Source of the DNA: a virus
Taxonomy: Duplodnaviria; Caudoviricetes
Reading direction: 5' to 3' (one strand)
Virus record (IMG/VR): IMGVR_UViG_3300011337_000463
Coordinates: 1-33,020 of that record
Length of the DNA: 33,020 nucleotides
Shown: in pieces, positions 1 through 33,020 of the stretch
Layout: each line of letters starts with the position of its first letter
Numbering within the stretch: position 1 is the first letter of the stretch
Notes under the pieces: generated by a model
Databases searched by the model: none
The model's input: only the letters and a program-made list of their open reading frames with translations
What the model was told of the DNA's origin: nothing
Program-made: the position numbers and the translations under genes

Positions 1-8
1 AATAGATA

Positions 9-27
9 ATTTATAATCATTCTAAAT
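9..27. promoter_or_regulatory. Palindromic operator, Fur-box-like
   Basis: ATTTATAATCATTCTAAAT, an imperfect 9-1-9 palindrome; a similar copy lies at 14703-14721. Confidence 0.5.
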
Positions 28-41
28 TAAGTCTTAAAGTG

Positions 42-70
42 TTGATTTATATATATTATTAGTAGTTTTG
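42..70 (+). promoter_or_regulatory. Bacteroidota housekeeping-type promoter
   Basis: TTG (42-44) and TAGTTTTG (63-70), matching the TAnnTTTG -7 box, about 20 nt before ATG 90. Confidence 0.65.
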
Positions 71-89
71 ATAAACTAAAACTAAAACT

Positions 90-1112
90 ATGTCTATAAA
101 AGGTAATCAAAATGCAACAAGTTACAAAAAAGATATTATAATTTCTTTTATTGAAAAGTTCCCAAAAGCGACTACTCACGCTATTTCAAGACTTATTTTT
201 GAAAAACATTCTTTAGATTTTCCTAACTTTGAAGCTGTAAGAGGAAGTGTAAGAAGATACAGAGGCGAAAATTTAAAAAACAATTCTCCTATTACAATTG
301 TAGGTAATAGAACAGATGAAGAAAAAAAACAAGCTATGTCAAAATTCCATCTTCCAGAGAGTGATTATTCAAAAGTAGAAGCTTTTATAATTCCTAAAGG
401 ACAAAACAACATCTTAATTTTATCGGATATTCATTTACCTTATCAAGATAACAAAGCTTTAGAATTAGCTATTAATTATGGTGTTGAAAATAATGTTAAT
501 GCAATTTATTTAAATGGTGATACTTTAGATATGTACCAAGCATCAAGATTTATAAAAGATAGACGTTTGCGTGATTTAGCTGGAGAGTTAGAAATATGTA
601 GAGAGTTTTTTAAATTATTACAAAATACTTTTAATTGCCCTATATATTTTAAAATAGGAAATCACGAAGCAAGATGGGAGCATTATTTAAAATTAAAAGC
701 ACCTGAATTATTAGGAATAGACGATTTTAAATTAGAGCAAATTTTACGCTTTCGTGAATTTGGCGTTACTTTAGTTAAAGATAAACAAATAGCAATGATG
801 GGTAAATTACCTGTGTTGCATGGACATGAATGGTATGGTGGATTTGCACCTCCTGTTAATCCTGCAAGGGGTTTGTTTTTAAAAGCTAAAGAAAGTGCTT
901 TAGTTGGACATCATCATAGAACATCAGAACATACTGAAAAGACTTTATCAGGCGATGTTACTACAACTTGGTCAACTGGTTGTTTATGTGGTTTAGAACC
1001 TGAATATGCACCTTATAACAATTACAATCATGGGTTTGCTCACGTTAAAATTGACAAAATAGGTAATTATGAATTGAAAAATTTAAGAATTATTAATTAT
1101 AAAATAGTTTAA
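90..1112 (+). CDS. Calcineurin-like metallophosphoesterase with N-terminal extension
   Basis: All five metal motifs in order: SDIH, GDTLD, GNHE, HGH, GHHH. Confidence 0.9.
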   Translation: MSIKGNQNATSYKKDIIISFIEKFPKATTHAISRLIFEKHSLDFPNFEAVRGSVRRYRGENLKNNSPITIVGNRTDEEKKQAMSKFHLPESDYSKVEAFIIPKGQNNILILSDIHLPYQDNKALELAINYGVENNVNAIYLNGDTLDMYQASRFIKDRRLRDLAGELEICREFFKLLQNTFNCPIYFKIGNHEARWEHYLKLKAPELLGIDDFKLEQILRFREFGVTLVKDKQIAMMGKLPVLHGHEWYGGFAPPVNPARGLFLKAKESALVGHHHRTSEHTEKTLSGDVTTTWSTGCLCGLEPEYAPYNNYNHGFAHVKIDKIGNYELKNLRIINYKIV

Positions 1113-1130
1113 TTACTTTTAATAACAACA

Positions 1131-1158
1131 TAAACCCTATTTTTTGGGGTTTATATTT
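1131..1158 (+). terminator. Possible intrinsic terminator
   Basis: TAAACCCT-N7-GGGGTTTA hairpin just after the stop at 1112. Confidence 0.4.
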
Positions 1159-1170
1159 AAACAATTAGTT

Positions 1171-1497
1171 ATGCCAGATATATCAATGTGTACTAATAAA
1201 TTTTGTCCATCAAAAGAGTATTGTTATAGATTTACAGCAGTACCAACTTTACATAGACAAAGCTTTATGGCTTTTACTTATGCAGAGGGAGAAGATAAAT
1301 GCGATTATTTTTATCCCAATGGCAATGATTCTATTAAATGTAAATTAGATGGAGTTAAACGAGATGGCGAAATATGCAACATAGATTATTGTACATATCC
1401 AAAATGCGTGCAAGATGATTATTGTAAGTATTGTCACAAAACAGATTGCGAACATAAAATGAGTTGTCCAACAAAAAAAATACAAATAAATTTATGA
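1171..1497 (+). CDS. Small Cys-rich (probable zinc-binding) phage protein
   Basis: MPDISMCTNKFCPSKEYCYRF with many Cys/His pairs; ATG 1171 preferred over the TTG at 1144, which lies in a hairpin. Confidence 0.7.
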   Translation: MPDISMCTNKFCPSKEYCYRFTAVPTLHRQSFMAFTYAEGEDKCDYFYPNGNDSIKCKLDGVKRDGEICNIDYCTYPKCVQDDYCKYCHKTDCEHKMSCPTKKIQINL

Positions 1498-1625
1498 GTT
1501 TATCTAACTACCAAAGAATAAACCGAGTAATGAAATGGAATTACAACAAAGGAATAAACAAGGAATCAGTTAATACAGTATTTAGAAAAATAATTAAACA
1601 ACGATTGAAATATGAAACAAATTAA
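1494..1625 (+). CDS. Hypothetical 43-aa basic protein (not in ORF track)
   Basis: MSLSNYQRINRVMKWNYNKG...; ATGA overlap with the upstream stop; fills the gap to the next gene. Confidence 0.6.
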   Translation: MSLSNYQRINRVMKWNYNKGINKESVNTVFRKIIKQRLKYETN

Positions 1626-2307
1626 TTTATTTAAAATTAAAGATAATTGGCAAATTATAGTAATTACATCTTTATTGCTTATTGTGTTATTCCAACAATG
1701 TGAACCACAGCCATCATTAACTGCTAATTACAAAGCTAATGCGGAGCAATTCCAACAAAAAGCACGCAAAATATCGGTGCAATCAAATGATATTATCGAA
1801 GATTATAAAGATGCAATCAAAGTAAAAGATGCTGAAATAGCAAAACTTAAAAGAGATAGTGTTAAAAACTCTAAAATTGTTTACGCTAAATTAAGCGATT
1901 TAAAGCGTTATAATAATTCCGACATTGCAAAGTACTACATAGACAGATATAATCAACCACAGGCAATAAAAACAGTATCTACAAATGAAGTAACGATAAA
2001 AGATACATTAAGTAGATTTATAATAAGTGATTTGATTAAATATGATGGTGTTAAATACGATTATAAAATATTAACAAATATGTATAGTTTGCAAAATGCA
2101 AAGTTTGTAAGTGCTAATTCAACTATTGATACTTTAAAAGTTAACATTAACAATATTTCAAGTGCTTACGAAAGTTCGATTAATGAAAATAAGTTAGCAA
2201 TTAAAGAAGTTGAGAAACAACTACGAAAAGAAAAGCGTAAAAAAACCCTCTACAAAATAACAACTGTTGCTGCTATTGTTACAGGGGGTTATCTCTTAAC
2301 AAAGTAA
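1612..2307 (+). CDS. Membrane-anchored coiled-coil protein, candidate spanin
   Basis: N-terminal hydrophobic stretch ending LFQQC, coiled-coil body, basic patch and C-terminal hydrophobic helix. Confidence 0.5.
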   Translation: MKQINLFKIKDNWQIIVITSLLLIVLFQQCEPQPSLTANYKANAEQFQQKARKISVQSNDIIEDYKDAIKVKDAEIAKLKRDSVKNSKIVYAKLSDLKRYNNSDIAKYYIDRYNQPQAIKTVSTNEVTIKDTLSRFIISDLIKYDGVKYDYKILTNMYSLQNAKFVSANSTIDTLKVNINNISSAYESSINENKLAIKEVEKQLRKEKRKKTLYKITTVAAIVTGGYLLTK

Positions 2308-2379
2308 GGTAGTTCAAGTAGAATGACTATTTTTATAGTTGGATGTGGGCGTGTAGAAAAATCCCTCACTTACTTTGTT
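2298..2379 (+). other. Degenerate tRNA-like cloverleaf / convergent terminator structure
   Basis: 11-bp outer inverted repeat enclosing D-arm-, anticodon-arm- and T-arm-like hairpins; non-canonical loops. Confidence 0.4.
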
Positions 2380-2380
2380 T

Positions 2381-2656
2381 TTATAGTTTCTTTATTTCTT
2401 GTTTTACTTCTTTCCAATAACTAATAGTTGAAGATACTTGTGTGTAAAATTCATTTTTATGTGGATTAGATTTAATTATCTCATAAACTGCTATTAAAGC
2501 ACATTGTTTAGCAGTAAATAAATCAACACAACAAACTGTATTTTTTTTATATTGGCATTTGGCATTATCGCAGTAACTTTCGTGTTCGCAATTAGTGCCT
2601 ACTTTTTTTAAGTATTTATAAAATAATTCTTCTGCTTTTTCTTTTTCATTACTCAT
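2381..2656 (-). CDS. Hypothetical phage protein
   Basis: 91-aa ORF coupled by ATGA overlap; Cys-rich middle. Confidence 0.7.
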   Translation of the reverse strand: MSNEKEKAEELFYKYLKKVGTNCEHESYCDNAKCQYKKNTVCCVDLFTAKQCALIAVYEIIKSNPHKNEFYTQVSSTISYWKEVKQEIKKL

Positions 2657-2901
2657 AATTCTTTTTCTTTTTTATAGATTTCCAATAGTTCTTTTGCTGT
2701 AAAATATTTTCCTTCTCTATATTCATCAATACTTCTATGATATTCATTAAAATTTTTTCCTTGATAATATTTATTATCTAACCACTCTGTAAATCCAATA
2801 GCAAATTCATCTGCTATTTGTTCGCATTCTTCTGCATTATAGTTTTTCTTTTCCCAAACTTCTTTTTTTGCATATTTTTCAAACTTTTCTTTTAGTGTCA
2901 T
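2653..2901 (-). CDS. Hypothetical phage protein
   Basis: Likely start MTLKEKFEK at 2901, directly after the upstream stop. Confidence 0.65.
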   Translation of the reverse strand: MTLKEKFEKYAKKEVWEKKNYNAEECEQIADEFAIGFTEWLDNKYYQGKNFNEYHRSIDEYREGKYFTAKELLEIYKKEKEL

Positions 2902-2902
2902 C

Positions 2903-3100
2903 TTATTTCTTTTTATGTTTTTCAAACCATTCTCTTGAATTAGTAAACCTTTTAGGTGCTCTAAATATAGTATCTGCCATTTTTGCTAATAGTATAAATA
3001 CTTCTTCCTCACTATACATTTTTTCTATTCTAAATCCAGTATCTACATTTATACCTTTTATTCTATTTTCAACAGCTTCTTCAAGAGTTTCTTGTTTCAT
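2903..3100 (-). CDS. Hypothetical phage protein
   Basis: 65-aa ORF tightly packed in the - strand operon. Confidence 0.65.
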   Translation of the reverse strand: MKQETLEEAVENRIKGINVDTGFRIEKMYSEEEVFILLAKMADTIFRAPKRFTNSREWFEKHKKK

Positions 3101-3104
3101 GTTT

Positions 3105-3614
3105 TTATTTTATTAAATTTATCTTATAAGCCAATTCTAAATACCCACTAAACAATAAATTAGTGCCTCCGTAAAGATACGATAAATCATTACGTTTAAT
3201 ATAATTACCTTTCAATCCAATACAAAAATTATCTAAAATCTCATATTGCACTTTACAGTTTAATCCATAAGACATAAATCCACCATTTCCGCTAAACTCC
3301 TTTTCTACTTCGCCACGATTAATTAACGAAAATTCAATACTTGGTGTAACAATTAACTTTTCTGTTATTGGTAATTGATAACCAACACTGCATCCGTAAC
3401 GTGTAAAAGCTATTCGATTAAAGTTTTCATAGAAAATACCAACGTCAAAGCGATTAAACGAAATCATATTAAATCCAAGTAAGTAATCTACTTCGGGTTT
3501 ATTTTGTGTTGGCTTACTTCCTACAACAGCATTTCTTACATCAACCCCAGCAGAGAATGAAACGTTTTGCCCAGAAACGAATAAAGGAAACAGTAAAATA
3601 ATTAATTTTTTCAT
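3105..3614 (-). CDS. Small outer-membrane beta-barrel protein
   Basis: Signal peptide MKKLIILLFPLFVSG|Q, alternating hydrophobic beta strands, C-terminal YLELAYKI strand. Confidence 0.7.
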   Translation of the reverse strand: MKKLIILLFPLFVSGQNVSFSAGVDVRNAVVGSKPTQNKPEVDYLLGFNMISFNRFDVGIFYENFNRIAFTRYGCSVGYQLPITEKLIVTPSIEFSLINRGEVEKEFSGNGGFMSYGLNCKVQYEILDNFCIGLKGNYIKRNDLSYLYGGTNLLFSGYLELAYKINLIK

Positions 3615-3659
3615 TTGTCTTAAAATTTAATTAATACCTGTTAGCTGTCTAAATAAGGT

Positions 3660-3699
3660 AGATAACGTGGGTGTTATGGCTGTTAGCCAATAGTTATGG
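3660..3699. repeat. Short or degenerate attC/attI-like site at the left end of the cassette array
   Basis: AGATAAC-N26-GTTATGG with a small internal TGGCT/AGCCA hairpin. Confidence 0.4.
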
Positions 3700-3705
3700 T
3701 TAATG

Positions 3706-4392
3706 CTACGTTAACGTATCAAAAATTGAAACTTGATTAACATTAGCCTTTTTTTCAATTCCTAAAACAGTTTCAAAAATTGTTCTTCCTGCTTCGTAAT
3801 CGACAAGGTTACAAGCTATTTTATCTTTTCTTTGAGTTCCTTTATAGCTTGATAAATCTATTTCGTGAAATATTTCATTTGGTTTACTTCCTGATTCAAT
3901 AAAACCTTTAGGTTGTGGTCTTTCATTTAAACTTGTTGGTAAATTAAAGTTAGTCCAATATAAATGCCTACCTCTTTTTTTAGCTGGTATCAATGGTTCG
4001 TAAAAAGGAATTACATTTTCAACAACATATTTACCTCTAAAATAATTATCTAAAAAAATAATTTCTTCATAAAGTTTCATATCTGGGAAAACTGGATTGT
4101 AATTTTCACGTTCACTATTTGCTTGTCCAAATCTTATTCTGCTATGTGTAGGGCAAGGCGGAGAACTCCAAATAAAATCAAATTTTTTAAAATTCTCTAA
4201 TAAATATTGATGCGCATCGCAAACAATTACAATATCATTTGGAAATCGCTCTTTGTACATTCTTGCAAGTTCTTCATCATATTCAATAGCGGTTACTTGA
4301 ATTTCAATTCCTTTTTCTTTTACAACGTCATCCCATTTATAACGATTACCGCCTAAACAAGCGTAAAGGTTTAATATTTTATACTTTTGCAT
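3706..4392 (-). CDS. DNA (cytosine-5) methyltransferase, short phage type
   Basis: Motif I LNLYACLGG, motif IV SPPC, motif VI VENV. Confidence 0.88.
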   Translation of the reverse strand: MQKYKILNLYACLGGNRYKWDDVVKEKGIEIQVTAIEYDEELARMYKERFPNDIVIVCDAHQYLLENFKKFDFIWSSPPCPTHSRIRFGQANSERENYNPVFPDMKLYEEIIFLDNYFRGKYVVENVIPFYEPLIPAKKRGRHLYWTNFNLPTSLNERPQPKGFIESGSKPNEIFHEIDLSSYKGTQRKDKIACNLVDYEAGRTIFETVLGIEKKANVNQVSIFDTLT

Positions 4393-4561
4393 CTGATAAT
4401 TTTTTTAATATTTGTAAAGCTTCATCATAGGTTTGTTTGTTCATTGTAATTGACCTTACATAATCAATAAAACAAAATATTTCATCGTATAAATCCGCAC
4501 TAACCATAACACCAGCTTTGCAAGATTGCTTTGTCTGTGATTTTTTGGAAACTTTATTCAT
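4379..4561 (-). CDS. Hypothetical 60-aa protein starting inside the attC-like hairpin
   Basis: ATG in the hairpin loop after an A/T-rich leader; overlaps the start of the C5 MTase. Confidence 0.55.
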   Translation of the reverse strand: MNKVSKKSQTKQSCKAGVMVSADLYDEIFCFIDYVRSITMNKQTYDEALQILKKLSDAKV

Positions 4562-4635
4562 AATTTTAACTGTGTTTTTTATTTGTTAATTTTAGGTTTT
4601 GAGGTCGCAACCTCGCAAAGCTGTAAACGTTATAA
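4504..4635 (+). repeat. attC-like hairpin 1
   Basis: CCATAAC-AC-arm 4513-4529, arm 4607-4623-TAAAC-GTTATAA; arms 15/17 complementary. Confidence 0.8.
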
Positions 4636-4673
4636 GCAAGCTGGCAGACGTGCTTCGATTGAACATTTCGTTT

Positions 4674-5307
4674 CAAAAATTTTAAATAAAAAAGCCCACG
4701 CTTTCTAAAAAAGAGAAGGTTTTGATATTTGATTATTAATTCTGCTAATTGCTTTGTCATAATATGTTTTGTTTAGTTCTGAACCTATAAAGTTTCTATT
4801 CTCTTTGGCACAAGCCACAGCCGTAGTTCCACTTCCACTAAAAGGGTCAAATATTGTATCTCCTTCTTTTGTGTATTCTAAAATCAATTTTCTAATTAAG
4901 TTAATTGGCTTTTGGCTTGGGTGTCCTTCAAATGTATCTTTTGCAAATGATGCAGCCACCGTGCTATTAATCAAATAGTAGTTATAGCATTTATAAGCAT
5001 TGCCACCGTTCCTTTCAAATATTCGTTCATACATACTACCAACGCCACATTTTTTATCCCAAATATGTATTGATGTATAATTCAAAGGGAAGTCAACTTT
5101 TGCACTCCAAAAGATTAATTGCTTACATTCAATATCCTTCATAAAATCAATTATACCTTCAAAATATTTGTATTCATCAGCCAAATAATCGGGATATGGT
5201 GGGTCGGTTAATATCAAATCCACTTTACCTAATCTCTTAATTGTATCTAAACAATTCTCGTTATATAATTCTATTCTTCCCACGCTTTTTTTTATTTAAA
5301 ATTTTTG
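4674..5307. repeat. 20-bp inverted repeat plus 10-bp direct repeat bracketing the MTase ORF
   Basis: Perfect IR 4674-4693/5288-5307; DR CCCACGCTTT at 4695-4704 and 5279-5288. Confidence 0.9.
4705..5283 (-). CDS. DNA methyltransferase, beta-class N6-adenine/N4-cytosine
   Basis: TDPPY precedes HPSQKP and DPFSGSGTT; GTG start. Confidence 0.92.
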   Translation of the reverse strand: MGRIELYNENCLDTIKRLGKVDLILTDPPYPDYLADEYKYFEGIIDFMKDIECKQLIFWSAKVDFPLNYTSIHIWDKKCGVGSMYERIFERNGGNAYKCYNYYLINSTVAASFAKDTFEGHPSQKPINLIRKLILEYTKEGDTIFDPFSGSGTTAVACAKENRNFIGSELNKTYYDKAISRINNQISKPSLF

Positions 5308-5351
5308 TTCAGTTCTTCGATTTAACATTTGTGCTAACTAATCCAGCCAGC

Positions 5352-5446
5352 TTATAACACGTGCTATAAGCAAGTTTGCCATCAACATTTTCGGTAACTT
5401 GAACATTTCTGCAAGGCAAACCTGCTAATAGCACCATACGTTATAA
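5352..5446 (+). repeat. attC-like hairpin 2
   Basis: TTATAAC-AC-arm 5361-5380, arm 5415-5434-CATAC-GTTATAA; arms 18/20 complementary. Confidence 0.8.
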
Positions 5447-5644
5447 ATTCATCTCACTATGAAATATAAAAAATCCATCATCTTTAAAATCTATTTTATT
5501 ATTGAATTTATTACCTACTATTGTAGATACGCTCATAGGAGTACAGCCTACTATTTCAGATATTATTCTTAATCTTTTGTCGTTGCCGTTGAAGTATAAT
5601 CTTAATACTTCCTGTTTCTTTTTTTCGCTTAAACATCTACTCAT
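5441..5644 (-). CDS. Small helix-turn-helix protein
   Basis: LRIISEIVGCTPMSVSTIV HTH-like pattern. Confidence 0.65.
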   Translation of the reverse strand: MSRCLSEKKKQEVLRLYFNGNDKRLRIISEIVGCTPMSVSTIVGNKFNNKIDFKDDGFFIFHSEMNL

Positions 5645-5879
5645 AGTTTCCGTTTGTATCTGTTGTTGCTGTATCTGTAATTGTTCCCTCTGTTACGCTT
5701 ATTCTGTTTAAAACGTAATCAGTTACATTCTCTGCACCTTTTAAATAAACAGCTTCACTAAATACATTGTCTTTTATATCGTTTAAAATCCTAACTTGTT
5801 TACATTCTGTTTCATTTAGATTGTTAAATTCTAAATACTGTTCAAATTCTCTTTTGCTTGTTGTAACTACTGCTTTCAT
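5637..5879 (-). CDS. Hypothetical protein
   Basis: 80-aa ORF downstream of a TAAATTTG promoter box. Confidence 0.65.
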   Translation of the reverse strand: MKAVVTTSKREFEQYLEFNNLNETECKQVRILNDIKDNVFSEAVYLKGAENVTDYVLNRISVTEGTITDTATTDTNGNYE

Positions 5880-5910
5880 CTTTTTTGTTTTTATTGGTTA
5901 ATTAATTACA

Positions 5911-5918
5911 CAAATTTA
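5911..5918 (-). promoter_or_regulatory. Bacteroidota -7 promoter box that would drive transcription into the cassette array
   Basis: TAAATTTG on the - strand in an intergenic gap; no clear -33 TTTG. Confidence 0.5.
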
Positions 5919-5954
5919 AATGCTATTATAATGCGAATTACATAAATTGTTAAT

Positions 5955-6182
5955 TTATAATGAATTTAAATAAGGATTTATTTTATCATATTCAAACGAT
6001 TCAAACTTATTATCGTCAAGCCATAAAATAATAATGTAATATCCTGAATCTGTTTTTTCTATTCCAGATAATCTAAATGGTCTTTTATTTTTACTAATGC
6101 AAAACTTAAAAGGAAAATTCCAAATCTTATCTATAATTACATTATCTACTTTTTTAATAAATGGGTCATTAATATTTACCAT
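5955..6182 (-). CDS. Hypothetical protein
   Basis: 75-aa ORF overlapping the upstream stop. Confidence 0.6.
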   Translation of the reverse strand: MVNINDPFIKKVDNVIIDKIWNFPFKFCISKNKRPFRLSGIEKTDSGYYIIILWLDDNKFESFEYDKINPYLNSL

Positions 6183-6451
6183 ATCCTTAATTGCTTTTTT
6201 TCTGTTTCAACTGGTTCTAAAATTGTTTCTTTATAAATAACTACATCGTTATTAAAACTAAATAATTTAAAAAATTTTATCTCTATTTCTTCAATTTCAT
6301 CTTTTCCTAAATAATTTTTTCTTACAAATTCATTACCTACAATTGTGTCATTTAAAGGCATAAAATGTGCATTTAAAATTCGGTTTTCAAATTTTTTATA
6401 ATATTCATCAGCGAACTCTGTAAATTCTAAAAATTCAATTTCTATTTTCAT
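6176..6451 (-). CDS. Hypothetical protein
   Basis: 91-aa ORF with A-rich leader. Confidence 0.65.
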   Translation of the reverse strand: MKIEIEFLEFTEFADEYYKKFENRILNAHFMPLNDTIVGNEFVRKNYLGKDEIEEIEIKFFKLFSFNNDVVIYKETILEPVETEKKQLRIW

Positions 6452-6465
6452 ATTTGTTTTTTTAC

Positions 6466-6731
6466 TGTAACAGGTTGTTACACCTGTTACACCTGTTTTT
6501 ATTTTATAACTTTTTAATTGTCAAACATTTACGCTCTATTTTCAGCAAGTGTAACAGTAACATGTTACAGTTAACGTAATATTTATAAAATTTTATTTTT
6601 TAAAAAATATTTTTTTCTTAAAAAACGCCTGTTACACCTGTTACACCTATTAAAAACGTTGTGAGTACCAATAAAATCAACACTTAACGACTGTAACATA
6701 GGTGTAACATACTGTAACATCAAATGTTACA
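6466..6731. repeat. Iteron array, probable replication origin
   Basis: 11 copies of TGTWACA around an almost pure A/T tract (about 6577-6625), directly downstream of the primase-helicase. Confidence 0.8.
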
Positions 6732-6740
6732 CTAAAATTC

Positions 6741-8993
6741 CTACTTTTTTAAATATCTACTAACTGACATCCTGCTAATTCCTAATAATTCTGCAATTTT
6801 TGTACGGTTAAAATCAGGATTTTCCTCATAACATTTTCTTACAAAAGTTCCGTTATCAGTAGCAACAGAAATATTACTTTTTATTTTTGTAGTTTCAGCA
6901 CTATCTATTTTTATTTTTTTAAATTGATTGATAAAATACTTTGCTAATAAATCAGCTTTTAAAATAGTTTCTTTATTTATTTTAGTTTCTTTAATATCTT
7001 TTGAATTAAACATACAATCTAAAAAATGTATAATTAAAGCAAAACGAGGAATGTAAACCTTAATTTTTGCAATCATACTCTTATTGCTTTCTATTTCATC
7101 ATCTGAATTTTGAATTAAAGAATAACTATTAAATATCGCTATCCACGTTTTAAAGCCATCTGTTGACATTTTACAAACAAATGGTATAATGTTATCGTTT
7201 TCGTCTTTCTTTATAAACTGTGCAACGCTATCGCTTATTTTAATAATGCTATCACTCCACCATTCAGAAATATTATCTTCTAAATCAGTTAATGAAAAAT
7301 TTTCAAATGTTATTTTTTCAGGATAACAAAATAAAAACCTATCAATAAAACCATTTGCTATATTTTCAGTAGTAAATTGCTCATCTAATATTGTTGGTTG
7401 TATTCCTCCCATAACCGAAATAAAAGGCGATGCAATGTATAAATCAGGTCGAGATACTCTATTAACTATAATGCTTTCATTTGACCAAATAGATAGCCAT
7501 TTCTGTTTATCTGAACCATCCCTGTATTTATTCATATCTTTAAACCATCCATCGAGTTCGTCTTTAAAAACTCCGATTGATTTATTGCTTTCATTATGCA
7601 GGTTTATTAATGCTTCAATAGTTGTATCTTCTGCAAGTATTTGTTTTTTTATAGGTTTAGCAACAGGGACAAGTTGTGATTGTTCTTTTTTAGAAGCTTC
7701 AATATATTGCTCATATTCTTTATATTTGTTTAAATAATCCTCAATCTTTTTTTGATTAATTTTCTTTATTGGTTGTATAATTGGTTTGGTACTTGGTGTT
7801 TTACCAAGTCCAGCACGACCAACTAAAGCAATAAATAAAATTGGACTTTCTAACCATCCTTTTTTTGCTTCAATCTTCATAGAGTTACCTATTAAAATAG
7901 AAGTCATCCATAGTAAAGCACCAGACATAAAATCTTCATTTAACATTAATCGCTCTTTACAATGTAATATGTATTTTTCTACAACACTTGGAAATATCTC
8001 TAAAGGAAATTCAATAGATTTAATCTTATCACTTACAACGGGTATAACTTCTTTTACAAATCGACTTCCATAACCTTGTTTATATAAATCTGAAGCTGCT
8101 GCCTTAAAATCATCATTATGATGTTTTTTACAATATACTAAAAAAGGTGTATAAATTTTTTCAGCATCATAAATAGAACCTGTACTGTGTAGGTACATAA
8201 ATCCATTATCTTTAAATACATAACCTGAATGTGGCGAAGTTGCTCCGTTTCTTTTAATAACGTATTTTTTAGCATGATTACCTACAATTGTAAATTCATC
8301 ATTTATTAAATCTAAAATAGATATTTTTTGATTATAATCTTCCCAAGGCGTTAATTGACCAATATTATAAACTTTAGTATCTTTTTTAGGTTCAATAGGT
8401 TCTTGTTTAATATAGTTGTACATTTTTGAAAATGTCCAAAGTATATCCCTATCATTATCGGAAATATAATCAATATCTAAATATTCTTTTTTAGATACTT
8501 TATTATTTTCGTAAATAAAAACATAACCGTATTTACCTCTTGTTTCTATAATAGCTTCTGAATGTCCTTTTAACTTTGCTATTTTTGTATTTTTATCGCA
8601 TCGTTTTGATTTGTACAAAATATGATACCCATCATTCATAGTTTTGTAGATAACAAACTTGTCATCAAAATCTAAAATGTTATCACGTAAATAACCTAAA
8701 TATTCATTCCAGAAGTCTGTTTTTTCTTTAGCAGTTGAAAAGACTTTTAAATCAATATCAATAACTTCTAAATCTTCAAAACCTGTTATTATACCTACAT
8801 TTTTAGTAGCTTTAATTTCGTTTATAACTCCATCTGTATCTGTCCAGTTTTTCCCACCAGCATATTGATAATTTATTAAAAACTGCTCTTTAGTTAATTT
8901 TTCAGTTTGTTGTTTCTTCCAACCAAAGTTGGGTATCTTATTTTCTCCTACCGTTAGTAGTGAGAATTTTTCAAGTAATTTTAAATAGTACAT
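6741..8993 (-). CDS. Primase-polymerase / P-loop NTPase (DUF3987-like) replication protein with C-terminal HTH
   Basis: N-terminal VIDID, GYH, IETRG prim-pol motifs; Walker A GRAGLGKT; FKDELDG Walker B-like; C-terminal RTKIAELLGISRMSV. Confidence 0.82.
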   Translation of the reverse strand: MYYLKLLEKFSLLTVGENKIPNFGWKKQQTEKLTKEQFLINYQYAGGKNWTDTDGVINEIKATKNVGIITGFEDLEVIDIDLKVFSTAKEKTDFWNEYLGYLRDNILDFDDKFVIYKTMNDGYHILYKSKRCDKNTKIAKLKGHSEAIIETRGKYGYVFIYENNKVSKKEYLDIDYISDNDRDILWTFSKMYNYIKQEPIEPKKDTKVYNIGQLTPWEDYNQKISILDLINDEFTIVGNHAKKYVIKRNGATSPHSGYVFKDNGFMYLHSTGSIYDAEKIYTPFLVYCKKHHNDDFKAAASDLYKQGYGSRFVKEVIPVVSDKIKSIEFPLEIFPSVVEKYILHCKERLMLNEDFMSGALLWMTSILIGNSMKIEAKKGWLESPILFIALVGRAGLGKTPSTKPIIQPIKKINQKKIEDYLNKYKEYEQYIEASKKEQSQLVPVAKPIKKQILAEDTTIEALINLHNESNKSIGVFKDELDGWFKDMNKYRDGSDKQKWLSIWSNESIIVNRVSRPDLYIASPFISVMGGIQPTILDEQFTTENIANGFIDRFLFCYPEKITFENFSLTDLEDNISEWWSDSIIKISDSVAQFIKKDENDNIIPFVCKMSTDGFKTWIAIFNSYSLIQNSDDEIESNKSMIAKIKVYIPRFALIIHFLDCMFNSKDIKETKINKETILKADLLAKYFINQFKKIKIDSAETTKIKSNISVATDNGTFVRKCYEENPDFNRTKIAELLGISRMSVSRYLKK

Positions 8994-9000
8994 ATATAAA

Positions 9001-9093
9001 AAAATATATCCCTACGGTTTCGTTGTGGTGGCAACTACTCCCGTAAGGATAATTAATAATGCTTTTAAAGTATCAATTCCACCAAATTGATAT
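9001..9093 (-). ncRNA. Structured 5' leader with two kissing-loop hairpins
   Basis: Hairpin loops UGGUGG and CCACCA are perfectly complementary; TAAATTTG box at 9099-9106 just upstream. Confidence 0.65.
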
Positions 9094-9095
9094 AG

Positions 9096-9578
9096 CTACA
9101 AATTTAATAAATAGTTATCAAACCATTCTACAAAATCATCAAAAGTTTTAACAATTATGTATATTCCCATTGATTTTTCTATTGAGTTTTGATATTCTTT
9201 TTGAGCATCGGATTGCCTGTCCTTTGCCCATTTAATCTCAATCTTTACGGAACGCCCCTTTATTGTTGCCGAAATATCAGCTGTTCCTACGGTGCTTGTT
9301 CCTTTAGTCCATACGCCACTACCAATTGTGCGAACTCTACCTATAACGTCTGTAACTTGTTTTTTACCATCTCGGTATTGTCCTTGCGAACTAATGCGTT
9401 CTGCTTGGCAGTTATTCAAGGTTAAAAAATCTATTACTAAACGTGTTAAATCATTTGCTCCTGTTTCTTTTAACTTTGGTGGCGGTATAGCATATTCACG
9501 ACCTATAAAAGATGGATAACGCAGTAGCTTATCTTCAATATAAAGTTTTGTAAAACGTTCTTTGTTTTGTTTGTTCAT
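9096..9578 (-). CDS. VRR-NUC-like PD-(D/E)xK nuclease
   Basis: GTADI...KIEIK...RQSDAQKEY; start MNKQNK at 9578 follows the upstream stop. Confidence 0.75.
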   Translation of the reverse strand: MNKQNKERFTKLYIEDKLLRYPSFIGREYAIPPPKLKETGANDLTRLVIDFLTLNNCQAERISSQGQYRDGKKQVTDVIGRVRTIGSGVWTKGTSTVGTADISATIKGRSVKIEIKWAKDRQSDAQKEYQNSIEKSMGIYIIVKTFDDFVEWFDNYLLNL

Positions 9579-9579
9579 G

Positions 9580-9819
9580 TTATTTATATTCTTTATCAAA
9601 AATGTAATAAAATTTGTTTTGCATAGTTTGAAAGAAGTTGCTTTGTCTAACTGTTTTATTTTCATAAAACTTACTTAAAACTGGAAGCAAAAGATTCTGT
9701 AATTCTCTTGCTTTATCTTGTATTTCTTTTGTCTGTTTAGTAGGCGTCATTACTGGTTCATCAATTTCTTGAACCAGTAAATCAACCAATACTAACATTT
9801 TTGCTAATTTCTTTTGCAT
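9580..9819 (-). CDS. Hypothetical protein
   Basis: 79-aa ORF with TAATG overlap. Confidence 0.7.
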   Translation of the reverse strand: MQKKLAKMLVLVDLLVQEIDEPVMTPTKQTKEIQDKARELQNLLLPVLSKFYENKTVRQSNFFQTMQNKFYYIFDKEYK

Positions 9820-11999
9820 TAGAATAATGTTAATGTTGCGTTTTTTTCATCTACAAAAGCTTTATGATTATTTGAATTTAAAGAAAAATAGCTTTTTTTT
9901 AATTCTATTGATATTGATTTTCTATTCATTTTAATAGCAGAGCAACCCTCTGAACCAATACCTCCAAATGGACTAAAAACAGTTTCGCCCTCGTTTGAAT
10001 ATAAATGTAATATTCTTTCAATAGTATCTAATTGTAATGGGCATATATGTTTTTCATCATTGCCATCACGCCCAGACCGATATTGTAATGTTCTTGAATA
10101 ATCAATATCATACCAAACTGGAGAAGCATATTTCTGCCATAAATCAACAGGTAAATAATCAAATTTTGAACTATCTTTATCTTGATGAGTTATCGGAGTT
10201 TTATTTTCGCCTTCATTTCTAAAAAATAAAACATAATCAGGAATTCCAACTCTTGACATTACACTATCTTTTTTAATAGTTTTATGAAGTAATCCTAATG
10301 CTTTTGTTCTTTGCATTTCTGTTACTGGATTCTTCCAAATTGTAACTTTTGAATGATAAATAAATCCCTCCTCTTGAAACCAATTAATAAGCATTCCGCT
10401 AAAATCACGCAATCCAATATATCCTTCTTTTCCTTTTTGTATTGGCAAGTCCATACAATGAATAGCACAAATACGCCCGCTTTTTAAGACTCTTTTTAAT
10501 TGCGGTACTAAATATTTAAAATGTTCTTGAAATTGATTATAGTTGCTTACATTTCCCATATCCTCTTCTTTATCACTATAAACATATAATTCTGCAAATG
10601 GTGGAGAAAAAACAATAACATCAGCACAATTATCAGGAAGCTTTGCTGTTTCTTGTACACAATCTCCATTTATTAAATGGTAGTTTTCTGTTTTAATTTC
10701 TTTGTTCATAATTTTTACTTTTGATTTTGCTGTTTTATAATTTGTTTCTGCTGAATATAATGCCATTTCTCTGATTCTTTCAAAGTGTTGTTTTTCTTTA
10801 TCTAAAATAGTAGTTCTTACATTAGTTTGGCTTTCAGGAATAAGAATATGTACTTTTACTTTTTTCTTTTGTCCAAAGCGATAGCATCGTCTAACGGCTT
10901 GATAAAATGCTTCAAACTTAAAATCATAACTCATAAAAATCATATCGCTGCATTGTTGATAGTTCATTCCAAATGATGCAATAGATGTTTTTGTAATTAA
11001 ATTTTTAAATTCATTATCGGAAAAGCCATTTAAATATTTTGCTTTATATTCAGGAGCATCAGACCCTTGAACATTAATAGAATTATCTAATAACTTTGAA
11101 AGTGTATCAGTTTCGCTATTTTTTAATCCCCAAATAATACATTGATTATCTATATTATTTACAAGTTCTAAAGTTTTAGTAATCCTTAAATCAAAACTTC
11201 TATTCAAGTCTTTATGTAATTCAGTAGCAGAAACAGCTACATCGCAAAATAAAGACTGGCTTAAATTTTCAACTGGTATAATATGTTCAATATATTCTAT
11301 TTCAGGAAGAGTATAACCATCGCCATTAAATCCTAAAGTAATTGGATTATCAATAGCAATACTCCAGCTTGATACATACTTCCAAAATGCATCCTTTGCG
11401 TGCTTTCTTAATCGCCATTTTGAAGTTTCTCCTCCATCATGAACAAAGAACATAGCCAACATTTCTAAATAACTCATTCCTCCTAAAAATTCAGAATGTT
11501 GCCCTAATTCCATATGGTCATTTGGTGATGGTGTTGCAGTACAACAAAGCTTATAAGGAGTTGATTTAAACAATTCTAAAATTAAAGATGAAGTTTTGCC
11601 ATCTCTACCTTTTAAAATTGAACTTTCATCAAGTACAACTCCTGAATAAATAGAAACATCAATATTTTTTAACTGCTCGTAATTTATAATATCAAAATGT
11701 TTATTTTCAATATTAAATTTTTTAGCTTCTTTTTTTGTTTGTTCTATAATTGCCAAAGGAGCAAGTATTAATACTTTCTTTTTTGTTTTAATTGAAACTT
11801 GTTTAGACCATTCTAATTGACAAAATGTTTTACCTAATCCACAATCAAAAAATAAAGCAAATTTACCTTTAAATAAAGCTGTTTTTACTCCAAACTTTTG
11901 AAAGTCTTTTAATAATGGATTTAATTTATCTTCAGAAATATTAAACCCGCTTTCAATAAATGTTTTTCTTTTAGTTTCTAAAAAATTTGTATAATTCAT
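9819..11999 (-). CDS. SNF2-like helicase fused to a beta-class DNA methyltransferase
   Basis: GLGKT, LDESS, TATP, QAVRRCYRFGQ helicase motifs, then FSPPF, HICP and FSPFGGIGS MTase motifs. Confidence 0.88.
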   Translation of the reverse strand: MNYTNFLETKRKTFIESGFNISEDKLNPLLKDFQKFGVKTALFKGKFALFFDCGLGKTFCQLEWSKQVSIKTKKKVLILAPLAIIEQTKKEAKKFNIENKHFDIINYEQLKNIDVSIYSGVVLDESSILKGRDGKTSSLILELFKSTPYKLCCTATPSPNDHMELGQHSEFLGGMSYLEMLAMFFVHDGGETSKWRLRKHAKDAFWKYVSSWSIAIDNPITLGFNGDGYTLPEIEYIEHIIPVENLSQSLFCDVAVSATELHKDLNRSFDLRITKTLELVNNIDNQCIIWGLKNSETDTLSKLLDNSINVQGSDAPEYKAKYLNGFSDNEFKNLITKTSIASFGMNYQQCSDMIFMSYDFKFEAFYQAVRRCYRFGQKKKVKVHILIPESQTNVRTTILDKEKQHFERIREMALYSAETNYKTAKSKVKIMNKEIKTENYHLINGDCVQETAKLPDNCADVIVFSPPFAELYVYSDKEEDMGNVSNYNQFQEHFKYLVPQLKRVLKSGRICAIHCMDLPIQKGKEGYIGLRDFSGMLINWFQEEGFIYHSKVTIWKNPVTEMQRTKALGLLHKTIKKDSVMSRVGIPDYVLFFRNEGENKTPITHQDKDSSKFDYLPVDLWQKYASPVWYDIDYSRTLQYRSGRDGNDEKHICPLQLDTIERILHLYSNEGETVFSPFGGIGSEGCSAIKMNRKSISIELKKSYFSLNSNNHKAFVDEKNATLTLF

Positions 12000-12016
12000 A
12001 TATGTTTTGTTTATAT

Positions 12017-12358
12017 TTAAAAAGGTAAATCATCTTTATCATTAATTGAATTACTAACTATTTCAGCTTGATGTACTACTACATCATTTGCATTCCAAAC
12101 GGTTGTAAATCCTTCTCCAACATAAACGGTATCGGCTTTAGCTTCACGCTGCTCTTTTGTTTGAATAACACAAGCGAAATGCGTTTTATCAATTCTGTAC
12201 TTATCAGAAGTAAATATAGTTTTAGGTTCTTTTACCTCAACTAATTTAAACTTAACCTCTTGTACTTCTACATCTTGACCATCTTTGTTTTTGTAGTTAC
12301 GCTTTGTAACTAAATTTCTTAATGCCTGTGCATTTAATGTAACTTGAATTTCTGCCAT
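12017..12358 (-). CDS. Probable single-stranded DNA-binding protein
   Basis: Acidic DDLPF C-terminus; adjacent to exonuclease and annealase. Confidence 0.65.
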   Translation of the reverse strand: MAEIQVTLNAQALRNLVTKRNYKNKDGQDVEVQEVKFKLVEVKEPKTIFTSDKYRIDKTHFACVIQTKEQREAKADTVYVGEGFTTVWNANDVVVHQAEIVSNSINDKDDLPF

Positions 12359-12363
12359 AGTTT

Positions 12364-12981
12364 CTAATATTTAATTGTTTTTATAAATTCTCTAACTTCT
12401 AATACTTTGTTTTGCAACTGCTCAATAATTTCTGCGTTGTATTCTATATTAAAATGCTTAATTCTATATTTAGCATCCATATCATCATAGTTGTGTTTTT
12501 CTTCATACGTCAACTCATCTGGAGTGTTTAACAATACATAAACTAAACAAGCTTTTGTGCATCCCGTTAAGTGCATATAAACCTGTAATTGATAGTAATA
12601 ATCTTTAGTTGGTATATCGTTATCAAACAAAGGAAATGTATAACAATCCCAGCTGCATTTAGTATCGTAAACAACACCATCTACAATTAAATCTGGAGTT
12701 CCACAAAAGTAATTATCTTCAAAAAATTGCTCATTCTTAATAGCAAACGACAAATCTAATAATTCAATAGTTTTATCAATCGCTTCATCCTCTAACCATA
12801 AACCTTTAGATAAATATTTGTTATTGATATTTTTTCTAAATCCGTAGATTTGTTCTTTCATCCAATCGTAAACATAACTTTTAGTTGTTTCCGATAGTGT
12901 TTCAGACTTTGCTCTTGGAGCAGTCATAAGTTTACCAGCAGCAGATGCCCTAATTTTAAATAAGTTGTTTTGCGTTTTCAT
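12364..12981 (-). CDS. YqaJ/lambda-exonuclease-like recombination nuclease
   Basis: IRAS, GLWLEDEA, GTPD...DTKC, YYYQLQVYM. Confidence 0.82.
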   Translation of the reverse strand: MKTQNNLFKIRASAAGKLMTAPRAKSETLSETTKSYVYDWMKEQIYGFRKNINNKYLSKGLWLEDEAIDKTIELLDLSFAIKNEQFFEDNYFCGTPDLIVDGVVYDTKCSWDCYTFPLFDNDIPTKDYYYQLQVYMHLTGCTKACLVYVLLNTPDELTYEEKHNYDDMDAKYRIKHFNIEYNAEIIEQLQNKVLEVREFIKTIKY

Positions 12982-13579
12982 CTGATAAATTGTATTTAGT
13001 TCTTATTTGTTCAATTGTATAATTTCCTGTTGCAACAGCTTGTTTAACCTTATACCAGTTTGGATGCTCTGGAGTTAGTTCAATCAGCGTTAAATCTAAT
13101 TCATAACTTATTAAATCTTTACGGTTTAAATCTGCACCGAATAATTTCCCAAACATATCACAAGCATCTTTTATAGCTATTGTTTTAGCAACAGGAAAAG
13201 CCATTGATAACGCTCCATTATTTATGTTTGCTAAATCCGATGGCGATGTTCCTTTTGCAGTTTGTAATTGACAAGCACCAATACCATCATGAAACAACCA
13301 AGTATTATCAATCGGATGTAAATAGTGAACTCTAACTGTTACCCATACGCCATTAAATGATTGACCTTGTCCAGTAATTTCAATCTTATAAGTTTTAAAG
13401 ATAGTTTTTAATAAATATTCTATTCGTTCAATAGGTAAGTATTTATAACCTCTGATAAACGTATGCTCTTTTACCCATTCTTGTTTTGGTGGCTGGTTCA
13501 TTAAAGTAACAAATACGTCTTGTTTTTGTGTTGATAATTTATCAGAATAAATATCTACAATTTTAGGTAAGTTTTTCAT
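12956..13579 (-). CDS. Single-strand annealing protein (Rad52/Sak-like)
   Basis: YLPIERIE...AKTIAIKDACDMFG pattern; next to the exonuclease. Confidence 0.62.
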   Translation of the reverse strand: MKNLPKIVDIYSDKLSTQKQDVFVTLMNQPPKQEWVKEHTFIRGYKYLPIERIEYLLKTIFKTYKIEITGQGQSFNGVWVTVRVHYLHPIDNTWLFHDGIGACQLQTAKGTSPSDLANINNGALSMAFPVAKTIAIKDACDMFGKLFGADLNRKDLISYELDLTLIELTPEHPNWYKVKQAVATGNYTIEQIRTKYNLSDENAKQLI

Positions 13580-13758
13580 ATTAAATAATTGTCTTTTAAA
13601 AATCTATTAATTTCATCGATGTGTATTTTACGTTGGTAATTTTTTCCAACTGTTGTAATTAAACCTAAAGCAATTTTATTATAAATAGTCTTTTTACTCA
13701 TCGGTGTATGTTCGTTAATCTTACCAAGTGCCTCTGTAATGGTGTAATACTTATTCAT
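13576..13758 (-). CDS. Excisionase-like (MerR-type HTH) DNA-binding protein
   Basis: YYTITEA...SKKTIYNKIALGLI...RKI pattern; ATG 13758 preferred. Confidence 0.65.
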   Translation of the reverse strand: MNKYYTITEALGKINEHTPMSKKTIYNKIALGLITTVGKNYQRKIHIDEINRFLKDNYLI

Positions 13759-13918
13759 TTTTTTTAAATTTATAATTATACTTTTGTTTAATTTCAGCAG
13801 CACGATTATGAAATGTATGTATTATCTTTTTAATTTCAAATTCAATTTGGTTTGGGTCAAACCTTGCAGTATCAATTCCATGTTTGTCGCAAAAGGCGTA
13901 ATAGTTTTGTAAGTTCAT
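13751..13918 (-). CDS. Hypothetical 55-aa protein (not in ORF track)
   Basis: MNLQNYYAFCDKHGID...; fills an operon gap; A-rich leader. Confidence 0.6.
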   Translation of the reverse strand: MNLQNYYAFCDKHGIDTARFDPNQIEFEIKKIIHTFHNRAAEIKQKYNYKFKKNE

Positions 13919-13923
13919 AGTTT

Positions 13924-14094
13924 TTAGTTTTTAATTAATTTTTTAGTTTTATAATCGATAGTTACATAATGCCAGCCATCTTTTATTTTTTGCAACTCCT
14001 GTTGCTTTGCAATCTCTAAAACTTTATAAGCTTTATTTTTTATATCTTTAATTTCATCAAAGATTGTTTTTTCGTTGTTTGTTTTTTTACTCAT
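13924..14094 (-). CDS. Hypothetical 56-aa protein (not in ORF track)
   Basis: MSKKTNNEKTIFDEIK...; ATGA overlap with the upstream gene. Confidence 0.6.
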   Translation of the reverse strand: MSKKTNNEKTIFDEIKDIKNKAYKVLEIAKQQELQKIKDGWHYVTIDYKTKKLIKN

Positions 14095-14336
14095 CTTAAA
14101 TTGTTTTTTAAAGTAGTTAGTTGATTTGCCATATAAGTATGTTCTAATTGTTTTGATAAATCAATAAGAAAATCTATTTTTTCAAATGCTTTTGCTTTTT
14201 TTTGCTTTGCTAAATTTATAGCAAAGTACAAAGGTTCTATTTCTTCAGTTGCTAAATAATGTTCTAAACAATCTGAAATATCAACCGAATCAAAAAATGT
14301 TTCGTGTTGCTCTGTCGGGTCAATTCCTAAACTCAT
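14091..14336 (-). CDS. Hypothetical protein
   Basis: 81-aa ORF with TAATG coupling. Confidence 0.65.
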   Translation of the reverse strand: MSLGIDPTEQHETFFDSVDISDCLEHYLATEEIEPLYFAINLAKQKKAKAFEKIDFLIDLSKQLEHTYMANQLTTLKNNLR

Positions 14337-14551
14337 TATGCAAATAATTTTAAAAGGTTAATAAAAGAAACGCTTTCTTTTGTAGTAGCGTCTAATAATC
14401 TAAAAGCATCTCCGATTGTAAGTTCTACAATAAAATTACTGTTTTTTAATTTTACTTTTAAATCCTTTACAATCATAGGATAAGTGTCTGCTTCTTTTTC
14501 TAACTGTTCTTTGTATTCAGGTAGTAGTTTTTCAAAAAGTGTTGCTATCAT
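14336..14551 (-). CDS. Hypothetical protein
   Basis: 71-aa ORF in the early operon. Confidence 0.65.
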   Translation of the reverse strand: MIATLFEKLLPEYKEQLEKEADTYPMIVKDLKVKLKNSNFIVELTIGDAFRLLDATTKESVSFINLLKLFA

Positions 14552-14637
14552 AGTTCAAAAATTAAATTGATTAATATTCTTCCAGTAAAATAGCACAGTA
14601 TTACTAATGCTATTTGGTATTGTGTTTGTCTTTTCAT
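14548..14637 (-). CDS. 29-aa hydrophobic peptide, first gene of the early operon (not in ORF track)
   Basis: MKRQTQYQIALVILCYFTGRILINLIFEL; ATGA overlap; directly after the promoter. Confidence 0.55.
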   Translation of the reverse strand: MKRQTQYQIALVILCYFTGRILINLIFEL

Positions 14638-14660
14638 AATATTTAGTTTTTAATTATAAG

Positions 14661-14692
14661 CAAACTTACAACAAATTACACAACCTTGCAAA
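14661..14692 (-). promoter_or_regulatory. Early promoter, Bacteroidota consensus
   Basis: TTTG-N20-TAAGTTTG on the - strand. Confidence 0.8.
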
Positions 14693-14702
14693 CTTTTACA
14701 CA

Positions 14703-14721
14703 ATTTATATTAATTCTAAAT
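14703..14721. promoter_or_regulatory. Palindromic operator, Fur-box-like, in the divergent control region
   Basis: ATTTATATTAATTCTAAAT; similar to 9-27. Confidence 0.5.
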
Positions 14722-14762
14722 AATATTTTTTTATTCCGATTATTATTATTTACTTTGTAAGT

Positions 14763-14975
14763 ATGATAAAAGGTAAAATATTAATTGAAGAAGAAGAAAA
14801 CCAAGCTTTTAGAAATTTCTATTTTAACGAGAATAGTTGTGATGGCTGTTACATTATAGATGAAGAATTAATGGGAGTTATTTTAAACGGTCAAGAATAT
14901 ATTTTAGAATACAATAATTCTATTTTTGAAATGCTTAAAAATGTTATGCAATTAAAAACATTAAATCTAAACTAA
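14763..14975 (+). CDS. Hypothetical protein
   Basis: 70-aa ORF, first of the rightward block. Confidence 0.65.
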   Translation: MIKGKILIEEEENQAFRNFYFNENSCDGCYIIDEELMGVILNGQEYILEYNNSIFEMLKNVMQLKTLNLN

Positions 14976-14978
14976 ACC

Positions 14979-15443
14979 ATGTTGGATGAACTTTGCAAAA
15001 GAGATAACGAATGGCGTAAAATGGCTATGTTCTTTTGTAAAAATAAAGAGGATGCAGATGATTTAGTCCAAGATATGTATATTAAATTTGCAAATTATAA
15101 TAAACCATTAAACGATAATTACATTTTTTTTGCTCTTAAAAGTTTATTTATTGATACTAAACGTAAACAAAATAAATATATAGAAATATCAATAGACGAT
15201 TTAAGTAATTTTAAACAACTAAATAATGAATACTGTTTGGAATCTGATATGTTTAATGAAATTACGTTACATAAAATAGATAAACTACCTTATTTTGAAA
15301 GAGAATTATTAAAAATAACAACGCAAGAGATAAGCCAGCGTGAACTTGCACGACAAACGAATATTAATTTAAGAGTTATACAATCAACTGTTAAACAAAC
15401 TAAAATACAATTATGGGAAGAACTAAAAAGATTAAAGGATTAG
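14979..15443 (+). CDS. ECF-like RNA polymerase sigma factor (late gene regulator)
   Basis: Region 2 DADDLVQDMYIK; region 4 SQRELARQTNINLRVI. Confidence 0.8.
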   Translation: MLDELCKRDNEWRKMAMFFCKNKEDADDLVQDMYIKFANYNKPLNDNYIFFALKSLFIDTKRKQNKYIEISIDDLSNFKQLNNEYCLESDMFNEITLHKIDKLPYFERELLKITTQEISQRELARQTNINLRVIQSTVKQTKIQLWEELKRLKD

Positions 15444-15742
15444 GCGATGTAATTGCAACAGTTACCGAAGCTGTTGGTATTGAACCCTGCACCGGATGTA
15501 ACCAAAGGAAAGAAAAACTTAACAAACTATTTCCGATTGGAACTAAAGAGTTAAGCGATGAACAATATGATTATTTAACACACTTCTTTAAAGCTGATTA
15601 TAAAATATTAAATACCGAACAACAAATACAACTTATGAATATTTATTGCTATGCTTATAATTATCAAGCATTTGAACCTTGCGTTAATTGTAGCGGAGTA
15701 TGGAAGTCTATTATAAGTAAGTTAAGAAAGTTAATTGAATAA
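15413..15742 (+). CDS. Hypothetical protein with two CxxC motifs
   Basis: CTGC and CVNC. Confidence 0.7.
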   Translation: MGRTKKIKGLGDVIATVTEAVGIEPCTGCNQRKEKLNKLFPIGTKELSDEQYDYLTHFFKADYKILNTEQQIQLMNIYCYAYNYQAFEPCVNCSGVWKSIISKLRKLIE

Positions 15743-15767
15743 ATTAATCAATTAATTTAGATTAATT

Positions 15768-16049
15768 ATGGATAAGAGAAAATTAAACGGGGGACATTCA
15801 ACTAAACCTATAAATCCAAATGATGGAAGATTATCTACAAAATCAGATAATCAAAAGCTTATTGAAAATATAAGTCCTTATTCTGAAAAAGCACATAGTG
15901 TACTTGGAGAAGCAATAGATAGAGGAGAAAAATGGGCAGTTGAATTATGGTTCAAATACTTTTATGGTATGCCTAAACAAGTAATTGACCAAAATAGTAA
16001 TGTTAATATAAGTAATTTTAATTTAAAAGATATAATTAATTTTAAATAG
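15768..16049 (+). CDS. Probable terminase small subunit
   Basis: Position directly before terL; MDKRKLNGG and YFYGMPKQ patterns. Confidence 0.6.
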   Translation: MDKRKLNGGHSTKPINPNDGRLSTKSDNQKLIENISPYSEKAHSVLGEAIDRGEKWAVELWFKYFYGMPKQVIDQNSNVNISNFNLKDIINFK

Positions 16050-17254
16050 TGATAACTCTAAACAATAAATATAAATCATTATTTGAAAACGATACTCGTT
16101 ATTTTATTATAACGGGTGGTAGAGGTTCGAGTAAATCATTCGGGGTTGGTACATTTACCAACCTTTTATCTTTTGAGGCAGGACATAAAATACTATTCAC
16201 TCGACAAACAATGACATCTGCTCACTTGTCAATTATTCCAGAGTTTCAAGAGAAGATTGATTTGATGCAGCTAAACCAAGTATTTGAGATAAACAAATCA
16301 GAGATTAAAAACAAACAATCAAATAGTGAGATTATATTTAAAGGAATAAAAACAAGTAGTGGCGACCAAACGGCAAACTTAAAATCGTTGCAGGGTGTTA
16401 CAACATGGGTGCTTGATGAAGCTGAGGAGTTAACAGATGAAACTACCTTTGATAAGATTAACTTATCTATTAGACAGAAAGGAAAACAAAATAGAGTAAT
16501 ACTAATACTTAACCCTGCTACTAAAGAGCATTGGATTTATAAACGCTTTTTTGAAGATAAAGGCGTTCCAGATGGATTTAACGGCATCAAAGATGATACT
16601 ACTTATATTCATACAACCTATTTAGATAACATTGATAATTTAGATAGTTCTTTTGTTAATGAAGTAGAACGATTACAAATATCTAATCCAAATAAATATA
16701 AACATCAAATACTCGGGGGTTGGTTATCAAAAGCGGAGGGAGTTGTTTATTCCAATTGGGTTATTGATAAATTTATAGATACTAACTTTGGTTGTTACGG
16801 TCAGGATTTTGGATTCAGTATTGACCCGACAACACTCATAAAAATATCTATTGATAAAAATAATAAACGAATTTATGCAAAAGAATGTTTATACAGACCG
16901 CAATTAACTACAACTGAAATATACAACGAAAATATAAAGCACGTTGCTAAAAACGATTTAATAGTAGCTGATAGTGCAGAACCTCGTTTGATTGCTGAAC
17001 TAAAACAACGTGGATTAAATATCAAAGGTGTTGAAAAGCCAAAGATAAAAGACCGTATCGCAATAATGCAAGACTATCAACTTGTAATAGATAGTGAAAG
17101 TATTAATCTAATTAAAGAATTAAACAACTACTGTTGGCACGACAAAAAAAGCGAAACACCAATTGATGACTACAATCACTTGCTCGATGCGTTTGGTTAT
17201 GCAGTTTGGGAAATGTTATCTAAAACTAAAAAATCTAAATTCGATATTCGCTAA
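16049..17254 (+). CDS. terL: Terminase large subunit (PBSX/SPP1-like)
   Basis: GGRGSSKS Walker A, VLDEAEE Walker B, LNP motif, QDFG and NHLLDA nuclease motifs. Confidence 0.95.
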   Translation: MITLNNKYKSLFENDTRYFIITGGRGSSKSFGVGTFTNLLSFEAGHKILFTRQTMTSAHLSIIPEFQEKIDLMQLNQVFEINKSEIKNKQSNSEIIFKGIKTSSGDQTANLKSLQGVTTWVLDEAEELTDETTFDKINLSIRQKGKQNRVILILNPATKEHWIYKRFFEDKGVPDGFNGIKDDTTYIHTTYLDNIDNLDSSFVNEVERLQISNPNKYKHQILGGWLSKAEGVVYSNWVIDKFIDTNFGCYGQDFGFSIDPTTLIKISIDKNNKRIYAKECLYRPQLTTTEIYNENIKHVAKNDLIVADSAEPRLIAELKQRGLNIKGVEKPKIKDRIAIMQDYQLVIDSESINLIKELNNYCWHDKKSETPIDDYNHLLDAFGYAVWEMLSKTKKSKFDIR

Positions 17255-17255
17255 A

Positions 17256-17284
17256 TCAAAATAGTATTTCTACGTTATTATAGT
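17256..17284 (+). promoter_or_regulatory. Late promoter motif 1
   Basis: TCAA-N11-TACGTTATTA-N4-ATG. Confidence 0.72.
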
Positions 17285-17869
17285 ATGAAATTAACTATAC
17301 CAACGTCATTAAAAGAAATACCACTAACTAAATTAGTAGAGTGGGAAAAATCCACAAAGACAGATAACGAAGCTGTATCTATATTGTGTGATATAGATAA
17401 TGTAACGCTTTTAAAGTTAAAAGATATACAAGAAATATCTGCTATTTTAAAAGATGTATTAAATTCAGAATGTGAATTTGTAAGGCGATTTACTTACAAA
17501 GGAATTACTTATGGTTTTATTCCAAACCTTGAAAACCTATCAGCAGCAGAGCATATTATTTTAGAACAAGCGATGGCATCGCCTGATACTTGGCATTTAG
17601 CTATGTCTGTATTGTACCGACCAATTACAAAGATTAAACGGAATTGGTTTAAAAGGTCAGAACCTTTCTACGATATTCAAAAATTTAAAGAACCAACCAA
17701 CGTTTTTATAGATGCTCCAAGCGTTTATTATTTAGGTGCTTGTGTTTTTTTTTTCAATTTAATGAAAGAATTAGAAAGTTATATGATAACTTATTCAACG
17801 AATATACTGAACTCGAACAAACATCTGAAAGCCGATTTAATCAAAAATGGGGGTGGTATGTTAGCGTAA
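17285..17869 (+). CDS. Probable tail assembly chaperone-like protein (frameshifting pair, first ORF)
   Basis: Contains a T10 slippery run at 17745-17754 where an overlapping -1 frame ORF opens. Confidence 0.55.
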   Translation: MKLTIPTSLKEIPLTKLVEWEKSTKTDNEAVSILCDIDNVTLLKLKDIQEISAILKDVLNSECEFVRRFTYKGITYGFIPNLENLSAAEHIILEQAMASPDTWHLAMSVLYRPITKIKRNWFKRSEPFYDIQKFKEPTNVFIDAPSVYYLGACVFFFNLMKELESYMITYSTNILNSNKHLKADLIKNGGGMLA

Positions 17870-18009
17870 GAGCATTGTGTGAATTAAGTCATAAAGAAGA
17901 AGAAGAAATATTAGAATATAATATACATAAGTTTTTACGAATACTGTCTTTTGAGAAAGATAAAGCTGATGTAGCAATGGAAATGATTAAGAAAAAAACA
18001 AAACAATGA
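17745..18009 (+). CDS. -1 frame extension of the preceding gene
   Basis: No good start of its own; opens at the T run and ends in an ATGA overlap with the next gene. Confidence 0.6.
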
Positions 18010-18461
18010 GAGGATTTTATTTAACAATACAATTATTAAAAGACTTACTTGAAGAGGATATAAATGTACATACTATTGTACATGGTTTAAAATCTACAAT
18101 GGATATAAACAAAAAAAATATATTTCCATTAGCACATTTACAGGTAACATCTTCAACTGCTGACAATCAGTATATCTCTTTTACTTTTGAGGTTGCTGTA
18201 TTGGATATAAGAAATATATCTAAAAAGATTGTAACAGATAAATTCCTGCAAAATGATAATGAACTTGATAATTTAAATACTACTCATGCTGTATTAAATA
18301 GACTTATAACTAAGTTACGATTAAGAAATAACACAGATAAGATTGAACTAAATAACATACCAACTATAACACCTATTATTTTTGAGGAGATGAATTTATT
18401 AGATGGTTGGAGAACAGAAATAGAATTAATTATTCCTAATACTGAAATCAATGTCTGTTAG
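18006..18461 (+). CDS. Putative tail completion/terminator protein
   Basis: 151 aa; FPLAHL motif; morphogenesis context. Confidence 0.45.
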   Translation: MRGFYLTIQLLKDLLEEDINVHTIVHGLKSTMDINKKNIFPLAHLQVTSSTADNQYISFTFEVAVLDIRNISKKIVTDKFLQNDNELDNLNTTHAVLNRLITKLRLRNNTDKIELNNIPTITPIIFEEMNLLDGWRTEIELIIPNTEINVC

Positions 18462-18984
18462 TAAAAAGCAAACAGAACAAGCGTTAAAGCAATTTATAAA
18501 TGAAGTTGTTTCAAAGGCACGAACTAATTTAGCAAAGCGTGGTAAAAATGCAACAGGTAATTTATCAAAGTCTATTAGTGGCGATTATAAAGTAAGTGAT
18601 AATAGTTTTGAACTTTCATTTTCTATGGAAGATTACGGAACGTTTCAAGACTTGGGAGTTAAAGGTGCAAAGTCAAGTGTTAAAGCACCGAACAGCCCTT
18701 ACAAATATGGAACAGGAACAGCACCAAAAGGAATGTTTAAAACAGCTATTAACGCTTGGGTTATTCGTAAAGGAATAGCACCAAGAGGCGAGGGAGGTAA
18801 GTTTGCAAGTCGTTCCAATATGTTATTCAATATAAGACGTTCAATTTATAATACAGGTATTAGACCGAGTATGTTTTTAACAGATGCTTTTAATTCCGGA
18901 TTTAAAGGATTAGATGAAACAATAACAGAAGCATACGGATTGGATGTTGAAACATTTTTAAAATACACTTTAAACGCTAAATAA
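18451..18984 (+). CDS. Putative neck/tail-completion protein (HK97 gp10-like)
   Basis: TGNLSKSI, YGTFQDLG, GIRPSMFL patterns. Confidence 0.6.
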   Translation: MSVSKKQTEQALKQFINEVVSKARTNLAKRGKNATGNLSKSISGDYKVSDNSFELSFSMEDYGTFQDLGVKGAKSSVKAPNSPYKYGTGTAPKGMFKTAINAWVIRKGIAPRGEGGKFASRSNMLFNIRRSIYNTGIRPSMFLTDAFNSGFKGLDETITEAYGLDVETFLKYTLNAK

Positions 18985-20897
18985 TGGATTACTCAAGTTT
19001 TATAATTACATTTAATGATATGCCTTTGGCAGATGATGTTATTAATATAAATGAATCATTAACAAGTACTGATTTATCTTTTATATTTAAAGCAGATAGA
19101 GTTAATCCATTTGAGGTTAAAATTCCAAATGCTGTAAATATTGCTCCAGATGGCGACCCTCCTTTTTATATTTATTCGGGTTATGTATCTTTAAATTATA
19201 AGACTGCTTTTGATATTGATTATAGTGGTTATACAGTTACTTATACAACAGGTGCAAGCGGAACAGGATTAGGAACAGTAACTGTAACTGCTAATTTTTT
19301 AAATGCAGAGTTTACAGAAATTGAAGTACCTACCGGAGTTAGTGTTGTTATTAATAATGCTGAACCTATACCTATTCCAATTGAAATAACAGACGTAGCT
19401 TTTACAACAAGTGACACACCTTGTGATACAGTTACGGTAACTGTAACTACAAATGTATTAGCTGTAAATGTAACATCGCCAGTTGTTATAAATCCAAATG
19501 CTGATAATCCTTTTACATTTGATTTTGCAAGAGGCGAAGAAATTACAATTTATGTTATCGATGCAGAAGATAATGATTATAGTACAACAGTTAATACGCC
19601 TCCTTTTTTAGATGCTAATTTATTTACAGTAACAACCGTTAATACAATCGAGGGTTATGTTACAACAGTTAGCAATACTTTACCAATAGGATTAAATTTA
19701 GAATATACTATCAACGGTATTGATTGGCAAGGTACAAATATATTTTACGATGTACCTTTAGGATTAAACAATATACTTGTAAGAGATAACTTTGGTTGTT
19801 TTATATCGTTAGATTTTGAAATAGAAAGAATTATACTTCCTATTTATGTACGTTCAACATATTCGTTAAGAATGACTCCAGCAGTTGCTTTTGATGCTGC
19901 ACAGTTAGATGTTTATACTTATACAGGCAATGTAAATAATGAACCTGTTACGCCTGATTATACACTTACTAAACCAGTTGTTGAATTAGGACAAACATCT
20001 ATTTCATTTGATATTAATTATTTAGCATCTGAAAAAACACAGCCCGACATTGCAGGTTATATTTTAAGTGGTTTGCAAAATACAAATACAACAGATACTT
20101 GTTGGATGAAAACATCAGGTACTTGTTTTAATGGCGAAGAAGAAGTTTATTCTATTTCAAGTATCATTATTTGTATGTATGGTTATGGTAGATTTACACA
20201 AGGATATAATCCAACAATCGACAAGCCAGTATTGATTACCAATTTAAATCAAAGACACTTTCAAGGTTATGATAATCGTATTTATTTTATAACAGATAAA
20301 TTAACATCTATTGATGTAACTAATAGCGATGGAACTATAAACATACCTATAACTGCTAATTTAGATTATAATTATGAGTATGTACAATCTATAAATATAA
20401 AAGACTATGATACATTTGGAAATGTAACAGTTGTTTTTAATTATGAAGATAGCGTAACTTATACATTACTATTTGAAGTATTAGAAGAATGTAAATACGA
20501 TGTAATCAATTGTGTATTTATAAATAGATACGGTTTTCCTCAATCTTTTTTCTTCAACAAAGTATCTAAATATACGGATGACGTTACCGATGAAGATTAC
20601 AGAGGTTTAACTGCACAGTTTGGAGTTTATGATACAACACAACATCAGTATGTAAATTATAATTTAAATGGAAGAACTAAAATAGATGTTAACACAGATT
20701 ATTTAACAGATGTTGAAAATGAAAATGTAAAGCAACTTTTATATTCTGAAAAGAAATGGTTTATACAAAATGATATTGTTTATCCTGTTAATTTAGAAAC
20801 TAAATCTATTAGCTATAAAACTTCATTAAACGAAAAGTTAATACAATATGCAATGAGTTTTAAATATTCATTTGATGATATAAACAACGTTCAATGA
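18984..20897 (+). CDS. Tail tip/structural protein with Thr/Val-rich beta-sandwich domains
   Basis: 637 aa, acidic and beta-rich; C-terminal FINRYG motif; context. Confidence 0.6.
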   Translation: MDYSSFIITFNDMPLADDVININESLTSTDLSFIFKADRVNPFEVKIPNAVNIAPDGDPPFYIYSGYVSLNYKTAFDIDYSGYTVTYTTGASGTGLGTVTVTANFLNAEFTEIEVPTGVSVVINNAEPIPIPIEITDVAFTTSDTPCDTVTVTVTTNVLAVNVTSPVVINPNADNPFTFDFARGEEITIYVIDAEDNDYSTTVNTPPFLDANLFTVTTVNTIEGYVTTVSNTLPIGLNLEYTINGIDWQGTNIFYDVPLGLNNILVRDNFGCFISLDFEIERIILPIYVRSTYSLRMTPAVAFDAAQLDVYTYTGNVNNEPVTPDYTLTKPVVELGQTSISFDINYLASEKTQPDIAGYILSGLQNTNTTDTCWMKTSGTCFNGEEEVYSISSIIICMYGYGRFTQGYNPTIDKPVLITNLNQRHFQGYDNRIYFITDKLTSIDVTNSDGTINIPITANLDYNYEYVQSINIKDYDTFGNVTVVFNYEDSVTYTLLFEVLEECKYDVINCVFINRYGFPQSFFFNKVSKYTDDVTDEDYRGLTAQFGVYDTTQHQYVNYNLNGRTKIDVNTDYLTDVENENVKQLLYSEKKWFIQNDIVYPVNLETKSISYKTSLNEKLIQYAMSFKYSFDDINNVQ

Positions 20898-23263
20898 TAA
20901 GCACAAAGTTATACATATCGGGTAAAGAAGTAGATTTTTTTAAGGATGAGAACATAGAATTGAACTCAACCGTTCAAAATATTGCTGATATTTCTAAAAC
21001 TTTTAGCGATTTTACTCAAAATTTTACAGTTCCTGCAAGTAAAAACAATAATAATATCTTCCAACATTACTATAATTCAGATGTTGATGGTACTTTTAAT
21101 GCTAATATTCGAGTAGAAGCGTCTATTGAAATAGGTAATTTGCCTTTTAGATATGGCGTTATACAACTTGAGGATGTTAAAATGAAGAATATGCAGCCAT
21201 CAAGTTATAGTTTGCGTTTCTTTTCAAAGGTTGTAAACTTGTCAGATAGGTTTGGAGAAGAAGAATTGACAAAATTAGACTTAACAGATTATAATCATTC
21301 GTTTACAACAGATATTTTAGAAGCTACATACGATGAAACAATAAGCGGTGGCGATATTTATTATCCTTTAATTTCATCAATTAGAAACTTTGAAGTAGGA
21401 ACTGCTGATGGTAACGATATTACTACTGTTGGAGGAAAGATTAGATATGTAGATTTAAAACCCGCTATTAGATTAATACGATTAATTGAAGCGATTGAAA
21501 CAAAGTATAACTTTACTTTTTCACGTGATTTTTTAGGGCGTGCATCTTTTGGTAATTTATTTATGTGGTGTCATAATACTGAAAATAAATTAACAGTAGC
21601 AAATGACCCTGCAATTTCAACAGTAGTAGATTTGACAAGTGCAGGAGATTTAGGTTTTTATGGAGTAACTGTAAACACTACAACAAATGTCGTAGATTTT
21701 CCATCCGGTATTCCTTTAAGATTAAGATTAAATGTTACGCCAGAAGCTGGATTTGAAGATGTTGTTTATAATGTTTATATCACAGATGAATTTGATGTAG
21801 TATTAAATAGTTTTGTAAATTTTACAGGAACTACAAATAATGTTTTTAGAAATGTAAATGTAGCAAGAAAATTTAAATTTAGAGTTTCAAGTAATTCGCC
21901 TTTTGACTTTACAGTTAGAATAGCAGTTGATAATAGAATATATCCAATTGTTACAAAAATAGCAACGCAAGGAATAACAAGCATAGTAGGAAACGTTTCT
22001 ATTGCGGCTAATATGCCAAAGATAAAAGTAAAAGATTTTATCAGCTCTATTATTAAAATGTTTAATTTAGTTTTAATTCCAAACGGATTTGGCAATTTTA
22101 CTTTAATACCTTTAGATGATTGGTACGCAAACGGCAAAGGAATTAATATTACTAAATATGTAGATAGCAAAGAGGTTACTGTTAAACGACCAAAGTTATT
22201 TAAGAAGCTTGACTTTATGCATCAAAAGTCAGGGCAAATATTAAATGAACAATTTAGAGAAAATAACGGAGGTTTATTAGGTTATGGCGATTTAGGAACA
22301 ACATACGATATTGATGGTACTGATTTAAAAATAGAAACGCAATTTGATAATCTTATGTTTGAAAGATTAACAGATAGAACAACACTTGATATTACAAATA
22401 TACAAGTAGGCAAATCTATTAATAAAACACTTCAACCATATTTAGGCAAACCATTTATATTTTACAGAAATGGTTATCAGTTTTATGATACACCGATTAA
22501 AACAAATGCTGGATTTGATTTAACGTACACATGGCAAACAGCAACAGAAAACGATGTAATACTTGAACAAGTTAGACAATCGGTTAATTTTTCAACAGAC
22601 CCTTCTACATTCTTTTTTGCAGAAATAGATAAAAATTTATTCAGCAATTATTGGCAAGATTATATTTCAGATTTATATTCTACAAAAAGAAGAATATACA
22701 ATTATAAATGTAAACTACCAATAGCAACGCTTATAAATATCAACTTAAATGATAGGATTGTTATTTCAGATAAGGCGTATATTATAAATAATATGCGTTC
22801 TAATTTAACAACAGGCGAAGTTAATTTTGAACTTTTAAATTACATTGGAAATCCATTATCTTCTGATGTAAATGCAATTCCCTTTACTGCTGATACAATA
22901 GAATATTCTGCTGACAACGATATATTAACTGCTGATATGGAATATATTATAACAGGTATATTATCATCAGAACCAAACGGAATAGAATATGACCAAGTAT
23001 TAGCTACTATTGCACAACAAAAATATGATTTAAAAATAACTGCAAATCAAGAATATTTAGTTACAAAAGTAGATACAGGCGATGGCACAGGATGGGTTAC
23101 TTTAGAGAATGAAACAGGTTTAAAAACAGGAATATTAGTTATAAATGTAGACAAATATACATCAGCTTTATCTGATTTAGAACTTGTTAGAAGTATGGAA
23201 TTGAATATAAATATAGCTGATGAAGATTTTACTTTTACAATAACACAACAACAAATAACATGA
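20894..23263 (+). CDS. Tail tip/hub protein
   Basis: 789 aa; FTQNFTVPAS, NMPKIKVKDFI...KMFNL; precedes tape measure. Confidence 0.62.
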   Translation: MISTKLYISGKEVDFFKDENIELNSTVQNIADISKTFSDFTQNFTVPASKNNNNIFQHYYNSDVDGTFNANIRVEASIEIGNLPFRYGVIQLEDVKMKNMQPSSYSLRFFSKVVNLSDRFGEEELTKLDLTDYNHSFTTDILEATYDETISGGDIYYPLISSIRNFEVGTADGNDITTVGGKIRYVDLKPAIRLIRLIEAIETKYNFTFSRDFLGRASFGNLFMWCHNTENKLTVANDPAISTVVDLTSAGDLGFYGVTVNTTTNVVDFPSGIPLRLRLNVTPEAGFEDVVYNVYITDEFDVVLNSFVNFTGTTNNVFRNVNVARKFKFRVSSNSPFDFTVRIAVDNRIYPIVTKIATQGITSIVGNVSIAANMPKIKVKDFISSIIKMFNLVLIPNGFGNFTLIPLDDWYANGKGINITKYVDSKEVTVKRPKLFKKLDFMHQKSGQILNEQFRENNGGLLGYGDLGTTYDIDGTDLKIETQFDNLMFERLTDRTTLDITNIQVGKSINKTLQPYLGKPFIFYRNGYQFYDTPIKTNAGFDLTYTWQTATENDVILEQVRQSVNFSTDPSTFFFAEIDKNLFSNYWQDYISDLYSTKRRIYNYKCKLPIATLININLNDRIVISDKAYIINNMRSNLTTGEVNFELLNYIGNPLSSDVNAIPFTADTIEYSADNDILTADMEYIITGILSSEPNGIEYDQVLATIAQQKYDLKITANQEYLVTKVDTGDGTGWVTLENETGLKTGILVINVDKYTSALSDLELVRSMELNINIADEDFTFTITQQQIT

Positions 23264-23421
23264 TAGCAGATATAATAAAACTATTAAATAGTTTAGATTT
23301 TTATGGAGCAAGTGATACTATTCAATTTGCAAAAGGAGCTTATCGTTGTCCAACATCTGTAAAAGAAAATTTTAGCCATTACAAAAGATGGATTTACATA
23401 ATTTTTAATAATAAGAAATAA
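23260..23421 (+). CDS. Hypothetical 53-aa protein (not in ORF track)
   Basis: MIADIIKLLNSLDFYG...; ATGA and TAATG overlaps on both sides. Confidence 0.7.
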   Translation: MIADIIKLLNSLDFYGASDTIQFAKGAYRCPTSVKENFSHYKRWIYIIFNNKK

Positions 23422-25469
23422 TGGCAATAAAAAAAGTTATAGAAATTGATGTTGATGTTGTAAAAGCTGCTGGAGGTCTTGACAATTTTACAAAGAATTT
23501 TAAAGAAACTGAAACAGCGGCAAAATCTTTAAAAGCACAACTTCGTGAGGCACAACAAGAAGTTGCACAACTTTCTGAAAAGTTTGGAGCAACATCTCGT
23601 GAGGCGGTTGAGGCTGCAAAGAAAGCAGCTTTATTAAAAGATAGAATTGGAGATGCAAAAACACTTACCGATGCGTTTAATCCTGATGCAAAGTTTAAAG
23701 CATTAAGCGGTGCTTTAACGGGTGTTGCTGGTGGATTTAGTGTTGTTACTGGTGCGATGGGTACACTTGGAGCAGAAAGCGAAAGCACACAAGAAGCTAT
23801 TTTAAAAGTGCAGTCAGCTATGGCAATAGCAAGTGGAGCACAAGCAGTTGGAGAAAGTGTTGACCAATTTAGACAACTTGGAGCAGTTGTAAAATCTTAT
23901 TCAATAGTACAGAAAGTAGTAACTGCTGCACAATGGTTATTTAATGCTGCTATGGCTGCAAATCCAATAGGTGCTATTGTAGCTGCTGTTGCTGCTCTTA
24001 TTGCTGCTGGATATGCTCTTATAAAAATGTTTCAAGCTTCAAGTGCAGCAGCCGAGGCAAGTGCTAAATCAAACGCTAAATTAAGCAATGAAATTAAAAA
24101 CTTAAAAGAGCAAACTGAAAAATCTAATATAGAGAGTGAATTAAGTAGAGATACGCAGTTGAGAATGGCTAAAGCATCTGGACAAAGTGCTGATGCAATT
24201 AGAAAATTATCTGAACAATTAGCAATGCAGGAGGTTATTGAAAAAAGACTAAATGCAGTTAAAGCACAATCTTTATTTTTAGAAGCTCGTAGAAAATCAG
24301 AAGCTGACAAAGATAACGAGGCGTTACAAGAAACAACCAAAGCTGCTAAAAAAGCTTTTGATGAACAAAATAAAATATACAACGATGCTTTATTGGAGCG
24401 TAGAAAATTAATAATTTCAAATAGAGTTGAAGAAGTACAGGAGAGAACAAACGCAAATAAAAAAGCTAAAGAAGATGCTGAAAAATTAAGTACAGAACAA
24501 ATTGCAGAAAAGAAAAAAACAGATGAAGAATTAAGAAAAGCGGAAGAAGATAGAATAAAAAGCATAGCTAAATTAGAAGAAGATTATATAAAAGAACTTC
24601 AAAATATTAATGCTAAATCCGACCAAGAGAAATTAGATTTACAAAAGAAAAGAGAATTAGAAGAAATTAATTCTCTTACAAAAACAGCACAAGAAAAAGA
24701 AAGTCTGTTACGATTATTTGATGAAAAATATATTACGCTTCAACAAGAATTAGACGCTAAAAATGCGGAGGCAACAAGAGTAAAATTAGAAGAAGAAACA
24801 GCTTTAAGAATTGAAAAAGAAGATGCGGAATGGTTACGTTATCAGGAATTGACTTTATCAAAAGCCGATTATGATAAGTTATTATTAACGCAAAAGTATG
24901 AAGAAGAATATTTAGCAGCAGAGGGCAATGCTGCACTTCAAAAAGAATTACAAGAAAAATTAGCAACTGATATAAATGCTATTGACCAAAAAACAGCAGA
25001 ACAAAAGAAAATATTAAGACAACAAGAAATACAAGCTGCTGGACAAACATTCGGAATTTTAGCGGATTTAATGGGCAAGCAATCTAAAGCAGGAAAAGCT
25101 TTTGCGGTTGCTCAAGCATTAATAAATACTTATCAAGGTATTACAGCAGGTTTAAAATTAGGCTATCCGATGGCAATACCAGCGGTTGCATTAGCTGCTG
25201 TAACAGGTTTTGCAGCAGTAAAAAATATATTAAAGACAGACCCAAAAAGCGGAACAGGTGGTTCAACATCAGCACCAAGTGGAGGAGGTGGAGGAGAAAC
25301 ACAAGCACCTCCGCAATTTAATTTAGTAGGTCAATCATCTACAAATCAATTAGCATCTACAATAGCTGGACAACAAAATAAACCTATGCAAACATATGTC
25401 GTAGGAAATCAAGTTACTACACAACAATCTTTAGATAGAAACGCTGTGCAAACATCAACATTTGGTTAA
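23421..25469 (+). CDS. Tail tape measure protein
   Basis: Ala-rich helical protein; QWLFNAAMAANPIG motif; long coiled coil. Confidence 0.85.
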   Translation: MAIKKVIEIDVDVVKAAGGLDNFTKNFKETETAAKSLKAQLREAQQEVAQLSEKFGATSREAVEAAKKAALLKDRIGDAKTLTDAFNPDAKFKALSGALTGVAGGFSVVTGAMGTLGAESESTQEAILKVQSAMAIASGAQAVGESVDQFRQLGAVVKSYSIVQKVVTAAQWLFNAAMAANPIGAIVAAVAALIAAGYALIKMFQASSAAAEASAKSNAKLSNEIKNLKEQTEKSNIESELSRDTQLRMAKASGQSADAIRKLSEQLAMQEVIEKRLNAVKAQSLFLEARRKSEADKDNEALQETTKAAKKAFDEQNKIYNDALLERRKLIISNRVEEVQERTNANKKAKEDAEKLSTEQIAEKKKTDEELRKAEEDRIKSIAKLEEDYIKELQNINAKSDQEKLDLQKKRELEEINSLTKTAQEKESLLRLFDEKYITLQQELDAKNAEATRVKLEEETALRIEKEDAEWLRYQELTLSKADYDKLLLTQKYEEEYLAAEGNAALQKELQEKLATDINAIDQKTAEQKKILRQQEIQAAGQTFGILADLMGKQSKAGKAFAVAQALINTYQGITAGLKLGYPMAIPAVALAAVTGFAAVKNILKTDPKSGTGGSTSAPSGGGGGETQAPPQFNLVGQSSTNQLASTIAGQQNKPMQTYVVGNQVTTQQSLDRNAVQTSTFG

Positions 25470-25478
25470 AAAAATACG

Positions 25479-25507
25479 TCAATAAAAAATTAATACGTTA
25501 TTACATT
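25479..25507 (+). promoter_or_regulatory. Late promoter motif 2
   Basis: TCAA-N11-TACGTTATTA-N4-ATG. Confidence 0.72.
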
Positions 25508-26608
25508 ATGAAACTATTTGAATTAGTACTATCAAATGAAGATTTACAAGGCGTGGATTGCATTTCTGTTGTAGAAGAAGCAGCTATGGAAGCTAAATTT
25601 ATTGCTTTATCTTCTGAAAAAAAGTTTGAATTTAAAGAAGTAGATAAAAAGAAATTGATATTAATGGGTATCATTATGAAGCCCAATAAAGAAATTTTAA
25701 GAATCGACCAAGATACAAACGAACAATATAAAGTTTTCTTTTCAGAGCAAACAATAAGACGAGTATCTGAATTATATTTTAAAAAAGGCAATCAAAGAAA
25801 CTTTAATTTAGAACATAATTCAAGCGAAAAATTAACAGGATATTTAACAGAAAGTTGGATTGTTGAAGATACAAAAAAAGACAAATCAGCTCTTTATAAT
25901 TTAGGTGCAGAAGTTGGCGATTGGGTTGGTACACTAAAATTTGATAGCGAAGAAGAATATAATAAAGCACTTCAATCAGGGACAGGTTTTTCGATTGAGG
26001 GTTTATTTGAAGAAAAAATAACTTTAAAAAAAGAGGATATGGATTTTAAACAATTGAAAGAAGAACTTGTAACTGAACTAAAACAAATGTTCACAAAACA
26101 AGTTAAGTTAGGTCAACTGAAATCAGAGGATGGAAGTATGACTTTTGAATTTGATGGCGATGCTCCAACGGTAGGAATGGCAATCGCAATAGTAACACCA
26201 GAGGGTAATGTTCCGTTGCCTGTTGGAGAATATGTTATGGAAAATGGAGCAACTGTAAAAGTTACTGAAGTAGGTGTAATTGCAGAAGTATCCGCAAAAG
26301 AAGATGTTGTTCAAGAAGATATGCAACAACCACAAGCACCAACTATGTCAGATGTATCTGAATTGAAAAATGCTATTAGTTCAATGTTGATTAAATTTAA
26401 TCAAGACATGGAAGTAAGATTATCTTCTATTGAAACTAATTTAAATGCACAAAAACAAGAAAATGAAAATTTGAAAGTTGAACTTTCAAAAACTCCAGCA
26501 GTTGAAAAAACAGTAACAGCACCTTTTGAAAAAAGTTCAAAAGTAGAACTTTCATTAATGAGTAAAGCACAAAGATTACAATACACAATTAATCAAACAA
26601 AAAAATAA
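25508..26608 (+). CDS. Prohead serine protease (XkdF-like) fused to a scaffold region
   Basis: NLEH, ESWIVED, GFSIEG motifs; acidic coiled-coil C-terminus; upstream of capsid. Confidence 0.75.
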   Translation: MKLFELVLSNEDLQGVDCISVVEEAAMEAKFIALSSEKKFEFKEVDKKKLILMGIIMKPNKEILRIDQDTNEQYKVFFSEQTIRRVSELYFKKGNQRNFNLEHNSSEKLTGYLTESWIVEDTKKDKSALYNLGAEVGDWVGTLKFDSEEEYNKALQSGTGFSIEGLFEEKITLKKEDMDFKQLKEELVTELKQMFTKQVKLGQLKSEDGSMTFEFDGDAPTVGMAIAIVTPEGNVPLPVGEYVMENGATVKVTEVGVIAEVSAKEDVVQEDMQQPQAPTMSDVSELKNAISSMLIKFNQDMEVRLSSIETNLNAQKQENENLKVELSKTPAVEKTVTAPFEKSSKVELSLMSKAQRLQYTINQTKK

Positions 26609-26611
26609 AAA

Positions 26612-27019
26612 ATGGCAACAACAACAACAACAGTAGCGGGAAATCAACCGCTTTTAGATTTAACAAAAACATTATCAGTAGCGGGAGCATTAACAATTGA
26701 TGATAGTGGATATGTATGTTATTTAAAATCAGCAACAGGTAGAGCAATTACTTTGCCAGCACCAACAGCAGGTTTTAAAGTTAAAGTAAGCACAGCACAA
26801 GTTTTCGCAACATCTGCATGGACATTTACCTCAACAGGTGCGAACATAAGAGGTGGAGCAATCGTAAATAGTACATTTGTACCAAGTGCAGGAACAACAA
26901 CAGTTACACTTTCAGCATCTGCAGAAACTTTAGGCGATTTTTTCGAATTAACATCTGACGGAACATCTTACTTTATTAATGGCAATTTTGCCACAGCAGC
27001 AGCTTGCACATTTTCATAA
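26612..27019 (+). CDS. Putative capsid decoration/head fibre protein
   Basis: Thr/Ala/Gly-rich beta protein with ITLPAP and SDGTSYF motifs; between scaffold and capsid genes. Confidence 0.5.
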   Translation: MATTTTTVAGNQPLLDLTKTLSVAGALTIDDSGYVCYLKSATGRAITLPAPTAGFKVKVSTAQVFATSAWTFTSTGANIRGGAIVNSTFVPSAGTTTVTLSASAETLGDFFELTSDGTSYFINGNFATAAACTFS

Positions 27020-27049
27020 TTAAATAATAATATAAAAACATAAATAACA

Positions 27050-27961
27050 ATGGCAACAACAACAACAGTTACATCTAATTACGCTGGTAAGGAAGCGGGA
27101 AGCATCATAGGTCAAGCTTTTAAAGAAGCGGATACTATTTCAAAAGGATTTGTTACAGTTTACCCAAACGTAAACTATAATCTAAATTTAAGAAAAATTC
27201 AATTAACAGGAGGTAAAAGAGAATATACTTGTGGATTTTTACCAGCAGGTGCAATCACTTTAAGCGAAAAAATACTTGCTCCTAAAAAATTTAAAGATGA
27301 CTTTAGTGTTTGTAAAGAAACATTTAGAGCACAATGGTCAGAAGATACAATGGGTGCATCTGCTCACAACGATAATGCTCCTAAAGATATTATGGATGCT
27401 ATTTTAGTTGAAAAATTAGGACAAACAGCTGAAGAATTAGACAGCAATATTTGGAATGGTAATGCTACAAATGCTGATGAGTTCGATGGTTTCTTAAAAT
27501 TATTCCTTGCTGATGCAGAAGTAATCGATGTTGATTTACCAGCTGCAACAACAGAAGCAAACGTAGAAGCAAACATCAAACTTGCTTTAGCTGCTGTTCC
27601 AGTTGCTTTAAGACGTAATAATTTAAAAGTAGGAGTTTCTTCTGACATTTACCAAGCATATACTTTCTTATTAATATCTAAAGGTATTTCTAACGGATTA
27701 GGTGGAGATGCTAATACGGCTATTAAAATGGGTAAATACCTTTTAGAAGAAGTAAACGGTTTGCCTACAAACACAATCGTAATTGCTGACCCTAAAAACT
27801 TAATCTTTGGAACAGGATTATTAGCTGACCATAATGAAGTTGTAATGGCTGATGAAGATGAAATCGGTTTATTGACTGGATTAGTAAGAGGTACAATGGT
27901 TTACAACGCTGGAGTAAATTACTACAACGGTGCTGAAATCGTTTGGGCAAGAGAAATATAA
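27050..27961 (+). CDS. Major capsid protein
   Basis: 303 aa; IWNG...FDGF pattern; position after protease; followed by a terminator. Confidence 0.8.
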   Translation: MATTTTVTSNYAGKEAGSIIGQAFKEADTISKGFVTVYPNVNYNLNLRKIQLTGGKREYTCGFLPAGAITLSEKILAPKKFKDDFSVCKETFRAQWSEDTMGASAHNDNAPKDIMDAILVEKLGQTAEELDSNIWNGNATNADEFDGFLKLFLADAEVIDVDLPAATTEANVEANIKLALAAVPVALRRNNLKVGVSSDIYQAYTFLLISKGISNGLGGDANTAIKMGKYLLEEVNGLPTNTIVIADPKNLIFGTGLLADHNEVVMADEDEIGLLTGLVRGTMVYNAGVNYYNGAEIVWAREI

Positions 27962-27973
27962 TAATAAGTAATT

Positions 27974-28001
27974 AGGGCAGATTAGTTTCTGCCCTTATTT
28001 T
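27974..28001 (+). terminator. Intrinsic terminator
   Basis: AGGGCAGA-N6-TCTGCCCT followed by TATTTT. Confidence 0.7.
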
Positions 28002-28015
28002 AAAAATAATAAAAT

Positions 28016-28558
28016 ATGGCAGTATGTGATTTTATAGTAAGCGGTCGCTTACTCGAATGTAAAAACTACGCAGGTGGTTTAGTAAATGCTTTCCTTGCTC
28101 CTTTTACAGATATCGCACCAACAGTAGTGGATTCTGAAATGACTGGATTAGGAACGCTTGATGAAGTATTTAAATTTGAATTAAAAAATTCAGGTAATAC
28201 AGTTATAGAAACAGAAACAGCTTCAAGAGATAACGGAACAACTTTTTATGATACAGCTTTAAATATTATGTTAACGGGGTTAACTGCTCCTTTACTTAAT
28301 CAAGCTAAATTATTATCAAGAAATAGAATGTTAGTATTTTTAGAAGATAATAACGGGAAGTTTCATTGTTTTGGTTTAAAAAATGGGGTTGATAAAACAA
28401 CAGGAACAAGAGAATTAGGTGGTGCTTTAGGAGATTTTTACGGATTGAAATTAACACTTCAAGCATTAGAGCCAGATGTTGCTCCAATATTGTCAAGTGG
28501 TGCTGTAACTTCTTTGCTTGCAATAGTATCAGCGGATTTTATTAATGAAGGTGCATAG
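28016..28558 (+). CDS. Major tail tube protein
   Basis: 180 aa; SRDNGTTFY and EDNNG motifs; own terminator. Confidence 0.65.
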   Translation: MAVCDFIVSGRLLECKNYAGGLVNAFLAPFTDIAPTVVDSEMTGLGTLDEVFKFELKNSGNTVIETETASRDNGTTFYDTALNIMLTGLTAPLLNQAKLLSRNRMLVFLEDNNGKFHCFGLKNGVDKTTGTRELGGALGDFYGLKLTLQALEPDVAPILSSGAVTSLLAIVSADFINEGA

Positions 28559-28587
28559 TTTTTAGTTTAATAAATAGATTGGTTATT

Positions 28588-28618
28588 AAAGCGGATTTTT
28601 ATAGTCCGCTTTTTTTTT
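28588..28618 (+). terminator. Intrinsic terminator
   Basis: AAAGCGGAT...GTCCGCT followed by a long T run. Confidence 0.88.
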
Positions 28619-28621
28619 AAA

Positions 28622-28650
28622 TCAAAAATGATTTTTTACGTTATTATAGT
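28622..28650 (+). promoter_or_regulatory. Late promoter motif 3
   Basis: TCAA-N11-TACGTTATTA-N4-ATG directly after a terminator. Confidence 0.75.
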
Positions 28651-28947
28651 ATGATAATATTTAAACCTGAAAATCAAACTCAAACAATAACTGTTATACC
28701 AAGATATGACGTTGAATTGGTAGATATTAATCTACGCAATGAGTCAAAAGCAACATCAGAATTGTTTGAAGAAATATCTACATCATATGCAAACGGATAT
28801 ATGACTTTATCAATTGATAAAAATGTATTAGAAGCTGAAAGTTACGAATTACAAATAACATCTTCAGAAACGCAAGATGTATTATTTAGAGGTAAAGCAT
28901 TTGCAACTGATGTTGTAGATTTACAAAATTATAAAATAACAGTATAA
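28651..28947 (+). CDS. Small structural/hypothetical protein
   Basis: 98-aa beta-rich ORF coupled to the portal gene. Confidence 0.7.
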   Translation: MIIFKPENQTQTITVIPRYDVELVDINLRNESKATSELFEEISTSYANGYMTLSIDKNVLEAESYELQITSSETQDVLFRGKAFATDVVDLQNYKITV

Positions 28948-30632
28948 TGGGGGAAGTAAAAGCAATAAGTTTAGCATCGCATAAAACAGCAGTTTTTGAA
29001 GAAGTTAAACAAAGTGGAAAAAAATATATTTTAAACGGACAAAATAATAGCGGTTACGATTACGTTATTAACCGTTATAAATATTCTCCAACAAATTCAG
29101 CTATTTTAGATAGTTACGCATCATTTACTTATGGGCGTGGATTAACTGCTAATTACGATGTTTCTTTAGCACCACAAATGGCGGTTGTTCAAAGTCTATT
29201 TAAAAAAGATACGGTTAGAAAATTAGTAAAAGATTTTGTTTTATTTCACGAATGTAGCTTTGAGATAATTTTAGGCAAAACAGGAAATGAAATTGCAGAA
29301 ATAAACCACTTGCCAAAAAATAAAGTAGTACCAAGTGAGGTTAACGAAAAAGGAGAAATAGAGTCTTATTGGTACTCTTATGATTGGAGTAATTTAAGAA
29401 AATATCCAGCGGAAGAAATACCAGTATTTACACCTGACACTAAAATTAAAAAGACTGTTTTTGTTGTTAAAGAATATTCAATCGATAGTTTTTATTTTGC
29501 AAGACCATCTTATTATTCAGGATTAAATTATGCTGAATTAGAAGAACAAATTTCAATCTATTGTATCAATCATATTAAAAATGGTTTAAGTGCAGGACAT
29601 ATAATAAATGTAAACGAGGGCATAACAGATGAGGAAGTTAAAAGCGAAATAGAAAAAAATATTATTCGTAAATGGACCGGAAGCGAAAATGCAAATAAAT
29701 TTATTTTATCTTTTAATTCAAACAAAGATAACGCCACAACTTTAGAAAGCGTTTCTGTATCTGATGCACACCAACAATATCAATTTTTAACAGAAGAAGC
29801 ACGTAGACAATTATTAGTAGCACATAAAGTAGTTAGTAGTTCAATAATTGGTATACAACAATCTACTGGTTTTAGTTCTAATTCAGAAGAAATTGAAACA
29901 GCTTTTAATGAAACGTTATTAAACGTAATTAAGCCAATGCAAGACTGTTTAACAGATGGCTTTGAATATGTATTATCAAAAAATAAAATTAGCTTACAAT
30001 TGTTCTTTGAAAGTTTACGCCCTAAAGTTGAAAAGACAGTAGAAGTTGTAAAAATGAGTGCTGAAAAAAAAAGTAATCTTGATAATGAAGTAGCTGATGC
30101 ACTTATTAAATTAGGGGAAGATATAGATTTAGAAAAATGGGATTTAGTAAGCGAAGCACCTGTTTGTTATGAAGATGATGATAAATTTCATTCATTTGCA
30201 ACAACAGGAACTGCTTTTCCTAATGCAAAAAGCGAAAACGATAGCAAAGATTATAAAGTAAGATATAAATACAACGGTCAAATAAGTGATAATAGTCGTG
30301 AATTTTGTCGTAAAATGATAAATGCTTCTAAAATATATCGAAAAGAGGACATTCAGAACATGAATAGTTTAGTTGTTAATGAGGGTTGGGGCGAATATGG
30401 AACAGAACCTTATTCTATTTGGAAATTTAAAGGCGGTGGTGCTTGTAGACATAATTTTTTACGACAAATTTATGTTTCAAAAGGTTTTAAAGTAGATGTA
30501 AATAGCCCTTTAGCTGAATTAATTAATATAAATGATGCCCGTAGAGATGGATTTAACAAAGATTTAAACGATAATGAAGCGTTTGTAGTACCAAATACGC
30601 TTCCAGATAACGGATTTTTACACAGAAAATAG
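28947..30632 (+). CDS. Portal protein with C-terminal MuF-like (head morphogenesis) extension
   Basis: SPTNSAI, NGLSAG, WTGSENA, LLVAHKV portal-like motifs; then SREFC...GGACRH. Confidence 0.72.
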   Translation: MGEVKAISLASHKTAVFEEVKQSGKKYILNGQNNSGYDYVINRYKYSPTNSAILDSYASFTYGRGLTANYDVSLAPQMAVVQSLFKKDTVRKLVKDFVLFHECSFEIILGKTGNEIAEINHLPKNKVVPSEVNEKGEIESYWYSYDWSNLRKYPAEEIPVFTPDTKIKKTVFVVKEYSIDSFYFARPSYYSGLNYAELEEQISIYCINHIKNGLSAGHIINVNEGITDEEVKSEIEKNIIRKWTGSENANKFILSFNSNKDNATTLESVSVSDAHQQYQFLTEEARRQLLVAHKVVSSSIIGIQQSTGFSSNSEEIETAFNETLLNVIKPMQDCLTDGFEYVLSKNKISLQLFFESLRPKVEKTVEVVKMSAEKKSNLDNEVADALIKLGEDIDLEKWDLVSEAPVCYEDDDKFHSFATTGTAFPNAKSENDSKDYKVRYKYNGQISDNSREFCRKMINASKIYRKEDIQNMNSLVVNEGWGEYGTEPYSIWKFKGGGACRHNFLRQIYVSKGFKVDVNSPLAELININDARRDGFNKDLNDNEAFVVPNTLPDNGFLHRK

Positions 30633-30633
30633 A

Positions 30634-31158
30634 ATGATACTACTAATAACACCACAGCAAGTAATTGAAAAAACTCCTTTAAACGGCAATATTGACTATG
30701 ATAAAATAGTTCCTTGTATTGAAGATGCACAAGTAACAGATTTAGAGCCGTTAATTGGACAGATTTTATATGATAAAATATTGACAGACTTTGAAAATGA
30801 AGATTTGACAGGTAATTATGAAACGCTTTTTAATGATTTTATAATTGATTATCTAATTCGTGCAAGTGCTAAAAATTTATTGTTTACTTTAGCATATCAA
30901 ATATCAAATGGTGGCGTTTATAAACATACAGCAGAAAATGCAGAAAGCGTATCTAAATCAGAAGTAGATTATTTAATGGTGCAACAAAGAACTAAACAAG
31001 AAGTTTATGGTTCACGTATGCAAAAATGGTTAATAAAAAATAGTATTCCTGAATATTTACAATTTAGCGATATTGTATCAAGAAAAAAACAAAATGTAGG
31101 AAGTTGGTATTTTGGAAACGGAAATGATTGTTGTACTAAAGCCGATGAATATTTATGA
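30634..31158 (+). CDS. Putative head-tail adaptor
   Basis: 174-aa helical protein after the portal; AQxxDLEPLIG...LY pattern. Confidence 0.55.
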   Translation: MILLITPQQVIEKTPLNGNIDYDKIVPCIEDAQVTDLEPLIGQILYDKILTDFENEDLTGNYETLFNDFIIDYLIRASAKNLLFTLAYQISNGGVYKHTAENAESVSKSEVDYLMVQQRTKQEVYGSRMQKWLIKNSIPEYLQFSDIVSRKKQNVGSWYFGNGNDCCTKADEYL

Positions 31159-31268
31159 AAGAAAAAAAACCAAATATAGCAAGGTTAAGAAACGAAGAAA
31201 AATTAAAACAATTTCTTTTCAAAAGAGAGTTAACAAAAGAAAAAAAAGATGGCAAAGCAAATAATTAA
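31155..31268 (+). CDS. Hypothetical 37-aa basic peptide (not in ORF track)
   Basis: MKEKKPNIARLRNEEKLKQFL...; ATGA overlap. Confidence 0.5.
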   Translation: MKEKKPNIARLRNEEKLKQFLFKRELTKEKKDGKANN

Positions 31269-33020
31269 TATTGGTACATCAGCAAATGATGGTACAGGTG
31301 ATAAAATAAGGAATGCTTTTGCTAAAGTTAATTCTAATTTTACGGAGTTATATGATGGTGCTGGTTCTCAAACTTTAAACCAAGTTTTAATAGAAGGCAA
31401 CACAACAGGTGGCGAAGATATATCTATTTCAAATGGCGATAAAATATTATTAGACAACGGAGCAAACTTAAAAAAAGGAACAACAGATGCTGGACTTGGT
31501 GGCTCAAAAGGAATAGCTTTAAGATGTGCAGTTGATTATGAATTAAAGTGGGAAGCTGGTCGTTTATATGTTATGGGTGGCGATGGCTTTACAATTCGTG
31601 AAGTATCACACAACTTTACAACTACACCAACAGTAACAGACGATGATACTAAAGGATTTGTAGTTGATTCTCGATGGATTTTAGACAATGGAGATTTATA
31701 CGTTTGTACAAATGCTACAACAGGTGCTGCGGTTTGGGTGTTACAAGTTGAGGGCGAAACCCTCGCTACTTTAGGTGCTTTAATTTCAACTGCGGGAGAT
31801 GCAACACCAAACGATTCAGACTATGTTGCAACTTCATTAACTGCTGGTGGACTTCTTAAAAAAATAACTTGGACTAATGTAAAGGCGTTTCTTAAAACTT
31901 ATTACGATACGATTTACCAAGTGATATTAACGGAAAGTGTATTTGGTACATTCTTAAATAGTTTAACTTCTAAAAATACCTTAATTGATGCTGATTTAGT
32001 TTCAAGTGTTGACACTGCTGATAGTAACAAAGCTAAAAAAACAACTTGGTTAAATGTTTGGACTAATTATATTAAGCCAAAAGTAGATAGTGCTATATTA
32101 TCAGCTAGTAATTGGACATTAACAGGGAATGATATATGGAACTCCAATTCAGGTAATGTAGGTATTGGAACGGGCGTTGCTGCAAGAACTAAATTTGAAA
32201 TTAAAGCATCCACAGGTGTTTTTTTTCAATTTTTAAACACTTCAACAAGAGCTTTTCTTCAATGTTTAAATGATACGACTAACTCAATTCCTTTAGATAT
32301 AAATGCCGAAGAAATATTATTAAAAGCACAAGCACAAGATGCTCTTAAATTATCAGTTACATCTGCTAATTTTTATAAATTACCAATAGTTGAAATACCT
32401 AATTCAACAGAGGCATTTCTTTTAGAATTAAATAACACATCAGCAACAGCGAATCAAAAAAGCACTATTACCATTAAAGGAGCAGGATATACTACGGCAT
32501 TAATTAAATCAAGATTGTACGGTTTAGCGGCTGGAGGTACTTTTGAAGTGTTTACAAGAAATACATCAGGGGTTGTTGATGAAGTAATGATTATAGATGC
32601 TGATGGACAATTAAAAATAACAAAAACACCAACAACAGGCACTACATCTGATAAGTTATTAGTAAGAGATACTAGCGGAAATGTTAAACAAATAGATTAT
32701 CCAGCAACAATGACTAATGTAGCTGGAGGATTAGTTCCAACGCCTCCAAATAACACAACTACATTTTTACGTGGAGATGGTACATTTGCAGCACCTGCTG
32801 GTGGCGGAGGTTCATCACAAGTAAAACTTTCTTCTCAAACATTAACAGCAGGTTCGTGGACACTTGTTGGAAGTTATTATGAATATACTTTTTCTAATGC
32901 TAATATAGTATCAACAGGATTTGTAACTTTTACACCTAATAACGCAAGTATTAACGAGGTTTCAACGTGTAGAATGTTACCACAAATAGATGCAGCAACA
33001 GGCACTTGTAAGTTTTATTC
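31249..33020 (+). CDS. Tail fibre / receptor-binding protein, truncated by the window end (not in ORF track)
   Basis: Open for about 590 codons; N-terminus MAKQIINIGTSANDGTGDKIRNAFAKVNSNFTELY (T4 gp9/gp10-like), plus GNVGIGT and FLRGDGTF fibre motifs. Confidence 0.85.
   Translation, partial: MAKQIINIGTSANDGTGDKIRNAFAKVNSNFTELYDGAGSQTLNQVLIEGNTTGGEDISISNGDKILLDNGANLKKGTTDAGLGGSKGIALRCAVDYELKWEAGRLYVMGGDGFTIREVSHNFTTTPTVTDDDTKGFVVDSRWILDNGDLYVCTNATTGAAVWVLQVEGETLATLGALISTAGDATPNDSDYVATSLTAGGLLKKITWTNVKAFLKTYYDTIYQVILTESVFGTFLNSLTSKNTLIDADLVSSVDTADSNKAKKTTWLNVWTNYIKPKVDSAILSASNWTLTGNDIWNSNSGNVGIGTGVAARTKFEIKASTGVFFQFLNTSTRAFLQCLNDTTNSIPLDINAEEILLKAQAQDALKLSVTSANFYKLPIVEIPNSTEAFLLELNNTSATANQKSTITIKGAGYTTALIKSRLYGLAAGGTFEVFTRNTSGVVDEVMIIDADGQLKITKTPTTGTTSDKLLVRDTSGNVKQIDYPATMTNVAGGLVPTPPNNTTTFLRGDGTFAAPAGGGGSSQVKLSSQTLTAGSWTLVGSYYEYTFSNANIVSTGFVTFTPNNASINEVSTCRMLPQIDAATGTCKFY

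Follow-up and report, generated by a model that had tools for sequence, protein, structure and literature searches.

The window analysed here is the whole virus record IMGVR_UViG_3300011337_000463, a stretch of 33,020 bases that encodes a terminase, a portal protein, a primase/helicase and a tape-measure protein and was rated complete by CheckV, but is linear. The host of this phage is probably a member of the Bacteroidota, as judged from the family of sites described below, which matches both Flavobacterium phages and genomes of Bacteroidota. Near the left end of the window, two DNA methyltransferase genes are arranged in an array of two cassettes, each consisting of a gene and a hairpin site (Table 1). 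Neither PF00589, the tyrosine recombinase family, nor a profile of the host enzymes found a tyrosine recombinase in the record, in agreement with the initial annotation, which had reported that the window lacks such an enzyme.

The methyltransferase array

Table 1. Features of the array and its surroundings (positions in the window)
Feature	Position	Strand	Remarks
Left acceptor end	3660..3695	+	attI-like by behaviour; without family hairpin; crossover in GTTAT 3693-3697
Cassette 1, 936 bp: C5 methyltransferase + hairpin B	3693..4628	+	skipped as one unit; ends 13/14 complementary
C5 cytosine DNA methyltransferase, 228 aa, open frame, PC motif	3706..4392	-	PF00145 E 1e-6, phrog_363
60-aa frame	4379..4561	-	ORF list; phrog_6087 E 9e-5
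Hairpin site B, AAC-N2...N5-GTT	4508..4631	+	arms 4513-4529, 4607-4623; pairs 15/17
Cassette 2, 811 bp: N6/N4 methyltransferase + hairpin A	4629..5439	+	ends 14/16 complementary, ungapped
Inner boundary, left	4674..4702	+	20-bp inverted-repeat arm 4674-4693, CCCACGCT 4695-4702
N6/N4 DNA methyltransferase, 192 aa, DPPY + FxGxG motifs, GTG start	4705..5283	-	PF01555 E 2e-25, phrog_67
Inner boundary, right	5279..5307	+	CCCACGCT 5279-5286, other inverted-repeat arm 5288-5307
Hairpin site A, AAC-N2...N5-GTT	5356..5442	+	arms 5361-5380, 5415-5434; pairs 18/20
Possible Bacteroidota-type -7 promoter box TAnnTTTG	5911-5918	-	unsupported by enrichment

The initial annotation had assigned the two genes to C5 and N6/N4 methyltransferases, the PC, DPPY and FxGxG motifs being those named in such enzymes, and both assignments were confirmed by Pfam. 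Its claim that each block has its own complementary ends was also borne out. The 60-aa frame starts in the loop of hairpin B, crosses an arm and the AAC core and overlaps the start of the C5 methyltransferase gene, thus representing one case of an in-frame ATG inside a hairpin. Relatives of the C5 gene showed cassette ends in 9 of the 29 loci checked, most being without them, and one relative was found in first position beside a short phage recombinase.

The two hairpins of like geometry were recovered at the places originally reported, with 2/5 spacers, and they are the only 2/5-spacer hairpins in the window, three other long-arm matches being TGTTACA repeats (6468-6729). The GTT of site A shares bases with the stop codon of the backbone gene that follows (5441-5644). 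A recount of the arm mismatches on the plus strand returned A.C, A.C, A.C and A.A, so that the original figure of three A.C out of four holds, and the minus strand, as had been proposed, folds better by 1.2 and 2.4 kcal/mol at the two hairpins. Site A folds far better than its shuffled versions (z -4.4 and -4.7). Taken as a whole, site B is no outlier (z -1.0 and -1.2), owing to a long loop that is rich in AT; it belonged to the training set of site model R1.

The left end had been described as a short AAC...GTT site; it is no small version of the hairpin, as two unrelated small stems were found in it. In the relative L005, the counterpart of its AAC is the right arm of a stem resembling a terminator, and a homologous left end is followed there by a different cassette. 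As cassettes change directly behind it, the left end of the window behaves as an attI-like acceptor; it gave no match to the acceptor consensus of recombinase-bearing phages or to that of hosts. The proposal of a phage promoter at 5911-5918 was not supported either. The consensus of the Bacteroidota -7 promoter box, TAnnTTTG, occurs 79 times in the window against 67 +/- 8 expected and is not enriched, and the box in question is just one of these chance-level matches. No terminators were found in the window, a sigma-70 scan was at chance level and the Rfam covariance models returned 0 matches there.

Some features of the backbone were recorded alongside the array. A SNF2-type helicase fused to a third N6/N4 methyltransferase domain is encoded outside the array, at 9819-11999. 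Direct and inverted TGTTACA/TGTAACA repeats are clustered immediately 3' of the primase/helicase gene (6468-6730) and probably represent a replication origin. About 1.3 kb with four genes (2381-3660) are missing from L005. By eye, the product of the gene at 3105-3614 resembles a small beta-barrel protein of the outer membrane, signal peptide included; Pfam, PHROG and NCBIfam gave no match. Loose contig ends near 3611-3651 suggest that a boundary there is also variable.

Rearrangements in the phage population and in relatives

In the contigs of all four runs carrying the stretch, a joint 3692->4629 skips the 936 bases of cassette 1 from one GTT to the next, with five letters fitting either side. 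The depth of the joint was 13, 28, 34 and 63, and that on the cassette 65, 149, 79 and 153. The C5 block is missing exactly between the G|TT positions 3693 and 4629 predicted as breakpoints by the initial annotation, which had also named circular or empty-site forms as bearing on its reading; the empty form was here found for cassette 1. Two studies supplied the four runs, among which may be the source of the window itself; the runs therefore show polymorphism and not independent replication, and the empty allele does not tell loss from gain, nor the date of the event. In run X8, another cassette start was joined behind 3697. No backward (circle) joint was present in eight contig sets (the four runs with the stretch and four others), contigs being an assembly product that drops rare forms. 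Four low-share runs contain cassettes of other phages and carry no information on habitat.

Exchange at the same positions was evident in relatives. The backbone of L005 is 87-88% identical to that of the window on both sides; hairpin A is shared, and two other cassettes, both methyltransferase-like by eye, lie between the same ends, a different cassette standing in place of cassette 2 before the same hairpin A. The interior of site A is near-identical in 34 viral loci with varied flanks, with GTT as expected in 33 and 31 different sequences counted behind it.

Four of the 17 matching records of isolated Flavobacterium phages were fetched, and in lillamy9-1 the site model gave 16 matches in one row. 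In both lillamy9-3 and lillamy9-7, a 439-bp unit, made up of a gene and the hairpin on its AAC side, has left its mid-array place and now stands first, behind a left end that is no hairpin; sniff9-2 lacks exactly this unit. Two cassettes inserted in sniff9-2, and a deletion shared by lillamy9-7 and sniff9-2, likewise have their ends at G|TT, and one replaced block in lillamy9-7 starts a few bases before GTT, in the spacer between two similar sites. The translocation demonstrates that the hairpin travels with the gene on its AAC side, and led us to reject the idea, raised by the variation of the flanks of site A on both sides, that hairpins and gene blocks move independently. The unit runs from G|TT on the long-spacer side to the next G|TT and contains an opposite-strand gene followed by AAC and the hairpin. 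Blocks were found to be swapped, lost and moved at G|TT in L005 and the Flavobacterium phages, where the initial annotation had placed the breakpoints. A short non-coding cassette with its hairpin occurs twice in one array (L216:2064-2229 and 3521-3686); this contig was binned to a Saccharibacteria genome and is probably a mis-binned phage.

One of these cassettes can be set beside published host-range data. In the parts of the paper considered here, Nilsson et al. 2020 report that phages plating poorly on strain LMO6, among which lillamy9-1 and morran9-1 are named, lack one methyltransferase (PMC7077304); the word integron never appears in these parts. One column of its table S13 is empty in all lillamy and morran phages and filled by gene 15 of sniff9-2. 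This methyltransferase gene is a precise G|TT-bounded cassette (L212 5770-6613). From these parts of the source we infer that the column corresponds to the methyltransferase missing in the poor platers, its absence being correlated with poor plating on LMO6.

Such changes might need no dedicated recombinase and arise when repeated promoter/terminator-like hairpins recombine in the ordinary way, homologously or illegitimately, a route put forward for the promoter-stem-loop elements (PeSLs) of T4-like phages. Near-identical copies of site A could seed such an exchange, the lillamy9-7 breakpoint in a spacer fits it, and tyrosine recombinase genes are missing from the phages that show the clearest rearrangements; PF00589 had no match in lillamy9-1 or P12002L, both phages with family arrays. 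However, the 936-bp skip joins places sharing five letters only, and the hairpins showed no terminator-like T run. The cassette ends covary, and linkage between the sites and one recombinase family is tight and directional, as reported below. We consider such an exchange distinctly improbable and favour a site-specific reaction.

The site family and the linked recombinase

The rules of the site family were drawn from phage loci partly selected for carrying the sites. The spacers were 1/5, 2/5, 2/6, 3/6 and 3/7, with the longer one on the crossover side, and their asymmetry was 3 or 4 in 154 of 196 hairpins. Arm mismatches in 154 sites were A.C in 238 cases, G.T in 78 and of other kinds in 60, while AAC and GTT were invariant across 51 aligned sites, which had been selected on these cores. 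A first strict geometry scan, run with no GC weight and no core filter, was swamped by AT-rich repeats and could not tell 2/5 apart from the remaining spacings, whereas the filtered scan could. Three host arrays gave no Rfam match above the gathering score and no Flavo-1, whose seed sequences look different.

Pairing between the two ends of a block reached 5.85/7 at positions 4-10 in 107 blocks, compared with 3.14 +/- 0.11 for shuffled ends (2000 shuffles). Where the ends pair well (89 blocks), position 11 is always unpaired, with A.C in 77 of them, and positions 12-14 pair in 83-92%. Of the 107 phage blocks, 81 had their longest frame antisense and 2 had it sense, no frame being dominant in the other 24, and an in-frame ATG inside the hairpin was found for 35/80 antisense genes against 23/160 other frames. 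Since the phage genes are antisense to the array, each hairpin travels in front of its gene; new phage cassettes would lie at the end farthest from any upstream promoter.

The initial annotation had pointed to Bacteroidota genomes as the place to look for arrays with linked recombinases. These were found in Flavobacteriaceae chromosomes, where the genes are sense, and in other phages, where they are antisense; one site family adjoins one recombinase family in both. The recombinases have SAM_4 and Phage_integrase domains, match NF040815 best and are present in 54 of the 61 Flavobacteriaceae genomes sampled. Five genomes bearing site A each have tyrosine recombinases, none of them above the IntI cut-off, and three host enzymes scored 196-221 bits against a cut-off of 265. 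The array-linked enzymes keep the catalytic residues, as judged by eye, and skip model positions ~180-238, i.e. the IntI insertion is missing. The phage enzyme showed its best VchIntIA match over residues 12-176, but a continuous alignment with XerA. A quick tree, with no IntI included, placed the host and phage array-linked enzymes together and set two XerC/D-like proteins apart from them. Separate XerC/D-like proteins are encoded as well by those hosts that were checked. The N-terminus of three host enzymes (L220, L221 and L223) is extended by 70-290 aa with a W-x-S/N-x-T-L-x-x-W motif; the extension is not in the phage enzymes and had no Pfam match above cut-off.

The recombinase gene was located in 23 of the 24 host loci fetched, L238 being dropped as the gene was not located at threshold. 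Downstream of the recombinase we counted 52 sites (51 on its strand) in 197 kb, versus 3 in 104 kb upstream; L251 and L259 had no array downstream. The host cassette genes were sense in 22 cases of 25 and antisense in 0. In four whole genomes, with scoring limited to 150 candidates in each, recombinase-linked arrays accounted for 54 of the 57 matches of the phage-trained model. One genome (G055:C1:3128499-3198009) has a second recombinase copy followed by an array of ~68 kb. In many host loci, TATAAC-NN-GTT or a small palindrome with GTT lies ~30-140 bases from the recombinase stop codon.

Short phage enzymes of ~270-300 aa occur in 6 viral loci of the set. A further search for phage recombinases provided 28 usable loci out of 30, one duplicate and one fragment being left out, in which 51 of 52 sites lie upstream of the gene and on the opposite strand. 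The phage arrays start behind a first site with the consensus ATACATATAGTA before GTT; conserved non-hairpin first sites adjoin both host and phage recombinases. A collection of isolated phages gave no close relative of the short recombinase, the best reaching ~34%.

The same recombinase might act on double-stranded or cruciform DNA in Xer fashion, the paired block ends serving as binding arms and the hairpin as an accessory or expression element. Its full-length alignment to archaeal XerA, without the IntI insertion used for single-strand sites, is consistent with this mode, as is the pairing of block ends to about position 14 with a fixed mismatch at 11. On the other hand, the arms keep pairing despite sequence change and their mismatches favour one strand 3 to 1, an A.C-over-G.T bias that is expected if one folded strand is the substrate. 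A Xer-like reaction on duplex DNA appears quite unlikely to us, and recombination of a folded strand is preferred.

Proposed mechanism and comparison with known systems

We consider it probable that the recombinase-less two-cassette array of the window undergoes site-specific shuffling in trans. The loss, exchange and movement of units at G|TT is likely the work of a tyrosine recombinase that is related to IntI but of Xer size, and which the phage would likely borrow from its Bacteroidota host or from a co-infecting phage. As suggested by the pairing and the strand bias, a unit would leave as a circle with its two ends paired over ~14 bp, and the folded substrate would be the strand with G.T wobbles, here the gene-sense strand. 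The circles would then re-enter preferentially at the first site. The methyltransferases would likely protect the phage from host restriction, with selection keeping them variable.

The organization of cassette 2 bears on how cassettes are made. The N6 gene is bracketed by the direct repeat CCCACGCT (4695 and 5279), within a 20-bp inverted repeat. Among 90 occurrences of this inner motif on the top strand, 21 have a site no more than 110 bases away, compared with 1 among 90 occurrences of the reverse complement; the motif is mostly placed 63-70 bases inside the cassette end. Another locus (L291:195-1080) has the same shell as cassette 2 around another gene, with the switch at the CCCACGC repeat. 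The first cassette beside a phage recombinase (L275:1990-2420) has the 14-bp ends of cassette 1 with another gene and another hairpin. The ends are therefore reused and not gene-specific. A search with one exact pattern for an empty shell gave 0 viral contigs. Loading of genes into shells as a second step is a hypothesis, by which cassette 2 would be a loaded shell. Only tentatively do we extend it to a mirror-oriented, integron-like pool run by Bacteroidota phages themselves, in which the hairpin might supply the translation start and cassettes might be made by loading a reusable CCCACGC shell. Shell loading, if true, would offer a direct handle on the making of gene cassettes, and such a pool would mean that an IntI-less enzyme tunes phage host range. 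The shell-and-payload pattern bears on the origin of cassettes, an open question in the field.

As for the wider meaning, these data point to a cassette-shuffling system that is common in a major phylum and was nearly missed by standard integron surveys. Virulent phages appear to gain, lose and reorder methyltransferases with this system in trans, a mechanism for fast host-range change. Because the enzyme lacks an insertion thought essential for hairpin-site recombination, it puts the purpose of that insertion to the test, and since cultured phage-host pairs with natural rearrangements exist, the system is testable at once.

Published work already includes a methyltransferase-bearing CALIN in a Bacteroidota phage. 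In the parts of their paper covered here, Qi et al. 2023 described CALINs in virulent phages, among them Polaribacter phage P12002L with two methyltransferases, and proposed an anti-restriction role for cassette-borne methyltransferases in an integrase-less phage array (PMC9892861). Two P12002L sites were called there as classical attC of divergent direction, and one of the two, attC2, recombined with IntI1, attC1 giving no verified product; these parts do not describe the geometry, a cognate recombinase or rearrangements in nature. In our analysis P12002L (L290) has 11 family hairpins on one strand, with the genes antisense, and 2 on the other. The sites tested by Qi et al. lie at 29177-29245 and 30009-30055; attC1 is one of the family hairpins, taken from the opposite strand, while attC2 is the left end of the array, has no AAC core and was not picked up as a family hairpin. 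The methyltransferase CALIN of P12002L belongs to this site family, read backwards. Our search, outside which lay subscription journals and bioRxiv supplements, returned no published description of the system.

The array could then be regarded as an ordinary CALIN, its sites being classical attC elements that came from a host integron and are substrates of a classical IntI. The AAC/GTT cores, the G|TT crossover and the end complementarity are shared, the related P12002L array was given that name, and one of the two sites tested from it was active with IntI1, as far as the covered parts of PMC9892861 tell. However, the spacers measure 1-3 and 5-7 nt, not 5 and 5, the site without a verified IntI1 product in that source is the family hairpin, and the array-linked recombinases fall under the IntI cut-off and skip the insertion. 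Almost no Bacteroidetes integrons are named in the covered parts of the IntegronFinder 2 paper, Salinibacter alone among Bacteroidetes proper (PMC9024848). An ordinary CALIN is accordingly very unlikely. We give practically no credence to terminators or REP-like repeats forming the pattern by chance, which the position of the hairpins between co-oriented genes and the unexceptional folding of site B would allow, given the end covariation, the lack of Rfam matches and, unless they are assembly artefacts, the exact skip and translocation at G|TT.

Shuffling in trans at folded sites, the reading preferred here, invites comparison with three known systems. PeSLs are promoter/terminator repeats and are not known to have a linked site-specific recombinase or an AAC/GTT crossover core. 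As described in the parts of the papers considered, those of T4-like phages are, like the present sites, repeated structured elements bounding variable phage genes (PMC2839356, PMC4122927). Archaeal XerA and NF040815, named 'site-specific tyrosine recombinase/integron integrase', are the best structure and family matches of the array-linked enzymes. XerA resolves chromosome dimers, according to the covered parts of PMC8138268, whereas the array-linked enzymes adjoin cassette arrays.

Integrons, sedentary chromosomal ones included, share with this system the G|TT crossover, the cassette made of a gene and one hairpin, the complementary ends, the one better-folding strand, the non-hairpin first site beside a tyrosine recombinase and the movement of a cassette to the first position. 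The classical enzyme differs in having a catalytic-domain insertion, described as essential for integron function in the same parts of PMC8138268, which is missing from the array-linked recombinases. The family also differs in its asymmetric spacers, in end pairing to ~14 bp with a fixed A.C at position 11, and in orientation, the host recombinase being co-oriented with the array and the phage genes antisense with the hairpin upstream. Classical attC sites have R-5 nt-L boxes on both arms and extra bases on the R''-L'' arm; the 5/5 spacer rule fits the aadA7 control, and the family does not show this layout. With regard to the integron itself, the window locus has no intI gene, the array-linked integrase has no IntI-specific insertion, and the first site is of attI type by behaviour only. 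As in attC sites, AAC/GTT cores are present with natural junctions at GTT and the cassette start is complementary to its own end; a sense gene with the site downstream occurs in host cassettes but not in the phage blocks. The array works like an integron but, judged by IntI and attC, lies outside the integrons.

Follow-up and report, generated by a model that had tools for sequence, protein, structure and literature searches.

Clusters of attC cassettes without an integrase (CALINs) occur in virulent phages, including the Polaribacter phage P12002L (Qi et al. 2023, PMC9892861). One site of this phage, P12002L_attC2, is recombined by IntI1 and, going by the available text of that paper, is the only Bacteroidota phage site for which this has been shown in print. 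In the PeSL cassettes of T4-type phages, conserved intergenic linkers mark the insertion, deletion and replacement of accessory genes, and the accessible part of the description identifies no dedicated recombinase (Arbiol et al. 2010, PMC2839356). The ends of IS200/IS605 elements carry subterminal palindromes that are bound, cleavage taking place at a distance (PMC3201880). The de novo formation of attC cassettes has been described as largely unknown (PMC5371416).

The stretch of DNA analysed here, hereafter the window, is a whole virus record of 33 kb (33,020 nucleotides) with a completeness rating of 100%. One methyltransferase in the window occupies a real swappable gene slot in Bacteroidota-type phages, because the same matching arms bracket many unrelated DNA-modifying genes in related phages. 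The slot is widespread in phages of this type. It is apparently undescribed in print, judged from a literature search outside which most subscription papers and supplements fell. By analogy, the slot appears to work like PeSL-type linker shuffling nested in phage CALINs, with ends recalling those of IS200/IS605. Genes without regulatory DNA of their own kind of flank, of unrelated folds, are fitted to the codon into a single conserved frame of non-coding DNA, the switch points can be mapped, and cultured isolates (P12024S and P12002L) are among the carriers.

The resemblance to CALINs lies in the attC-like hairpins that flank methyltransferase genes in a Flavobacteriaceae phage without integrase (PMC9892861). 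The available text of that description covers attC sites only, and makes no mention of inner arms, G-rich cores, a start codon supplied by the flanking shell, a GNA mini-hairpin or reassortment of cargos. With PeSL cassettes the slot family shares the replacement of genes between conserved intergenic linkers. PeSLs, as described in the accessible text, are direct-repeat promoter-terminator units, whereas the ends of the slot are complementary across the gene and are not local GC-rich terminators; the slot is furthermore nested in attC-like sites and provides the start codon, and in many cases also the last codons, of the gene. As in IS200/IS605 and REP/TnpA(REP) elements, a small single-strand hairpin stands at a fixed short distance from the junction and target duplication is not obligatory. 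In contrast to IS200/IS605, as far as the available descriptions go, the slot carriers are without Y1 transposase, the hairpin is optional and found at either or both ends, the predicted donor joint is absent from the assemblies searched, and the long arms of the slot, which lie outside the unit, pair with each other.

The methyltransferase unit of the window

The gene is located on the minus strand at 4705-5283 and encodes an orphan DNA methyltransferase of the N6/N4 type (192 aa; PF01555, E 1.8e-25; PHROG 67) with the C-terminus PSLF. An earlier note, made from the sequence of the window, had called this methyltransferase and placed it inside nested repeats, all of whose coordinates were correct when re-checked. 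AT-rich arms at 4674-4693, on the 3' side of the gene, and 5288-5307, on its 5' side, are perfectly complementary over 20 bp; no perfect inverted repeat of the window that fits within 700 nt is longer, and 100 out of 100 Markov-simulated windows gave 12-17 bp. Between the arms lie two G-rich cores on the minus strand. The 3' core (4695-4701) reads GCGTGGG on the gene strand and lacks the GNA mini-hairpin that usually precedes it, and the 5' core (5279-5285) is the donor of the start codon. Both cores belong to a 10-mer that is present at 4695-4704 and 5279-5288 and absent elsewhere in the window. Its upstream copy contains the GTG start, with an in-frame stop four codons upstream. Two details required correction, as the upstream 10-mer shares one base (5288) with the arm and the conserved part of this direct repeat is 7 bp, not 10. 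Outside the arms, a 16-bp direct-repeat motif is found at 4653-4668 (3' copy) and 5315-5330 (5' copy) with one mismatch between the copies, and both copies are conserved in relatives.

The repeats make up the body of an attC-like cassette in what resembles a Flavobacterium phage. The unit extends further than first described, and also includes an outer inverted repeat (4629-4644 and 5343-5358) and two attC-like sites (4504-4635 and 5352-5446). The 3'-side copy of the outer repeat contains the R' box of site 1 and is predicted to pair with the 5'-side copy, which contains the R'' box of site 2. This repeat covaries between loci, exemplified by L153-L155 compared with L146. Site 1 has R''/L'' and L'/R' boxes that pair in the fold of the minus strand; its long loop holds the ATG of a 60-aa ORF (4379-4561, minus strand) that reads through its box. 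Similar ORF starts within the loop of an attC-like site are seen in the phages tooticki6-1, 2A and 6H. Site 2 likewise folds with paired boxes, at -18.9 kcal/mol on the minus strand versus -16.3 on the plus strand. Both sites thus have paired boxes on the minus strand and fold better on the gene strand. Together with the asymmetry of the spacers, this suggests that the genes lie on what we take to be the bottom strand of the attC-like sites.

When positions 4490-5460 of the gene strand are folded, a long stem with the gene as its loop is predicted, in which the first 14 arm pairs have probabilities of 0.93-0.99, a prediction that spans 600 nt. The predicted fold pairs the R boxes (4629-4637 and 5350-5358) across the cassette and not within their own attC-like sites. 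Two folds therefore compete, and such a competition could gate excision.

The window encodes terminase, portal, tape-measure and exonuclease genes; the gene adjoining the exonuclease (12959-13579) has no Pfam match. INPHARED was queried with the window and with the flanks of loci L291 and L172. The attC-like site 1, left of the unit, was 80-83% identical to intergenic sites of the Flavobacterium phages 2A, 6H, 1H and tooticki6-1 (13 of 16 INPHARED records), and the shell, i.e. the conserved flanks of the slot, matched phage P12024S only. Because of the similarity of site 1 to these phages, the host is probably a member of the Flavobacteriaceae. An IMG/VR record, L104, is identical to the window locus over 1101 bp. 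Just downstream of attC-like site 1 is a gene for a C5-type methyltransferase (3706-4392, PF00145), and a short palindromic stretch with TAAC/GTTA boxes is located at about 3660-3715. A helicase-methyltransferase fusion is encoded at 9819-11999.

Reassortment of genes and shells

A metagenome scan that used the 3'-side flank of the window shell as the query returned 15 matches, all of which (15/15) represent this shell with cargo sequence beside the core; both ends were recovered in 10 of them. The cargos in these matches are 713-993 bp long and belong to three other families, a Dam-like D12 methyltransferase and two further N4/N6 families. The result that would have spoken against the earlier note, flanks always tied to this one gene, was thus not seen. 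With loci added later the shell family comprises 19 units carrying N4/N6 and Dam-like methyltransferases and Mom. These fall into 7 cargo clusters by script at 55% identity, one of which (L226) is probably mis-clustered, leaving six.

The converse expectation, that the ORF occurs in other shells, also held. Fourteen protein relatives of the window cargo were found in IMG/VR, and relatives sit in other flanks. One of them (L105, 84% amino acid identity) lies in a short cassette without arms, where homology stops at the stop codon. Another (L106, 64%) is flanked by arms of opposite polarity and occupies the loop of such a site of the attC-like kind. Over the whole family, 97 units represent 64 cargo clusters and 48 shell types, and cargo cluster 0 is found in five shell types. 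Reassortment hence goes both ways, one shell being found with many cargos and one cargo in many shells. DNA-modification enzymes account for 71 of 96 cargos (59 methyltransferases from five Pfam families and 12 Mom), the remainder being 3 other enzymes and 22 cargos without family.

The borders of the exchanged piece can be read from comparisons between units. The match between the Dam-like cargo in L350 and L158/L160 extends across hairpin, spacer and core and is lost at the base that follows; at the 5' end of this cargo the similarity begins at the ATG. Homology between different cargos in the window's shell ends 1-3 nt past the 5' core. The first 7 nt past the 5' core go with the cargo, being common to 26% of 46 same-cargo pairs compared with 3% of 146 same-shell pairs. 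The bases past the 3' core go with the shell (43% of same-cargo and 86% of same-shell pairs). What is exchanged is therefore a piece that reaches from about the start codon as far as the 3' core.

The triplet in the 5' core is in frame with the cargo in 8 of the 9 shell-family members that were translated, and in three Mom alleles it is ATG, TTG and GTG, respectively. The start codon accordingly comes from the shell; in the Dam-like cargo it is the cargo's own ATG. Across the family, the start lies in the core in 27 of 96 units and shortly after it in 34.

The 10-bp direct repeat had been read as a duplication made on insertion, and this part of the proposal failed. No more than 14 of 97 units have the same 7-mer in the 5' and 3' cores. 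Almost all of these belong to the window's shell family, in which the cores of L252, L292 and L293 differ. Measured through the core, the repeat is about as long as in mismatched controls (mean 4.1 vs 3.9 nt); it reaches at least 8 nt in 14% of units vs 11% of controls, and its modal length is 2-3 nt (61 of 97). The 10 bp of the window are the tail of this distribution, made up of seven shared core bases and three A, and not a required duplication. A transposon or MITE with target-site duplication was likewise rejected, as identical cores are this infrequent and no terminal inverted repeats travel with the cargo. The possibility that the linker after the 5' core is a remnant of the 3' arm was also dismissed (mean shared prefix 0.72 vs 0.88 in controls).

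Arms, mini-hairpins and possible routes of exchange

In relatives, the 3' site has a form absent from the window, with a 7-bp stem, a GAA or GCA loop, four bases and then the G-rich core. Two scans seeded by this site, and not by cargo, yielded 45 and 90 loci. Loci L182, L218 and L240 were judged to be chance matches and dropped from later counts, and are included in the following count of 118 sites. Full pairing at the three stem positions left free by the search pattern was found in 107 of 118 distinct sites, compared with a mean of 23 and a maximum of 37 after shuffling. Compensatory changes further inside the stem are seen at sites that the pattern does not cover. A hairpin is present at 10 of 71 core sites, 6 with GNA or GNNA loops, compared with 119 of 3000 controls, 8 with such loops. 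In L310 a different stem surrounds a GCGAAGC loop. According to the available text of PMC13037366, the GCGAAGC hairpin is far more stable in DNA than in RNA and occurs at single-strand origins and the N4 promoter. The DNA parameter set of ViennaRNA has no triloop table and cannot compare loop strands. A 3' mini-hairpin was present in 20 of 25 units of a whole-record scan, the other 5 being without it like the window. It is found at both ends of the cargo in L272, L289, L305 and L313, at the 5' end only in others, and at neither end in the window.

A matching upstream arm and core was found for 85 of the 104 sites with enough upstream DNA, compared with 183 of 1031 mismatched-partner controls; 19 of the 104 have no matching arm. 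The arms of the 97 units pair across 400-1300 nt. In the window's shell family, arm variants are concordant on both sides in 17 of 19 members, also within one cargo family, against a mean of 7.7 and a maximum of 15 on shuffling, where the rows are related and the figure is not a probability. The arms differ among the 48 shell types and stay with the shell when the cargo changes. None of the 13 mismatches in the arms is a G-T pair, which argues mildly against RNA-type evolution. A choice of strand from G-T versus A-C mismatches was rejected since neither kind is present.

By a rough pattern, 59 of 96 units lie between attC-like sites (TAAC box) and 19 within their loops (GTTR box). Cultured phages show the same arm-and-core layout, at gp38, gp53 and gp54 of P12002L and gp51 of the Nonlabens phage P12024S. 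Pattern searches added few loci. The outer repeat with core gave 103 matches in IMG/VR, 102 of them GC-rich chance matches and one a copy of the window locus; the arm with core gave 7, one of them real, longer A-runs escaping the pattern; and the right flank gave 18, two of them real. A GTDB scan gave 5 matches, of which one was real (L161, G002:C28). The slot is complete on this contig of 2.1 kb, which was assigned to a Saccharibacteria bin and is probably mis-binned stray phage DNA.

Some loci depart from the common layout. L185 and L199 are chimeric units with unmatched arms, and in L147 the 16-bp repeat motif is the point at which the 3' half of one shell passes into another shell type. 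An internal deletion has left L170 (2075-2020) with no more than the final 50 nt of a Dam-like cargo between its arms. One shell type (L244/L235 compared with L146/L155) has the arm sequences of the window's family with their order swapped around the gene.

The earlier note regarded the locus as an empty shell with a gene-capture site. Exchangeable cargo in common flanks and a start codon supplied by the shell bear this out in part; the duplication and the empty hairpin do not. The predicted arm-core-arm hairpin was found in 0 of the 15 metagenome matches, in no IMG/VR match for the window's arm type, in none of 92 loci, and in 0 of the 25 units that 26 carrier phage records (1.08 Mb) contained in a whole-record scan. 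The latter scan required arms of at least 12 nt and hence missed L291 and some known units (3 matches in the reversed-sequence control vs 25). L291 is a cargo-free shell of another form, in which the 5' core is followed directly by one mini-hairpin and the 3' core, and the flanks resemble those of the filled unit L310. It lies 35 nt from the start of its contig and its outer stem is broken. Since mini-hairpins occur at both ends of some cargos, a deletion between copies would give exactly this form, and L291 is probably a deletion remnant, or possibly a mis-assembly, and less probably a precursor.

A search for an enzyme gave no common candidate. The complete genome of the window (rated 100%) has no PF00589 match and no tyrosine recombinase, and without IntI the locus is therefore not a complete integron; nor was a Y1 transposase matched among its 32 proteins. 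Tyrosine recombinases (PF00589) were found in 9 of 50 and 1 of 5 carrier records, 7 of the 9 being 280-295 aa long, a size exemplified by L181. Membership in IS200/IS605 was rejected, as the associated Y1 HUH transposase (PF01797) was found in only 1 of 50 carrier records, as a 68-aa frame, and in 0 of 5. When 1019 ORFs from 166 loci were scanned for motifs, two tyrosine recombinases emerged, and neither an HUH nor a reverse-transcriptase motif was present. Pfam searches with 76 representatives revealed ERF, Rad52 and YqaJ families in carrier loci and no mobility enzyme common to the carriers. Since there is no recombinase in the genome and no mobility enzyme common to the carriers, whatever acts works in trans or is general machinery.

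Group IIC/IIB-attC introns have reportedly been proposed to take part in cassette formation, and the slot resembles them in its association with attC sites and bare ORFs. A group II attC intron was rejected, given the lack of reverse-transcriptase motifs in these ORFs and of any Rfam family of note in the region, where three matches with E values of 2-4.2 were all that was returned. The link to canonical integron cassettes drawn in the earlier note was not borne out either, as neither IntI nor reverse transcriptase accompanies the slot and the 3' site is rare in host genomes, with matches at one mismatch in 3 of 401 genomes of the phylum Bacteroidota (control 2). On present evidence, the slot does not explain the genesis of canonical integron cassettes.

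We tentatively favour, with somewhat less than even confidence, an exchange in which genes are swapped loop for loop by short-homology recombination at the G-rich cores on a predicted folded single strand, with the enzyme provided in trans. The complementary AT-rich arms would pair in vivo on the gene strand and make the gene a loop, the arm-paired unit would stay a compact substrate of the outer attC-like system, and the GNA mini-hairpin would be read as single-stranded DNA. The catalyst would be the general annealing or strand-exchange machinery of the phage, or the tyrosine recombinase of the array, and not a dedicated transposase. The benefit would be a quick change of methylation pattern against host restriction; orphan phage methyltransferases are described as anti-restriction in the accessible text of PMC9892861. 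Even with general recombination, the slot would be a specific route for phages to change their DNA-modification repertoire against host restriction. Against loop swapping, the stretch of 1-3 nt that different cargos have in common past the 5' core is short for recombination of the annealing type, the gene beside the window's exonuclease has no Pfam match, so that an annealing protein is only putative in the window, and there are both chimeras with unmatched arms and sites without a matching arm. The concordance of the arms could in addition stem from template-switch correction without any function, and cargo-free L291 and the four two-hairpin cargos fit insertion at a hairpin as well as deletion between hairpins. 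Insertion is the core of the idea in the earlier note, with a crossover of 2-3 nt now replacing the 10-bp duplication. A dedicated site-specific or HUH-type single-strand enzyme would recognise mini-hairpin and core, excise a circle of ORF, hairpin and core, and insert it at the core of an empty shell. The fixed layout of hairpin, 4 nt and core, like that of IS200/IS605 ends, speaks for such capture, as do the sharp 3' switch point, the modal repeat of 2-3 nt through the core and the match between the flanks of L291 and L310. We nevertheless consider it unlikely, as the arm-core-arm hairpin it predicts was not found in any of the sets searched, deletion or mis-assembly would account for L291 equally well, the window and 5 of 25 units have no mini-hairpin and others have it at the 5' end only, the 5' switch point is not fixed, and neither a Y1 transposase nor another enzyme is common to the carriers.

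The arms might instead act in RNA, the 3' arm pairing with the 5' arm after full transcription, hiding the start region and limiting potentially toxic enzymes, while swapping would be ordinary homologous recombination in shared flanks or genes. The 5' arm does abut the start codon or leader in many units, RNA parameters likewise predict arm pairing, and the cargo is strongly biased to DNA modification. The arms contain no mismatches of the G-U type (0/13), however, the GNA triloops sit on perfect 7-bp stems and the units are embedded in attC-like DNA sites; the same two arms around unrelated genes are left unexplained, and we regard control at the RNA level as improbable. A function of its own may also be lacking altogether, if the arms are by-products of replication template-switching in AT-rich cassette ends, whose match is maintained by quasi-palindrome correction, and the shell does no more than link genes, as a conserved element, for generic recombination, as has been proposed for PeSL linkers, which would act by homologous recombination (PMC2839356, available text). 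Perfect Watson-Crick arms with homopolymer slips, and deletions and chimeras such as L170, L147 and L185, are consistent with this origin. It is nonetheless quite improbable in view of the same layout across 48 shell types with unrelated arm sequences, a mini-hairpin whose structure is kept while its sequence changes, and a start-codon triplet conserved as ATG, GTG or TTG.

A bolder and rather doubtful reading is that Bacteroidota phages have a second, hitherto undescribed single-strand gene-capture system nested in attC-like arrays. The arms would zip the ends of the gene, a trans enzyme would read the GNA mini-hairpin and cut at the G-rich core, and bare ORFs would be grafted onto the start codon of the shell and often its stop and a clamp-binding-like tail. 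If true, this second system would be a tractable natural model for the entry of promoterless ORFs into attC cassettes. The slot is testable with oligonucleotides and existing phage-host pairs.

Uncommon cargos and C-terminal codons

The last codons and the stop of the cargo are often encoded by the left arm of the mini-hairpin. Cargo ORFs whose stop falls within the mini-hairpin or close to it number 57; the C-terminus is LF or MF in 39 of them and Q-x-x-L/M-F in 29 (loci L106-L305; window 4705-4722). Because these endings resemble the beta-clamp motif QL(S/D)LF (PMC9690074, available text), the 3' site may at the same time tag modification enzymes for binding to the clamp.

Among the remaining cargos are a Thg1-like guanylyltransferase, a radical SAM protein and PAPS-reductase-domain proteins (L236, L289 and L217). 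Judged by the company they keep, these are candidates for unusual phage DNA modifications. Slots with two genes were observed in L174, L176, L189, L194, L197, L205 and L209. The last gene in these encodes 57-64 aa without Pfam match and reads into the hairpin; its product is possibly a small DNA-binding regulator.
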